In this document: in pieces, positions 1 to 61,132 of the stretch
How the letters are laid out: each line of letters begins with the position of its first letter
How positions within the stretch are numbered: position 1 is the stretch's first letter
Source: Candidatus Rokuibacteriota bacterium
GTDB lineage: Bacteria; Methylomirabilota; Methylomirabilia; Rokubacteriales; CSP1-6
Direction of reading: 5' to 3'
NCBI GenBank assembly: GCA_005887895.1
Contig: VBPC01000157.1
Coordinates: 1 to 61,132, forward strand
Length of the DNA: 61,132 nt
The notes under the pieces: generated by a model
Told to the model about the DNA's origin: nothing
Databases searched by the model: none
What the model saw: the letters and a program-made list of their open reading frames with translations, nothing else
Position numbers and translations under genes: made by a program

Positions 1-93
1 GGGGCGGGCGCGTGTTACAAACGGGCACTCCGTGGCGGTGCGAGCCGAAGCGCTTCTGGCGCCGAGGCGAGCCAATGGACTGGAGGCGTCTCG

Positions 94-1299
94 ATGGATC
101 TGAATTACTCGCCCGAGGACGGCGCGTTCCGCGACAAGACCCGACGCTGGCTCGAGGCCAACATGCCGAAGGACGACCTCAAGACGCTCGCGGAGCGCAA
201 GAGCTGGCACCGCCAGCTCTACGAGGCCGGGTACGTCGGCATGCTGTGGCCCCAGGAGTACGGCGGGTGGGGCGCGACCGCAATGCAGCAGGCCATCGTG
301 CAGGACGAGATGGCGCGCATCGGCGCGCCGCCGGCGATCAACGGCCTCGGCATCGGCTTCATCGGGCCCACCATCATCGTCCACGGCACCGAGTGGCAGA
401 AGCAGCGCTATCTCAAGAAGATGCTGACGGCGGAAGAGATCTGGTGCCAGCTCTACTCGGAGCCCAACGCGGGCTCCGACCTGGCGGGCCTCAAGACGCG
501 CGCGGAGGACGCCGGCGATCACTTCGTCGTCAACGGCCAGAAGATCTGGACGTCGAGCGGGCCCATCGCCGACTGGGGCATCCTGCTGGCTCGCACCGAT
601 TCGAAGGTCGCCAAGCACAAGGGCATCTCGTGCTTCCTGCTGAACATGCGCCAGCCCGGCGTCGAGGTGCGGCCGCTCAAGCAGATCAGCGGGCACTCGC
701 TCTTCTCCGAGGTCTTCATGACCAATGCGCGGGCCGACAAGCAGGATCTGATCGGCAGCCTCAGCGAGGGGTGGGCGATCGCCCAGACCACGCTCGGCTA
801 CGAGCGGGGCGGCAACTCGCTGGGCCGCGTCACCCGCTACGCCATCGCCTTCCACCAGCTGGTGCGGGCCACCCGGCAGCTCAAGCGTAACGGCAAGCCG
901 CTGCTCGACGATCCGGTCGTGCGGGCGAAGATGGGCAAGCTCTACGCCGAGCTCGAGGTGCAGCGCTATGCCGGCCTGCGCGTGCTGTCCACGCTGAACA
1001 AGGGCGAGCGGCCGGGGCCCGAGTCGTCGATCACGAAGCTCTCCTACACGGAGTTCGAGAAGCGCTACTACGAGACCGCGCTGGAGATCCTCGGCCCCTG
1101 GGGCCAGATGATGACCGCCCGCGAGGAGTTCGAGGAGATCGACACCTCGTCGGGCGAGGCCGGCACCTGGGCCACCGCGTTCCTGTGGTCGCGGGCGGGC
1201 ACGATCTACTCCGGCTCTTCCGAGATCCAGAAGAACATCATCGGCGAGCGCGTACTCGGGCTGCCCAAGGAAGTCCGCGCCGATCGCCTGAAGGCTTGA
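94..1299 (+). CDS. acyl-CoA dehydrogenase (FadE-like, catalytic-type subunit)
   Basis: Motifs WCQLYSEPNAGSDLA, NGQKIWTS and YSGSSEIQKNII; GGAGG RBS upstream. Confidence 0.93.
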   Translation: MDLNYSPEDGAFRDKTRRWLEANMPKDDLKTLAERKSWHRQLYEAGYVGMLWPQEYGGWGATAMQQAIVQDEMARIGAPPAINGLGIGFIGPTIIVHGTEWQKQRYLKKMLTAEEIWCQLYSEPNAGSDLAGLKTRAEDAGDHFVVNGQKIWTSSGPIADWGILLARTDSKVAKHKGISCFLLNMRQPGVEVRPLKQISGHSLFSEVFMTNARADKQDLIGSLSEGWAIAQTTLGYERGGNSLGRVTRYAIAFHQLVRATRQLKRNGKPLLDDPVVRAKMGKLYAELEVQRYAGLRVLSTLNKGERPGPESSITKLSYTEFEKRYYETALEILGPWGQMMTAREEFEEIDTSSGEAGTWATAFLWSRAGTIYSGSSEIQKNIIGERVLGLPKEVRADRLKA

Positions 1300-1303
1300 C
1301 GCC

Positions 1304-2422
1304 ATGGACTTCTCCTTCACGCCCGACCAGACGCTGCTCAAGAATTCCGCCCGCTCGTTCCTCGACGAGCATTGCAAGCCGGCCACCGTACGCCTGCTCT
1401 GGGATGACCCCCGCGGCGAGAGTCCCGCGCTGTGGAAAGAGATGGCCCAGCTCGGCTGGCTGGGCCTGTCCCTGCCGGAGGCCCACGGCGGCAGCGGGCT
1501 CGGCATGGTCGAGACGGCGCTGCTGCTGGAGGAGCTGGGCCGCGCGGCCTACCCGGGACCGCTCTGGCCCACCATGCTCGTGGCCAGCGCCATCGCCTCC
1601 CACGGCACCGACGAGCAGAAGAAGCGCTGGCTGCCGGCCGTCGCCAGCGGCGACGCCCGCGCCGCCGTCACGCTGCTCGATTCCGACCTCGACTGGAATC
1701 CCGACGCGGTGAGCACGCGCGCCGACAAGACCCCGACCGGCTGGCAGCTCAGCGGTCTCAAGCGCTACGTCGCGTGGGGCCACGTGGCCGACGTCCTGCT
1801 CGTCCCCGCGCGGGCGCCGGAGGGCGTGTCGCTCTTCCTCGTCGATCCCTCCGCCGCGGGCATCGGCTGGACGCCGATGATGAACATGGATCCGGGAACG
1901 CGCCTGGCCGACCTCAAGCTCGATCGCGTGCCCGTGTGCGGCGAGGACCGGCTCGGCGCGCCCGGAGCCGGCACGCCGGCGCTGCTGAGCCTGTTGCGGC
2001 GCGGCGCCGCCGGCGCGGCCGCCGAGATGCTGGGGGCCTCGCGCCGGTGCCTGGACATGGCGGTCGGCTACGCCAAGGTCCGCGAGGCGTTCGGGCAGCC
2101 GATCGGCTCGTTCCAGGCCATTCGCCACAAGTGCTCCGACATGCTCCTCGAGACCGAGAACTCGCACGCGGCGGTCTACTACGCCGCCTGGGCGCTGGAC
2201 GCCGGCGCCGAGGACGCCGCCACGGCGGCCTCCATCGCGAAGTCCTACGTCGGCGATGCCGCACGCAAGGTGTGCGGCGAGGCCATCCAGGTGCACGGCG
2301 GCATCGGCTTCACGTGGGAGTACGACCTGCACATGTACTTCAAGCGGGCGAAGGCGCTGGAGGCGCAGTACGGCGACGCCGAGTATCATCGCGAGCTGAT
2401 CCTCCGGCACGTGGCCGCCTGA
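1304..2422 (+). CDS. acyl-CoA dehydrogenase, partner subunit of a paired FadE
   Basis: MDFSFTPDQ start, R[16 protein letters not shown], [12 protein letters not shown]; tandem with the previous ACAD. Confidence 0.92.
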
Positions 2423-2431
2423 GGGCGGCGC

Positions 2432-3580
2432 GTGGCTTCCAGCGGGCCGCCGCTCGACGGCATCCGCGTCGTCGATCTGACGAGCTACATCGCCGGCTCC
2501 TACGCCGCGATGATGGTGGCCGACCTCGGCGCCACCGTCGTCAAGGTCGAGTCGCTCGAGGGCGATTCCTTTCGCGAGCTGCCGGGCTTCTTCGGCTGGA
2601 ATCGCGGCAAGCGCTCGATCGCGCTGAACCTCAAGACCGCCGAGGGGCGCGAGATCGTCGAACGGCTCGCCCGCGGCGGGGACGTGCTGATGGAGAACTG
2701 GCGGCCCGGCGTCGCCGATCGTCTCGGGGTCGGCCACCGGCACCTGGCGCCGCTGAACCCACGCCTGATCTACTGCTCGGTGACGGCGTTCGGCTCCACC
2801 GGGCCCTACGTCGACCGGCCCGGCTTCGATCCGATCCTCCAGGCGCTCGGCGGCCTCATGACCCTGCAGGGCTTCGGCGGGCCGCCGAAATATCTCCGGA
2901 CGGCGCCAACCGACTACTACACCGCCGCGCTGGCCGTGCAAGCGGTGCTGGCCGCGCTCTTCGTGCGCGAGCGGACGGGGCGCGGCCAGCGAATCGAGAC
3001 CTCGCTGCTGCAGGGCGTGATGGCGCTCCAGTCCGGCATCGCGCTCGACTATCCGGACAAGCCGACGCTCATCCGCGAGAACCCGACGTATCGGCTCTAC
3101 CAGGCCAGCGACGGCGAGTGGTTCTTCCTGGCCTGCGGCAACCAGTCGTTCTGGGCGAAGCTCTGCAAGGCGCTCGGCATGGACGAGTTCGCCGACGATC
3201 CGCGCTTCGGCTCCTGGATGCTGCGCCTGCGGAACAACGAGGCGCTGCTGCCCATCATGGAGCAGCGCTTCGCCGAGAAGCCGCGCGCGGAGTGGCTCGA
3301 GATCCTGGCCACGCACGACATCCCGGCCGGGCCGGTCAAGACCGTGCAGGAGTTCATGGACGATCCGGCCGTGCGCCACCACGACATGGTCCACGAGTAC
3401 GATCACCCGGAAGTCGGGCGTCTGCGCGTGATGGGCCAGCCGCTCGTCTTCGCCGACACGCCCACGAAGGATCCCGGTCCGCCGCCCACGCTGGGCCAGC
3501 ACACCGACGAGGTCCTGCGCGAGGCCGGCTACGACGCCGCGACGATCGCCGAGCTCCGGGCGCGGAAGGTCGTCCGGTGA
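2432..3580 (+). CDS. family III CoA-transferase (CaiB/BaiF)
   Basis: [39 protein letters not shown]; GTG start. Confidence 0.92.
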
Positions 3581-4365
3581 GCGTCGACTACCAGGCCATC
3601 CGTTACGACGTCGCCGACGGCGTGGCGACGGTCACGCTGAACCGGCCCGAGGTCCACAACGCGATGAACGAGGCGATGCGGCGCGATCTCTGGCGCTGCT
3701 TCGAGGGCCTCGGCACCGACGACGCCGTGCGCGTCGTCGTGGTGACCGGCGCCGGCGGCAAGGCGTTCTCGGCCGGCGCCGACATCCGCGAGTTCACGGC
3801 GCCGCAGGTGCCGACGGTCTTCCGGGAGCAGCGGCGGCGACTCGACTTCCGCCAGCTGATGGAACGCTGCTCGCAGCCGATCATCGCGGCGATCGGCGGC
3901 CACTGCTTCGGCGGCGGACTGGAGCTGGCGCTGGCCTGCGACATCCGGATCGCCGCGGCCGACTCGCGGCTCGGCCTCACCGAGGTCGATCTGGCCATCA
4001 TCCCGGGCGGCGGCGGCACCCAGCGGCTGCCGCGCCTGGTCGGCCGGGGCAAGGCGCTCGAGATGATCCTCACCGCCGCGCGCATCGACGCGGCCGAGGC
4101 GCTGCGCATCGGGCTCGTCGAGCGCGTGGTCCCGGCCGGCGAGGCGCTGCCGGCCGCCCGTGAGCTGGCGTCGTCGCTCGCCGCCAGGGCGCCGGTCGCC
4201 CTGCGGTACGCGAAGGAGGCGGTGGTCAAGGGCCTCGAGCTGCCGCTGGCCGACGGCGTCCGCCTCGAGACCGACCTCGCCACGCTGCTGCGCACGACCG
4301 AGGACCGCGTCGAAGGCGCCCGGGCGTTCCTGGAAAAGCGCGAGCCGCGCTGGCAGGGGCGTTAA
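3577..4365 (+). CDS. enoyl-CoA hydratase/isomerase
   Basis: GTG start overlaps the upstream stop (GTGA); [42 protein letters not shown]. Confidence 0.93.
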
Positions 4366-4375
4366 CCTCAGCAGG

Positions 4376-5371
4376 ATGCCGTTCTCGTATTACGCGCGCC
4401 TCTCGCGCTCCCAGCAGGCGATCTACCGGAAGAGCGACGAGATCGTGGAGGTGCGGCTGCCGCAGCCGGCCGCGCTCCACCCGGCGGTGGAGTCGCTGAC
4501 GACGGCGCTGGCGTCCGAGGACCGCGTGACGGTCCAGCACGCGACCGACCGGTTGATCCGAGGCCTCACCGACGCCCTCGGGTTGCCGGCCGTCGAGGTC
4601 CAGGTCCTGGCTGCGCGCCCGCACGCGAAGTGGGGCGAGCTGCACGGCCTCTACACGGTCGAGCGCGGCAAGACCCCGACGATCCAGCTCTGGATGCGGA
4701 CGGCCAAGCAGCGACGCGTCGTGGCGTTCCGGACGTATCTGCGCACGCTGTTGCACGAGGTGGGGCATCATCTCGACTACGCGCTGCTGCACCTGCGTGA
4801 CTCGTATCACACGGAGGGCTTCTACAAGCGCGAGTCCAGCCTCTTCAAGCAGCTCGTCCCCGAACGGCGTACGCCGTGGCCCACCGTCGACGCCTGGTTC
4901 CGCCGAAGTCCCGACGAGCGCCTCGCGCGGCTGGCCCAGACGCCCGATCAGATCCGGACGGCGATCGCCGGGCGCGGCGAGGCCGCGCTCGGACGGCGAC
5001 CGGCCCCCCAGGCGTGGGCGCCGACCGAGATCGTGTGCTACCTGCGCGACGCCGAGGAGATGTTCGGGCGGCGCTTCGCCGACATTCTCGCCATGGACGA
5101 GCCCGCCCTGCCCGAAGCGGGCCCGGCCGAGCGGTGGGCGAGCGAGCGCCAGTACCTGCGACACGACCCGGCGCTCGCGCTCGCACACTTCCGTCGGCGC
5201 CGCGGCGAGACGCTGGAGACGCTGATCGCGCTGGCGCCGGAGGCGTGGCAACGCGGCGGCGAGCATCCCCAGCGCGGGCGCCTCACGATCGACCTGCTGG
5301 TGGCGCTGATGGCCTGGCACGACGACAATCACCTGGAGCAGCTCACTCGAGCCCTGGAGGGACGACCCTGA
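4376..5371 (+). CDS. HExxH (zincin-like) domain fused in frame to a DinB-like domain
   Basis: TLLHEVGHHLDY in the N-half; the C-half from 4877 aligns with the downstream DinB protein (WHDDNHL); the junction looks like a collapsed TGATG overlap. Confidence 0.75.
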   Translation: MPFSYYARLSRSQQAIYRKSDEIVEVRLPQPAALHPAVESLTTALASEDRVTVQHATDRLIRGLTDALGLPAVEVQVLAARPHAKWGELHGLYTVERGKTPTIQLWMRTAKQRRVVAFRTYLRTLLHEVGHHLDYALLHLRDSYHTEGFYKRESSLFKQLVPERRTPWPTVDAWFRRSPDERLARLAQTPDQIRTAIAGRGEAALGRRPAPQAWAPTEIVCYLRDAEEMFGRRFADILAMDEPALPEAGPAERWASERQYLRHDPALALAHFRRRRGETLETLIALAPEAWQRGGEHPQRGRLTIDLLVALMAWHDDNHLEQLTRALEGRP

Positions 5372-5865
5372 TGCCGACCATGGAAGAGTACGCGAAGCAG
5401 CCGACCGCGCAGCGCCTCGAGCGCCTCACCCGCACCGGCGAGCAGCTGGCCGCGGCCATCAAGGGGCAGAGCGACGCCGCGCTCTCCAGGCGGCCCGACG
5501 GCAAGAACTGGGCGGCCAAGGAAGTCGTCTGCCACCTGCGCGACACCGAGGAGTCGTTCGGCGCGAGGTTCGCGCAGATCCTGGCCATGGACACCGATCC
5601 CCGGATGATCGGCGCCGACGCCGACCGTCTGGCCGAGGAGCGGCAGTACCTGCGCAACGACGCCGGCGAGGCGCTGGCCGCCTTCCGCAAGCGCCGCGAG
5701 GAGACGCTGGCCACCCTGCGCTCGCTCGTCGGCGAGCAGTGGAAGAAGGGCGGCATCCACGCGACGCGCGGGCGGATGACACTCGACGACTTCCTCACGC
5801 TCATGGCCTGGCACGACGACAACCATCTGGACCAGCTCCGGCGCGCGCTGGAGGGCAAGGCCTAG
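5371..5865 (+). CDS. DinB/DinB_2 family protein
   Basis: ATG overlaps the upstream TGA; EVVCHLRD ... WHDDNH metal-ligand pattern. Confidence 0.88.
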   Translation: MPTMEEYAKQPTAQRLERLTRTGEQLAAAIKGQSDAALSRRPDGKNWAAKEVVCHLRDTEESFGARFAQILAMDTDPRMIGADADRLAEERQYLRNDAGEALAAFRKRREETLATLRSLVGEQWKKGGIHATRGRMTLDDFLTLMAWHDDNHLDQLRRALEGKA

Positions 5866-5922
5866 GGGTCGCCGGGTGCTCGCCGAATGCCCGCCGTCGT
5901 CGACGCGTGATACAGTCGCGCC

Positions 5923-6990
5923 GTGCCTGTCCGCATCCTCGTGACCGGCGCCGGGACCGGGCTCGGCAACAACCTGATCCGCAGCCTGCGAGCGGCGGAC
6001 GAGTCGTTCGTCGTGCTGGGCTGTCACGACGACCGGTTCGACCTCAAGAAGTCGGCGGCCGACCGGCACTACCTGCTGCCCTCCCCCGGCGATCGCGCCT
6101 TCCCGCAGCGCCTGCGCGGCCTGATCACGAGCGCGCGCGTGGATCTCGTGATCCCGACGTCGGATCGCGACGTGCGCGCGATCGCGCGGCAGCGCGCGCG
6201 CCTCGGCCGGCGGCTCTTCCTGCCGAGCGCACGGACGATCGAGCTCGGCCAGGACAAGTACACGCTGAGCCGGCGGCTGCGCGCGCGCGGCGTGCCGGCG
6301 CCGGCCACCTACGCCGTCCGCGACCTGCGCTCGGTCGCCGCGATCATGCGTCGCTTGCCCGGCCGGCGCGTCTGGTGCCGCGTGCGCCGGGGCAGCGGCG
6401 CATTCGGCGCGGCGGCCGTGCGAACCGCGGGGCAGGCGCGCGCCTGGATCGCGTACTGGTCGACCATGCGCGACGTGCGCGTCCGCGACTTCACGCTCGG
6501 CGAATATCTGCCGGGGCGCGACTTCGCGTGCCAGATGCTCTGGGACCGTGGCCGTCTCGTCCTCGCCAAGACGTTCGAGCGTCTCAGCTACGAGGGCGGC
6601 CGCGGACGCGCCGGCGGGGTCTCGTCGGTCGCCGCGCTGGCCAAGTCGGTGGTGGAGCCACGGGTCGTCGACGTCTGTGCCGCCGCGGTGCGCGCGCTCG
6701 ATCGCCGGCTGTCGGGCCCCTGCTGCCTCGACCTCAAGGAGAGCGCCGCGGGGGTGCCGTGCGTGACCGAGATCAACGTGGGCCGCTTCAGCCTGTCGAC
6801 GGCCCTCTACGATCTCGTCGGCAAGCACAACATGGCCGGCACGTACGTGCGCCTGGCGCTCGGCGAGCCGCCGGGCGTCGACGAGGTGTACGACGCCGCG
6901 CCCGATCATTACTTGATCCGGGACGTCGACACCGTGCCGGCCGTGGTGCACGCCGACGAGCTGTTCGACGGCATCATCGATCTTCGGTAG
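5923..6990 (+). CDS. ATP-grasp fold protein (CarB/PylC-like)
   Basis: N-terminal ILVTGAGTGLG, DLVIPTSD, DKY, GSGAFGA, EYLPGRD, TEINVGRF. Confidence 0.82.
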   Translation: MPVRILVTGAGTGLGNNLIRSLRAADESFVVLGCHDDRFDLKKSAADRHYLLPSPGDRAFPQRLRGLITSARVDLVIPTSDRDVRAIARQRARLGRRLFLPSARTIELGQDKYTLSRRLRARGVPAPATYAVRDLRSVAAIMRRLPGRRVWCRVRRGSGAFGAAAVRTAGQARAWIAYWSTMRDVRVRDFTLGEYLPGRDFACQMLWDRGRLVLAKTFERLSYEGGRGRAGGVSSVAALAKSVVEPRVVDVCAAAVRALDRRLSGPCCLDLKESAAGVPCVTEINVGRFSLSTALYDLVGKHNMAGTYVRLALGEPPGVDEVYDAAPDHYLIRDVDTVPAVVHADELFDGIIDLR

Positions 6991-7070
6991 CACCGACGGA
7001 AGGGGGGACAGCACCGCCAGGACGCAGGCTCCGGGGTCCGACACTCACACTTGGTCACAGGGAGGATGCG

Positions 7071-7262
7071 ATGCCGAGGCCACCGAAAGCGGGCGAGACT
7101 TATAGCGCCGTCATCAAGGTGAAGGGACCGGTCAGCTCCGCGGCGTACCGGCGATTCCGCAGCGCCGCGAAGGCTGTCTCGAAGGGCAACGCGAGACCGA
7201 AGGAGTCGTTCCGTCGCGTCAAGGCGAAGCGGAGCGCGGGAAGGCGTCGCCGCCGGCGGTGA
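7071..7262 (+). CDS. small, very basic hypothetical protein (63 aa)
   Basis: GGAGG RBS at 7061-7065; 22 of 63 residues are K/R; its stop overlaps the next start (GTGA). Confidence 0.55.
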   Translation: MPRPPKAGETYSAVIKVKGPVSSAAYRRFRSAAKAVSKGNARPKESFRRVKAKRSAGRRRRRR

Positions 7263-7453
7263 GGAGAAAGCCGCCAGCATCGCCGCGGTCTGCCGACACG
7301 ATCCGATCGATCACCGTGCGATCGGTCGGCGACCGCGGCGATCTGGAGGCGTTCCAGCTGGAGATCCGGCGGCTGGCGCGCGAGCACGGCCTCGAGGTCG
7401 TCGACGTGCGCCTCGAGCCGGCGCGCCGCCCGCGGGCGCGCCGCTCAGACTGA
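7259..7453 (+). CDS. small hypothetical protein (64 aa)
   Basis: Translationally coupled GTG start; amphipathic core DLEAFQLEIRRLAREHGLEVVDV. Confidence 0.5.
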   Translation: MRRKPPASPRSADTIRSITVRSVGDRGDLEAFQLEIRRLAREHGLEVVDVRLEPARRPRARRSD

Positions 7454-10400
7454 TTCGAGCAGCTCGGCGTCGCTCCGTCCGGTCCAGCCCGTCATGTCCG
7501 TAGCCGCGAAGATCGCGCGGGCCGCCGCCAGGTGGGCGGCGGCCGCGTGACCATCACCGACCTGGTGCTTCACGCGGGCCAGGTCGACGTGACATTGCCC
7601 CACCAGCGGTTGCATGCCGAGCCCTTCGGCCAGCTTCAGCGCCTCCGCCAGCGCCGCGGCGGACGTGACGACGTCGCCCTGGCGGGTGGCGGCGGCCCCG
7701 GCGACGCGCGAGGCTCGCGCCTCGTATCCGCGCTCGCCGTGCTCGCGCGCGAGCGCAAGGGCGCGCGCGGCCAGCACCGCCGCCTCGCTGACCTGGCCCG
7801 CCGCCAGGCAGGCGGCGGCGTGGTTGCCCACCAGGAGCGACAAGCCGCCCACCAGACGCATCGCCGAAGCGCGCTCCACCGCGCGTTCCGCCAGCGCGCC
7901 GCCGTCGGCCTCACGGCCGGCGCGGGCGTAGGCCAGGGCCAGGGCCGAGGCGACGCGCGGGAACCACAGGGGGATGTTCCACTCGCGGATCAGCGCCAGC
8001 GCCGGCTCCAGCACCGAGATGGCGCGCGCGGCGTCACCACGGCCCAGCCAGGCGACCCCCAGCCCGGCGTAGGCCACCGTGCGGCTCAGCGGCTGATCCG
8101 CCGTTTCCGCGATCGCGACGGCTTCGCCGGCGCGCTCCATCGCCTGCCGGAAGTCGCCGAGCGCGACCAGCGCCCACACCAGGCACGTCCGCGAGTGCAC
8201 CGACGGTAGCTGGGGCAGCCCGAACCGCTCGCGTGACTGCTCGCCGACGAGCGCCTCGACGTTGGCACGGAAGAAGTCCGCGGCCCGGCGGTAGTCGCCG
8301 AGCGAATGGAGCACCTGCCCGAGATAGGTGTTGATCGTGACGCGCAGCGCGACATCATCGAACGTGTCGCGCAGCTCGAGCGCCCGCTGGCCGGCCTCCC
8401 ACGCCTGGGCGTGCGCGCCCATGAAATAGAGCTGGCCGATGCGATACGCGGCCAGCTGGGCCAGACGTCGCGGATCGCCGAGCTCGTCGGCGAGCCGCTC
8501 GGCTTCCCGGACGTACTGGAGGCCGCGCTCCACCTCGCCCAGCGGCAGCAGCGCGGTGCGGAGCTCGAAGCGCAGGTCGATGGCCCGGCCGATCTGCTCC
8601 GACGTCGGCGGCAGCTGGCCGAGCGCCGCCAGCGCCCGCTCGAAGCAGGCGACCGCCTCGCGATGGGCGCCGTCGGCGTAGGCTTTCACGCCCGCCCGGC
8701 GCAGATAGGCAAACGCCTTGTCCCACACGGCTCCGCGGACGGCGTGGTGGGCGGCGTGGTCGAGGTGCTCGCCGATGCGCTCGCCGTAGAGCCGCTCCAG
8801 CTCGTGCAGGATGCGCGCGTGCAGCGAGCTCCGCTCGTCCTCGGCCACGCTGCCGTAGGCGACCTCGTGCGTGAGCGCATGCTTGAACGTGTACTCGGGC
8901 TCGGCGCTGCCGCCGCTCTCGTGCACGAACTCCAGGCCTTCGAGGTGCGCGAGTCCCCGCCGCACCGCCTCGGCGGCCACGCCCGCGATCGCCTGCAGCA
9001 CCGACACCGGAAAGTCCTTGCCGATGACCGCCGCCGAACGAAGCAGTCCGCGCTCGGCGGCCGGGAGCCGGTCGATTCGCGTGAGCAGGACATCCTGGAC
9101 GGTGTCGGGCACGACCGGCTGCTCGATGCCACCGGGATCGCGCATCGCCAGCGCCAGCTCTTCGAGGAAAAACGCGTTGCCCTCGGCCTTGGCGAGGATC
9201 AGGTCGACGAGCGCGTCCGGCACCTCGCGCTCGCCGAGCACGCCGCGCACCACCCGGCGCGCCTCGCCCGCGTCGAGCGGCTGGAGGGCCACCTGGGTGG
9301 CGTACGATTTCTCGATCCACGGCGGCCGATAGCCGGGTCGGTACGTGCAGATGAGGACGATCGCCGTCCCGGCCAGACCGTCCACGAGCGAGTCGAAGAA
9401 TTCCTGGGACGTGGCGTCGATCCAGTGCAGGTCCTCCACGACCAGGACCAGCGGCCGCTGGCGGGCGCGCCGACGCAGCGATTGCCGCAGCACCTCGAAG
9501 ATCCGTGTCTTCAGCGCCTCGTGGTTCTGCACGGCGAGGTCCTGGCTCCCCTCCTTGACGCCGAGCGCGTGCAGGAGGTAGGGCGCGAGCTCACCGCCGT
9601 CGAGTCCGAGCTCCTCGAGGGCGCGCCGGAGCTTTTCGGAGGTCACCTCCGGCGTGTCGCTCTCCGAGAGACGACACGCCGCCCGCAGGAGATCCAGCAC
9701 CGGCAGATAGGGCACGACGCTGCCATAGGACAGGCACTGCGCCTCGAGGCAGTCGACGTCCCGAGCCGCCAGCGTCTGGCGGAACTCGTAGACCAGCCGC
9801 GACTTGCCGATGCCGGCCTCGCCGCCGAGCCCGACGACCTGGCCCTGACCGCGGACCGCCGACGCCAGGCGGCTCTCGAGCAGCTCGAGCTCGTGCTGGC
9901 GGCCGACGAAGGCGACCATCCGGGCCCCGGGCCCGAGGCCCGTCCGCTCGCGGCCGACCAGCAGCTGGGTCGGCGCGCCGCCGGCCGGACCAGCGCCGGG
10001 CGCCAGGCCGAACCGGCGCGTGAGCAGCGGCGCCGTCACCGCGCTCACCGTGATGCCGTCGAGCGGCGCCCGCTCGACCAGCTCGTCGAGCAGCGGCCAC
10101 AGGTCCCGGCGCTCGTCCATGTCGAGCTCGACGCCGCCGCTGGCGAGGCTGACCAGCGCCGGCGTGGCGTGCACCCCGAGCTTGACGGCGACCTCGCTGC
10201 GCTTGTCGCGGCGGGCGCGCTCGACGGCCTTGACCATCGCCAGCGCCGCGTGGGCCGCGCGGTCGGCGGCGTCGCCGACGGCGTCGAGCCCGAATGCGGC
10301 CACCAGCCCGATCGGCCCGATGCCCTCCACGCGCCCACCGAACGTCCGGACCTTCTCGACGATCTCCTCGAGCGCGCGCGCCGTTTCCAGCGTCGCCTCC

Positions 10401-11524
10401 GGCCGCGCCGGCGGCACCAGCGCCGCGCGCAGCAGCGCGATGCGCCGACGCTCCCACCGGCGGCCGGAGGCCGGCGCCGGCACGACGCTCGGGCGGGCGG
10501 CCGCCGGCGCCGACGCCGCCGGCGGAGTGCTGACGACCCGCGGGCGCGCCGCCGGCCGCGGCGCCGTCTCGCGCTCGCGCAGCCGGTACCTGTCCATGCG
10601 GGCGCGAAGCGTGTTGCGCGAGATGCCGAGCAGTGCTGCCGTCCGCGAGATGTTCCCGCGCGTCTGGCCCAGCACGTCCACGAGGTGCTGGCGCATCGCA
10701 TCGTCGAGCGAGACGGTCTCCGTCCGCGCCGGCGCGGCGGCCGCGGGGTCCTCGGCGACGCCGAGCGCCTCCGCCGTCAACTCGTCCGAGGAGGATTGCA
10801 GGACCGCCCGCTCGATCACGTTGGACAGCTCGCGGACGTTGCCGGGCCAGGCGTAGGCGCGCAGCGCGGCCACCGCGCCGGGGGCGAGCGTGCGGCGCGC
10901 GACGCCGTAGTCGACGCACACGCGCGCGAGGAAGTGCTCGGCCAGCGCGACGACGTCGTCACCACGCTCACGCAGGGGCGGCAGCATCACGGTCAGCACG
11001 GCGAGCCGGTGGTAGAGGTCCTCGCGGAAGCGCCGCTCGCGCATCGCTGCCCGCAGGTCCTCGTTCGTCGCGGTGAGGATCCACACGTCGATCGGCTCGT
11101 CGCGCGTCGCGCCGAGCCGCCGCACGCTGCGCTCTTCGAGCACCTTGAGCAGCTTCGCCTGGAGCGCCTCGGGCAGGAGCCCGACCTCGTCGAGGAAGAT
11201 CGTGCCCCGGTGGGCCGCCTGGAACAGGCCAGGCTTGGAGCGGCGGGCGTCGGTGAACGCCCCGCGCTCGAAGCCGAACATCTCGGCCTCCAGCAGCGTG
11301 TCGGGGATCGCCGCGCAGTTGACGTCCACGAAGGGGCCGTCCGGGCGAGGGCCGGCGCGATGGATCATCCGCGCGAGCAGCCCCTTGCCGCTGCCGGTCT
11401 CGCCCTGGATGAGGATCGGCGGCAGCCGCCGGACCTCCTGCTGGCGCTCGAGCAGCCGGGCGACCTTGTCGCGGACGGCCCGTATGCCCGGACTGTCCCC
11501 CAGGAGGTCGGTCAACGCCTTCAT
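7445..11524 (-). CDS. sigma54 enhancer-binding protein (AAA+ plus Fis HTH) fused to a degenerate class III cyclase-like domain, a STAND-type P-loop NTPase and TPR-like repeats
   Basis: GETGSGKG, GAFTDA, IFLDEV, FREDLYHRL; HTH GNISRTAALLGISRNTL; second P-loop GEAGIGKS with LVLVVEDLHWID; helical C-terminus; no N-terminal receiver domain. Confidence 0.92.
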   Translation of the reverse strand: MKALTDLLGDSPGIRAVRDKVARLLERQQEVRRLPPILIQGETGSGKGLLARMIHRAGPRPDGPFVDVNCAAIPDTLLEAEMFGFERGAFTDARRSKPGLFQAAHRGTIFLDEVGLLPEALQAKLLKVLEERSVRRLGATRDEPIDVWILTATNEDLRAAMRERRFREDLYHRLAVLTVMLPPLRERGDDVVALAEHFLARVCVDYGVARRTLAPGAVAALRAYAWPGNVRELSNVIERAVLQSSSDELTAEALGVAEDPAAAAPARTETVSLDDAMRQHLVDVLGQTRGNISRTAALLGISRNTLRARMDRYRLRERETAPRPAARPRVVSTPPAASAPAAARPSVVPAPASGRRWERRRIALLRAALVPPARPEATLETARALEEIVEKVRTFGGRVEGIGPIGLVAAFGLDAVGDAADRAAHAALAMVKAVERARRDKRSEVAVKLGVHATPALVSLASGGVELDMDERRDLWPLLDELVERAPLDGITVSAVTAPLLTRRFGLAPGAGPAGGAPTQLLVGRERTGLGPGARMVAFVGRQHELELLESRLASAVRGQGQVVGLGGEAGIGKSRLVYEFRQTLAARDVDCLEAQCLSYGSVVPYLPVLDLLRAACRLSESDTPEVTSEKLRRALEELGLDGGELAPYLLHALGVKEGSQDLAVQNHEALKTRIFEVLRQSLRRRARQRPLVLVVEDLHWIDATSQEFFDSLVDGLAGTAIVLICTYRPGYRPPWIEKSYATQVALQPLDAGEARRVVRGVLGEREVPDALVDLILAKAEGNAFFLEELALAMRDPGGIEQPVVPDTVQDVLLTRIDRLPAAERGLLRSAAVIGKDFPVSVLQAIAGVAAEAVRRGLAHLEGLEFVHESGGSAEPEYTFKHALTHEVAYGSVAEDERSSLHARILHELERLYGERIGEHLDHAAHHAVRGAVWDKAFAYLRRAGVKAYADGAHREAVACFERALAALGQLPPTSEQIGRAIDLRFELRTALLPLGEVERGLQYVREAERLADELGDPRRLAQLAAYRIGQLYFMGAHAQAWEAGQRALELRDTFDDVALRVTINTYLGQVLHSLGDYRRAADFFRANVEALVGEQSRERFGLPQLPSVHSRTCLVWALVALGDFRQAMERAGEAVAIAETADQPLSRTVAYAGLGVAWLGRGDAARAISVLEPALALIREWNIPLWFPRVASALALAYARAGREADGGALAERAVERASAMRLVGGLSLLVGNHAAACLAAGQVSEAAVLAARALALAREHGERGYEARASRVAGAAATRQGDVVTSAAALAEALKLAEGLGMQPLVGQCHVDLARVKHQVGDGHAAAAHLAAARAIFAATDMTGWTGRSDAELLESV

Positions 11525-11566
11525 GCCCCGGCATCTTAACCCTCACCAGCGCTCGCCGGGCGGCTT

Positions 11567-11614
11567 GGTGTTCAAGTGTTGACCACCCCGGGCCGCGTTG
11601 ACCCCCTGACCACC
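11567..11614. promoter_or_regulatory. candidate upstream activator sequence
   Basis: Palindrome GGTGTTCAA-GTG-TTGACCACC (8/9 arm match) at 11567-11587; extra half-sites TTGACC at 11598 and TGACCACC at 11607. Confidence 0.55.
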
Positions 11615-11646
11615 AGCCAAGTACTCGATCTGATGTGGATCTCCTT

Positions 11647-11662
11647 TGGTACCCGGCTTGCG
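11647..11662 (+). promoter_or_regulatory. sigma54 -24/-12 promoter
   Basis: TGGTAC-CCGGC-TTGCG with exact GG-N10-GC spacing, next to a bEBP gene. Confidence 0.75.
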
Positions 11663-11730
11663 TGGGTCAGCGCGCCGTGAGCAATCAGACGATGGGCGAC
11701 GAGAACGTGAGCGCGTCGAGCGAGGCCGAC

Positions 11731-12303
11731 ATGGCCGAGTCGTGGGTGACGCGGTGGTACACGCCGCTCGTCGCGATCGGCGTGGCGCTGCTCATCGTGC
11801 TGGTTCTCGCGCTGGCCATGGTCGAGTTCCTCGTGGCGAACGCGCCCGAGGTGACGGGCCCAGCGGCGTGGACGAAGCCGCTGGCGCGCGTCGACGAGGC
11901 GCTGACCGACGGCGACGTCGCCCAGGCGCTGGCCTGGTGGCGGGAGGCGCGCGTGGCCGCGCTGCGTAGCGGGCAGTGGGAGGCCATGATCGAGGTCGGC
12001 GATGCGTCGCGCCGCCTCGGCGGCCGAAGCGGCTTCCGCCACGACGGCGACGCCCTCGCCCGCCACGCCTACCTGACCGCCCTTGCCCGCGCGCGCGGCC
12101 TGCACTCGGTCGACGGCGTGCTGCGCGCCGCCATCGCGTTCGATGAGCTCGGCGACCGCGACCGCGTCGCGCACGCGATGCACATCGCCGAACGTCAGGC
12201 CCGACGCGACCCCCGCGCGCGGGAGCACGTTCGCGCGGTCGCCGATCGCTGGATGACACAGTCGGTCCGGGGACAACACCCGACTTCGGGAGGACAGCCA
12301 TGA
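11731..12303 (+). CDS. membrane-anchored all-helical hypothetical protein (paralog 1)
   Basis: GAGG RBS 5 nt upstream; one hydrophobic helix (LVAIGVALLIVLVLALAMVEFLV); aligns along its length with the next ORF. Alternative start at 11692; the track start 11635 lies upstream of the promoter. Confidence 0.75.
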   Translation: MAESWVTRWYTPLVAIGVALLIVLVLALAMVEFLVANAPEVTGPAAWTKPLARVDEALTDGDVAQALAWWREARVAALRSGQWEAMIEVGDASRRLGGRSGFRHDGDALARHAYLTALARARGLHSVDGVLRAAIAFDELGDRDRVAHAMHIAERQARRDPRAREHVRAVADRWMTQSVRGQHPTSGGQP

Positions 12304-12767
12304 TCACGGAGACGACGCGCCCACTCGAGCCGTGGACCGCGCACCTGGAGGCGATGGACGTCGCGATCGCCGCCAACAATGCCAGCGCCGCGGTCCTGGC
12401 GTGGCGGCACGCCTATGCCGCCGCGCTCGATCAGCCGGGCTGGCGCGGGCTCGTCGAGGTCGCCGGCGCCGCGCTGCGGATCGGCACGATTCCCGGCTTC
12501 AAGAAGGCCGCCGAATCGCGCGCGCGCGAGAGCTACTGGACTGCGCTGTTCCGCGCGCGCCGGCAGGGCTCGCTCAACGGCGTGCTCGACACGGCCGAGG
12601 CGTTCGGCACCCTGGGCGATCGCGTGATGGTCGAGCAGTGCATCCGCATCGCCGAGCGTCTGGCCGTGCTGACCGGCGATGCCGACGCCGCAGATCGTGT
12701 GCGGGGGCTGGCGGCCGATCTCGCCCAGCGCTACGTCGAGGTGGACCCGACGACGCGGCGGCCGTGA
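12300..12767 (+). CDS. soluble all-helical hypothetical protein (paralog 2)
   Basis: GGAGG RBS and ATGA overlap; shares W...AAL...W..(M/L).EV, AL.RAR, GVL..A.AF..LGDR and IAER with paralog 1. Confidence 0.8.
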   Translation: MITETTRPLEPWTAHLEAMDVAIAANNASAAVLAWRHAYAAALDQPGWRGLVEVAGAALRIGTIPGFKKAAESRARESYWTALFRARRQGSLNGVLDTAEAFGTLGDRVMVEQCIRIAERLAVLTGDADAADRVRGLAADLAQRYVEVDPTTRRP

Positions 12768-12773
12768 GGGGGC

Positions 12774-13239
12774 TCAGCCCTCGGCGGCGATCTTCGGGAA
12801 GGCCTGACGCTGCGCGTGGTCCGCGCACACGATCAGGACGTCGCCCGGTTGCAGCGGCCACCGCCGGCCCCACGGTGACTTCCTCGACCGGAGTCGAGAA
12901 AGTCGCCGACGAGCTTGCGGAGCGCCGGGCTCCTGGACCGGATCGACCTCGATCACGACGAACGGCGTGCGGGTCGCCAGCAGCTCGCGCGCGATGGCGC
13001 GGCCGGCCACCGCCGCCGACGATGATGTGCCGGTTGAGCGCGGCGATGCGTCGTGCCGAGGCCCAACACGATGAGGATCATCGTGAACCCACGGCCGGTG
13101 GTGGAGAGGGGATGGACTTCCATGTAGCCGACCGACGAGATCGGGCTCCAGCCTTCGATGAGCTGGTAGTCGAGTGTGCGAACGCGATCACCCCCACGAG
13201 CAGGATGACGATCTGCAGGAGGCGCTCGCGTGGGCTCAC
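12774..13239 (-). pseudogene. eroded potassium channel (2-TM pore plus TrkA-N/TrkA-C) remnant
   Basis: Fragments across frames: MSPRERLLQIVILLVGVIAF / LDYQLIEGWSPI / SSVGYMEVHPLSTTGRGFTMILIVLG / RIAALNRHIIVGG / GRAIARELLATRTPFVVIEVDP / LQPGDVLIV; only 466 bp remain. Confidence 0.72.
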
Positions 13240-13283
13240 GCGGGCGCGAGGCTAGCGGAAACGGCAGGGGGTCGCCGGTCCGC

Positions 13284-13565
13284 TCAATACCGGCGGTCGC
13301 CTCGCACCGACGGCGGTGTGAGGTCGCGCGCGTGCGGATCCTTCGGCTTCTCGGTGCTGCCGCCGGGGTTCACCGCGCCCCAGCCGAGGTTCCGCATGCA
13401 CGCGTCGTCCACCTTGCCGTTCCGAGCGCAGGCCGCCCAGTCGCGCTGAAAGTCCTGCCGCGTGTAGCTCGCGTCGAGCTTCATCCACTGCCGCTCGTCG
13501 CTCACGCAGCCGCCGAGGGCCGCCGCCGTCACGACCACCGCGAACGTCCCGTCACGCCATTTCAT
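13284..13565 (-). CDS. small putative lipoprotein
   Basis: Signal peptide ending in lipobox LGG-C; pair of Cys in the mature part; TACAAT 8 nt upstream of ATG. Confidence 0.7.
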   Translation of the reverse strand: MKWRDGTFAVVVTAAALGGCVSDERQWMKLDASYTRQDFQRDWAACARNGKVDDACMRNLGWGAVNPGGSTEKPKDPHARDLTPPSVRGDRRY

Positions 13566-13610
13566 TGCGCCGCATTGTACCGGGTGTAAGGTCAGAAAAG
13601 GAACCCCGCT

Positions 13611-14315
13611 ATGAGTGACCGCTGGGCAGGCGAGGTGTGGGTCGGACTCCTCCAGGTGCGCGAGCGGTTGCTCGCCATCGTCCCCGGCCTGCTGGTCATG
13701 TTTACCCTCGTGATCCTCGGGCTGATCACCGCCTGGGTCGCGCGGGTCGCGGTGTCCCGTCTCGGCCGCGCCGTGGGAATCGACCAGGTCTTCGAGCGCT
13801 GGGGCGTGGCGCCCTCGCTACGTCGTTCCGGCGTCGTCCGCCCCGCGTCCGACGTGCTCGGTCTCATCTGCTTCTGGGCGATCTTCATCCTGTTCGCCAG
13901 CGCGGCCGTCGACGGGCTCGCCGTGCCGGGCGCACCGCTGGCGACGGCGCTGGTGGTGGCGTTCCTGCCGCCGCTCTTCACCGCTGCGCTCATCCTCATC
14001 GTCGGCTGGCTCGCCGCGAACTTCCTCAGCCAGGGCGCCCTGATTGCCGCCGTCAACGCGCGAATGCCGGAGGCGCGGCTCATCGCGCGCGGCGTCTACT
14101 GGGCCGTCCTGCTCTTTGCGGTGGCGACCGCGCTGACCCATCTCGGCATCGGCAAGGAGATGGTGCTCGTCGCATTCGGCGTCACCTTCGGCGGCGTCGT
14201 GCTCGCGCTGGCGCTGGCCTTCGGGCTCGGCGGTCGCAGCATCGCCCGCCACATCCTCGAGCGCCGTCTGCGCGCCGAGTCGCCGCCGCCGCAGGAGCGC
14301 ATAAGTCAGTTGTAG
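13611..14315 (+). CDS. CmpX-like conserved TM-helix membrane protein (MscS-associated TM_helix type)
   Basis: Multiple TM segments; FLPPLFTAALILIVGW, ALTHLGIG, LALAFGLGGR. Confidence 0.75.
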   Translation: MSDRWAGEVWVGLLQVRERLLAIVPGLLVMFTLVILGLITAWVARVAVSRLGRAVGIDQVFERWGVAPSLRRSGVVRPASDVLGLICFWAIFILFASAAVDGLAVPGAPLATALVVAFLPPLFTAALILIVGWLAANFLSQGALIAAVNARMPEARLIARGVYWAVLLFAVATALTHLGIGKEMVLVAFGVTFGGVVLALALAFGLGGRSIARHILERRLRAESPPPQERISQL

Positions 14316-14317
14316 AT

Positions 14318-14627
14318 GGGGGGCCACGAACGGGCCCCCCAAACCCCCCCGACGTTCGGAGCGCCCCGGCACAGCCGTGGCGCTCCTCTAACCCCCGACG
14401 TTCGGAGCGCCCCGGCACAGCCGTGGCGCTCGATGTATTACATAGGGGCCCCGACATGGCCCCCAAACCCCCAACGTTCGGAGCGCCCCGGCAGAGCCGT
14501 GGCGCTCCTCTATACCCCCGGAGGTTCGAAATGCCCCCGTCGAAATGCCCCCGAATGACGAGGGTCGTCACGGCTCCGCCGTGACGACCCGAGCGATGGG
14601 GGTCTGGAGGCCATGTCGGAGCCCCCA
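14318..14627. repeat. cluster of two-hairpin REP/BIME-like elements: + copies 14318-14388, 14392-14431 (half), 14445-14510; - copy 14560-14627
   Basis: GGGGGCC-loop-GGCCCCC hairpin, C-rich linker, CG(T/C)TCG, then a hairpin with a CGGC-N3-GCCG core; lies between convergent genes. Confidence 0.88.
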
Positions 14628-14630
14628 GGT

Positions 14631-15641
14631 TCAATGGTCGGGCGGGAAGAGCACGTAGCCGATGCCGGTGCGCTCCAGCCATACGCGAGCCAGTTCGTCG
14701 GCGTGGTAGCGGCGCGCGACGCCGCCCGCGCTCGCCGCCGCCGGATCGTTCACCAGCACCTCGTCGCCGTCGACGCCCGTCAGCACCAGCAGATGGCCGG
14801 GCGTCTCGGCGACGGCGGCGCCGCTCAGCTCGCCCTTCGCGTAGCGGACGGAGGCGATCACCGGCAGGCCCTGCTCGAGGCACCACGTCGCCGCCGCCCA
14901 GTCGGGGAATCGCAACAGGTAGCCGGCCACGCCGTGACGGCCGGCGGCGACGATCGCGGCCGGCCATATACCGTAGAGATCGGTGCCCGGGTGGAACATC
15001 TCCGCGGCGAGCGCGAGCGTCGGCGCCGGCCGGCGCCAGTAGTCGAGCACCATCGCCACGCACGTCGGCGAGCAGATGCGGCGCCCGAGCGCGGGATCGA
15101 CCTCCATCTGGCTCAGCGGCGGCACGGCCAGCTGCACCCCGCGCGCGGCGACGAGGCCGCGTCGAGACGGCGGCGGCGCAGCACTCGCCGAGAGGCTCAG
15201 CATCCGCGGCGCGGCGACGATCGCGTCCGGCGCCGCCGCCGGGCGCAGACGCGCACGCACGCGCACGGCTTCGAACGGCGTCGGCGAACGAAACACGTCG
15301 ATGTCGACGGCGAGGGGCGCCGAAGACGGGAGCGGCTCGAACGCGTCCGGACCCAGCGATGCGCCGGCAATCCACGGCGTCCAGGCGCCGCCGACGCGCG
15401 CCGCGACCTCGAGGCGCAGGGTGTACGACGCGTCGGTGAGCGCGCTGAACGACGGCACGAGGTGCGTCGCGCCGGCGACCGCCCACGCGGGCGTCTCGAG
15501 GATCACGTCCTTCCCCTCGACGCGGACGGCCGTGCCGGCGGTGCCGGCGGCGTCGACGCCGCGGCGGCAGGAGGGCGGGATCGCGGCGGCCAGGCGATCG
15601 ACCGGCAGGCCCCAGGCGAGGACCGACAGCCCGCTGGTCAC
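14631..15641 (-). CDS. peptidase C39-like family protein
   Basis: SQ...ICSPTCVAMVLDYW (Cys), GHLLVL (His), VLVNDP (Asp); GTG start at 15641 inferred because the track extension overlaps the divergent promoter. Confidence 0.82.
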   Translation of the reverse strand: MTSGLSVLAWGLPVDRLAAAIPPSCRRGVDAAGTAGTAVRVEGKDVILETPAWAVAGATHLVPSFSALTDASYTLRLEVAARVGGAWTPWIAGASLGPDAFEPLPSSAPLAVDIDVFRSPTPFEAVRVRARLRPAAAPDAIVAAPRMLSLSASAAPPPSRRGLVAARGVQLAVPPLSQMEVDPALGRRICSPTCVAMVLDYWRRPAPTLALAAEMFHPGTDLYGIWPAAIVAAGRHGVAGYLLRFPDWAAATWCLEQGLPVIASVRYAKGELSGAAVAETPGHLLVLTGVDGDEVLVNDPAAASAGGVARRYHADELARVWLERTGIGYVLFPPDH

Positions 15642-15739
15642 GTGCGCACCGGCGAGCGTTTCCCCTGAACACGGCAAAGAAGTTCCCTGCCCATCGCAGT
15701 CCCGGACGCGAACTCTGCGCCGGGTTTCACCCTCCCCGG

Positions 15740-15755
15740 CGGCATGTCGCTTGCA
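15740..15755 (+). promoter_or_regulatory. sigma54 -24/-12 promoter
   Basis: CGGCAT-GTCGC-TTGCA with exact GG-N10-GC spacing, 58 nt upstream of a strong RBS-ATG. Confidence 0.65.
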
Positions 15756-15813
15756 GCCCGAGTCGCGCCAAGTTCGTCCGGACTCGGCGTGCCGACACGG
15801 GAAAGGAGCGTTC

Positions 15814-16005
15814 ATGGCGACCTTCGGGAAATGTGTTTGGGATGGCTGCACCCGTCATGCGGAAAAAGAGGCGACCGGTGCCTGTCGCGCGCATCACGTG
15901 CTGATGCGGGACGCGCGATGCCAGAAGTGTCAGAGCGCGCTCACCAGTCGACGCGAGCTGGAATCTCGCGCCTGTCGTCGCTGCTCCTCCGCGCGCGCCG
16001 CCTGA
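15814..16005 (+). CDS. 63-aa Cys/His-rich double zinc-finger-like protein
   Basis: [11 protein letters not shown]; CX4C-X11-CX2HH followed by CX2C-X14-CX2C. Confidence 0.7.
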   Translation: MATFGKCVWDGCTRHAEKEATGACRAHHVLMRDARCQKCQSALTSRRELESRACRRCSSARAA

Positions 16006-16017
16006 CTCGATGGCGCG

Positions 16018-16245
16018 ATGTGCATGATCCGTCCCGCCAAACCGGCCGTGGCACCGACGTTGCACCCGGACGTCGGCATGCCGGACGAGCCGACTCCTCC
16101 CGAAGACGCCGCCCATCCCGCCGTGGTGCACCAGTTCACGGTGCTGCGCGGCATGGCCGTGGCGGTCGTGATCGAGACGCGTGACTGGTACCTGGGGTTG
16201 CTTCAGGCCGCGCTCGCCCGCGTTCGTCTGGAAGGACACAACTGA
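16018..16245 (+). CDS. possible small hypothetical protein
   Basis: Short ORF right after the zinc-finger gene; no clear RBS; start uncertain (16018 or 16078). Confidence 0.3.
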   Translation: MCMIRPAKPAVAPTLHPDVGMPDEPTPPEDAAHPAVVHQFTVLRGMAVAVVIETRDWYLGLLQAALARVRLEGHN

Positions 16246-16266
16246 GGGACTGACCCGGATCGGGGG

Positions 16267-16295
16267 CCGCGAGCGGACACGTCGTCCGCTCGCGG
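16267..16295. terminator. perfect 12-bp-stem hairpin between convergent units
   Basis: CCGCGAGCGGAC-ACGTC-GTCCGCTCGCGG followed by a pyrimidine-rich tract; no long U-run. Confidence 0.4.
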
Positions 16296-16559
16296 GACTC
16301 CCCTTTCTTCCATGCGCGGGATTGGGTACCGCGCGCTCCGGCGTGCGCCGGAGCATTCAATGACTCGAGACGGCGCCGATCGTGGCTGCTAGCGGGCCTC
16401 GACCGACGCGGCCCTCAGGTCCGGTGGCGTATTTTCCATCCGCACCCCCTTGTTGGCGGTTGCGCGTCACGACGGGACGGGATCCGCGTCCCATCACGTC
16501 CTCTCTACGCCTGCCCGGGGCCGCGGTCAAGGCCCCTGCGAACTCGCACGTGCCGTAAT

Positions 16560-17483
16560 TCACGATCCACGCAGCCGCGGATCGAGCACGTCGCGGAGCG
16601 CGTCGCCGAGCATGTTGAAGCCGAATACCGCGAGCGAGATCGCAGCGCCGGGCCAGATCGCCATCCACGGCGCGCGGAGCATGTAGGTGCGGCCGGAACC
16701 CGACAGCATGCCGCCCCACGAGGGATGCGGCGGCGGCACGCCGAAGCCGAGGAACGAGAGCGCCGACTCCGCCAGGATCACCGCGCCGAGGCCGATGGTG
16801 GCGAGGATGATGATGGTCGCGGTGACGTTCGGCAGCAGGTGGCGCACGATGATGCGGGCGTGTCCGCAGCCCATGGCGCGCGCCGCCTCCACGTACGTCT
16901 GCTGCATCGCCGTCAGCGTGGCGCCGCGGATCACCCGCGAGTTCGTGGCGGCCAGCAATAGCGCCAGCGAGAGGACGACGTTGAGCAGGCCCGGCCCGAG
17001 GACCGCCATCACCGACAGGATGATGATCAGGTAGGGGAACGACAGCCAGGCGTCGACCACCCGCTGCACGATCAGGTCCCAGGCGCCGCCGAAGTAGGCG
17101 CTGGAGACGCCGACGGCGGTGGCGGCGAGCACGGCCAGCGTGACCGTGAGGAAGCCGACCGAGATCGACACGCGCGCCCCGTACACGATCCGGCTCCACA
17201 TGTCGCGGCTGAGGTTGTCGGTGCCGAGCCAGTGGGCCGCGCTCGGGGCCTTCATGCGCGCGCCGCGGATCGAGTCGTCGTAGCCATAGGGCGCGATCCG
17301 CTCGGCGAACACCGCCATCACCAGCATGGCGCCGACGATCACCGCCCCCATCGCCCCCAGCGGCTTGCGCCGCGCAAACTTCCCCACCGTCGTGATCCAC
17401 CGGATGCCCACCGTCGACCGGGCATGTTCGAGCGCGGGCTTTGCCCGCGCCATCGGACCCTCGATCCCGACTCGCGTATTCAC
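16560..17483 (-). CDS. peptide/nickel-type ABC permease (DppC-like)
   Basis: HWLGTDNLSRDMWSRIVYGARVS, YVEAARAMG, HLLPNV, ESALSFLGFG; start could be 17453. Confidence 0.92.
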   Translation of the reverse strand: MNTRVGIEGPMARAKPALEHARSTVGIRWITTVGKFARRKPLGAMGAVIVGAMLVMAVFAERIAPYGYDDSIRGARMKAPSAAHWLGTDNLSRDMWSRIVYGARVSISVGFLTVTLAVLAATAVGVSSAYFGGAWDLIVQRVVDAWLSFPYLIIILSVMAVLGPGLLNVVLSLALLLAATNSRVIRGATLTAMQQTYVEAARAMGCGHARIIVRHLLPNVTATIIILATIGLGAVILAESALSFLGFGVPPPHPSWGGMLSGSGRTYMLRAPWMAIWPGAAISLAVFGFNMLGDALRDVLDPRLRGS

Positions 17484-17505
17484 GTTGACTCGCGTCGTTC
17501 CGCGC

Positions 17506-17541
17506 TGGGGGGCTTAGGGGAGAGCGGCGCGCTCCCCCCTA
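17506..17541 (-). repeat. intercistronic G5/C5 hairpin with C-rich linker (distant relative of the two-hairpin repeat)
   Basis: On the minus strand, a GGGGGAG...CTCTCCCC hairpin followed by TAAGCCCCC begins a few nt after the dppB stop. Confidence 0.35.
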
Positions 17542-17546
17542 TCAAT

Positions 17547-18491
17547 TTAGTATCGTATCCGCGGGTCGAGAACCGCGTAGAGCGCGTCGACCGCGAGGTT
17601 CACGAGCACCACCGTGGAGACGACCAGCAGGTTCACGCCCTGGATGACCGGATAGTCCCGCTGGTTGATCGCATCGAAGAGGAAGCGGCTCATGCCCGGC
17701 AGGCCGAACACGGTTTCGATCACCACGGTGCCGCCGATGATCTGGGGAAGCTGGGTGCCGAGCAGCGTGACGACCGGGATGATCGCGTTGCGCAGCCCGT
17801 GCTTGAGGACGATGGCGCGCTCGGCCAGGCCCTTGGCCCACGCGGTCCGGACGTAGTCCTGGCGCAGCACCTCCAGCAGCATGCCGCGCGTGAGCCGCAT
17901 CAACGCGGCCGAGGCCGCGATGCCGAGGATGAGCGCCGGCAGCAGCATCTGGCGCAGGTAGCCGGCCGGGTCGGCCTGGAACTCGACGAACTCGGAGACG
18001 GGACGCCAGCCCCACCAGATCGCCGGCAGCACGATGAGCAGGGTCGCCAGCCAGAAGCCGGGCACCGAGAGACCGAGGATCGCGGCGCTGCGGGCGACGA
18101 AGTCGGCCGGCGTGTCCTGGCGCGCCGCCGACAGCACGCCGACCGGCAGGGCGATGACGAGCGCGAACGTCAGCGCGAAGGCGGCCAGCGTCAGCGTCAC
18201 CGGCAGCCGCTGGCCGATCTCTTCCAGCACCGGGCGGCGCGTCCACAGCGACTCGCCGAGATCGCCCCGCGCGACGTGGCCGAGCCAGTCGACGTACTGC
18301 ACGTACAGCGGCCGGTCGAGGCCGAGCTTGGCGCGCAGCTCGGCGAGGTCCCGGGCGTACGCCTTCTCGGAGAGCATGAGCTGGACGGCGTCGCCGGGGA
18401 TGAGCCGGGGCAGCGTGAAGACGATCAGCGAGGCGATCAGCAGCGACGGAATCGCGACGAGCAGCCGCTTCGCTACGTACCGCTTCAGCAA
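17547..18491 (-). CDS. peptide-type ABC permease (DppB-like)
   Basis: LGLDRPLYVQY, GDLGES, QDYVRTAWAKGL, HGLRNA, RDYPVIQG. Confidence 0.94.
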   Translation of the reverse strand: MLKRYVAKRLLVAIPSLLIASLIVFTLPRLIPGDAVQLMLSEKAYARDLAELRAKLGLDRPLYVQYVDWLGHVARGDLGESLWTRRPVLEEIGQRLPVTLTLAAFALTFALVIALPVGVLSAARQDTPADFVARSAAILGLSVPGFWLATLLIVLPAIWWGWRPVSEFVEFQADPAGYLRQMLLPALILGIAASAALMRLTRGMLLEVLRQDYVRTAWAKGLAERAIVLKHGLRNAIIPVVTLLGTQLPQIIGGTVVIETVFGLPGMSRFLFDAINQRDYPVIQGVNLLVVSTVVLVNLAVDALYAVLDPRIRY

Positions 18492-18498
18492 CGCCCGC

Positions 18499-20124
18499 TT
18501 AGCGGTCGAGCCAGGCCGCCAGCAGGCGGCCGCCGTAGTCGTAGCCCATGTTCGGTCCGTAGTTCTTGAGCGCGCCTTCCCAGACGGCGATGTACACGCC
18601 GGACGGCATCTGCACGTAGTACTGCTGCTTGGCCAGGTAGCGCTGGATGTCGTGGATCAGCTCGCGCCGCTTGGCAACGTCGAAGGTGCGCCGCTGGCGC
18701 ACGAGCATGTCGGCGACGACCGGATCGTTGATGTGGCTCTGGTTCTTCAGCTCGTCGGGGTAGTACTGGCCGACCAGGAAGTTGTCGGGCTCCAGGAAGC
18801 CGGTCTGCGGGCCGAACGTCGTCGAGTCGAACTTGCCGTAGAAGCAGGTCGCGATGTAGGCACCGTACTCCTTCTGGTCGATCCGGGCGTCGATGCCGAC
18901 GACCTTGAGGTCCTTCTGCACGAGCTGCGTGATGTCGACCAGCAGCGTGGAGCCGTAGTTCGTGAAGCACATGCTGATGGGAAAGCCGTTCGGATAGCCG
19001 GCCGCCGCCAGCAGTCGCCGGGCCTCGGTGGGATCGTGACGGTAATACTTCGCGCCCTCGCCGAGCTTGTCGAACGGCACCGACCACTCCTTCAGCGCGG
19101 CCGGCACCGGCGGGTTCATCACACCGACGCCCTCGAACGGCGAGTCGATGATCGCCTGGCGATCGATGGCCAGCGACATGGCGTGGCGCACGCGCGGGTC
19201 GCTGAAGGGCTTCTGGTCGGTGCGCATCGAGATGTGACTCATGACCGGCGACGGGAACTCGGTCGTCTGCAGCCGCGGCCGCTTCTGCTTGAGCGTGTCC
19301 TTGATCTGCACCCAGTCGGTGCGGTTGATCGTGCCCGGAAACTCCCAGCCGATGTCGTACTTGCCGCTGAGGAAGGCCGCCATGCGGGAGGCGTTGTCCT
19401 CGTCGACGGTCATCTCGATGCGGTCGATATAGGGCAGACCGGCGAGGAAGTAGGCCGTGTGGCGCACTAACGACAGCCCCACGTTGGGCCGGTATGCGTC
19501 GAGCATCCAGGGTCCGGTGCCGATCACCGACTCGACCTTCTTGAGATCGCCGTACTTTTCGACGACCTCCCTGGCGACGATGGCGACGGCGTGCGGGTTC
19601 GACACCATGTCGAGGAACCAGGCGAACGGCTCCCGGAGCGTGAACTTCACGGTGTACTTGTCGGTGGCCTCGACCTTGTCGACCGACCTCAGCATGTAGG
19701 CGTTGGCGTTGCCCTTCACCGTCAGGAAGTGGTTCACGCTGAACACGACGTCGTCGGCCGTCAGTTCGCGGCCGTTCACCGGCGGCTTGTTGTGCCAGCG
19801 CACGCCGCGGCGCAGCTTGAACACGTAGGTGGTGTCGTTGGGCTGCGTCCACGACTCGGCGAGGTCCCCCTCGACCGGGAAGGTGCCGGGAGCGACCTGG
19901 GGACCCGCCTTGTGCTTGAGCAGGCGGCTGTGGGTGAAGCTCAGCGCGATGTGGGTCTTGTAGGAGATCGTCTGGAACGGATCGAAGTGCGGCGGATCCC
20001 ACGTCCGCAACGACAGCGTGCCGCCGCGTCTGGGCGCCTGGGCGCGCGCCCTCCGCGGGGCGAGGACGGTCCCGGCCAGCGACAGACCTCCGGCGGCCAG
20101 CAGATCGCGACGGCTGAGCCTCAT
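18499..20124 (-). CDS. family 5 ABC substrate-binding protein with Tat signal
   Basis: MRLSRRDLL twin-arginine; GDLAESW, YVFKLRRGVRWH, RELTADDVVFS, GTGPW. Confidence 0.93.
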   Translation of the reverse strand: MRLSRRDLLAAGGLSLAGTVLAPRRARAQAPRRGGTLSLRTWDPPHFDPFQTISYKTHIALSFTHSRLLKHKAGPQVAPGTFPVEGDLAESWTQPNDTTYVFKLRRGVRWHNKPPVNGRELTADDVVFSVNHFLTVKGNANAYMLRSVDKVEATDKYTVKFTLREPFAWFLDMVSNPHAVAIVAREVVEKYGDLKKVESVIGTGPWMLDAYRPNVGLSLVRHTAYFLAGLPYIDRIEMTVDEDNASRMAAFLSGKYDIGWEFPGTINRTDWVQIKDTLKQKRPRLQTTEFPSPVMSHISMRTDQKPFSDPRVRHAMSLAIDRQAIIDSPFEGVGVMNPPVPAALKEWSVPFDKLGEGAKYYRHDPTEARRLLAAAGYPNGFPISMCFTNYGSTLLVDITQLVQKDLKVVGIDARIDQKEYGAYIATCFYGKFDSTTFGPQTGFLEPDNFLVGQYYPDELKNQSHINDPVVADMLVRQRRTFDVAKRRELIHDIQRYLAKQQYYVQMPSGVYIAVWEGALKNYGPNMGYDYGGRLLAAWLDR

Positions 20125-20133
20125 GGCGTCCCC

Positions 20134-21423
20134 CTAGGACGTGCGCGCGGCCACCGCAGCCAGCGCGGCGTCGAAGACGCCGAGCGTCTCCTCCACGTCC
20201 TGCTCGCCGTGGGCGAGCGAGACGTAGATCTTGTTCACGGCCTTGACCACGCCCCGGCGCAGGCATTCCTCGTTGAACAGCGCGATGCGCCGCCGGTCGG
20301 CGGTGAGCGTCGCGCGGTAGTCGACCGCCGGCCGGTCCGTGAAGATGATGTCGAACACCGGCGGCTCGCCGCTCACCTGGGCCGGCAGGCCGTGCTTGCG
20401 CGCCGCCGCCGCCAGCCCGTCGCGCAGGCGCTTGCCCGTCGCGAAGAGGCGCTCGTACGTGCCCGGCTTTCGCAGCTCGGCCAGCGTGGCCAGACCGGCC
20501 ACGGCCGCCACCGGATTGCCGTTGAGCGTGCCGGCCTGCCAGACGTAGTCGGGCGAGCCGTCGAGGGCGGCGTCGAAGTGGTGCATGATCGCGGCGCGCC
20601 CGGCGACGGCCGCCAGCGGAAAGCCGCCGGCCAGCACCTTGCCGAACGCGGCCACGTCGGGCACGACGTCGTAGTAGGCCTGGGCGCCGCCGTAGGCCAG
20701 CCGGAAGCCGGTGACGATCTCGTCGAAGACCAGCGGCACCTCGTAGCGGGCGGTGACCGCGCGCAGCCCCCTGAGGAAGCCGGGCTCGGGCACGATCACG
20801 CGCTGGTACGGCTCGACGATCACCGCCGCCAGCTCGTTGTGATGGGCGGCGATCAGCGCCTCGGTGGTGGCGAGGTCGTTGTAGGGCGCGATGAGGACCT
20901 CGTCGCTGATCACGTGCGGAATCCCGGCCGAGTCGGCCATGGCGGCCGGAAATGCCTTGGGCGAGCGCGGGCTGACGCTCATGAGCGCGTAGTCGTGGGT
21001 GCCGTGGAAGCCCCCCTCGAACTTCATGATCTTGTCGCGATGCCGGAAGGCCCGGGCCACGCGGAGGGCGAAGAACGTCGCCTCCGAGCCGCTCGACATG
21101 AAGCGCACCTGCTCGGCGCACGGCACCGCGCGGACGATCTCCTCGGCCAGGTCGATGATCGGCTCGTTGAGGAGCATGAACGTCGTGCCGTGGCCGGCCT
21201 GGCGCTGCACCGCCTCGACGACGGCCGGATGCGCGTGGCCGAGCAGCATCGGGCCGGAGCCGAGCAGGTAGTCGAGATACCGGCGACCGTCGGCGTCCCA
21301 GAGATACGGCCCGCGCGCGTCCTTGACGACGAAGTCCAGGCCCGGTGCGCTCCGGTGGCCGCCCAGGACCCCGCCGGGAAATAAGCGATCGGCCCGCTCG
21401 AGAAGGCTCTTCTGGTTGGTCAT
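20134..21423 (-). CDS. class III aminotransferase (GSA-aminomutase-like)
   Basis: GPYLWDADGRRYLD, SSGSEAT, GGFHG, LVFDEIVTGFR, FGKVLAGG (PLP Lys), GTLNGNP. Confidence 0.9.
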   Translation of the reverse strand: MTNQKSLLERADRLFPGGVLGGHRSAPGLDFVVKDARGPYLWDADGRRYLDYLLGSGPMLLGHAHPAVVEAVQRQAGHGTTFMLLNEPIIDLAEEIVRAVPCAEQVRFMSSGSEATFFALRVARAFRHRDKIMKFEGGFHGTHDYALMSVSPRSPKAFPAAMADSAGIPHVISDEVLIAPYNDLATTEALIAAHHNELAAVIVEPYQRVIVPEPGFLRGLRAVTARYEVPLVFDEIVTGFRLAYGGAQAYYDVVPDVAAFGKVLAGGFPLAAVAGRAAIMHHFDAALDGSPDYVWQAGTLNGNPVAAVAGLATLAELRKPGTYERLFATGKRLRDGLAAAARKHGLPAQVSGEPPVFDIIFTDRPAVDYRATLTADRRRIALFNEECLRRGVVKAVNKIYVSLAHGEQDVEETLGVFDAALAAVAARTS

Positions 21424-21430
21424 GGCACCC

Positions 21431-22447
21431 TTATACTCGGAAACCATCGTCGGTCAAGAGCACGCCGCTGCCCGTGATGGCGCCCTCCTTGAGTAGCTCC
21501 AGCGCCTGGTTCGCGACCTCCAGCGGAAATTCCGTCGTGGCCAGGCGCACGCGCGCCCGGCTCGCCTCCGCCAGGAACGCCGTGCCGTCGGCGCGGGTGT
21601 TGGCGGTCACCGAGCGAATTCCGCGCTCGTAGAAGAGGTCGGTGTCGTAGTCGAGCCGCGGGATCGGGGTCATGTAGATGCCGGCCAGGGCCAGGGTGCC
21701 GCCGCGAGCGAGGTTGCGCAGCGCCACCGGGACGAGGTCGCCGACCGGCGCGAACAGGATCGTGCCCTCGGTGCGGCGCGGCATCGGATCGCGGACGTCG
21801 CCGACCCAGGCCGCGCCGAGCGACGTCGCCAGCTCGCGGTGGCTTGGCTCGCGCGTGCACACATAGACCTCCATGTTGCGAGCGCGCGCGATCTGCAGCG
21901 TCACGTGCGCGGAGGAGCCGAAGCCGTACAGGCCGAGCCGGCCGCCCGGGCCCACGCCGCTCAGCGTCAGCGCCCGGTAGCCGATGATGCCCGCGCAGAG
22001 CAGCGGCGCCGCCTCCACGTCGCTGAAGCTCGACGGGATCGAGTACGCGTAGTCCTCGTCCACCACCGCGTACTCGGCGTAGCCGCCGTCGGCGTGCCAG
22101 CCGGTGAACTCCGCCCGCTCGCAGAGGTTCTCGCGATCGGTCGCGCAGTAGAGGCAGGCGCCGCACGTGTGCCGCAGCCAGGCGATCCCCACGCGGTCGC
22201 CCTCGCGAAAGCGCGTGGCGCCGGCTCCCCGGGCGGCCACGCGCCCGACCACCTGGTGACCCGGCACGACCGGCGAGCGCAGCGGCGGCAGCTCGCCCTC
22301 GACCACGTGGAGATCGGTGCGGCAGATCGCGCACGCCCGCACCTCGACGAGGATCTCGCCGGCGGCCGGCGCCGGGGGGTCGAGGTCCTCCAGCCGCAGC
22401 GGCCGCTCGGCGACGGGCGCCGGCTGTCGCAGCACCATCGCCCGCAT
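21431..22447 (-). CDS. zinc-dependent alcohol dehydrogenase family protein
   Basis: CAICRTDLH, PGHQVVG, CGACLYC...NLC, LLCAG, GLYGFG; the track extension to 22540 is translated repeat. Confidence 0.92.
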   Translation of the reverse strand: MRAMVLRQPAPVAERPLRLEDLDPPAPAAGEILVEVRACAICRTDLHVVEGELPPLRSPVVPGHQVVGRVAARGAGATRFREGDRVGIAWLRHTCGACLYCATDRENLCERAEFTGWHADGGYAEYAVVDEDYAYSIPSSFSDVEAAPLLCAGIIGYRALTLSGVGPGGRLGLYGFGSSAHVTLQIARARNMEVYVCTREPSHRELATSLGAAWVGDVRDPMPRRTEGTILFAPVGDLVPVALRNLARGGTLALAGIYMTPIPRLDYDTDLFYERGIRSVTANTRADGTAFLAEASRARVRLATTEFPLEVANQALELLKEGAITGSGVLLTDDGFRV

Positions 22448-22462
22448 GATCAGCGGGTGGTC

Positions 22463-22536
22463 GAGGAGCGTCCCGGCTTCGCCGGGACGCTTCCGAGCGT
22501 ACGGGGGGTGTGGGAGGCCATGTCGGGGCCCCCCAC
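22463..22536 (-). repeat. two-hairpin repeat copy
   Basis: GGGGGGCC-CCGACAT-GGCCTCCC, C-rich linker, CGCTCG, AGCGTCCCGGC-GAA-GCCGGGACGCT; starts 2 nt after the CitE-like stop. Confidence 0.88.
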
Positions 22537-23421
22537 TCAACTGGCCCGGGCGATGATCTTGAGCGCCCGGGTCAGGTGCGGGGCGTCGACCATCTGCCCC
22601 TTGAAGCGGAACGCGTAGACGCCGCGCCGGCGGTGCTCCTCGAAGGCCGCGACGAGCTCGCGCGCCTCGTCCACGACGGCCTTGGCCGGCGTGAACGCCT
22701 CGTTGATGACGGCAATCTGCGACGGATGGATCGAGATCTTGCCGCTGAAGCCCATGGCGACCGCGTCGTCACACTCGCGGCGCAGGCCGGCCAGGTCGGC
22801 GATGTCGGTGTACACGGTGTCGAGCGCCTCCACGCCGGCCACCGCCGCCACGATCGCGCACATCGTGCGCGCGTGCCGCGGGATGTCGAGATAGCGGCCG
22901 TCGGCATCGCGCACGCGAGGCAGCCCCATCGCGGCCGAGAGGTCCTCGATGCCCCACGAGACGGCGACGATGCGCGGGGTGGCCGCCGCGACCTCGCGGA
23001 TGTTCAGCAGGCCTTCCGGCGTCTCGGTGGCGATGAGCACCAGGCGGGTGGTGCCGTTGGCGATGGCGTGGCGGTGCTCGAGCCGGTCGAGCGTGTGCGC
23101 GATCTCCCGCACGTCGCCGGCGTGCCGGGGCTTGGGCACCACGTAGCCGTCGGGCCGGCCGGCGATCGTCGCCTCCAGGTCGGCTACCCCGAGGCCGGTG
23201 GCGATCGGATTCATGCGCACCCAGCGCTCGCGACCGCCGAAGTCCAGCTCGGTGAGCCAGCGGGTGACGATCGGCCGCGTGGCCGCCTTGAGGTCCGGCG
23301 TCACCGCGTCCTCCAGGTCGAGGATGAGGCCGTCGGCGGGGAGCGTGAGCGCCTTGGCGATCATCTTCTCGTTGCCGCCCGGCACGAAGTGCAGCGAGCG
23401 GCGGCGGCGGGCCGGGGCCAT
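22537..23421 (-). CDS. CitE/HpcH-family CoA ester lyase
   Basis: RRSLHFVPG, ILDLEDAV, WVRMN, ETPEGL, GFSGKISIHPSQI. Confidence 0.9.
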   Translation of the reverse strand: MAPARRRRSLHFVPGGNEKMIAKALTLPADGLILDLEDAVTPDLKAATRPIVTRWLTELDFGGRERWVRMNPIATGLGVADLEATIAGRPDGYVVPKPRHAGDVREIAHTLDRLEHRHAIANGTTRLVLIATETPEGLLNIREVAAATPRIVAVSWGIEDLSAAMGLPRVRDADGRYLDIPRHARTMCAIVAAVAGVEALDTVYTDIADLAGLRRECDDAVAMGFSGKISIHPSQIAVINEAFTPAKAVVDEARELVAAFEEHRRRGVYAFRFKGQMVDAPHLTRALKIIARAS

Positions 23422-23422
23422 G

Positions 23423-23875
23423 TCAGGCGGGCCGCTTGCGCATCATCGCATTGCGGCGGGCCCGCATCACCAGCTCGCCGTGCTGGTTGCGCGCGCGGTG
23501 CTCGAAGGTCACGATGCCCCACTGCGGCCGCGACTTGGACTCGCGCTTGTCGACCACCTCGGTCTCGGCGTAGATCGTGTCGCCGTGGAAGACCGGCTTG
23601 GGGAACTCGACCTTGTCGAAGCCGAGGTTGCCGACCGTGGTGCCGAGCGTCGTCTCGGCCACCGACAGCCCGATCGCGATGCCCATCGTGAGCAGGCTGT
23701 TGACGAGCGGCTTGCCGAACTCGGCCTTGGCGGCGGCGTGGAAGTCGATGTGCAGCGGCTGCGGGTTCATGGTGAGCGTCGAGAAGAACACGTTGTCGGC
23801 CTCGGTGATCGTGCGCCCCACCTCGTGGCGGAACGTGTCCCCCACCTTCAGCTCCTCGAAGTGCTTGCCAGCCAT
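23423..23875 (-). CDS. MaoC-family (R)-hydratase/dehydratase
   Basis: [26 protein letters not shown]; GAGGAGG RBS. Confidence 0.92.
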
Positions 23876-23937
23876 CGACGCCTCCTCGCGCGCGATGGTA
23901 TATCATCCTCGACCACGCGACACCAGGAGGCCGCCCG

Positions 23938-24261
23938 ATGATCTACGAGTACCGCGCCTACTATGCCCTGCCCGGCCGGATGCCCGACATCCAGGCCCGC
24001 TTCGCCAACGTGACGATGAAGCTCTTCAAGAAGCACGGCATCCAGGTGGTCGGCTTCTGGGAGACGGTCATCGGCGAGAACAACGAGCTCGTCTACATCT
24101 GCGCGTTCGACGACCTCGCCCATCGCCAGAAGGCGTGGACGGCGTTCCAGGCCGATCCGGAGTGGCAGGCCGCCCGCAAGGCGTCCGAGGCCAACGGCCC
24201 ACTGCTGGAGCGCGTGGTCAACAAGATCTGGAAGCCGACGTCGTTCTCGCCGCTGCAGTAG
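23938..24261 (+). CDS. NIPSNAP family protein
   Basis: MIYEYRAY..LPG, HRQKAWTAFQADPEW, PTSFSP; AGGAGG RBS. Confidence 0.9.
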   Translation: MIYEYRAYYALPGRMPDIQARFANVTMKLFKKHGIQVVGFWETVIGENNELVYICAFDDLAHRQKAWTAFQADPEWQAARKASEANGPLLERVVNKIWKPTSFSPLQ

Positions 24262-24291
24262 CGTTGGCGTGGTGGCTATAATGCCTCCGCC

Positions 24292-25500
24292 ATGACGTAC
24301 GACATCGCGATCATCGGCGGGGGCATCGTGGGCCTCGCCACCGCCCGGGCCCTGCTCGAACGCGCGCCGTCGCTGACGCTGGCCCTCTGCGAGAAGGAGG
24401 CGCAGCTCGGCACGCACCAGACCGGCCACAACAGCGGCGTCATCCACTCCGGCATCTACTACAAGCCCGGCTCGTTCAAGGCGCGCCTGTGCGTCGAGGG
24501 CGCCCGGTCGATGGTGGAGTTCTGCGAGGCGCACGCGATCAAGTACGACCGCTGCGGCAAGGTCATCGTGGCGACCTCCGACGAGGAGCTGCCGCGCCTG
24601 CGCACGCTCTACGAGCGCGGCGTCGCCAACGGGGTGCCGGGCGTGGCGATGATCGACGCCGGCCGCGTGCGCGAGATCGAGCCGCACGTGCGGGCGGTGG
24701 CCGGCATCCACTCGCCGAACACGGCCATCGTCGACTACAGCGAGGTGACGGCCGCGCTCGGCCGCGACCTCGTCGCGCGCGGGGTGACCATCGAGTACCG
24801 CTTCCCGGTGAGCGCGATCACCCGCATCAAGGGCGGCGGGGTCGCGGTGAGCACGCAGCAGCACACCATCACCGCCCGCCGCATCGTGAACTGCGCCGGC
24901 CTCTACTCCGACGTGGTCGCCCGGCTCGCCGGCGCCGCGCCCGACGTGCAGATCGTGCCCTTCCGGGGCGAGTACTACTTCCTGCGGCCCGAGCGCGAGT
25001 CGCTCGTGCGGGGCCTGATCTACCCCGTGCCCGATCCGGAGTTTCCGTTCCTCGGCGTCCACTTCACGCGCACGATCCACGGCGAGGTCGAGGCGGGCCC
25101 CAACGCGGTGCTGGCGTTCGCCCGTGAGGGCTATCGCTTCACGCGCGTGCGGCCGCGCGAGCTGGCCGGCACGCTGCGCTTCCCCGGCTTCTGGGCGATG
25201 GCGCGCAAGTACTGGCGCGTCGGGGCCTACGAGATGCACCGCTCGCTGTCGAAGAAGAAGTTCGTGGAGTCGCTGCAGCGCCTCGTCCCCGACCTGAAGG
25301 CCGAGGACATCGCGCCCGGCGGCGCCGGCGTGCGCGCGCAGGCCGTGCGGGCCGACGGCACCCTGCTCGACGACTTCAGCATCGTGTCGACGCCCGACGC
25401 GATCCACGTGCTGAACGCGCCGTCACCGGCCGCGACCGCCTCGCTGGCGATCGGGCGCCACATCGCGGCGCTCGCCGCGGAGACCTTCAGCCTGCAGTAG
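24292..25500 (+). CDS. lhgO: L-2-hydroxyglutarate oxidase
   Basis: GGGIVG, HQTGHNSGVIHSGIYYKPGSFKA, PFRGEY, FPFLGVHFT, GVRAQA, NAPSPAATASLAIG. Confidence 0.92.
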   Translation: MTYDIAIIGGGIVGLATARALLERAPSLTLALCEKEAQLGTHQTGHNSGVIHSGIYYKPGSFKARLCVEGARSMVEFCEAHAIKYDRCGKVIVATSDEELPRLRTLYERGVANGVPGVAMIDAGRVREIEPHVRAVAGIHSPNTAIVDYSEVTAALGRDLVARGVTIEYRFPVSAITRIKGGGVAVSTQQHTITARRIVNCAGLYSDVVARLAGAAPDVQIVPFRGEYYFLRPERESLVRGLIYPVPDPEFPFLGVHFTRTIHGEVEAGPNAVLAFAREGYRFTRVRPRELAGTLRFPGFWAMARKYWRVGAYEMHRSLSKKKFVESLQRLVPDLKAEDIAPGGAGVRAQAVRADGTLLDDFSIVSTPDAIHVLNAPSPAATASLAIGRHIAALAAETFSLQ

Positions 25501-25532
25501 GCATCGAATTCCGCTACTTCAGGTGGGGCCGG

Positions 25533-25577
25533 GGCAAAAACCCCTCTGTTGACAGGGGTTTGCCGATCAGTTACATT
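25533..25577 (+). promoter_or_regulatory. sigma70 promoter overlapped by an operator-like palindrome
   Basis: TTGACA (25549-54), 17 nt, TACATT (25572-77); AAACCCCT-N8-AGGGGTTT (25538-25561) brackets the -35; ATG 8 nt after the -10. Confidence 0.72.
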
Positions 25578-25585
25578 GGCGCCCC

Positions 25586-26719
25586 ATGATCAGCGTGCCT
25601 GCGCGCCGCGTCAAACAATTCGGCGTCGAGTTCTACCAGGCGGGACTGAGCGCCAAGGACATCGACCGGCTCGTCAAGTTCGAGGTGCTCGGCTACACCG
25701 GCGGTCCCGAGCCCGACGCCAAGGGCAAGAAGAGCAAGGCCTCGCGCTCGCGGGTCAACTGGGACATGCTCGAGAAGCGCATCAGCGAGAGCGAGACCGC
25801 CTACCAGCGTCCCGTCATCCGCCGCAAGATCGACGAGCTGGCCGCGTACTACCGGGAGTGCAAGGACGCCGCCACGCTGCCGGCCATTCCGGGCGCCGTG
25901 ATCATCACCTCCGAGAAGCGGTTCACGTTCACCCCGGTGGCCGGTCACCACGACCTCGGCCTGCTGCAGATTCCCGAGGAGCACGGGGTGCTGCGCGTGC
26001 TCGACGGCCAGCATCGCCTGCTCGCGTTGCACGCGCTCAGCCAGAACGGCGAGGCGGCGGGCATCGAGGTGCCGGCCGTGCTCTTCGACTCGCTCGACGC
26101 GCGGCAGATCGTCGAGCTCTTCGTGACGATCAATGCCAAGCACACGCGGCTGAACCCCTCGCACATCATCAGCCTCTCCGGGCGCAAGCTCTATCCCGAT
26201 CCCAACCAAGCGCTCGCCCACGACGTCATCCGCTCGCTCAACGAGGACGACACCTCGCCGCTGCACGGCGAGATCAAGATGCTCGGCACCGGCCGCGGCC
26301 GCGTGAGCCAGGCGCCGCTGGCCGAGGAGATCGTCGATTTACTGGAGACCGTCGAGAAGGTGGGCGGCGGCGCTCGGATCCAGGAGGTGCGCCAGCACGC
26401 CAAGCGGTTCTTCCTCAACTACATCAAGGCGCTGTCCACGACGTTCCCCGGCGCCTGGGCCGGCCGGAAGTACTCGATCAAGACCGGCGCCGCGCTGCGC
26501 GCCTTCGTCCGCACCGCGCCCGACGTGATGGCTCGCGCTCGCGAGCTGCGCCGCGACTCGTACGATCTCAATGCCATCCGCGAGGCGATCAAGCCGTGGG
26601 GCGAGCGGTTGCGCGATCGCCGCTTCGAGACCGAGGGCGAGTGGAAGCTCAAGCTCGCCGGCGGCACCCGCGGGACGGTGGACGCGCTCACGCGCGAGCT
26701 CCGGGACGCGCTTCGGTAG
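25586..26719 (+). CDS. DGQHR-domain protein (DndB/ParB-like superfamily)
   Basis: AYQRP, IPGAVII, VLDGQHRL, ELFVTIN; no dnd/dpd partner genes in the window. Confidence 0.9.
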   Translation: MISVPARRVKQFGVEFYQAGLSAKDIDRLVKFEVLGYTGGPEPDAKGKKSKASRSRVNWDMLEKRISESETAYQRPVIRRKIDELAAYYRECKDAATLPAIPGAVIITSEKRFTFTPVAGHHDLGLLQIPEEHGVLRVLDGQHRLLALHALSQNGEAAGIEVPAVLFDSLDARQIVELFVTINAKHTRLNPSHIISLSGRKLYPDPNQALAHDVIRSLNEDDTSPLHGEIKMLGTGRGRVSQAPLAEEIVDLLETVEKVGGGARIQEVRQHAKRFFLNYIKALSTTFPGAWAGRKYSIKTGAALRAFVRTAPDVMARARELRRDSYDLNAIREAIKPWGERLRDRRFETEGEWKLKLAGGTRGTVDALTRELRDALR

Positions 26720-26721
26720 CA

Positions 26722-26835
26722 CCCCGGAGGGGGACTTCGTCCCCCTTCCGGCGGTCGTCGCGCGCCTAGTCGGCGCGCTCCTCCCTGCTTCCCCCTGGAA
26801 CATCGATTGCGCCGGCAAAGCCGGCGCTCGAACGT
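26722..26835. repeat. triple-hairpin intergenic element between convergent genes
   Basis: GGGGGAC-TTC-GTCCCCC; GCGCGCC-TAGTC-GGCGCGC; on the minus strand CGTTCG-AGCGCCGGC-TTT-GCCGGCGC, a short form of the repeat's second hairpin. Confidence 0.55.
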
Positions 26836-26842
26836 GGTCGAT

Positions 26843-27505
26843 CTAACCGTTACCTACCAGGTCGAGGAAGGCGGCGGCGATTCGCGACGGCAACGCGCGA
26901 TCGAAGCTCCTTGGACGGCCCCAGCCGAGGTCGTGACCGGCGTTCACGGTGATGAGGGCGGTGCGGGCGGGGATCAGGGCGCGGAGGGAGGCGAGCTCGT
27001 TGGAGGTGGCGAAGGGGTCGGTCGTGCCGTGGACGAGGAGGGTGGGGACGCGCAGGCGCGGCAGGTGCGCGATGCGCACGTCCTCGGGCTTGCCGGGCGG
27101 GTGTAGCGGATAGGACTGCAGCAGGAGCCCGCTCACCAGCGCCGGCTCGTCGGCCACCAGCATCGAGGCCTGGCGCCCGCCGTACGAATGGCCGCCGAGG
27201 AAGAGCCGGCCGGCGACACGTTCGCGCAGCACGCCGAGCGCCGTGCGCAGGCCGGCGCGGTCGCGCGCGGCACCGGCGGGCGATGGCCCGCCTCGCGCGC
27301 GCGCCTGGCGGTACGGTAGATCGCAGCGCAGGACGCTCACCCCGCGGGCGGCGAACGCCTCGGCCACGGCGACAAGCAGCGGCGCCTCGGCGTTGCCGCC
27401 GGCGCCGTGGGTGAGCACGAAGCCGGAGCCCTCGAGCGACGCGGCCGGGTGCAGCACCCCGCGGACCGGCGGATCGGTCGCGACGGCGATGCGCTCGAGC
27501 GGCAC
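26843..27505 (-). CDS. alpha/beta hydrolase (minimal, KANSL3/Abhydrolase_11-like)
   Basis: LTHGAGG, GGHSYGGR, SYPLHPPGK, HGTTDPF, NAGH. Confidence 0.85.
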   Translation of the reverse strand: MPLERIAVATDPPVRGVLHPAASLEGSGFVLTHGAGGNAEAPLLVAVAEAFAARGVSVLRCDLPYRQARARGGPSPAGAARDRAGLRTALGVLRERVAGRLFLGGHSYGGRQASMLVADEPALVSGLLLQSYPLHPPGKPEDVRIAHLPRLRVPTLLVHGTTDPFATSNELASLRALIPARTALITVNAGHDLGWGRPRSFDRALPSRIAAAFLDLVGNG

Positions 27506-27511
27506 TCCCGG

Positions 27512-28405
27512 TCAGCGGCCGGTGGTGCGATCCGCCGGCAGCGTCGCCGAGCCCGTCTGGGAGGCGGGATCGCGGCGCGGCCAGCGTCCGGCGTCGACCG
27601 CGGTCAGGAAGTCGAGCACCGCGCGATTGAAGAGGTCGGGCTCCTCGAGGTTGATGGCGTGACCGGACTTGGGCAGGATGATCAGCCCCGACGTCGCGAT
27701 CGTGCGCTTCATGAAGATCGCCGGCTCCAGGCACGGCTCGTCCTCGTCGCCGGTCATGATGAGCGTCGGCACCTCGAGCCGCCCGAGCCGGGCCTCGAGC
27801 TCGAAGATCGACGGCCGCTGCCGCTGCACGCCGCGCAGGGTGTTGGCGTGGCCGAGCGCGGAGCCGCCGGCGAACCGGTCGTAGAACTCCCGCCAGCCCA
27901 CCGGATCCTTGGCCATGAACTGCACGCGGGTCGGCCCGCGCGCGTAGAACTCCGCCACCGCGGCCATCCCGGCGTCGAACTGGCGGACGAGGTAATCGGT
28001 ATCCTTGTGGAACGTCGTGCGCTCGGTGCCGCTGCCATAGCCGGCACCGGCGATGGTGAGCGACAGCGCCCGCTCGGGGTACATGAGGCCAAAGTGCAGC
28101 GTGGCATAGCCCCCCATCGAGAGCCCTGCGACGTGGGCCTTCGCCAGGCCCAGGTGATCGAGCACGGCCTTGATGTCGTCCGCCGCCTGGACCTGGGAGT
28201 AGCGCGCGGCGTCCTCCGGGACGTCGGACGGCGGGTAGCCGCGCGCGTTGAAGGCGAGCGTCCGGTAGCGCCGCGCGAAGAACTTCACCTGTGGCGCCCA
28301 GCCGCGGCAGTCGTCGGCGAATTCGTGGACGAAGACGATCGGCGTGCCACGACCGATCTCCTCGTAGTAGAGCTTCACGCCGTCGGCGGCCGCAGCGGTC
28401 GGCAT
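27512..28405 (-). CDS. alpha/beta fold hydrolase
   Basis: DGVKLYYEE, FVHEF, NARGYPPS, GLSMGG, GDED, SGHAINLEEP. Confidence 0.9.
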   Translation of the reverse strand: MPTAAAADGVKLYYEEIGRGTPIVFVHEFADDCRGWAPQVKFFARRYRTLAFNARGYPPSDVPEDAARYSQVQAADDIKAVLDHLGLAKAHVAGLSMGGYATLHFGLMYPERALSLTIAGAGYGSGTERTTFHKDTDYLVRQFDAGMAAVAEFYARGPTRVQFMAKDPVGWREFYDRFAGGSALGHANTLRGVQRQRPSIFELEARLGRLEVPTLIMTGDEDEPCLEPAIFMKRTIATSGLIILPKSGHAINLEEPDLFNRAVLDFLTAVDAGRWPRRDPASQTGSATLPADRTTGR

Positions 28406-28412
28406 CAGGCGC

Positions 28413-28895
28413 TCATCCGGCCCAGGGGAAGTTGACCTCGAGGATCTCGAACGTCTTCTTGCCGCCGGGCAGCTGCGCGGTGACGGTGTCACCCACGCGC
28501 TTGCCGATCAGCGTGCGGGCCAGCGGCGCCAGGATCGAGATGAGCCCTCGGGCCGGCTGGGCCTCGTCGGAGCCCACGATCCAGTAGCGCACCTCCTTGC
28601 CGCTCTCGTCCTCGAGGCGGACCGTGGACGCGAACGTCACGCGATCGCCGCCGTTCGGCGGCTCGATCACCTCGGCGGCGCCCACCTTGCCCTCCAGCTC
28701 GTTGATGCGCCCCTCGGTGAAGCTCTGCTTCTCGCGGGCGGCGTGGTACTCCGCATTCTCCGACAGGTCGCCGTGGGCGCGGGCCTCGGCGATCGCCTTG
28801 GTGATCGCCGGCCGCTCGATCCGCTTGAGCCGCTCCAGCTCCTCCTTGAGCTTTTCGTAACCGGCCCGGGTCATCGGCGTCCGCGGCATCGCCAT
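28413..28895 (-). CDS. greA: transcription elongation factor GreA
   Basis: [50 protein letters not shown]. Confidence 0.96.
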
Positions 28896-28922
28896 GCCGG
28901 TACGGTAACACGAGGCGACGCG

Positions 28923-29904
28923 TCAGGCGGCGCGGGCGGCGCCCGCCGGCCGCGCGAGTCGCCGCTGCAGCAGGCCGAGCACCACCCCTTCGGCCGCGTC
29001 GAGGCCGCCCAGCGTTCGGCCGATCGTCACGCCGTCGAGATAAGCGTCGACGATCCCGGGGTGCACGTAGCCCTTGCGGCAGATTGCCGGCGTGTTGCCG
29101 AGCCGCGCGGCGACGCGCTCGATCGCCCGCACGACGTTACGGCGTGCCTCGCGGACTGTCCTGAACCGACGCGCCTCGGCCAGCGCCCGCGCGGCCAGCA
29201 CCGTCCCCGCCCAGGTGCGAAAGTCCTTCGCGGTGAAGTCGTCGCCGCCGATCTCGCGCAGGTAGGCGTTCACGTCGGCGGAATCGATCGTGCGCGGGGC
29301 GCCGTCGTCGTCGACGTACTGGAAGAGCTCCTGCCCCGGCAGCTCGTGCAGCCGTCGGACGATGCGGGCGACGCGCGGGTTGCGCACGCCGACGGCGTGC
29401 GTCTTGCCACCCTTGCCGCGGAACTCGAAGCGCACCTCGGGGCCGTCGACGTCGACGTGACGGCCGCGCAGCGTCGTGAGCCCGAACGAGTTGTTGGCGC
29501 GCGCGTATTCCTCGTTGCCGACGCGGATCAGCGTCGTCTCCAGCAGCCGGACCACGGTGGCCAGCACCTTCGCGCGCGGCAGACGGCGCCGGGCCAGGTC
29601 CGCGTCGACGCGCGCGCGGATCCGCGGCAGCGCCCGGGCGAAGGCGAGCATGCGCGTGTACTTCGTCTGGTCGCGCACCGCGCGCCACCGGGGGTGATAC
29701 CGGTACTGCTTGCGTCCCCGGGCGTCGCGCCCCACCGCCTGGATGTGTCCGTGCGCCGAGGCACAGATCCGCACGTCCGTCCAGGCCGGCGGAATGACGA
29801 GCGACCGGATGCGCCGCAGCGTCTCGGGATCACGAACGCGCCGCCCGCCGCCGAATCCCCACCCCCGCGTCGCTCACATAGCGCAGCCAGAGACGTATGG
29901 TCAC
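28923..29904 (-). pseudogene. bacterial (pox-like) DNA topoisomerase IB, frameshifted near the 5' end
   Basis: Main frame IPPAWTDV, GRDARGRKQYRYH, RVGNEEY, FRGKGGK, KDFRTW, GNTPAICRKGYVHP; the N-terminal LRYVSD..GIRRR (GTG at 29904) is in another frame and stops at 29830. Confidence 0.8.
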
Positions 29905-29975
29905 CGCAACGGGTCCTACGCCGCGCCGCTCGTGGTCGCCGGCCCTGGCCGCGGCCGCGCCCCCGCCGGCGGCCG

Positions 29976-30879
29976 TCAGGCACGCAGGTCGATGAGGACC
30001 TTCATGACGGGCCCGCCGCGCAGCGCCTGCTCCATCCCGTCCTGCAAGGACTCCAGGGGAACTCGGCGGCTGACCAGCGGGCCGAGCGTGACGGCGCCGG
30101 TCGCCGCGAGGCGGATCGCCTCGTCCCAGTCCTCGCGCGCGTACAGCCGGCTGCCGTGCATCGTCAATTCGCGTGCGAAGAACCGGTAAAGGTCGACCGG
30201 CAGCGGCTCGGCGTGGATCGCGACCATGCTGATCGTGCCCTGCACGCGTGCGAGGCCGGTCATCGCGGTGACGGCGGCGGCGTTACCGGTCACCTCGAAC
30301 ACGACGTCGGCGCCGTCGCCGCCGGTCCACTCGTCGACGAAGGCGGCGAGGTCACGGCCGGGCCCGACGACGTCGATGCCGAGCTTGGCCAGGATCTCCA
30401 CGCGGAACGGGTTGATCTCGCTCACGACGACGCGGGCGCCGCGGTGGCGCGAGACCATCGCGATGAGCGCGCCGATCGGTCCGCCGCCCAGGACCAGCAC
30501 CGAGTCGCCCGCCTTCACCTCCGCGCGCCGCACGTCGTGGGTGGCCACCGCGAGCGGCTCGATCATGGCGGCCTGGTCGTCGCCGAGGGTGTCCGGCACG
30601 TGGAGCATCCGCACCGCCGGCACCGTCCAGTAGTCCTGCATGCCGCCGGGCAGCTCCACCCCGTAGATCTTCAGGCGATAGCAGAGGTAGTAACCGCCCA
30701 TCCGACACGCGCGGCACTCCCCGCACGAGTGGATCGGCTCGGCCCTGGAAGATGTGCAGATCGGTGCCGCAGATGCCCACCCGACGGACTCGCAGCAACG
30801 CCTCGCCGGGCGCGGCGGCCGGCCGGGCGGCGTCGCCGATGCGGAACCGCCCGGCGCCCTCGTAGAACGAGGCGCGCAT
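29976..30879 (-). pseudogene. zinc-binding (threonine/sorbitol-type) dehydrogenase broken by an internal deletion
   Basis: MRASFYEG...GICGTDLHIFQG joins out of frame at ~30741 to EPIHSCGECRACR...LC; the GHE zinc-ligand segment is absent. Confidence 0.82.
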
Positions 30880-32771
30880 CAGCCTCGCCTCGGTGTCTTC
30901 TGACCGACGACCTCGATGCGGGACTCGCCGCGCGCGGCCATCACCCACCGCTCCCACACCTGGTTCTGCTTCTGGCTCGTCAGCTCCTTCTCGAGCTTAT
31001 CGCGCTCCAGCGGATCGACCGGCCCGGCCGGCGCTCGCTCGAGCACCTTGACGACGTAGTACCCCTGGGGCGTGCGCACCGCCGGGCTCGTCTCGCCGGT
31101 CGGCGTCTGCAGCGCGGCCAGCTGGGCGTCGCCCGGCAGCTTCTCGGCTGGCTTGCTGCGCGAGAAGCGTAGCGTCTCGCCATAGCTCGCGCCGACCTTC
31201 CTGGCGGCGCCCTCGAGGTTGCCGCTCTTGGCCTCGTCGGCCAGCTGCTTGGCGCGGCCCGCCGCGAGCGCGTCGGCCTTGAGGCGCTTCACAGTGGCGG
31301 CCACCCGGTCACGGATCTCGGCGAGCGGCGGCACGCCGGCCGGGACGGTGTCGACGACCTTCAGCACGACCCAGCCGGCCGGCGTCTTCACCGGCGTGGT
31401 GACGCCGCCCAGCGCAAGCGCGAACGCCGCGTCTTCGAGCGAGTCGGCGCCCTCGGGCATGCCGGGCGGCCGCGCCGCCTTCGTCATCGAGGTCTCCACC
31501 GGCGCCAGCCCGAGCGTCCGCGCCTGGGCCATGAAGTCCTTCGTCTGCTGGAGCGCCGGCCGCACCTCGTCGGCCTTCGCGCGAGCGGCCTTCTCGGCCG
31601 CCTCGGCGGCGAGCCGATCGCGGATCTGCGCGGCCACGTCCTTGAGCGGCTTGCGGGTGCCCTCACGGACGTCGAGCACCTTGATGGCGTGGAAGCCGTA
31701 CGGGGTGCGCACGGGCTCCGCGGTCAGCTCGCCCTTCTTGAGCGCGAACAGCGCCTGCTCGAAGGGCGGCACCATGTCACCCTGGCTGACCCAGCCGAGG
31801 TCGCCGCCCTTGTCCTTCGATCCGGGATCGTCGGAGATTTCCCGGGCGAGCTTGCCGAAGTCCTCGCCGGCCCTGGCGCGCCGGATGACGTCAGCCACCT
31901 TGTCGCGCGCCTTGTCCTCGGCCTCGCTGCCGCCGGTCTCGCCGACGCGGGCCAGGACGTGGCTGGCGTGGACCTGGCGCGGCGTCTCGAACTCCTTGGT
32001 GTGTTCGGTGTAGTACTTCTCGACGTCGGCGTCGCTGATCTTCGGCGTGAAGTCCTTGGCGACGAGCGTCACGTACTGGACCTTGCGCCGCTCCGGCTGC
32101 TTGAACTCCTCGCCGTGCGCCTTGAAATACTCGGCGATCTCCTCGTCGGGAGCGGCCGCCGACGCCACCAGTGGCCCCAGCTCGACGAGCGCCCACGCCG
32201 CCCGCACCTGCTCCCGCCGGAGCTGCCACGCCTGCTCGACCTCGGCGTCGGTCACCCGCACGCCGCCGGCGATCATGCGCTGGACCTTGCGCATGGTGAG
32301 ATAGCGCCGCAGGTCGCGCTCGGCGTCGACACCGCGCATCTGCAAGAAACGCCGGTAGCGGTCCATCGAAAAGCGGCCGTTGTCCTGGAACTCGCGCATG
32401 GCGTGGACGGCGGCGTTGAACTCCTCGTCGTCGACACCGAGGCCCTCGCCCTGGGCGCGCTGAACCACCACGGCCTCGGTGACGAGCTCGTCCACCACCC
32501 GCTGGGGCAGTCCCAGCTGCTCGGCGATCTCCGGCGAGAGACGGCCGCGATTGGCCTGGGCGTAGTAGTCGAGAACGGCCTGGTAGCGGTCGTGGAACTG
32601 CTTGCGGGAGATCGGCTCGCCGTTGACGGTGGCGACCCGGTCGCCGTCGGCGCCCGACGAGCCGTCGAAGCTCCGCGAGCCGAAGACGAACAGCGAGCCC
32701 ACGAACGCGGCGATGACGACGAGCAGGCCCAGCTGCAGGCCCTTTCGATAGCGGCGCATGAACGTGATCAT
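30879..32771 (-). CDS. PpiD/SurA-like membrane-anchored peptidyl-prolyl isomerase chaperone
   Basis: N-terminal TM, VATVNGEPIS, rotamase motifs HASHVL, DFGKLAREISDD, GGDLGW, VRTPYGFH; GGAG RBS. Confidence 0.9.
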   Translation of the reverse strand: MITFMRRYRKGLQLGLLVVIAAFVGSLFVFGSRSFDGSSGADGDRVATVNGEPISRKQFHDRYQAVLDYYAQANRGRLSPEIAEQLGLPQRVVDELVTEAVVVQRAQGEGLGVDDEEFNAAVHAMREFQDNGRFSMDRYRRFLQMRGVDAERDLRRYLTMRKVQRMIAGGVRVTDAEVEQAWQLRREQVRAAWALVELGPLVASAAAPDEEIAEYFKAHGEEFKQPERRKVQYVTLVAKDFTPKISDADVEKYYTEHTKEFETPRQVHASHVLARVGETGGSEAEDKARDKVADVIRRARAGEDFGKLAREISDDPGSKDKGGDLGWVSQGDMVPPFEQALFALKKGELTAEPVRTPYGFHAIKVLDVREGTRKPLKDVAAQIRDRLAAEAAEKAARAKADEVRPALQQTKDFMAQARTLGLAPVETSMTKAARPPGMPEGADSLEDAAFALALGGVTTPVKTPAGWVVLKVVDTVPAGVPPLAEIRDRVAATVKRLKADALAAGRAKQLADEAKSGNLEGAARKVGASYGETLRFSRSKPAEKLPGDAQLAALQTPTGETSPAVRTPQGYYVVKVLERAPAGPVDPLERDKLEKELTSQKQNQVWERWVMAARGESRIEVVGQKTPRRG

Positions 32772-32800
32772 CGAAACTCCTTGGCCCGGATTCCGCCGAC

Positions 32801-33637
32801 CTACTCGTCCCGCTCGGGCAGCGGCAGGCGCGGCATGGCGACGCCCTCCTCCGGCACGACCCGCCGGGCGACCGTGATGAACCCGGTGTGGGCCACCATG
32901 CGGTGGAACGGCCGCACCGAGGTGCCATCGATGTTCCACGGCCGCACCAGCGTCTCGAAGGTCTCCACCAGCGCCCACGCCCGCTCGCGCTGCAGCGCCT
33001 CGGTGATCTGGTGCGACTGGATGATCGTCGGCACGTACATGAGGAGAATGCCGCCGGGGCGCAGCACGCGGGCGACCGCCGCCGTCAGCTTCCACGGCTC
33101 CGGCAGATCGAGCACGACCCGATCGACCGGCTCCTCCTCGCCGAGGCCATCCTCGACGGGCCGCAGCCGCACCATGAGGTTGCCGACCTCGCCGGCCCGC
33201 ATGTGGATGTTGGCCAGCGCGCGGCGGGCGAACTCCTCGCGCTGCTCGTAGGTGATGACGCGTCCCTCGGGGCCGACGGCGCGCAGCAGCGCGAGCGTCA
33301 GCGCGCCGGAGCCGGTGCCGGCTTCCAGCACGCGACAGCCCGGGTAGACGTCGGCCCAGAAGAGGATCATGGCGAGGTCCTTGGGATAGATCACCTGGGC
33401 GCCCCGCGGCATCTCCAGCACGAACTCGGCCAGCGTCGGCCGGAGCGCGAGGTAGCGTAGCCCCATCGAGGAGCGCACCCACGAGCCCTCCGGCTGGCCG
33501 ATCACGGAGTCGTGCGGGATCCAGCCGCGGTCGGAGTGGAACGTCTCCGACTTGCGCAGGAAGATCAGGTGGCGCTTGCCGCGCTGATCGATGAGCAGCA
33601 CCTGCTCACCGTCCTGGAGCGGGAGTCGCTCGTTCAC
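32801..33637 (-). CDS. trmI: tRNA (adenine-N1)-methyltransferase
   Basis: MPRGAQVIYPKD, VLEAGTGSGALT, YEQREEF, LDLPEPW, MVAHTGF; GTGA overlap with the upstream gene. Confidence 0.92.
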   Translation of the reverse strand: MNERLPLQDGEQVLLIDQRGKRHLIFLRKSETFHSDRGWIPHDSVIGQPEGSWVRSSMGLRYLALRPTLAEFVLEMPRGAQVIYPKDLAMILFWADVYPGCRVLEAGTGSGALTLALLRAVGPEGRVITYEQREEFARRALANIHMRAGEVGNLMVRLRPVEDGLGEEEPVDRVVLDLPEPWKLTAAVARVLRPGGILLMYVPTIIQSHQITEALQRERAWALVETFETLVRPWNIDGTSVRPFHRMVAHTGFITVARRVVPEEGVAMPRLPLPERDE

Positions 33638-34878
33638 GCGGCGGCGTGGCCCCGCGGCGCCGGCAGGAAGCGCGTGAGGGCGAACCCGGCCAGCGGCATC
33701 AGCGCGCTGATCCAGAGCGCCGTCGGCACGCCCCAGCGGTCGGCGATCCAGCCAAGCGCGGTCACGCCGGCGCCGCCCAGTCCGATCGCGAAGCCGACGA
33801 TGAGCCCCGAGGCCATGCCGGCGTTGCGCGGGAGATAGGCCTGGCCCAGCACGACCGAGACGGAGAAGCTCGAGGTCAGCGCCGCGCCGAACAGCCCGAG
33901 CGCCACGAAGGCCAGCGGCCCGCTCGAGACGAGGAACAGCGCCCCGAACGGAATGGCGGCCAGCAGCACCCACTGCATGAAGGTCCGCGCGCCGACGCGG
34001 TCGGCGATCGGTCCGGCGACGACGGTGCCGAGCGCGCCGGCGCCGAGGAACACGAAGAGCACGACGCCGACCAGGCGCGGGTCGGCCTTCAGCGTGTCGA
34101 GGTAGTAGAAGGGCACGAACGTGCTGAAGCCGAGCGACGACCAGGCGCGCATGGTGACGACGAGGATCAGCAACGCCATCGCGCGCGGCATGTTCAGGCC
34201 CGAATCCCCCGCGCGCGCGGCGGCCGGCGGCGCGGCCGATTCCCGCGTGAGCCTCGGCAGCACGGCCAGCAGGAGCGTGCCGACGACGAGCGTCGGGCCC
34301 AGCATTCCGAGCGTGTGGGCGGGGCGGAAGCCATCGCCGGCGAGACCGGCCACCAGAAAGATCATCAACGGCGGCCCCACCGCGATGCCGACGTTGCCGC
34401 CGAGCGAGAACCACGAGAGCGCGGTGGCCTTGCGATCACCGGCCACGCTGCTGGCGGTCTTGTAGCCTTCGGGATGCCAGGCGGCCGCGCCCAGCCCGAG
34501 GACGATGACGAGGGCCACCACCGCCGCGTAGCCCGGAGCCAATCCGAGGAGCGCGATGCCGAGACCGGACACGAACACCGAGAGCGGCAGCAGCCAGCGC
34601 CGCGCGATCTGATCGGAGAGGTAGCCAAACAGCGGCTGGATGATCGACGACGCCACGTTGGCGGCCAGCACGATCATCGCCGCCTGCGCATAGGACAGCG
34701 TGTGGACGTGCTTGAGGAACGGCAGGACGGCCGGCAACGCCCCCTGGTTCACGTCGATCACGAAGTGGCCGAGCGCCAGCAGCGCGATCAGCTTCGTGTG
34801 GGGCTTCACGCGCTCGGCCACGGGAAGGAACTCGGTCGCGACGGCCGTGCGCAGGGCCGCCGGCTTGGAGTCAGCCAT
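33634..34878 (-). CDS. MFS transporter (Fsr-like)
   Basis: GHFVID, QPLFGYLSD, AAWHPEG, GPIADRVG, ~12 hydrophobic segments. Confidence 0.9.
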   Translation of the reverse strand: MADSKPAALRTAVATEFLPVAERVKPHTKLIALLALGHFVIDVNQGALPAVLPFLKHVHTLSYAQAAMIVLAANVASSIIQPLFGYLSDQIARRWLLPLSVFVSGLGIALLGLAPGYAAVVALVIVLGLGAAAWHPEGYKTASSVAGDRKATALSWFSLGGNVGIAVGPPLMIFLVAGLAGDGFRPAHTLGMLGPTLVVGTLLLAVLPRLTRESAAPPAAARAGDSGLNMPRAMALLILVVTMRAWSSLGFSTFVPFYYLDTLKADPRLVGVVLFVFLGAGALGTVVAGPIADRVGARTFMQWVLLAAIPFGALFLVSSGPLAFVALGLFGAALTSSFSVSVVLGQAYLPRNAGMASGLIVGFAIGLGGAGVTALGWIADRWGVPTALWISALMPLAGFALTRFLPAPRGHAAA

Positions 34879-34887
34879 GACCAGCCA

Positions 34888-34897
34888 ATGTTACACT
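34888..34897. promoter_or_regulatory. overlapping divergent -10 boxes
   Basis: TAACAT on minus (34888-93) 9 nt from the MFS ATG; TG-n-TACACT on plus (34892-97) 9 nt from the VOC ATG. Confidence 0.55.
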
Positions 34898-34906
34898 ACC
34901 GCCGCC

Positions 34907-35428
34907 ATGGAGACACCCGCGCGGGCCGCGCCCACGCCGGGACGCCTCGCGGTCCGCGAGCTCGGTCACGTCTCGTTCTTCGTGCGCGACCTCGACGCCA
35001 CCCGGCGCTTCTATCGCGACGTGCTCGGGCTCGCGGAGACTGGCACCGGCAAGAACGGACGCATCGTGTTCTTCTCCGCCGGCGTCCATCACCACGACGT
35101 CTCGTGCGAGCTGGCGCGCGCCGAGGGCCCTGGTCCGCAGCCCAGGGGCGTCCCCGGCCTCTACCACGTCGCGTTCGACATCGGCACGTCGCCGGAGGAC
35201 CTCGCCGCGGCCCGACGGTGGGTGGAGGCGCACGGTCTCACGCCGTTCGGCGAGTACGACCGCGGCTTCTGCATCCGCGATCCCGACGGCCACGAGCTGG
35301 AGGTTTATATAGACGTGGGGGGCCCCGACATGGCCCCCCACACCCCCCACACGCTCGGAGCGCCCCGGCGGAGCCGTGGCGCTCCTCGACAACGCGTCAC
35401 GCCTTCCCGGCCTTCTCGAGGTCGATGA
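34907..35428 (+). CDS. VOC/glyoxalase family protein with a repeat-derived C-terminal tail
   Basis: LGHVSFFVRDL, HHHDVSC, GLYHVAF, DPDGHELE; the frame runs through the repeat at 35317-35387. Confidence 0.85.
   Translation: METPARAAPTPGRLAVRELGHVSFFVRDLDATRRFYRDVLGLAETGTGKNGRIVFFSAGVHHHDVSCELARAEGPGPQPRGVPGLYHVAFDIGTSPEDLAAARRWVEAHGLTPFGEYDRGFCIRDPDGHELEVYIDVGGPDMAPHTPHTLGAPRRSRGAPRQRVTPSRPSRGR
35317..35387 (+). repeat. two-hairpin repeat copy
   Basis: GGGGGGCC-CCGACAT-GGCCCCCC, C-rich linker, CGCTCG, GAGCGCCCCGGC-GGA-GCCGTGGCGCTC, CTC. Confidence 0.9.
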
Positions 35429-35903
35429 AATAGAGGAGGTCGAGCCAGCCGGGTGAGTGGCCGAGGTTCGTCAGGAGCATGGCGGCCTCGCTGCGGTGCT
35501 GGGTCGCGTGATTCACCTGGTGCAGCAGTTGCTGCCACAGCGGATACGCCCAGCGCTCGCCCTGCATGTTCGTGTACTCGACGACGGCGGCGGCGCGCGC
35601 CTCGGTCAGGGCGGCCAGGAACGTCTGCGTGTCGCGCTCGATCACGTCCCAGCGCGCGCGAATCGACGCGAGGTCCACCGAGGCGGCGGCGGCGGGCCAG
35701 GCGCGCGGCGAGCGCCCCTGCCAGCGCTCGAGATACAGCCACTGCGCGTTCAGCGTGTGCGCGAGCGTGTCGCGGACGGAGTCGAAGCTGGCGCCGCCGG
35801 GGGCGATCAGCTGGGCCGGCGTGAGCCGCGTCGCCGCATCGAGGATGCGGGCGTTCGCCCACGTGTTGTAGCGGTACATCGTTCGCACGACGTCGAGGAT
35901 CAC
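35397..35903 (-). CDS. DinB family protein
   Basis: YNTWANARIL, SVRDTLAH, HQVNHATQHR; GTGA overlap with the upstream MFS. Confidence 0.9.
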   Translation of the reverse strand: MILDVVRTMYRYNTWANARILDAATRLTPAQLIAPGGASFDSVRDTLAHTLNAQWLYLERWQGRSPRAWPAAAASVDLASIRARWDVIERDTQTFLAALTEARAAAVVEYTNMQGERWAYPLWQQLLHQVNHATQHRSEAAMLLTNLGHSPGWLDLLYFIDLEKAGKA

Positions 35904-37078
35904 GCGCGCACCCTCCAGATGGCGATGACGCCGGTGACGAGCATCGTGACCGAGAACACGAACGCCGGCAGATAGCTCCCGGTCGCGTCGAAGATCCGGC
36001 CGCCCAGCCAGGCGCCCAGCGCTTCGCCGGGGCCGATGGCCAACCCCAGCATGCCCCAGATCGAGCCGAACGCGGCGCCGGCGAACACGTCGGCCGCGCG
36101 CGCCGCGGCAATGATGCCGCTCGAGCCCTGGGCCATGCCGTAGAAGAGGACGTAGAGCGCGAGCCACCACGAGGCGCCCGTCGCGGCCAGGAGGCCGAGG
36201 CACCCGATGCCGACCGCCGCGCTGCCGTAGGCGAGCGTGAGCGTCAGCGGGCGGCCGACGCGATCGGAGAGCCAGCCCGTCGTCATCCGTCCGGCCAGGC
36301 TGACCAGACTCACGGCGCCAAGGGCGGTCGCCGCCGTCGCCGGCGGGATGCCGTGACCGATCGCGTAGGCGACCATGTGGACGTTCATCAGCGGAAACGC
36401 GCAGGCGCCGGCGAAGCGCATGAGCGCCAGAAACCAGAACGGCGTCGCGCCGAGCGCGCTCGCCAGCGTCCAGTCGCGCGCCGGCGGCGTTCCCGCCGCA
36501 CCCACCGGCCCCAGGCGCTCGGAGGGCGGGCGGCCCTGGAAGGCATTGAGCGGGATCAGGACGAGCGCGAGGAGCGCCGCCCACACGAGGAGCGTCGGCC
36601 GCCAGCCGAGCGACGAGACGAGCGCCTGACCGAGCGGGATGAAGCAGAACGCGCCGAAGCCGGTGCCGAGATCGACGAGCGCGATGGCGCGTCCGCGGGC
36701 CCGCGGGTACCAGAGCGCCGCCACCGTCATGTTGCCCTGGCTGCCGAGACAGGCCAGGCCGAGCCCGCCCAGCAGCCCATAGGTGAGCGCCAGGACCGGC
36801 AGCGACGGCGCCCGGCTGCCGAGCGAGAAACCGAGCGCGGCCAGCGTGGCCCCGAACTGGAACAACCGGCGCGGCCCGAGCCGATCGAAGGCCCAGCCGA
36901 CCAGCGGCGAGCCGAAGCCGCCGAGCAGCAGCACCACCGACTGCACCGCCGCCACCTCGCCGCGCGAGGCATGGAACTCCTCCAGCAGCGGCAGGTACAG
37001 CACCGCGAATGACATCATCACGCCGTTCTGCACGGCCAGCGTGATGGCGGCGATGGCGAGGGGACGGGCGCGGTTCAG
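35900..37078 (-). CDS. MFS transporter (OFA/MCT-like)
   Basis: GWAFDRLGPRR, WYPRARGRAI, GWLSDRVGR, GRIFDATGSY; start uncertain (CTG at 37078 inferred). Confidence 0.85.
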   Translation of the reverse strand: MNRARPLAIAAITLAVQNGVMMSFAVLYLPLLEEFHASRGEVAAVQSVVLLLGGFGSPLVGWAFDRLGPRRLFQFGATLAALGFSLGSRAPSLPVLALTYGLLGGLGLACLGSQGNMTVAALWYPRARGRAIALVDLGTGFGAFCFIPLGQALVSSLGWRPTLLVWAALLALVLIPLNAFQGRPPSERLGPVGAAGTPPARDWTLASALGATPFWFLALMRFAGACAFPLMNVHMVAYAIGHGIPPATAATALGAVSLVSLAGRMTTGWLSDRVGRPLTLTLAYGSAAVGIGCLGLLAATGASWWLALYVLFYGMAQGSSGIIAAARAADVFAGAAFGSIWGMLGLAIGPGEALGAWLGGRIFDATGSYLPAFVFSVTMLVTGVIAIWRVRA

Positions 37079-37092
37079 ACCGGAGCGCGACC

Positions 37093-38274
37093 TCAGCGAG
37101 ACACGGTGAGGCTCTGACCGCCGTAGTGGTCGGGGTCGTGCCACGGGCGGCCCTCGGCGAAGCGCGACGCGCGGAACGGATGGAGGTCGGCGGTCGTCGA
37201 CGCACCGGTCACGATCCACTCGGCGAGGCAGCGGCCGATGGCCGGGGAGGTCTTGAAGGAGGTGCCGGAGTCGCCCAGCATGCCCCACAGCCCGTCGGGG
37301 CCGAGTCGATCGATGATCGGTCGCCCGTCGGCACTCATCATGATCATGCCGGCCCAGCCGCCGCGCATGAGCGCGCCCCCGAAGACCGGCCAGCGCGCGG
37401 CCAGCGCCGCGCGGCAGGCGCCGACGTACGACTCGTCCACGGCCTCGTGGAACTTCTCCGGATCGGCGTGGGCCGAGCCCAGCTCGACGCCGATCAGCGT
37501 CGAGGCGCGGCCCTCCGGCCGGAACCACGCCTGGTGCACGGCGTCGATGACCGCCGGATGGCGCCGCGTCAGGCCCGGCGGCCACCGGAAGATCGCGACC
37601 TGGATGCGATGCGGGGCCAGAGGCACGTCGAGGCCGAGCGGCGTCAGCAACGGCGTCGACCATGCGCCGGCGGCGATCACGACGGTCGGCGCCGCGATGC
37701 GGCCGTCCGACGTCTCGACGCCGGCGACGCGGGCGCCGTCGGTCGCCACGCGCAGCGCCTCGACGCCGGTCTCGATGCGGGCGCCGCCCAGGCGCGCGGC
37801 CTCGGCGAACGCGAACGTGGTCGCCGACGGATCGGCAAAGCCGGAGTCCGCCTCCCACGCCGCGGCGCCGACGTCGCTCACGTCCGCGCCGGGCAGGAGG
37901 TCACCGACCTCGGCCGGCGCAATCGCCCGGGTGTTGATGCCGAGCTTCTGCTGGCGCGCGACGTTGCGGTGCAGGGCGGCCGTGTACTCGCGGCCCACGA
38001 GCTGCACGAAGCCGACGGACTCGAAGCCGCAGTCGCCGCCGACGATCTCGCCGAAGTTGCGGAAGACCTTCAGGCTCTCGAACGCGAGGCGCGACTCGGC
38101 CTCGTTCGTGTAGTGCATGCGGACCAGCGCGCCCGACTTGCCGGTGGCGCCGGCCGCCAGCTGCCGGCGCTCGACGAGGACGACGTTGCGGACGCCCAGC
38201 CGCGTGAGGTGGAACGCGGTGCTGGTGCCATTGGCGCCTCCGCCGATGACCACGACGTCGGCCGTGCGGATCAT
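37093..38274 (-). CDS. FAD-dependent oxidoreductase (DAO/sarcosine oxidase beta-like)
   Basis: DVVVIGGGANG, GATGKSGA, VIAAGAWS, SADGRPII, GTSFKTSPAIG. Confidence 0.9.
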   Translation of the reverse strand: MIRTADVVVIGGGANGTSTAFHLTRLGVRNVVLVERRQLAAGATGKSGALVRMHYTNEAESRLAFESLKVFRNFGEIVGGDCGFESVGFVQLVGREYTAALHRNVARQQKLGINTRAIAPAEVGDLLPGADVSDVGAAAWEADSGFADPSATTFAFAEAARLGGARIETGVEALRVATDGARVAGVETSDGRIAAPTVVIAAGAWSTPLLTPLGLDVPLAPHRIQVAIFRWPPGLTRRHPAVIDAVHQAWFRPEGRASTLIGVELGSAHADPEKFHEAVDESYVGACRAALAARWPVFGGALMRGGWAGMIMMSADGRPIIDRLGPDGLWGMLGDSGTSFKTSPAIGRCLAEWIVTGASTTADLHPFRASRFAEGRPWHDPDHYGGQSLTVSR

Positions 38275-38284
38275 GACGCGGGCG

Positions 38285-38345
38285 ATTCTAGCACCCGGCC
38301 GTCGGGCCGGGCGCACTTGACAGGGCGCCGCGCCTGTCGAGAATA
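38285..38345. promoter_or_regulatory. divergent promoter region with a palindrome
   Basis: TG-c-TAGAAT on minus (38285-90); TTGACA on plus (38317-22); GACAGG-N8-CCTGTC palindrome at 38319-38338. Confidence 0.45.
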
Positions 38346-38409
38346 GTCGCCACCTTCATCGTGGAAGAGATCCCCGGGGGCGCCGCCCCCGCGCCAGACG
38401 AGGTGTCGC

Positions 38410-39957
38410 ATGAGCCAACTGACCCGACGTGAGCTCCTGAAGTCCGCCGCGACGGCCGGCGCCGCCGCCGCGCTGGCGCCGGCGCTGCCCGGCCCTGCCC
38501 GAGCGCAGACCACGCAGAAGCGTGAGCTGATCACCGCGCAGGGCGGCGACATCTCCAGGCTCGATCCGCACTACAGTACCTCCTCCAACGACATCCGCGT
38601 GTCCTTCAACCTCTTCGACAACCTCACCAGCCGGCACCCCGACGGCAAGCTCCACCCCGCCCTGGCGACGGACTGGAAGCTGACGGCACCGACCACGTGG
38701 ACGTTCAAGCTGCGGCCGGGCGTGAAGTACCACAACGGTGATCCGTTCAGCTCGGCCGACGCCAAGTTCAGCATCGAGCGTACGTACAGTCCGACCGCCA
38801 AGACGATGGTGGCCACCGCACTGAGCACCATCGACCGGATCGAGGCGCCCGACGCCACCACCCTGGTCGTCCACACCAAGAAGCCGGACCCGCTGTTGCC
38901 GGCCCGGCTGGGGTTCTACGGGGGCCAGATCGTCCCCAAGAAGTACGTCGAGTCCGCCGGCAACGACGGCTTCAACGCCAAGCCGGTCGGCACCGGCCCG
39001 GTGCGGTTCGTCTCGTGGACGAAGGACGACAAGCTCGTCTGCGAGGCCAATCCCGACTACTGGGGAGGCCGCATCGACATGGACCGCTGGACCGTGCGGC
39101 CGATTCCGGAGACGGCGCCCAGGATCGCGGCGCTGCTCAAGGGCGAGGTGGACATCATCACCCAGCTGCCGGCCGATCAGGAGGAGCGAGTGGCCGGCAA
39201 CGCGACCACGCGCGTGACCGGCGCACTCTACGCCGGGCTCTACGTGATGGCCGTCAACAGCAAGCGCCCGCCGCTCGACAATCCGCTGGTGAAGCAGGCG
39301 CTGTCGCACGCCATCGACCGCGAGGCGATCGTCAAGGAGCTCTGGCGCGGGCGCGGCATCGTGCCGAACGGCATGGTCGCCAAAGGCGACAACCACTTCG
39401 ACTCGAAGCTGCCGCCGCTGCCCTACAACCCGAGCGCGGCCCGCGATCTCCTCAAGAAGGCCGGCTACAAGAACGAGGAGATCGTCATCGAGACGACCGT
39501 CGCCTACCTCTCCAACGACAAGCAGATGTCAGAGGCGATCCAGGGCATGTGGCGCGACGTCGGCGTCAATGCCAAGGTGGAGGTCATCGAGTACTCGGTG
39601 CGCGCCGAGAAGAACCGCGAGAAGTCGTTCAAGGGCGTCTTCTGGTCGGATCCCACCTCCACGCTCGGCGATCCCGACGGCATGGTGTGGCGGCTCATCG
39701 GCCCCGGCGGGCCCCAGGATTACTGGCGCCACCCGCGGTTCGACGAGCTGGGCAACGCCGCCCGCTTCTCGGTGGACGAGAAGTTCCGCGAGGCGTCGTA
39801 CCGGGAGATGGAGAAGATCTTCCTCGAGAATTTCCCGTGGCTCCCGGTCATCCAGCCGTACGAGGACTACGGCTTGCAGAAGTACGTCGAGTTCACGCCG
39901 AATCCGAACCAGCAGTTCGAGATCCGGCGCTTCAACTTCAAGTTCAAGCGCGCCTAG
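38410..39957 (+). CDS. family 5 ABC substrate-binding protein with Tat signal
   Basis: LTRRELL twin-arginine; FDNL, PALATDW, WTFKLRPGVKYHNG, PVGTGP. Confidence 0.93.
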   Translation: MSQLTRRELLKSAATAGAAAALAPALPGPARAQTTQKRELITAQGGDISRLDPHYSTSSNDIRVSFNLFDNLTSRHPDGKLHPALATDWKLTAPTTWTFKLRPGVKYHNGDPFSSADAKFSIERTYSPTAKTMVATALSTIDRIEAPDATTLVVHTKKPDPLLPARLGFYGGQIVPKKYVESAGNDGFNAKPVGTGPVRFVSWTKDDKLVCEANPDYWGGRIDMDRWTVRPIPETAPRIAALLKGEVDIITQLPADQEERVAGNATTRVTGALYAGLYVMAVNSKRPPLDNPLVKQALSHAIDREAIVKELWRGRGIVPNGMVAKGDNHFDSKLPPLPYNPSAARDLLKKAGYKNEEIVIETTVAYLSNDKQMSEAIQGMWRDVGVNAKVEVIEYSVRAEKNREKSFKGVFWSDPTSTLGDPDGMVWRLIGPGGPQDYWRHPRFDELGNAARFSVDEKFREASYREMEKIFLENFPWLPVIQPYEDYGLQKYVEFTPNPNQQFEIRRFNFKFKRA

Positions 39958-39967
39958 CGTGGCGCTC

Positions 39968-39994
39968 GGGCCGGGCCCGTCGGGGTCCCGGCCC
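39968..39994 (+). other. intercistronic hairpin after the SBP gene
   Basis: GGGCCGGG / CCCGGCCC 8-bp stem between SBP and permease, a typical place for differential mRNA stability. Confidence 0.4.
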
Positions 39995-40004
39995 GGCTGA
40001 ACCG

Positions 40005-40931
40005 ATGCGCGGCGTCCTCGGCTTCCTGGCTCCGAAGCTCCTGCGAGCCCTCATCGCCGTCTGGCTGGTCACCACCGTCGTCTTCGTGGTCATGCGCCTG
40101 TCCGGCGATCCGGTGCCGCTGCTGCTGCCGCCCGACGCGCCGACCAGCGAGATCATGCGCGTGCGCCACGACCTCGGCCTCGATCGTCCGCTGCCGGTGC
40201 AGTACGCGACCTTCGTCGGCAACGCGCTGCGCGGCGACTTCGGCCGCTCCATCCATTTCCGCGAGCCGGCCTGGAGCGTCGTGGTGGGCTACCTGCCGGC
40301 CACGCTCGAGCTGGGCCTGACGGCGTTCGGGCTCGCCCTCGTGGTCGCGGTGCCGATCGGCATGCTGTCGGCGATCCACCGCAACTCACCCGTCGATCAC
40401 GCCGCGATGGGCGTGGCGCTGGTCGGCCAGTCGGCGCCCACCTTCTTCCTCGGCATCCTGTTCATCCTGACGCTCTCGCTGAAGCTGGGCTGGTTCCCCA
40501 CCTCCGGGCGCGGCGACTGGACGAACCTCGTGCTGCCGGCGCTGACGCTGGGCGCCTTCTCGATGGCGTCGATCGCACGGCTGACCCGCTCGGCCGTGCT
40601 CGACGTGCTGCGCCAGGACTACGTGCGCACCGCCCGCGCCAAGGGCCTGTCGGAGCTGGCCGTCGTCGTGAAGCACACACTCAAGAACGCCGCGCTGCCG
40701 ATCGTCACGATCACCGGGCTTCAGTTCGGCACCCTGCTGGGCGGCGCCGTCGTCACCGAGACGGTCTTCGCCTGGCCCGGCATCGGCCGGCTCGCGATCC
40801 AGTCGATCTACAACCGCGACTATCCGATCGTGCAGTGCACGGTCTTCCTCTCGGCCCTGCTCTTCATCGTCCTCAACTTCGCGATCGACCTCTTCTATGG
40901 CGTCCTCGATCCCCGCGTCCGTCCCCGTTGA
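40005..40931 (+). CDS. peptide-type ABC permease (DppB-like)
   Basis: LGLDRPLPVQY, GDFGRS, QDYVRTARAKGL, HTLKNA, RDYPIVQ. Confidence 0.93.
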   Translation: MRGVLGFLAPKLLRALIAVWLVTTVVFVVMRLSGDPVPLLLPPDAPTSEIMRVRHDLGLDRPLPVQYATFVGNALRGDFGRSIHFREPAWSVVVGYLPATLELGLTAFGLALVVAVPIGMLSAIHRNSPVDHAAMGVALVGQSAPTFFLGILFILTLSLKLGWFPTSGRGDWTNLVLPALTLGAFSMASIARLTRSAVLDVLRQDYVRTARAKGLSELAVVVKHTLKNAALPIVTITGLQFGTLLGGAVVTETVFAWPGIGRLAIQSIYNRDYPIVQCTVFLSALLFIVLNFAIDLFYGVLDPRVRPR

Positions 40932-41808
40932 CACGATCGCCGTCGACGCGCCGGCCATCCGCGGCGGCGCCGGCGCCCGTCGCACGCGGCGACTCGTCAT
41001 CGCCGGTGGCGTCTTCGTCCTCGCGCTGGCCGTGAGCGCGCTGGCGGCGCCGTGGCTGGCGCCGCAGGATCCGCTGCGCCAGACGCTGCGCGCGCGCCTG
41101 GTCGGTCCCACGCTGCAGGCCTCCGACGGCAAGGCCCACCTGCTCGGCACCGATCATCTGGGCCGCGACGTCCTCTCGCGCGTCATCTGGGGCTCGCGCG
41201 TCTCGCTGCTGGTCGGCTTCTCCGCCGTCCTGGTCGGCGGCCTCCTCGGCGCCAGCCTCGGCATCCTGGCCGGCTATCGCGGCGGCTTCACCGACAGCGT
41301 CATCATGACGATCGCCGACGCCCAGCTCGCGTTTCCGTTCATCCTGCTCGCCATCGGCATCATCGCCGTGCTGGGCCCGTCGTTCCCCACGCTGATCGCG
41401 GTGATCGGCCTGTCGGGCTGGGTCGGCTACGCCCGCGTGCTGCGCTCGCAGGTACTCGTGCTGCGCTCGCGCGAGTTCGTCGACGCCATCCAGGCCCTCG
41501 GCGGCTCGGTCGCCCGCGTCATCGTGCGCCACATCCTGCCGAACGTGCTCTCGTCGCTCGTCGTCGTCGCCACGCTGGAGCTGGCCCGCGCCATCGTGCT
41601 GGAGGCGACGCTGTCCTTCCTCGGCCTCGGCATCCAGCCGCCGACACCGTCGTGGGGCGTGATGGTGCAAGAGGGCCGCGAGTACCTGGACAGTGCGTGG
41701 TGGATCTCGACCTTCCCCGGCCTCGTGCTGATGGTGACGTCGCTGGCCGTCAGCCGCACCGGCGACTGGCTGCGCGACCTGCTCGATCCGACGCTGCGGG
41801 GGGAGTGA
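40897..41808 (+). CDS. peptide-type ABC permease (DppC-like)
   Basis: HLLGTDHLGRDVLSRVIWGSRVS, EFVDAIQALG, HILPNV, EATLSFLGLG; start uncertain. Confidence 0.92.
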   Translation: MASSIPASVPVDTIAVDAPAIRGGAGARRTRRLVIAGGVFVLALAVSALAAPWLAPQDPLRQTLRARLVGPTLQASDGKAHLLGTDHLGRDVLSRVIWGSRVSLLVGFSAVLVGGLLGASLGILAGYRGGFTDSVIMTIADAQLAFPFILLAIGIIAVLGPSFPTLIAVIGLSGWVGYARVLRSQVLVLRSREFVDAIQALGGSVARVIVRHILPNVLSSLVVVATLELARAIVLEATLSFLGLGIQPPTPSWGVMVQEGREYLDSAWWISTFPGLVLMVTSLAVSRTGDWLRDLLDPTLRGE

Positions 41809-41825
41809 CCGGCGCCGCGCCGCGG

Positions 41826-42884
41826 TCAGCCGAGCAGCGCGCGGCAGTCGAGGTCGTCGACCGCGAGCATGATGCGCTCCAGGTGGCTCCACCAGATGCC
41901 GGCGGCCAGTCGGAAGCTCGCCTGCCACACGGGCGTGGTGATCTGCCAGAGGACGGACAGCCGGTAGTCCTCGAGCAGCGCCGAAAGAGGGTAGCGCTCG
42001 ACGCCGCCGGCGGTGAGCGTGGCGTGGTAGCGCTCGAGCAGTCGGCGCTCGAGCCGCCGGCGGCGGGCGGGATACCAGTGCAGCGCCATCATGTAGGACA
42101 GATCGTCGGTGGCGGTATCCACCCGCCAGCCGTCCCAGTCGATGAGCCGGATCGTGCCGGTCGCCGGATCGCGCGGATGGAGGGCGTTCCAGACATGGGC
42201 GTCGCCGTGGACGAGCGTGAGGCCACGATGCGTGCGATAACGGCCCAGCAGTCGCGGCGCCGCGTCCAGCAATCGCTCGTACAGCGCGAGCCGGTCGGGC
42301 GATAGCCGATCACCGAGGCGGTCGGCGAACGCCGCCAGCCGCTTGGGAAACTCCGCCAGGTGGCGGTCGAAGGTCCCCGAGGTGTCCATCCACGTGCCGA
42401 TCGACTCACCGAGGCGCGAGTCGTCCCACCACTGGCCATGGAAGGCCGCATAGGTGTCCACGATCCGCTCGCACTGCTCGACGGTCGGCGGCACCGGCCA
42501 CTCGCTCACGATCGAGTGGGAGTCGGTCAAGTCTTCGAGCAGCAGCCAGCGCGGCCCGGCCTCGAGACCGCCCATCCCGTAACAGCGCGGCACACGGCCG
42601 GGCGGCGTGAGCGGCGCCACCTTCGCATAGAAGGCGACCTCGTTGGCGAGGATCGTGCGGAGCGTCGGGTCGATGTCGGTGCGCGGCTGCTTGCGGATGA
42701 GCGTGGCAGGCCCCTCGCCGCCGGTGTAGCGCAGGCGGAGATGCTCGATGGTCGAGACGAGCGTCGTGCGCGACGTCTCGACCGCGACCTCGACCACGCG
42801 GCCTACCTCGAGGCCGCCGCCGCGATGCAGCGCCTCCGTGAGGCGCTCGGGGGTTACGTCGTCGTCGACCGACTCGGGCGCCAC
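41826..42884 (-). CDS. APH/choline-kinase-like phosphotransferase (EcKinase-type)
   Basis: NEVAFY, LLLEDL, LVHGDAHVWN, RLIDW. Confidence 0.85.
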   Translation of the reverse strand: MAPESVDDDVTPERLTEALHRGGGLEVGRVVEVAVETSRTTLVSTIEHLRLRYTGGEGPATLIRKQPRTDIDPTLRTILANEVAFYAKVAPLTPPGRVPRCYGMGGLEAGPRWLLLEDLTDSHSIVSEWPVPPTVEQCERIVDTYAAFHGQWWDDSRLGESIGTWMDTSGTFDRHLAEFPKRLAAFADRLGDRLSPDRLALYERLLDAAPRLLGRYRTHRGLTLVHGDAHVWNALHPRDPATGTIRLIDWDGWRVDTATDDLSYMMALHWYPARRRRLERRLLERYHATLTAGGVERYPLSALLEDYRLSVLWQITTPVWQASFRLAAGIWWSHLERIMLAVDDLDCRALLG

Positions 42885-42894
42885 GACGGCGACA

Positions 42895-43941
42895 TCAGGC
42901 GCACGCCATCGCGTACACGTCCTGGACCCCGTCCGGCAGCAGCGACTCGCGCCAGCTCTTGCCGCCGTCGCGCGTGCTGAAGGCCTGGCCGCAGCGAGAG
43001 ACGCAGTGGACGTGATTCGCGTCGTGGGGATCGAGCGCGAGCGCCATCATCGTGGCGCGGGCCTTGACGCCGTGGTCCATGCGCGTCCAGCTCTTGCCGA
43101 GATCGGTCGTCCGGTAGAGCGAGCCGTCCTGGCTGCGGGCGGCCGGGCTCAGGCACGCGTACAGCGTGCGCGGGTCGTGGGGCGAGACGCGCACGTCGCG
43201 GGCGTAGGTCAACGGCGAGAAGCGGCCCACCTCCATGTCGCGCCAGCTCTGGCCCTTGTCGTCGCTCTGGAACAGACCCATGCGCACGGCCAGGAAGACG
43301 CTGCCGGGCGCCGCGGCGCTGACGGCGAGCGCGTGGGCGTCGAGCATGCCCTCGGCCTCACTGTCGCTCTGGATCTTGCTCTTGAGATTGGGTCGCTCGG
43401 CGAGCGCGACGAGCTCGGCGCTGCAGTCCGACCAGTGCTCACCGCCGTCGAGGCTGCGCATGGCGCCGGCCACCTCGAGACCCGCGTAGAGCTCGTCGGG
43501 CGGGCCAGGGGCGACCGCGATGCGCATCACGCGGCAGGCGAATCCCATCGTGATGCGCTCCGGCTGGACGGCGTTGGGCAGCCGCTTCCACGTCTCGCCC
43601 CCGTCCTCGCTGCGCAGCACGCCGACCGGAGACGTGCCGGCGTAGACGACGCGCTCATCGCGCGGGTGGACGGTGACCGACCACACCTGCAGGTCTCGCG
43701 GGAAGTCGGTACGCTGCCAGCTGGCGCCGCCGTCGACGCTGCGGTAGACGCCGTCCTGCGTGCCGGCAAAGATCACGTCGCGCCGGCTCGGATGCACGGT
43801 CAGCGCCTGGATCGACGCAGGCTCCGGCAGCCCCTTGGTGATCGATTGCCAGCGGTCCTCGCCGGCCGCCTGCCGGAACAACCCGCTGAGCGTGCCCGCC
43901 GTGAACTTCCCCGCGCCGACGAAGAGGTCTGACTTGGCCAT
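42895..43941 (-). CDS. BNR/Asp-box beta-propeller protein
   Basis: Repeated S-x-D-G-G-x-(S/T)-W boxes (SVDGGASW, SEDGGETW, SLDGGEHW, STRDGGKSW). Confidence 0.85.
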   Translation of the reverse strand: MAKSDLFVGAGKFTAGTLSGLFRQAAGEDRWQSITKGLPEPASIQALTVHPSRRDVIFAGTQDGVYRSVDGGASWQRTDFPRDLQVWSVTVHPRDERVVYAGTSPVGVLRSEDGGETWKRLPNAVQPERITMGFACRVMRIAVAPGPPDELYAGLEVAGAMRSLDGGEHWSDCSAELVALAERPNLKSKIQSDSEAEGMLDAHALAVSAAAPGSVFLAVRMGLFQSDDKGQSWRDMEVGRFSPLTYARDVRVSPHDPRTLYACLSPAARSQDGSLYRTTDLGKSWTRMDHGVKARATMMALALDPHDANHVHCVSRCGQAFSTRDGGKSWRESLLPDGVQDVYAMACA

Positions 43942-43997
43942 CGCCGTTCCCTCACTCAGGGGTTAGAGGCCGATCCGTCCGCTGGCCCAAAGGATAG

Positions 43998-45424
43998 CAG
44001 GTGAGCATAGGACCCCGAGCAGCAACCTGTCGCGTCCTGTTGCGCGGCGTCGCTCTAAGGTGCTGACGGGTATGTTGACGGCGCCCTGGAGGCCGAGCAT
44101 CATCTTGGACTGACCGACCGCAGCACCAGGAGGCGCTTCCATGAAGCGCATCGTCCTCGGCTTGGTCCTCGCGCTGCTCCCCTCGTCCGCGTGGGCGCTC
44201 GAGATCACGGACTTCGGCGGCGCTCCCGACAGCGGCGATACCACGCCAGCCCTCGCGCGGGCGCTCACGGTGGCGCTCAGCGGCCCTGACCGCACGATCC
44301 ACTTCGGGGGCGGGGACTATGCGTTCCTCACGACGCCCCCCGTGCTCAGCGGCGGCGTGCAGCTCCAGGGCGAAGGGCCATACAACACGACCCTGACACG
44401 CCACTACTCCAACGGCGAGTTCCTCGTCGGGCACGGCAACGGCCTGGCCTTCCGCCGCTTCGCCATCGGCTCGATCGTGGGCACGCATGGCGGCACCGCG
44501 CTCCACCTGATCGCCAGCGACGCCATCGGCCGCGGCGGCAAGCACGTCATCGAGGACGTGCGGATTCTGGCGGGCGTCGCCGAGGGCCCGATGGGGACGT
44601 TCGCGCTCCCGTTCTTTCTCGACGGCACGAACAAGCTGAGGCCGCCCATCGGGATTCGCGCGGTGACCGTGCGCAATCTCCTCGTCTTCGACGCCACCCA
44701 GATCGCCGTGCAGTGGTGGAACTGTATCTCCTGCGAGTGGTTCGGCGGGGGCGTCTACCAGGGCAGGGGGACCACGGACGCGATCGTCGTCGGCGGGCCA
44801 CTGGCGGAGAAGAACTGGATCGAGGCGGATATCGACTGGCTTGCGAGCTACGTGGCGCGGGGCGCGATGCGGGCCCGGTGAGCCGCGATCCCCCGCAGGT
44901 CATGGCGTTCCCTCACAAGACCGTCGACATCCGAGACCGGCTTGAAGTCGCGCAGCACACCGGAGCGCCGATCCTCATCGGCGATGGACGCTGTGCGATC
45001 TGCGGACAGCTGACGATGGTCGCTGCCTACGTGACCGGGGACCCGGATCTCGCGCGGCTCGCGCAGGCAACCGCGACCTCGGATTCCGCCCAACTCGCGT
45101 GGCTACTGCGTAGGGGGCCGGGCATCTGCATGGACTGTGCGGCGACCAAGCTCGTCCTCACGATCAGCCGGGTCGGTGAGGCCGTCAGAATCCTCGCGAA
45201 GACACGCGTCGTGAACGAGGCCGCCGGTATGTGCTCGGGATGCGGGCGATCGACGCCGGTGCTATCGCTCCGGCCGGAGAAGGATTTCCTCCGTAGCGTA
45301 CCGGTCCAATCGAGGGAGCGGGCGCGTCGCGCTGGTGAGCGGCGCTGCGGTTTGCCCCGTTCTGCGAGGGGCTACGGTGTAAGTGGCGGACAGCCCGTGG
45401 CGCTCGATAGAACAGGTGAGCATA
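43998..45424. mobile_element. putative 1.4-kb inserted islet bounded by a 12-bp direct repeat
   Basis: CAGGTGAGCATA at 43998-44009 and 45413-45424, each preceded by GATAG; encloses two unrelated genes inside a divergent promoter; no transposase. Confidence 0.45.
44141..44881 (+). CDS. secreted pectate-lyase-superfamily-like beta-helix protein
   Basis: AGGAGG RBS, signal peptide ending AWA, then ITDFGG..DSGDTT.AL..AL...IHFGGGDY. Confidence 0.7.
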   Translation: MKRIVLGLVLALLPSSAWALEITDFGGAPDSGDTTPALARALTVALSGPDRTIHFGGGDYAFLTTPPVLSGGVQLQGEGPYNTTLTRHYSNGEFLVGHGNGLAFRRFAIGSIVGTHGGTALHLIASDAIGRGGKHVIEDVRILAGVAEGPMGTFALPFFLDGTNKLRPPIGIRAVTVRNLLVFDATQIAVQWWNCISCEWFGGGVYQGRGTTDAIVVGGPLAEKNWIEADIDWLASYVARGAMRAR

Positions 45425-45447
45425 ATACGGCGCATGCGACCCCATGA
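44902..45447 (+). CDS. hypothetical protein with three CxxC motifs
   Basis: CAIC, CMDC, CSGC; atypical codon usage; the C-terminal third may be read-through. Confidence 0.4.
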   Translation: MAFPHKTVDIRDRLEVAQHTGAPILIGDGRCAICGQLTMVAAYVTGDPDLARLAQATATSDSAQLAWLLRRGPGICMDCAATKLVLTISRVGEAVRILAKTRVVNEAAGMCSGCGRSTPVLSLRPEKDFLRSVPVQSRERARRAGERRCGLPRSARGYGVSGGQPVALDRTGEHNTAHATP

Positions 45448-46222
45448 GGAGACGATCTCGGTCGGCGGCATCGACGTCCACGCCTGGATCGGTGGCCGGG
45501 GCGATCCCCTCCTCGTCCTCCACGGGGCCGGCGCCAATCGTGGCTGGGTCCGATGGATCCAGCAGGTGGCGGAACACTTCACCGTGTGGGCCCCGACCCA
45601 TCCGGGGTTCGGGCGGTCGGGCGACGCGGAATGGATGGAGGGCGTCGATGACCTCGCCCGCTTCCATCTCTGGTTCATCGAGGCCGCCGGGCTCGGTCGG
45701 CCCCACCTGCTGGGTCACTCGATCGGTGGGTGGGCGGCGGCCGAGATGGCGACCATGAGCCCGGGATCGATCAACCGCCTGGTGTTGGTGGCGGCGACCG
45801 GACTCAAGCCCGAGCGCGGCGAGATCCTCGACGTGTTCTACCATTCCGACGCTCAGCTCCGCGACATGATCGTTCACGATCCCAAGACGGTCCCGGAGTG
45901 GGACGAATTGTTCGGCCAGCCGCCGACGCCGGCGGGGCTCGAGATGGCCGACCGCAGCCGCGAGATGACCGCGCGCCTCAGCTGGAAGCCGTACATGCAC
46001 AATCCCCGTCTCGCACACTTCCTGCCGCGGGTCACAAACCCGACCCTGATCGTCTGGGGTCGTGACGATCGCATCGTGCCGGTCGAGTGCGGGGAGCAGT
46101 ATCGCCGCGCGCTGCCCGGCGCGACGCTACGCGTGCTCGAGCGCTGCGGTCACCTGCCACCCATCGAGCATCCGGACGCGTTCGCGCGGCTGGTGCTCGA
46201 CTTCCTCCAGGGAGCGGCCTGA
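45434..46222 (+). CDS. alpha/beta fold hydrolase
   Basis: LVLHGAG, HPGFGRS, GHSIGG, WGRDD, CGHLPPIE; CATAAT 7 nt upstream. Confidence 0.9.
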   Translation: MRPHEETISVGGIDVHAWIGGRGDPLLVLHGAGANRGWVRWIQQVAEHFTVWAPTHPGFGRSGDAEWMEGVDDLARFHLWFIEAAGLGRPHLLGHSIGGWAAAEMATMSPGSINRLVLVAATGLKPERGEILDVFYHSDAQLRDMIVHDPKTVPEWDELFGQPPTPAGLEMADRSREMTARLSWKPYMHNPRLAHFLPRVTNPTLIVWGRDDRIVPVECGEQYRRALPGATLRVLERCGHLPPIEHPDAFARLVLDFLQGAA

Positions 46223-46225
46223 GCG

Positions 46226-47356
46226 ATGAAGCTCTATTACTTCAGCGAGATGCCGCACCACGAGTATCCCGACGCGGAGGGCGAGAAGTATCCGTCGTTG
46301 CGGCTGGGGTTCCCGAATCGCTTCTTCGATCGCGCCAAGGCCGCCGCCAATTATCAACGGTACCTCGACGAGTACGAGTACGCGGACCAGGTCGGCTACG
46401 ACGGGCTCATGATCAACGAGCACCATTCCACGCCGTCCTGCGTGAACGTCGGCGTCAACATGGCGGCGGCGCTGCTGGGGCGCACCACGAAGCGCGCGAA
46501 GCTGCTCATCCTCGGCAACATCCTGCCGATCGAGGACAACCCGGTGCGGATGGCCGAGCAGATCGCCATGGCCGACCTGATCTCGGGCGGTCGCGTGCTC
46601 TCGGGCTTCGTACGCGGCGTCGGCGTGGAGCAGTGGTGGGCCAACGCCAACCCGGTCCACAACCGCGAGCGCTTCGAGGAGTGCCACGATCTGATCCTGA
46701 AGTGCTGGACCGAGCCCGGCCCCTTCCGCTGGGAGGGCACGCACTACCATTTCCGTCACGTCAACCCGTGGTGCCTGCCGCTGCAGCAGCCGCACCCGCC
46801 GATCTGGATCCCCGGCACCGCCAGCCCCGAGACGGCCGTGTGGGCAGGGCAGCGCGGCTACACGTACGTGCCGTTCCTGGTGCCGTTCGACATCGCGCGC
46901 GAGCTGTTCGACTACTACCGCCAGGGCGCCGCCGAGGCTGGACGCGAGGTGACGCCCGACAACCTCGGCTTCCTGATCTGCGCGGTCACGGCCGACACGA
47001 GGGCGAAGGCCCTGGAGGCCGGTCGCCACTTCGTCTGGCGCATGGGCCCGACGCTGCGCGGGCCCATCGAGTGGTTCTCGCCGGTGGGCATGCGCTCGCG
47101 CGCCGGCAAGCAGTTCGCCCTGAAGGCGCGGCCGCGCTCGCTGGCCACGCTGAGCTACGAAGAGCTGGTGGCCGAGCGCTTCATCATCGCCGGCACGCCC
47201 GACGAGGTCGCCGACGGCTTCGCGCTCGTGCAGCGCGAGCTCGGCATCGGCCACCTCCTGCTGGAGGCCCAAGAATCGCGCATGGACCACGTCACCACGA
47301 TGCGCTCGATCGAGCTGATGGGCGCCAAGGTCATCCCGGCGATGGCCCGGCTATGA
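46226..47356 (+). CDS. luciferase-like (LLM) flavin-dependent monooxygenase
   Basis: GYDGLMINEHH, ADLISGGR...GFVRG, PLQQPHPPIW, IAGTPDEV. Confidence 0.92.
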   Translation: MKLYYFSEMPHHEYPDAEGEKYPSLRLGFPNRFFDRAKAAANYQRYLDEYEYADQVGYDGLMINEHHSTPSCVNVGVNMAAALLGRTTKRAKLLILGNILPIEDNPVRMAEQIAMADLISGGRVLSGFVRGVGVEQWWANANPVHNRERFEECHDLILKCWTEPGPFRWEGTHYHFRHVNPWCLPLQQPHPPIWIPGTASPETAVWAGQRGYTYVPFLVPFDIARELFDYYRQGAAEAGREVTPDNLGFLICAVTADTRAKALEAGRHFVWRMGPTLRGPIEWFSPVGMRSRAGKQFALKARPRSLATLSYEELVAERFIIAGTPDEVADGFALVQRELGIGHLLLEAQESRMDHVTTMRSIELMGAKVIPAMARL

Positions 47357-48495
47357 CCGGCTGCCTCGACGGCGTCCGCGTGCTGGAGCTGGCGCGGTTC
47401 CAGGCGGGGCCGCGCGGCGGCATGCTGCTCTCGGACCTCGGCGCCGAGGTCATCAAGATCGAGCCGCCCGGCGGCGAGGAAACGCGCCGGCATCCGCCGA
47501 TGGTGCGGGGCCAGAGCGTCTACTTCTCCGTCTACAACCGCGGCAAGAAGAGCCTCTGCCTCGATCTCCGCTCGCCGAAGGGCAAGGAGGTCTTCGCGGC
47601 GCTGGTGCCGAAAGCCGACATCGTGCTGGAAAACTTCCGGCCCGGCGTGATGGCGGCCATGGGATTCGCCTACGAGTCGCTGCAGGCGCTGAATCCGGGC
47701 ATCATCCTCGTGTCCGTGTCCGGCTTCGGGCAGTACGGGCCGTATCGCGACCGCCCGGCGTTCGACTCGCTCGGCCAGGCCATGGGCGGCCTCATGGCGC
47801 TGACGGGCCAGACCGAGGGCCATCCGATCGGCACGGCGTCGTCCGTCGTCGATCGCTACACCGCGCTGCACGCCACGATCGGCGCGCTCGCCGCCCTCCG
47901 TCATCGCGAGCGCACGGGACAAGGACAGGTCGTGGATGTATGTCTGCTCGATTCGGCGCTGACGATGGTCGAGATTCCCACGTCGTACTATCTGGCGACC
48001 GGCGCGGAGGGCGGCGAGGGCGGCCGCCCGCCGTACCAGGCGAAGGACGGCTGGGTCGTGATCGCCGCCGCCGGGCGCGACATGGCCGCGCGACTCATGA
48101 AGATGGTCGGCGGACCGGCCGACGACACGCCCCTGGCCGGCAGCTCGCCGGGCGCCGAGCGCCGCGCGAAGATCGAGGCGTGGTGCGCGGCGCGGACGGT
48201 GAGCCAGGTCTGCACCGCCCTGCTGGAGGCGGGGATCCCGGTCGCGCCGGTGCGCACGATCCCCGAGGTCGCGAACGACCCGCACCTGTGGCAGCGCCAG
48301 ATGCTGGTGAAGCAGGACGACCCGGTGGCCGGCGAGATGTACCTGCCGGGCGCGACGGTCAAGCTCTCGAAGACGCCGGCCCGCGTCGGCCCGGTGCCCA
48401 CGCCCGGCCAGCACACCGACGAGGTGCTGGGCCGCCTGCTCGGCTACGATCGCGCGGCGCTCGACGCGCTCCGCAAGGCGGGCGCGATCGCCTGA
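47353..48495 (+). CDS. family III CoA-transferase (CaiB/BaiF)
   Basis: LDGVRVLEL, LGAEVIKIEPP, NRGKKS, ENFRPG, PTPGQHT; ATGA overlap. Confidence 0.92.
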   Translation: MTGCLDGVRVLELARFQAGPRGGMLLSDLGAEVIKIEPPGGEETRRHPPMVRGQSVYFSVYNRGKKSLCLDLRSPKGKEVFAALVPKADIVLENFRPGVMAAMGFAYESLQALNPGIILVSVSGFGQYGPYRDRPAFDSLGQAMGGLMALTGQTEGHPIGTASSVVDRYTALHATIGALAALRHRERTGQGQVVDVCLLDSALTMVEIPTSYYLATGAEGGEGGRPPYQAKDGWVVIAAAGRDMAARLMKMVGGPADDTPLAGSSPGAERRAKIEAWCAARTVSQVCTALLEAGIPVAPVRTIPEVANDPHLWQRQMLVKQDDPVAGEMYLPGATVKLSKTPARVGPVPTPGQHTDEVLGRLLGYDRAALDALRKAGAIA

Positions 48496-48499
48496 CGAC

Positions 48500-49531
48500 G
48501 TGGCTACCGCCCGCGCGCGAATCCGCCGCCGGCAGCTGGCGGCGATCATGCTCGTCGCCTCCGCCATCACGCCCGTCTTCAACATCCTGACCAGCGAGCG
48601 CTCGCTCAGATCGGCGATCCAGGGCGTCGTCGACGCCATCCTCATTTCCCTTCTCGTCGGCGGCTACGTGCTGTTCGTCCACGACGGCTGGCTGCGTCCG
48701 TGGTTCCGGCGTCTCGGCTTCCGGGCCGACCTGGCGCTCAGCAGCGCCATCATGCTCGCGCTGTTCCTCGGCGGGCGCGCGGCCGGACAGGTGGTGACGA
48801 CGCTCCAGCCCGGTCGCTTCCTGACGAGCTTCACCGAGCCTCACTTGCGGTGGTATGCCCTGCCGTTCTTCGCCGTGATCGCGACGACGATCCAGTTCGT
48901 CATTCAGATGAATCGCCTGATCGGTGCCAACGTCCTGGGCTACTTCGCCGCCGGCGTCTACCACCGGCCGAAGGCGGAGGAGCGCATCTTCCTGTTCCTC
49001 GATCTCGAGGGCTCGACGCAGCTGGCCGAGCGGCTGGGCAGCGACGCCTACTTCGAGCTGCTGCGTCGCTTCGTGGACGACCTCACGGACCCCGTGATCG
49101 AGGCGGAGGGCGAGATCTACCAGTACGCGGGCGACGAGGTCGTGGTCACCTGGCCGCTCGAGGCCGGCGTGCGCGACGCCAATTGCGTCCGTTGCTTCTT
49201 CGCCATCCGGGCCGCGCTCGCACGCCGCGCGGCCCGGTACGAGCGCGACTTCGGGACCGTCCCGCGATTTCGCGGCGGGTTGCACGGCGGCACCGTCACG
49301 GCCGGCGAGCTGGGCGATCTCCGGCGGCAGATCGTCTTCGTCGGCGACATCCTCAACACCGCCGCCCGCCTGGAGGAGTATGCGAAGCGGACGGGCCTCG
49401 ATCTGGTGGCGTCGGGGGCGCTGCTGGAGCGGCTCGCGCTGCCCGCCGAGGTCGAGGCGAAGCACTGCGGCGAGCTCGCCCTCCGGGGCAAGGAGGCCCG
49501 GGTGACTGCGTACGGCTTGACGGGCGCCTAG
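48500..49531 (+). CDS. membrane-bound class III adenylate/guanylate cyclase
   Basis: N-terminal TM helices; FLFLDLEGST, YAGDEV, GDILNTAARLE. Confidence 0.88.
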   Translation: MATARARIRRRQLAAIMLVASAITPVFNILTSERSLRSAIQGVVDAILISLLVGGYVLFVHDGWLRPWFRRLGFRADLALSSAIMLALFLGGRAAGQVVTTLQPGRFLTSFTEPHLRWYALPFFAVIATTIQFVIQMNRLIGANVLGYFAAGVYHRPKAEERIFLFLDLEGSTQLAERLGSDAYFELLRRFVDDLTDPVIEAEGEIYQYAGDEVVVTWPLEAGVRDANCVRCFFAIRAALARRAARYERDFGTVPRFRGGLHGGTVTAGELGDLRRQIVFVGDILNTAARLEEYAKRTGLDLVASGALLERLALPAEVEAKHCGELALRGKEARVTAYGLTGA

Positions 49532-50502
49532 GTCTCTACGCGGTAGAGGCCGAGCGTCTTCAGCAGCGGCACGTCCTGCACCGAGTAGAGGATCGCCGGC
49601 GCCCGGCCGGGGTTGGCGTGAGCGTGGACCGCGCGGGGCGGGATCGCGAAGAAGTCGCCCTCGCCCCACTCGTGGCGGACGCCGTCGATCTCGGTGACGC
49701 CGGCGCCGGCGACCACGTGATAGACCGCGCTCGACGTCTCGCGGTGCGCGCGCGTGCGCACGCCCGGCCGCAGCATCTGCAGGTAGCAGCCGACGGCGGG
49801 GACGACCGAGCGCCCGGTGACCGGATCGAGGTACTCCACGAGGACGTCGTCGAACGGGTCCGGCTCGCCCGCCGAGCGTCGCAGCAGCTCGGCGTACGCC
49901 GTCTCCCAGCGGTAGTGCCGGTGGCGCGCGGGCGGCCCGGAGCGTACCGGCTGTGTCTCGCCCTCGTAGGCGTCCATCGCGAGGTTCTCGAGATAGCGCA
50001 CGACCGGCGAGTCGAGCGCGTCGGTCCAGATGACCGGCTCGGTCCCCTCGTTGCCGTGGTCGTGCCAGGTCATGCTCGGCGTGACGACCAGGTCGCCGCG
50101 CCGCATGACGAACTTGTCGCCCTCGATGGTCGTGTAGGCGCCCTCGCCGTGGAGCATGAAGCGGATCGCGCTGGGCGTGTGGCGGTGGGCGGGCGCCACC
50201 TCGCCCGGCAGCAGGTACTGCACCGCGACCGAGATCGTGTGGCCCGACGTCCGCTCCGGCACGCCCGGGTTGTCCAGTCGCAGGATCCGGCGCTCGGCGC
50301 CGCGCCCCGGCGCCATGAACTCCGGCGTGCGCCGTACCAGCGGCTCGATCTCCCGCCAGCGCCAGACGCGCGCCTGCATGGCGGAGGCCTTGGGCCGGAT
50401 GAGCGGCCCCGGCTGCAGCCAGGGCGCGTCGAGCCCGGCCGCCGACAGCGTCGAGACGAAATCGGTGCGAGCGGTGGTGGCGGCGGTCGTCCGGATGCTC
50501 AT
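49528..50502 (-). CDS. gentisate 1,2-dioxygenase-like bicupin
   Basis: AERRILRLDNPG, QYLLPGEVAPAHRHTPSAIRF, TWHDHGN, GDFFAIP...HAH. Confidence 0.88.
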   Translation of the reverse strand: MSIRTTAATTARTDFVSTLSAAGLDAPWLQPGPLIRPKASAMQARVWRWREIEPLVRRTPEFMAPGRGAERRILRLDNPGVPERTSGHTISVAVQYLLPGEVAPAHRHTPSAIRFMLHGEGAYTTIEGDKFVMRRGDLVVTPSMTWHDHGNEGTEPVIWTDALDSPVVRYLENLAMDAYEGETQPVRSGPPARHRHYRWETAYAELLRRSAGEPDPFDDVLVEYLDPVTGRSVVPAVGCYLQMLRPGVRTRAHRETSSAVYHVVAGAGVTEIDGVRHEWGEGDFFAIPPRAVHAHANPGRAPAILYSVQDVPLLKTLGLYRVET

Positions 50503-50524
50503 GGCCGGCAGTGTACTCCCGGGC

Positions 50525-51325
50525 TCACGCGTGCGGGATCCACGGCCAGTACTTCGCCAGCGCTCCCGCGTCGACGCGCAGGTCCAGCCCGGTGATCATC
50601 TCGGCGTCGTCGGAGGCGAGGAACACCGCGGCCTTCGCGTAGTGCCGGGGGCTGGGCAGGCGATCCATCGGGAGCATCTTCTGGAAGTCGAGCGCACGGC
50701 CGCGCGGCTCCGGCCGGGCCCGACCCCAGCCGGCCGCGCGCGCGAGGCCTTCCTCGACGTCGGTCGCCGTCGGCGTGAGGCTGTTGACGCGGATGCCGTG
50801 CCGCACGAGGTCCATGGCGGCGGCGCGCGTGAAGTTGAGCAGCCCGCTCTTGCTCGTGCAGTAGCCGATGTTGCCGGCCTGGCCCTGGTGGCCGGCCGTG
50901 GACACGATCACGATGATGCTGCCGCGCGTGCCCCGCTCGACCATCACGCGCGCGACGTGCTTGGTGCACAGGAAGGTGCCCGTGAGGTTGACGGCGAGCT
51001 GACGGTTCCAGCGCTCGAGCTCCATCTCGAGCACGCTCTGGCCGCCGAGGATGCCGGCGTTGTTGACGAGGACGTCGACGCGGCCGTAGGTGTCGCGCAC
51101 ACGCGCGACCATCGCGGCCACCTGCCCCTCGTCGGTGACGTCGCCGGCGATGCCGAGCGCCTGGCCGCCCCGCTTGGTGATCCAGTCGGCGCACCGGATG
51201 GCGTTGTCGGCCACCACGTCCACGCACACGACGGTGGCGCCCTCGTCGGCCAGGCCCTCGGCGATGCCACCGCCGATGTTGGGGCTCGTGCCCGTCACGA
51301 TCGCGACCTTTCCGGCGAGCTTCAC
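50525..51325 (-). CDS. short-chain dehydrogenase/reductase
   Basis: GKVAIVTG, VDVLVNNAG, YCTSK (YxxxK), IRVNSL. Confidence 0.92.
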   Translation of the reverse strand: MKLAGKVAIVTGTSPNIGGGIAEGLADEGATVVCVDVVADNAIRCADWITKRGGQALGIAGDVTDEGQVAAMVARVRDTYGRVDVLVNNAGILGGQSVLEMELERWNRQLAVNLTGTFLCTKHVARVMVERGTRGSIIVIVSTAGHQGQAGNIGYCTSKSGLLNFTRAAAMDLVRHGIRVNSLTPTATDVEEGLARAAGWGRARPEPRGRALDFQKMLPMDRLPSPRHYAKAAVFLASDDAEMITGLDLRVDAGALAKYWPWIPHA

Positions 51326-51393
51326 GGGGTTTCTCCTCTAGTCGACGTGCTCCGCGAGGGAGACGACTATAATCGTCGCTGCGGAGCCGGTCA

Positions 51394-53033
51394 ATGCATT
51401 GGCGTCCCGTCGCGATGCTCGTGTCGATTCTCCTGGCCGGTCACGGCTGCGTGGGCCGGCCGGCGGCGCCGCCGCCGGCGCTCGCCGCCCTCGTCCGCGC
51501 CTGGGACGCCGACCTCGCCCCCTACAACCCGTTCACGGCCAGCGAGCTGGGGCAGCGCCAGTACGACCGGATCCTGGCCAACGACATCGGTGACGAATAC
51601 CGGGCCGGGATGGAAGGGCTCTGCACCCGGTATCGCACCGAGCTGCGGCGCCTCGATCCCGCCCCGCTGAGCGGCGACGAGCGGGTGACGTACGACGTCT
51701 TCGCCTTCCGGCTCGACACCTGCCTGGACGGCTACCGGTTCCCGTGGCACTTGCTGCCCGTCAACCACGTCGGGCGCAGCTGGCCGAGCCGCTTCCCGAT
51801 CGTCGGCGCTGGCAAGGGGAGCCATCCGTTCAAGACCGCCCGGAACTATGAGGACTTTCTCGGCCGCATCGACGGCTTCGTGGTCTGGATGGACACGGCG
51901 ATCGCGAACATGCGCATCGGTATGGCCCGCGGCATCACCCAGCCGCGAATCGTCATGCTCCGCGTGCTGCCGCAGCTCGACACGCACATCGTCGAGGATC
52001 CGCAGGCGAGCCTGTTCTACGAGCCGATCCGGAATTTCCCGGCGAACTTCGACGAGGCCACGCGCCGGGACCTGACCGCGAAGTACGTCACGGCGATCCA
52101 GCAGAAGATCGTGCCGGCCTACCGGCGCCTGCGCGCGTTCGTCCTGGACGAGTACCTGCCGAAGTGTCGCACCTCCTCGGGCCTGGGCGCGCTGCCCGAC
52201 GGCCGCGCGTGGTACGCCTCGGCCGTTCGCGTCTCGACCACGACCGAGATGACGCCGGACGAGATCTACGAGCTCGCCATGCCGTCGAGGACCTGCTGAA
52301 CGGGTATGCCGGCCTGCGCGCCGCGGTCGACGAGGCGATGCCGAGGCTCTTCGGCCGTTTCCCGCGGGCGGGCTTCGAGATCCGTCCGATCGAGGCGTTC
52401 CGCGAGCGCTCGATGCCGTCGAGCTACGAGGCGGCGGCGCCGGACGGCTCGCGCCCTGGCGTCTTCTATCTCAACAGCGCCGATCTTCGCAGCAGCGGCG
52501 GCGCGGCCGTGACCCGTCACCTCTACCTGCACGAGGCCGTGCCCGGTCATCACTTCCAGATGACGCTGCAGCGCGAGAATACGAGCCTGCCGGCGTTCCG
52601 CCGTTTCGGCTGGTACACGGCGTTCGGCGAGGGCTGGGCGCTGTACGCCGAGAGCCTGGGCACGGATCTGGGCGTCTATCCCAGTCGCGCGGACCGGCTC
52701 GGGATGCTGGGGGGCGAGCTGTTCCGGGCCTCGCGGCTGGTCGTCGACGTCGGTCTTCACGCCAAGGGCTGGACGCGCGAGCAGGCCATCGAGTACCTGG
52801 GCGGGCCGACGCCCGACAACGAGCGGGAGGTCGAGCGCTACATGGCGTGGCCCGGCCAGGCGCTCGGCTACAAGATCGGCCAGCTGAAGATCCTGGCCCT
52901 GCGGAGGAGGGCCGAGGCGGCGCTGGGCGCCTCGTTCGACATCCGAGCCTTCCACGACGAGCTCCTCCGCGACGGCGCCCTGCCGCTGACGGTGCTGGAG
53001 GCCAAGATGGACCGCTGGATCGAGATCCGTTAG
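51394..53033 (+). pseudogene. DUF885-family lipoprotein split by an internal deletion/frameshift
   Basis: N-half ends EMTPDEIYELA then shifts frame at ~52280; the C-half resumes EDLLNGY...PGVFYLN...HEAVPGHH...EGWALYAE...PGQALGYKIG. Confidence 0.8.
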
Positions 53034-53037
53034 ACAT

Positions 53038-53108
53038 GGGGGGCCTCGAAGGGCCCCCCAAATCCCCATGGTGGCTCGGGCCGCCCCGGCGGAGCCGTGA
53101 CGGCCCTC
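53038..53108 (+). repeat. two-hairpin repeat copy
   Basis: GGGGGGCC-TCGAAG-GGCCCCCC, linker, GGGCCG..CGGC-GGA-GCCG..CGGCCC; 4 nt after TAG. Confidence 0.85.
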
Positions 53109-53114
53109 GGTCTC

Positions 53115-54368
53115 CTAAAGCGTCGCGGTCGCTTTCTTCTGCTCTTGCAGGTAGCGGACGGAGACGCGCTCGAGGGGGACGGCGTCCGGCGCCAGGCCGT
53201 CGGGATTCCGGTAGTCGAAGCTGGCGTCACGGCCACCGTAGTGCTTGGTGACGACGAGCCGGCGCCACTGGATCACCTCGGCGTCGGTGCCCGAGAGCTT
53301 CTCGGGTGTGTCGTAGCGCTGGTTCAGCATCACGGCCTCGTCCTGGCGCGAGAAGTTGTACTCGATGATCCACCGGCGAAGCGTGGCGTACATCAGCCGG
53401 TCCCACAGCCGCCGCGTGGCGGCCTTCGGGCGCGTGCAGTGGTAGTACCAGACGCGCGTGAGGTCCTCGTCGACCGGCACGCACATCCGCGTGTAGAGAT
53501 CCCAGCCGAACTCGGCGCGGAACATGCCGGGCAGATGATGACCGCCGCACCACCGGGCCGACCGGGGCGGCGGAATGTTGCGCCGGGCGCGCTCGGCCAG
53601 CGGCCTGGTGAGCCACGTGAAGAAGCGCCGGTAGTTCGTCTTCGGCCAGCGCCACCCGTTGGGATAGAAGTCCTGGGCCGGGTTACGACGCATGTAGTTG
53701 CTCTCGGCCACGTCGCCGCCGAAGCCGTTGCCGACGAAGATCGGATGCTCGCCCTGGGCGCCGCGCGCGATGAAGCCCGCGCGCGCCACCACGAGCGCAT
53801 TGCGGTGCACGTAGTTGACGTGCGAGTCCATCGAGTTCTCGAGCGCGACCTCCCAGTTGCACTTCCAGTAGACCTGGCCGACCTGCACGAGGGCGTCGTC
53901 GAAGAACTCCTCGGGCACGTCCTCGTCGATCGGCGCCGGGTCGGCGTCCCCGATCCACACGAACACCAGGCCCTTGAGCGTGCGCGTGGGATAGATCCGC
54001 GCCTCGGTGCCCGGCTTGCCGCACACGCCGGAGTCGGGCCCTTCGGACAGCACCGCGACGTTCTTGCCGGAGTCGTCGAAGACCCAGCCGTGATAGGGAC
54101 ACGCGACGGTGCCCCGGTAGTGGCACGTGCCTTCGCTCAGGCGGGCGCCGCGGTGCGGACACACGTCCTGGATGGCGGCGACGGCGCCGGTGGCCCCGCG
54201 GAAGAAGCAGATCTCCTCGCCCAGGAGCGCGACCTTGGTCGGGCGGCGCCGGCCGACCTTCGCGTCGGCGATCGCCGGGTACCAGTAGTTGCGCAGGCCG
54301 AGCTTGGGAATCAGCGGCCGGATGTCGCCGCTCAGCTTCGGGATGGCGCCGTCGCCGGTCGTGCTCAT
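53115..54368 (-). CDS. Rieske non-heme iron oxygenase, alpha subunit
   Basis: LRNYWYP, DVCPHRG, CPYHGW, ENSMDSHVNYVH, QDEAV. Confidence 0.9.
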   Translation of the reverse strand: MSTTGDGAIPKLSGDIRPLIPKLGLRNYWYPAIADAKVGRRRPTKVALLGEEICFFRGATGAVAAIQDVCPHRGARLSEGTCHYRGTVACPYHGWVFDDSGKNVAVLSEGPDSGVCGKPGTEARIYPTRTLKGLVFVWIGDADPAPIDEDVPEEFFDDALVQVGQVYWKCNWEVALENSMDSHVNYVHRNALVVARAGFIARGAQGEHPIFVGNGFGGDVAESNYMRRNPAQDFYPNGWRWPKTNYRRFFTWLTRPLAERARRNIPPPRSARWCGGHHLPGMFRAEFGWDLYTRMCVPVDEDLTRVWYYHCTRPKAATRRLWDRLMYATLRRWIIEYNFSRQDEAVMLNQRYDTPEKLSGTDAEVIQWRRLVVTKHYGGRDASFDYRNPDGLAPDAVPLERVSVRYLQEQKKATATL

Positions 54369-54416
54369 GACCTCGGCCTCCTGCCGCCCTGACGGGATCT
54401 GGGGAGGCCTATCGTA

Positions 54417-54760
54417 CTACCGCGCCACGCCGAAGGCGGCCGCCTTCCACCGGGGGTCGTCGGAGGCATCGAGCCGGTCGCGCACGGCGCGCAGCAGCCG
54501 CCCGGCCGCGGTCTCGCCCCAGAACCAGCGCGCGATCTCCTCGCCGCCGGCCGTCGGCCGGGCGACCATCCGGCTCTCGTAGTACAGCGTCTTGAGGTCG
54601 TCGGCGCTCCAGCGGATGAACGCCGGCAGCGGCACGTCGGCCGGCCGGCCCGCCACGTCGCCGTCCCCGCCGGCCACGAAGCGCTGAAGGAACGTCGCGA
54701 CCTCGGGGAAGCGCTCGGGCGCAAGGCCGCTGTCTCGGGCAGGCGGTCGAGTCGTGGCAT
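54417..54760 (-). pseudogene. gene remnant: 10-codon N-terminus joined out of frame to a C-terminal domain
   Basis: ATG 54760 gives MPRLDRLPET, then a frameshift at ~54731 into GLAPERFPEV...FIRWSADDLK...WFWGETAAG...AAFGVAR*; from recollection this resembles GrdB-like selenoprotein-family genes (unverified). Confidence 0.55.
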
Positions 54761-54792
54761 CGGGCGCGCGATGCTCCGTCGGGCGGTGTCGG

Positions 54793-56974
54793 TCAGCGCG
54801 TGGCCGGCCGGGAGGCGGCCAGCGCGGCGAACACGCGGGCGGGCGTCACGGGCAGCATGGTGATCGAGACACCGGATCCCGCCAGAGCGTCGCACACCGC
54901 GTTGGCGATGGCGGCACCGAGCCCGGGGTTGCCGCACTCGCCGAGGCCGCGAAGGCCGAGCGGGTTGGTCGTCGCCCGCACCTCCTGATAGAAGCCGTCG
55001 ACCGGCGGCACGTCAGCGGCCAGGGGCAGCGCATAGTCCATCAGCGTTCCTGACAGGAGCTGGCCGTCGGCGTCGTAGACGAGGCTCTCGTGCAGCGTGT
55101 TGCCGATGCCGAAGGCGACGCCGCCCACGAGCTGCGCGTCGACCAGCGCCGGATTGACCGCGCGCCCGACGTCGGCGCCGACCACCACGCGCCGGAGCGC
55201 GACGACGCCCGTCTCGGGGTCGACGTCGAGCACGACCGCGCAGGCACAGCCGGCGTACGTCACCTTGGGGACCTCGAACGAGGCGCCGGCAGCCAGCCGA
55301 CGCTCCGCGGCCAGCTCGGCCAGGGTCACCCGCCGGCCGTCGGCCTGGAGCATGCCGCGCGCGTAGGCGACCTCGCTCTCGGCCAGGCCCCAGCGCGCCG
55401 CCGCTCGCGAGCGCGCCTCGACGATGAGCTTGTCGGCCGCGAGCTGCGCGGCGTTGCCGGCGGTGACGGTGCCGCGCGAGCCGTAGGTGCCGACGCCGCT
55501 CTCGACGGCGGCGGTATCGGCGTGGCGCACGTCGAAGCGTTCGGCCGGCAGGCCGAGCGCCTCGCCGAGAATCTGGGCCAGGACCGTCTCGAGGCCCGGG
55601 CCCATCGACGAGGCGCCGGTGTCCACCAGCAGCCGGCCGTCGGCGCGCGCCTCTACCTGCGTCGTCTCGAACGGGCCGAGGCCGGTCTTCTCGACGTACA
55701 CCGCCAGGCCGATGCCGCGGCGAGTCGTCGCGGCTCGTGCGTTGTGGGCCGCCTGCTCGGCCCGCGCGCGGTCGTAGTCGAGCCGGCGCAGCAACTCGGC
55801 GAAGAGCGCCGGGAAATCGCCGGAGTCATAGACCGTGCTCACGCCGAACGACTTCGTGCCGCAGTCGTAAGGCATCTCGTCAGGGCGGACGAGATTGCGC
55901 CGGCGCAGCTCGGCGGGATCGAGACCGAGCCGGGCGGCGCCGAGGTCGAGCAGCCGCTCGCGCACGAAGTTGCACTCCGGACGGCCGGGCGAGCGCAGCG
56001 TGCCGGCCGGCGTCTTGTTGGTGACGACGGACCACAGATCGCACGCGTAGTTCGGCACCCGGTAGGGGCCGGGCAGCAGCGCCGCGCCGAACTCGGCCGG
56101 GACGAGCGCGGCGGTGCGCACGTAGGCGCCGATGTCGGCGTGGATGATCGCGCGGATGCCGAGGATGTGCCCGTCGCCGTCGAAGCCGATGTCGATCTGG
56201 TAGCCGGCCTCGCGGGCGTGGTTCGCTGCCATGAGGTTCTCGCGCCGGCTCTCCACCCACTTCACTGGCCGGCCGAGCTTCAGGGCCGCCAGCGGGACCA
56301 GGATGTCCTCGGGGTAGAGCTCGCCACGGACGCCGAAGCCGCCGCCGACGTCGACCTCGGTCAGCCGCAGGGCGCCGACCGGGATGCCGAAGATCGGCGC
56401 CAGGATCGTCCGGTTGATGTGGATGCACTTCGTCGAGCCGATCAGGTGCAGCTCGCCGCCCCGCGGATCCGGAGGCACCGCGACCAGTCCCCGCGTCTCC
56501 AGAGCGGCCGCCGTCTGGCGCGGGTAGGCGAAGCGCTCGCGGATCACGACGGCGGCGCGCGCCAGGGCGGCGTCGGCGTCACCCACGCGCATGGCGATGG
56601 TGGCGACGTTGTTGGAGTCGGTGGAGGCGAAGAGCCGCGGGGCACCGGGCGCCAGCGCGGCGACCACCGAGGCGCACGCCGGCAGCGGCTCGTAGACGGC
56701 GTCGAGCAGGTCGAGCGCGTCGCGGGCGAGGTACGGATCGTCGGCGACGACCAGCGCGACCGGCTCACCGACGATCGGCCGCCGTCAGGACGGCGCGGAC
56801 TCCGGCCAGCTCGCGCGCCCGCCCGGCGTCCACCGAGAGGAGCCGGGCGTGGGCGTGCGGCGAGCGCAGCACGGCGGCGTGCAGCAGGCCCGGCGGACGC
56901 ACGTCGTCGACGAACCGGCCGGCGCCGGCGGCGAGCCGGTCGCCGCCGAGCCGCGGATGCGCCTGGCCGATCAT
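54793..56974 (-). pseudogene. xanthine dehydrogenase/CoxL-like molybdopterin-binding subunit, frameshifted by an internal deletion
   Basis: GRFVDD...LRSPHAHARL...VLTAAD stops at 56765; VGEPVALVVA resumes in another frame at 56772; DVGGGFG, LRSPG, GTYGSR, GLGECG downstream. Confidence 0.85.
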
Positions 56975-57456
56975 CGCTGCGCGGTGGGCGCCTGGCCGGT
57001 CTTCTCGAAGGTCTCGATCGCCTTCTTCAGATCGCGGTACTCCGAGCACGGCAGCAAGCACAGCGCGTTCAGGCGGGCCAGGTGCTGACGCGCCTTGTCC
57101 ACGTCGCCGAGCAGCAGGTACGCCTCGCCGACGTACTCGTGGGCCCCGCGGTGCTTGGGATCGATGTCGAGCGCCTTCTGGTAGATCGGAATCGCGCGCG
57201 CGGGATCGCCGGTGCGGCGCACGGCGTAGCCGAGCCAGTTGTAGGCGTCGGCGTTGCGGGCGTCGCGCGCCACGACACCCTCGAGCAGTGGAATCGCCTC
57301 GGCGAACCGCCCGGCCTCGATCGCCTGGACCGCCGTCGTGTAGGCGGTGTCCTGGGCCGGGTCGGGCTTGATGGTCCGATCGCCATCGGCGAGCGCGCGG
57401 CCGCCGTTGCCGAGAACGAGAAACGCGATCGCGAGTGCCCGTGCTGTCATCCTCAT
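56971..57456 (-). CDS. exported TPR-repeat protein
   Basis: GAGGAGGA RBS, signal-like N-terminus, NADAYNWLGY, HRGAHEYVGEAYL. Confidence 0.85.
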   Translation of the reverse strand: MRMTARALAIAFLVLGNGGRALADGDRTIKPDPAQDTAYTTAVQAIEAGRFAEAIPLLEGVVARDARNADAYNWLGYAVRRTGDPARAIPIYQKALDIDPKHRGAHEYVGEAYLLLGDVDKARQHLARLNALCLLPCSEYRDLKKAIETFEKTGQAPTAQR

Positions 57457-57500
57457 GCTGTCCTCCTCGGCCACGGCACTATACCGTAAGATGCCGGGCC

Positions 57501-58448
57501 ATGAGCGAAGACGCCCTCCGCACGCTCGCGCTCCAGGTCCGGAACTGGGGTCGGTGGGGACCGGACGACGAGCTCGGCACGCTGAACTACATCACGCCCG
57601 ACACGATCGCCGCGGCCTGCCGGCTCGCCACCACCGGCAAGGTCTTCGCGCTCGGCATTCCGCTGCAGCGCGAGGGACCCCAGAGCGGCACCCGCCAGCG
57701 CTTCAACCCGATTCACGCGATGTTCCGCGACGGCGGCGACCGGCCCCGGACGCCGGCCGACGTCGCCGAGATGCAGGGCTACGGCGGCTCCGACGACTGG
57801 ATCGTCATGCCGCTGCAGAGCGTGACCCAGTGGGACAGCCTCGCCCACATCTTCTACGACGGGAAGATGTGGAACGGTTACTCCGCCGACCTCGTCACCA
57901 GCACCGGCGCGGCGAAGAACAGCATCGACAAGACCCGGGACAAGCTCGTCGGGCGCGGCGTGCTGCTGGACGTGGCGCGCCACAAGGGCGTGCGCGCCCT
58001 CGAGCCCGGCTACGCGATCACCGTCGCCGACCTCGAGGCGACCGCGGCCGCCGCCGGGGTCGACGTCCGTCGGGGCGATCTCCTGCTGATTCGCACGGGC
58101 CACATGAGTCGGTACCTCGACCGGGGCAACTGGCGCCACTTCGACCTCGATCCTTTCCCGGGCGTCTCGGTGTACGCCGCCCCCTGGCTCCACGCGCGCC
58201 AGATCGCCGCGGTGGCCAGCGACAACTACGCCGTGGAGGTCCGGCCCTCGGAGATCCCCGGCTTCCGCAACCCGTTTCACGTCTGCGCCATCCCGAACAT
58301 GGGGCTGACGCTGGGCGAGATTTTCCACCTGGAGGACCTGGCGGCCGACTGCGCGGCCGACGGGCGCTACGAGTTCCTGCTGGTCGCGCCGCCGTTGCCG
58401 GTCACGCGCGGCGTCGGCACGCCGATCAATCCCTACGCCATCAAGTGA
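57501..58448 (+). CDS. cyclase family (kynurenine formamidase-like) metal-dependent hydrolase
   Basis: NWGRWGPDDELGTLN, TQWDSLAH, GRGVLLDV, GDLLLIRTG, GTPINPYAI. Confidence 0.92.
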   Translation: MSEDALRTLALQVRNWGRWGPDDELGTLNYITPDTIAAACRLATTGKVFALGIPLQREGPQSGTRQRFNPIHAMFRDGGDRPRTPADVAEMQGYGGSDDWIVMPLQSVTQWDSLAHIFYDGKMWNGYSADLVTSTGAAKNSIDKTRDKLVGRGVLLDVARHKGVRALEPGYAITVADLEATAAAAGVDVRRGDLLLIRTGHMSRYLDRGNWRHFDLDPFPGVSVYAAPWLHARQIAAVASDNYAVEVRPSEIPGFRNPFHVCAIPNMGLTLGEIFHLEDLAADCAADGRYEFLLVAPPLPVTRGVGTPINPYAIK

Positions 58449-58485
58449 GTTCGTGGGACGTCGACGGAGCGCTATGATAGTCGCC

Positions 58486-59286
58486 ATGCGAATCCTGATC
58501 GTCGACGACTCCTCCCCGCATCGGCGGCTGCTGACGGCCCTGTTCGGCCGCGCCGGTCACGAGGTGCGGACGGCGCCCGACGGTGTCGCCGCCCTCGAGT
58601 TGCTGGAGGCTGAGCCGATCGACGCGGTCGTGTCCGACGTTCGCATGCCGAACATGGACGGCTTCCAGCTCTGCCGCACGATCCGGAACGACCCGCGCTG
58701 GCGGCGGCTGCCGTTCATCTTCTACAGCAGCATCTTCATCGGCGACCCTGCCCAGGACTTCGGCCGGGACCTCGGCGCCACCGCGTACCTCGACGCCAAG
58801 GACATCGCGCCCGACCAGGTGGCCCACGAGCTGGAGGCGCTGGTCGCGCGCCACGTGCGGGAGCAGTACCACGAGACGCTCGGACGGCTGCTCGACGACG
58901 TGGAGTTCGCCCGGCGCTACCACCAGGTGGTGCTGGGCTCGCTGGCCGACGCCGGGGCGCAGGACTTGCGGGAGCTGGTCGCCTCGAGCGCCAAGGCGCT
59001 CGACGACGTGGTGGCGCGGCTCGACGCCGAGCGCCGGGCCACCGCCGAGGCCCAGCGCACGGTGCAGGCCGCCGAGCTGGCGCTGCTGAAGGAACTCGGC
59101 GAGTACCTCGGCGACCGGATCAACAATCCGCTGGCGGTGATCCTGGCCAGCGCCCAGCTGCTCGAGATGAAGGAGCGCAGCAAGGCCGCCAGCGAGGCGG
59201 CCCAGCGCATCGGCGCCGCCGTCGGCATGATCAACGAGGTCGTCCGCGAGATCGCCATCCGGAGTGGCGAAACGCCGATCGTTTGA
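58486..59286 (+). CDS. receiver-domain protein with a C-terminal HisKA-like helix pair lacking the phospho-His and the ATPase domain
   Basis: RILIVDD, VVSDVRMPNMDG; C-terminal LGDRINNPL in place of the usual HEINNPL; the protein ends about 45 aa later. Confidence 0.85.
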   Translation: MRILIVDDSSPHRRLLTALFGRAGHEVRTAPDGVAALELLEAEPIDAVVSDVRMPNMDGFQLCRTIRNDPRWRRLPFIFYSSIFIGDPAQDFGRDLGATAYLDAKDIAPDQVAHELEALVARHVREQYHETLGRLLDDVEFARRYHQVVLGSLADAGAQDLRELVASSAKALDDVVARLDAERRATAEAQRTVQAAELALLKELGEYLGDRINNPLAVILASAQLLEMKERSKAASEAAQRIGAAVGMINEVVREIAIRSGETPIV

Positions 59287-59289
59287 CAT

Positions 59290-59442
59290 GGGGGCCCCGA
59301 ATGGCCCCCCAGCCCCACACGTTCGAAGCGCCCCGGCGGAGCCGTGGCGCTTCTCTGGAGTGGTTGGCGTCGGGCGGGGCCCCGACATGGCCCCCACAAC
59401 CCCATACGTTCGCAGCGCCCCGGCGCAGCCGTGGCGTTCCTC
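59290..59442 (+). repeat. two tandem copies of the two-hairpin repeat (59290-59355, 59376-59442)
   Basis: Same GGGGGCC/GGCCCCC and AGCGCCCCGGC-N3-GCCGTGGCG(C/T)T structure; first copy 3 nt after TGA; between convergent genes. Confidence 0.9.
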
Positions 59443-59457
59443 GATACGGCTGGCCGG

Positions 59458-60633
59458 TTAGCCGGCGCTGAACGCGTCCAAACCCGTGATGTCCCGGCCG
59501 ACGATGAGGGTGTGGATGTCGTGGGTGCCTTCGTAGGTGTTCACGGTTTCGAGATTGAGCATGTGGCGGATGACCGGGTGCTCGTCGACGATGCCGGCCG
59601 CCCCCATGATGTCGCGCGCGAGCCGGGCCGTGTCGAGCGCGATCTGCACGTTGTTCATCTTGGCCATCGAGACCTGCTGCGGCCGCAGCGCGCCGAGGTC
59701 TTTCAATCGGCCGAGCTGCAGGACCAGCAGCTGGGCCTTGGTGATCTCGGTGATCATCCACACGAGCTTCTGCTGCACGAGCTGGAAGGCGCCGATCGGC
59801 TTGCCGAACTGGATGCGCTGCTGCGCGTACTGCAGCGCCCAGTCGTAGCAGGCCATGGCCGCGCCGACCGCGCCCCACGCGATGCCGTAGCGCGCCTGGT
59901 TCAGGCAGCCGAGCGGCCCCCGCAGGCCCTTGACGTTCGGCAGCTTGTTCTCGAGCGGGATCTTGCAGTCCTGGAACGACAGCTCCGAGGTGATCGACGC
60001 CCGCATCGAGAACTTGCCGTGGATGTCGAGCGTCCCGAAGCCCGGCGTGCCCTTCTCGACGAGGAAGCCGTAGATCTCGCCGTCGTCCTCCTTGGCCCAC
60101 ACCACCGCCACGTCGGCGATGGAGCCGTTGGTGATCCAGAGCTTGGTGCCGTTGAGGACGTAGCCGTCGCCGGCGCGACGGGCGCGGGTCTTCATCGCGC
60201 CGGGATCGGAGCCGTGATCCGGCTCGGTGAGGCCGAAGCAGCCGACCTTCTCCCCGGTGGCGAGCTTCGGCAGCCACCGGTCCTTCTGCGCGTCCGAGCC
60301 GTAGGAGTAGATCGGGTACATCACGAGCCCGCTCTGCACGGACGCGGCCGAGCGGAGGCCGGAGTCGCCCCGCTCGAGCTCCTGCATGATGAGCCCGTAG
60401 GCGACGTTGCTGAGCCCCGCGCAGCCGTACCCCTTGAGCGTCGCGCCGAAGACGCCGAGCTCGCCGAGCTTGGGGATGAGCGACACCGGGAAGGTGCCGG
60501 CACGATGGTGTTCGGTCACCAGCGGCAAGAACTCGGCCTCGACCCAGTCGCGGACGGCGTCGCGGATCATCCGCTCTTCCTCGGACAGGAGGCCCTCGAT
60601 CCCGTAGTAGTCGACGCCCCGGAACTTCTCCAT
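59458..60633 (-). CDS. gcdH: glutaryl-CoA dehydrogenase-type acyl-CoA dehydrogenase
   Basis: YGLIMQELERGDSGLRS, GCFGLTEPDHGSDP, CLNQARYGIAWG, TYEGTHDIH. Confidence 0.85.
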   Translation of the reverse strand: MEKFRGVDYYGIEGLLSEEERMIRDAVRDWVEAEFLPLVTEHHRAGTFPVSLIPKLGELGVFGATLKGYGCAGLSNVAYGLIMQELERGDSGLRSAASVQSGLVMYPIYSYGSDAQKDRWLPKLATGEKVGCFGLTEPDHGSDPGAMKTRARRAGDGYVLNGTKLWITNGSIADVAVVWAKEDDGEIYGFLVEKGTPGFGTLDIHGKFSMRASITSELSFQDCKIPLENKLPNVKGLRGPLGCLNQARYGIAWGAVGAAMACYDWALQYAQQRIQFGKPIGAFQLVQQKLVWMITEITKAQLLVLQLGRLKDLGALRPQQVSMAKMNNVQIALDTARLARDIMGAAGIVDEHPVIRHMLNLETVNTYEGTHDIHTLIVGRDITGLDAFSAG

Positions 60634-60670
60634 GGCCGTCTCTCGCCTCCGTTGACCGGCGCGCCTCGGA

Positions 60671-61132
60671 CTACAGACGCAGCGGGTTGAAGTCGGTGCC
60701 GTAGTCGAACGTATCCACGTGCTCGCGCGATTTCAACCACGCCACCGCGACGTAGGTCAGCGGCGTGGCGGCGGCCTCGTAGAGGACCTTGACCCACCAC
60801 TGGCCGAGCACGATGCCGGGCAGGACGCCGGCCGGCACGACCCCGCCGAACGCGAGCGCCACGAAGAGCGCGCTGTCGAGGCCCTCCCCCACGATGGTCG
60901 AGCCGATCGTGCGCACCCACAGCCAGCGCCCGCGGGTGACGAGCTTGAGCCGGGCCAGCACGTAGGAGTTCGCGAACTCGCCGACCAGGTACGCGAGGAA
61001 CGAGGCGACCAGGATGCGCGGCGTCTGGCCGAGGATCTCCTGGTAGGCGGCCTGGCCCCGCCAGAACGGCGCCGGCGGCAGCTCGCCCCCGATCCAGACG
61101 GCGGCGACCATCAGCGCGTTGCAGGCGAAGCC
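60671..61132 (-). CDS. queuosine precursor transporter (VUT/YhhQ family), 5' end outside the window
   Basis: PRILVASFLAYLVGEFANS, RWLWVRTIGSTIVGEGLDS, KVLYEA..TP. Confidence 0.88.
   Translation of the reverse strand, partial: GFACNALMVAAVWIGGELPPAPFWRGQAAYQEILGQTPRILVASFLAYLVGEFANSYVLARLKLVTRGRWLWVRTIGSTIVGEGLDSALFVALAFGGVVPAGVLPGIVLGQWWVKVLYEAAATPLTYVAVAWLKSREHVDTFDYGTDFNPLRL

Follow-up and report, generated by a model that had tools for sequence, protein, structure and literature searches.

A sigma-54 activator fused to a STAND NTPase and TPR-like region, with its own predicted enhancer, promoter and output genes

The window (the whole 61,132-nucleotide stretch of DNA analysed here) encodes a 1359-aa protein in which a sigma-54 AAA+ core, a Fis-type HTH, a Pro/Ala linker, a cyclase fold, a STAND NTPase and TPRs follow one another in that order (Table 1). 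This bEBP-STAND fusion is a real, uncharacterized variant that combines two known kinds of protein. bEBPs are active as rings only, and their known controls are N-terminal receiver, PAS, GAF or V4R domains, C-terminal PRDs, and partner proteins. In STAND proteins (MalT, Apaf-1, NLRs), ligand-dependent oligomerization activates an effector at either the N- or the C-terminus. Comparison of related loci shows that the fusion is a predicted sigma-54 activator equipped with an enhancer, a promoter and output genes of its own. The chances appear slightly better than even that it is a one-component sigma-54 switch, that is, a STAND protein with a complete enhancer-binding core (AAA+ plus HTH) as its N-terminal effector. 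Literature searches found no published study of the bEBP-STAND-TPR architecture, in agreement with the initial annotation of this DNA, which knew of no functional work on it.

Table 1. Features of the activator locus, with positions in the window
Feature	Position	Strand	Basis or remark
Sigma-54 activator gene, with pseudo-cyclase, STAND NTPase and TPRs fused	7445-11524	-	1359-aa ORF and domain searches
C-terminal TPR region, ~aa 892-1359, presumed sensor	7448-8851	-	Weak Pfam matches; TIGR03903 alignment to aa 1311
STAND nucleotide-binding oligomerization module, ~aa 539-891, with helical and winged-helix subdomains	8852-9910	-	Pfam and Foldseek
Cyclase-homology domain, catalytically degenerate, ~aa 356-525	9950-10459	-	Profile matches and Foldseek
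Pro/Ala-rich linker after HTH, aa 317-355	10460-10576	-	Low conservation, low pLDDT
Fis-type HTH (HTH_8, PF02954), aa 278-313	10586-10693	-	Pfam, E 7e-11
bEBP AAA+ core, aa 13-254	10763-11488	-	Pfam PF00158 and AAA_lid_14
Distal activator site (predicted), imperfect palindrome GGTGTTCAA-GTG-TTGACCACC	11567-11587	.	60-80 bp upstream of the -24 element
Second, degenerate activator site (predicted), with GTTGACC and TGACCACC half-sites	11594-11614	.	Motif search and alignment
AT-richer, IHF-like stretch between activator sites and promoter	11617-11638	.	Resembles WATCAA-N4-TTR in relatives
Sigma-54 promoter (predicted), TGGTAC-N5-TTGC, GG at 11648-49, GC at 11660-61	11647-11661	+	Pattern search and alignment
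par1, output gene 1, 193 aa, N-terminal hydrophobic anchor and helical-repeat domain	11722-12303	+	ORF and homologues
par2, output gene 2, 155 aa, cytoplasmic 7-helix TPR-like repeat protein	12300-12767	+	ORF and AlphaFold

Pfam places Sigma54_activat (PF00158) at aa 13-179 (E 4e-58; 196 bits, cut-off 20.2) and AAA_lid_14 at aa 185-254; because the AAA+ domain starts at residue 13, the activator has no N-terminal regulatory domain. Its Walker A (GETGSGKG), Walker B (FLDEV), REDLYHRL and WPGNVREL motifs are conserved, the HTH is nearly invariant across the family, and a phmmer search of the PDB ranks FlrC best (4e-64), followed by NtrC1, NifA, ZraR and PspF (~1e-53). With an AAA+ sigma-54 interaction domain, a GAFTGA-type loop and an HTH with predicted upstream sites, the protein carries the features expected of a bEBP. 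The loop, coded at 11246-11263, reads GAFTDA, as the initial annotation had pointed out; this variant occurs in 119 of the 120 close homologues listed and in 116 of 150 distant family members, 17 distant members having GAFTGA. It is not distinctive: one metagenome scan turned it up in ~115 ordinary bEBPs too. GAFTDA is listed as an activity-compatible variant for D. vulgaris DVU2106, a protein to which sigma-54 targets are assigned (PMC4641369), and it is an ordinary form of GAFTGA. No RpoN-box protein is encoded within the 61-kb window, so that sigma-54 in this genome is deduced only from promoters (three conserved -24/-12 elements at the locus).

Beyond the linker, the family profile matches class III cyclases weakly (AC9, E 7e-4; 2w01, E 0.023), and a Foldseek search with an AlphaFold model of aa 340-960 (pLDDT 85) finds the class III catalytic fold, at TM 0.71-0.76 to the catalytic domains of RhoGC, CyaB and Rv1625c. 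The two-Asp active site is missing: metal-binding Asp 1 (SDLRGFT in 2w01) aligns to LRAAL and Asp 2 (GDG) to G-p-i-G, and the family consensus has Asp at neither position. Since both residues are replaced, the domain is a pseudo-cyclase and not a member enzyme of class III. AAA_16 follows at aa 539-718 (Pfam, E 6e-27; a NACHT match is weak and sub-threshold), with Walker A GEAGIGKS and Walker B VVEDLHW both present and conserved in the family. The same model matches Apaf-1 (E 1.5e-9), CED-4, MalT (8bob_C, TMt 0.62), the STAND-TPR protein 6mfv, ZAR1 and NRC2, and this modelled fold confirms the predicted placement of the P-loop NTPase and its helical and winged-helix subdomains in the STAND class (MalT/Apaf-1/NLR). 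The TPR region is the least conserved part of the activator, and its TPR_12/TPR_MalT matches at aa 962-1090 are both weak and below Pfam cut-offs. The layout is that of a tripartite STAND protein, with an effector (bEBP core, aa 1-316), an NTPase and C-terminal repeats, and with the pseudo-cyclase between effector and NTPase. Pfam, profile and fold evidence thus bears out the architecture first proposed from the letters of the DNA: an activator that begins directly with AAA+, then a Fis HTH, a degenerate cyclase-like domain, a second P-loop NTPase (GEAGIGKS, EDLHW) and TPR-like repeats, the STAND/TPR module being C-terminal to the HTH.

The activator belongs to a sizeable family. More than 120 full-length homologues share 53-71% identity with it, and soil metagenomes hold at least 150 clusters (at 50% identity) that are colinear over residues 1-1200, so the fusion is not an artefact. 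Where sources name the host, it is Rokubacteria/Methylomirabilota or Binatia. Twelve distinct related loci, with bEBPs 45-71% identical, were aligned. The predicted promoter of the window, TGGTACCCGGCTTGC at 11647-11661 upstream of par1, is one of just two matches to TGGYAY-N5-TTGC in the 61 kb (0.17 expected), and a divergent -24/-12 promoter lies at a fixed offset in all 12 loci (10 with the exact pattern, two with one mismatch), its GG-N10-GC falling 119-137 nt from the activator start within flanking sequence that has diverged. The palindrome GGTGTTCAAGTGTTGACCACC (11567-11587) has three matches in all, counted over the two strands of the window at ≤3 mismatches, against 0.2 expected; TGACCACC occurs twice, at 11580 and 11607. 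All nine close loci keep the palindrome as GGTGGTCA-N5-TGAACACC, and the TGGTCA-N4-GTCA block of the second site is kept in the window and in L001, L206, L208 and L006. In the three distant loci, palindrome and HTH recognition helix have changed together, so that helix class tracks site class. An AAATCA-N4-GTTG/A block aligns in 12 loci (e.g., AATCAAATAGTTG in L001), and the AT-richer stretch may be an IHF site.

The same output gene family accompanies 11 of the 12 loci, down to 45% activator identity; at L150, the gene driven encodes an unrelated lipoprotein. The recurrence of promoter, activator sites and output family in the aligned loci supports the predicted system, in which the bEBP has a UAS, a promoter and output genes of its own, as the initial annotation had suggested when it described the gap palindrome, the repeated half-sites and the exact TGGTAC-N5-TTGC promoter. 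The recurrence that it proposed to look for among homologues holds for the promoter in 12/12 loci and for the palindrome in 9/9 close ones, but is not universal, as no nearby sigma-54 promoter was found for L103 and L166, family members at 45% identity. Because the close loci are all of one lineage, common descent could account for some of the conservation. Genes for an Opp-type peptide importer, a C39-like peptidase and an ATP-grasp enzyme flank the locus in close relatives, together with several tiny genes; two of these tiny genes lie behind conserved sigma-54 promoters of their own. The ATP-grasp, ABC transporter and C39 peptidase neighbours are absent in L006, L007 and L008, where the output family is retained.

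Gene par1 probably starts at ATG 11722, which follows a GAGG Shine-Dalgarno sequence and agrees with the N-termini of homologues; an alternative start lies at 11692, and the start at 11635 given by the ORF list is unlikely. The anchor of its product has a mean Kyte-Doolittle hydropathy of 2.9 over 19 aa, output proteins of L007 and L008 have signal-peptide-like N-termini, and every one of 190 par1 homologues is annotated as hypothetical. The par2 start overlaps the par1 stop (ATGA). The two products are indeed uncharacterized paralogs, with 41% identity over 119 aa (E 9e-20) and no Pfam or NCBIfam family found for either. There are 281 par2 homologues, and the par2 AlphaFold model (pLDDT 91.5) has fold matches to generic TPR and designed-repeat proteins only.

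In the one-component reading, the HTH would bind two TGGTCA-type sites that precede the divergent -24/-12 promoter by 60-80 bp, DNA would bend at the IHF-like stretch between sites and promoter, and the AAA+ ring would remodel sigma-54 holoenzyme for transcription of par1-par2, steps that locus comparison supports. The products would be one membrane-anchored and one cytoplasmic TPR-like protein. The ~40-residue Pro/Ala linker may tether the AAA+/HTH core to the pseudo-cyclase, oligomerization domain and TPRs; a ligand or partner on the TPR region could cause STAND nucleotide exchange and oligomerization, which would raise the local concentration of tethered AAA+ and yield an active ring on the enhancer. 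The pseudo-cyclase is probably a dimerization or nucleotide-binding relay rather than an enzyme. We infer that the STAND module acts as a gate on formation of the AAA+ ring, although the sign of control could be opposite. It is a tentative and somewhat doubtful extension that the two oligomerizing ATPases in one chain cooperate, with a ligand-formed NLR-like STAND ring templating the sigma-54 AAA+ ring on the enhancer. Such coupling would amount to a 'transcriptional inflammasome' in bacteria, a logic that has no described precedent among sigma-54 systems. More speculatively, the TPR ligand could be an imported peptide, bound in the manner of RRNPP-type receptors, given the Opp-type importer and C39-like peptidase that flank the locus. 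Autoregulation like that of PspF is probable, since the activator sites overlap with the region that holds the activator's promoter.

Control might instead work by autoinhibition, with the resting C-terminal STAND/TPR part keeping AAA+ domains apart or occluded until a signal releases them, as is likened to the receiver domains of NtrC1 and DctD and the GAF domain of NorR. A signal that acts by release only would make a C-terminal truncation constitutively active. The most frequent control logic among bEBPs is to restrain an AAA+ core that is active by itself, as for NorR; a core of AAA+ and HTH alone, as in PspF, is constitutively active; and in STAND proteins, too, the repeat domains impose autoinhibition. 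The evidence from architecture is shared with the one-component switch; yet the long, flexible and poorly conserved linker between HTH and module gives an awkward geometry for an intramolecular clamp, and we regard this possibility as rather unlikely. An improbable alternative is a Psp-like partner switch with the output pair as the actual sensor, in which membrane-bound par1 reports envelope state and cytoplasmic par2, docking on the TPR or AAA+ region, acts as feedback inhibitor or co-activator, the STAND/TPR part serving mainly as docking platform. The layout reproduces that of pspF-pspA: the activator lacks an N-terminal domain and faces a divergent sigma-54 promoter, with two activator sites and an IHF-like site in the gap. 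Of the two paralogs, one is cytoplasmic while its partner is exported or anchored; and par2 (79-97% identical among the 120 homologues listed) is more conserved than its regulator (~70% in close relatives), as expected of a protein with several binding partners. The output proteins, however, are not PspA-like, have no Pfam match and share a generic TPR-like fold, their family has no detectable homology to the activator's own TPRs (hhalign E 0.39), and L002 and L008 have a single output copy each. Membership of the Psp system itself is rejected, there being no PspA/IM30 target and the par fold being a 7-helix TPR-like repeat, not the PspA coiled coil.

Bacterial STAND NTPases with TPR sensors are often defence proteins, and the STAND fold here matches NLRs. 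A role in anti-phage defence or conflict, along Avs/NLR lines, would have the STAND module recognize a phage protein and respond through transcription. Such a system is very improbable: locus synteny is stable and chromosomal across relatives, with housekeeping-type neighbours, and the outputs are small helical-repeat proteins, neither nucleases nor pore-formers. PADLOC returned generic RtcR/PspF AAA+ models (aa 19-315) only and none of its curated models for the STAND part or the outputs, which disfavours a known anti-phage STAND system (Avs and similar).

If the one-component switch is correct, a STAND module would be an addition to the control logic of bEBPs and would connect transcription by sigma-54 polymerase with the NLR/MalT signalling principle. 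Given its abundance in soil metagenomes, the family would be a major unstudied regulator class of Rokubacteria/Methylomirabilota-type bacteria, hosts without a cultured model. The compact three-gene unit with enhancer, IHF-like site and promoter could also find use as a sigma-54 switch that is ligand-gated and tightly off.

Each part of the activator has known counterparts. In E. coli, PspF (pspF-pspABCDE) likewise has AAA+ first and HTH last, with a divergent sigma-54 target, two activator sites and IHF between, but it has ~325 aa and is controlled by PspA in trans, whereas ~1000 more residues follow the HTH here and the targets are not PspA homologues. AfsR-type SARP-NOD-TPR proteins of actinomycetes have the same order of N-terminal transcription-activation/DNA-binding effector, STAND NTPase and TPRs; their effector differs, being an OmpR-type winged helix plus BTAD acting at sigma-70-type promoters, and they have no cyclase-homology or AAA+ domain. 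MalT/LAL (large ATP-binding LuxR-family) proteins share the STAND NTPase and TPR-like sensor, and the MalT effector is controlled through ligand-/ATP-dependent oligomerization, but that effector is a C-terminal LuxR HTH that recruits sigma-70 polymerase; in the activator an N-terminal AAA+ effector uses ATP to remodel sigma-54 polymerase, which gives two different ATPase modules per chain. Ring stoichiometries may clash between bEBP hexamers/heptamers and STAND assemblies of 4 to 8 or polymers. The initial annotation held that bEBP sensors are usually N-terminal; none is N-terminal here, but C-terminal regulatory domains are already known, since PRD-containing LevR-type bEBPs carry theirs C-terminal to AAA+ and make up 48 of 490 clostridial EBPs (PMC6615313). 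LevR-type proteins of Firmicutes differ in having PTS phosphorylation of PRD/EII domains, an N-terminal DNA-binding domain, and neither STAND nor TPR. A counterpart of the C-terminal part is TIGR03903 (a kinase/cyclase/ATPase/TPR fusion), to positions 322-1260 of which aa 385-1311 align (NCBIfam, E 2e-82); at 278 bits against a cut-off of 706 the activator is not a member, and TIGR03903 and mycobacterial cyclase-AAA_16-TPR-LuxR proteins carry an N-terminal Ser/Thr kinase or a C-terminal LuxR HTH instead. The cyclase-STAND-TPR cassette is widespread, with 535 loci confirmed by a genome scan, and among the best 80 genome loci it is fused to a sigma-54 AAA+ only in L006, L007, L008 and the apparently frameshifted L076.

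The activator is a sigma-54 enhancer-binding protein (bEBP) in which Pfam and NCBIfam place the AAA+ core at the very start and all potential regulatory parts after the helix-turn-helix (HTH) domain, which bears out the C-terminal position of the regulatory module proposed in the initial annotation. The usual bEBP models occupy residues 4-315 (NCBIfam), and the first 330 residues match solved bEBP cores, with FlrC best (4e-64), followed by NtrC1, NifA, ZraR and PspF. A poorly conserved Pro/Ala stretch (residues 317-355) links the HTH to the C-terminal module, where residues 385-1311 match positions 322-1260 of NCBIfam profile TIGR03903 (kinase/cyclase/ATPase/TPR fusion); kinase fusions of this type carry the same C-terminal cassette as the activator. 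Residues 340-960 were modelled from a 60-sequence alignment (mean pLDDT 85) and compared with the PDB using Foldseek. The first ~185 modelled residues match catalytic domains of the class III cyclases RhoGC, CyaB and Rv1625c (TM 0.71-0.76), and residues ~543-891 match STAND NTPases, including Apaf-1 (E 1.5e-9), CED-4, MalT (8bob_C, TM 0.62 on target), the archaeal STAND-TPR protein 6mfv and plant NLRs. The family sequence profile reaches class III cyclases weakly (AC9, 7e-4; 2w01, 0.023), and alignment to these enzymes reveals that both metal-binding aspartates are replaced in the activator family. The STAND Walker A (GEAGIGKS) and Walker B (EDLHW) motifs are conserved family-wide. Together, the fold matches and the cyclase profile with its replaced aspartates indicate that the annotation was right to describe a degenerate cyclase-like domain and to assign the second P-loop NTPase to STAND.

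Positions of the activator domains, regulatory sites and neighbouring genes in the window
Feature	Position	Strand	Remarks
Activator ORF	7445..11524	minus	1359 aa
Sigma54_activat	aa 13-179		Pfam, E 4e-58
AAA_lid_14	aa 185-254		Pfam
HTH_8	aa 278-313		Pfam
AAA_16	aa 539-718		Pfam, E 6e-27
TPR_12 + TPR_MalT	around aa 962-1090		Pfam
TAAGAT(G) element	11527-11545	minus	upstream of activator ATG 11524; 7-12 nt from start across loci
Palindrome (putative activator site)	11567-11587		
Degenerate second palindrome copy	11594-11614		
Sigma-54 promoter TGGTACCCGGCTTGC	11647-11661		
par2	12300..12767	+	starts on par1 stop (ATGA)
Sigma-54-type promoter CGGCATGTCGCTTGCA	15740-15755	+	ahead of Cys-rich 63-aa gene 15814..16005 with CxxC pairs
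Sigma-54-type promoter TGGCACCGACGTTGCA	16049-16064	+	ahead of 55-aa gene 16078..16245
ATP-grasp-like gene	within 5923-7453	+	355 aa; convergent with activator; weak PylC-like N-terminal match
Tiny, very basic gene	7071..7262	+	63 aa; C-terminal RRRRRR
Tiny, very basic gene	7259..7453	+	64 aa; overlaps activator stop

Metagenomes contain more than 120 full-length activator homologues with 53-71% identity, which are labelled only as "sigma 54-interacting transcriptional regulator", "NtrC family response regulator / TPR repeat protein" or "hypothetical protein" and which belong, where a taxon is given, to Rokubacteria/Rokuibacteriota or Binatia. An exhaustive HMMER search matched at least 150 cluster representatives (50% identity), with E still 1e-194 at the end of the listing; most align colinearly across residues 1-1200 with identities of 38-54%, and 123 of the 150 listed are full-length with an N-terminal AAA+ domain. 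This number of colinear homologues rules out an assembly or gene-calling artefact. The cyclase-STAND-TPR cassette itself is very common (535 confirmed loci among genome representatives), and among the best 80 of these a sigma-54 core is fused in front only in L006 and L007 (Rokubacteria), L008 (unclassified) and L076 (gammaproteobacterial, apparently frameshifted), where L numbers denote homologous loci in other genomes or metagenomes. As judged from these sequences, the bEBP-STAND fusion is real, old and diversified, yet phylogenetically concentrated. Two further candidates, L029 (3717-10021) and L026, are not fusions. They come from one Acidobacteria and one Methylomirabilota MAG, and in both a separate cyclase-STAND-TPR gene is preceded, at a distance of ~1.3-1.7 kb, by a bEBP gene of the ordinary type, with one intervening gene in L029. 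This pairing may correspond to the fusion in unfused form or be a coincidence.

The GAFTDA loop occurs in 119 of the 120 close members listed and in 116 of the 150 distant members listed, with GAFTGA in 17 of the latter. It cannot serve as a family signature because a metagenome scan for FG[FH]E[RK]GAFTDA returned ordinary bEBPs of 330-730 aa with N-terminal domains at ~115 of 120 loci. Nor is it a sign of inactivity: a survey of D. vulgaris placed GAFTDA among the variants expected to keep activity and recorded it in DVU2106, a protein with assigned sigma-54 targets (PMC4641369).

All elements that the initial annotation had described in the divergent gap were located, including the palindrome, the repeated half-sites (TGACCACC at 11580 and 11607) and a promoter of the TGGTAC-N5-TTGC type. 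The pattern TGGYAY-N5-TTGC has only two matches in 61 kb, one of them this promoter, compared with 0.17 expected, and no other copies of the palindrome were found in the window. Searches for Rfam families (6500-17000) returned none, and a scan for sigma-70 promoters and terminators (11400-13700) gave nothing useful. Twelve distinct loci collected by three routes (the window locus, WIN, with L001, L002, L003, L006, L007, L008, L150, L206, L208, L209 and L211) have activators with 45-71% identity to that of the window. The recurrence of divergent -24/-12 boxes that had been proposed as a test is observed: a GG-N10-GC promoter, oriented opposite to the activator gene and 119-137 nt from its start, aligns in all 12 loci, and ten have an exact TGG[CT]A[CT]-N5-TTGC (the -24 element is TGGATC in L206 and the -12 element is GTGC in L208). 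L103 and L166 (45% identity), with 720 and 1680 nt of upstream sequence to search, showed no sigma-54 promoter.

Three more blocks are conserved in the gap amid otherwise diverged sequence in the same alignment. An AT-rich AAATCA-N4-GTTG/A block between the promoter and the activator sites, at 11617-11638 in the window, resembles the IHF consensus, from which we infer a putative IHF site. The activator-site block reads GGTGGTCA-N5-TGAACACC in the nine closer loci, so the expected recurrence of the palindrome holds there, and the site sequence differs in L007, L008 and L150. In these three loci the HTH recognition helix is RNT[LI]RYRI vs RNTLRAR[MI] elsewhere; the paired change fits HTH-site pairing, with phylogeny as a confounding factor. 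The third block, TAAGAT(G), lies just upstream of the activator start whatever the reading frame and is kept in nearly all loci. In L002, L003, L209 and L211 the TTGAAC half of the palindrome precedes it by 18-19 nt, and the two look like a -10/-35 pair. Bound activator would block this pair, so that the protein would control its own gene and the transcript would have little or no leader.

A par-family gene immediately follows the promoter in 11 of the 12 loci, with two copies in nine and one in L002 and L008; an unrelated lipoprotein gene takes this position in L150. The two genes in the window are paralogs as first described (41% identity, E 9e-20), and neither has a family match in Pfam, NCBIfam or PADLOC. 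Given a GAGG Shine-Dalgarno sequence and the N-termini of homologues, ATG 11722 is the most probable start of par1. Its N-terminal segment is strongly hydrophobic, and the equivalent segment in L007 and L008 resembles a cleavable signal peptide; par2 lacks such a segment. The par2 model predicts seven helices in a TPR-like repeat (pLDDT 91.5), a fold that matches only generic TPR or designed-repeat structures (TM <=0.57) and assigns no specific function. The idea that the outputs are decoys of the TPRs in the activator was rejected, as the two show no detectable relationship (hhalign E 0.39). Identity of par2 is 79-97% among the 120 homologues listed, compared with ~70% for the activator's closest listed relatives and mostly 51-77% for listed par1 homologues. 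Conservation so far above that of regulator and paralog suggests strong constraint imposed by several interaction surfaces. Between par2 and a convergent 93-aa lipoprotein-like gene lie 516 nt (12768-13283) with no credible gene, Rfam match or terminator-like site; the same two genes are only 25 nt apart in L001.

Sequence and comparison show a competent bEBP core, its predicted enhancer, a putative bend site, a -24/-12 promoter and a conserved output operon; the STAND NTPase is intact and is accompanied by a TPR domain. The most likely mechanism, by analogy with the established behaviour of MalT, Apaf-1, NLRs and bEBPs, is that a signal would bind the TPR domain, the STAND domain would then oligomerise, and the tethered AAA+ domains would be drawn together into an active ring. 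The same parts could work with opposite sign if the signal relieved autoinhibition. A Psp-like circuit, with par1 and par2 as sensor and feedback partners, is another reading, and pspF-pspA has the same locus layout; the protein logic is shared with MalT, LAL and AfsR regulators. A role in defence is much less likely, and PADLOC gives it no support.

PRD-containing EBPs provide a precedent for regulatory domains C-terminal to the AAA+ core (PMC6615313). Our literature search found no study of a STAND protein whose effector is a bEBP core, and the one eLife paper containing both "STAND NTPase" and "sigma-54" names NtrC only in passing. Automatic domain annotation makes the architecture visible in databases.

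Beyond the par genes and the activator, the synteny shared by close relatives takes in an Opp-type peptide ABC transporter, a Peptidase_C39_2 protein, a small lipoprotein-like gene, two tiny basic proteins and an ATP-grasp-like gene, and sometimes also an MscS-like membrane protein. No ATP-grasp genes occur in L006, and L007 and L008 retain the activator-promoter-par unit with none of these neighbours. The module is therefore taken to be this unit only, and the transporter, peptidase, lipoprotein, ATP-grasp and small basic proteins are not obligatory. Sigma-54-type promoters also occur at two places between the C39-like peptidase and OppC-like permease genes (15740-16245, +); both are kept with their genes in L001, L006 and L206 and absent from L002, L003, L209 and L211. 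No copy of the activator palindrome occurs near them, so they may belong to the regulon of this activator, 4.2-4.5 kb away, or to that of another bEBP. The ATP-grasp-like gene and the two basic genes are kept in L001, L002, L003, L206, L209 and L211, are missing in L006-L008, and could form a small peptide-modification set.
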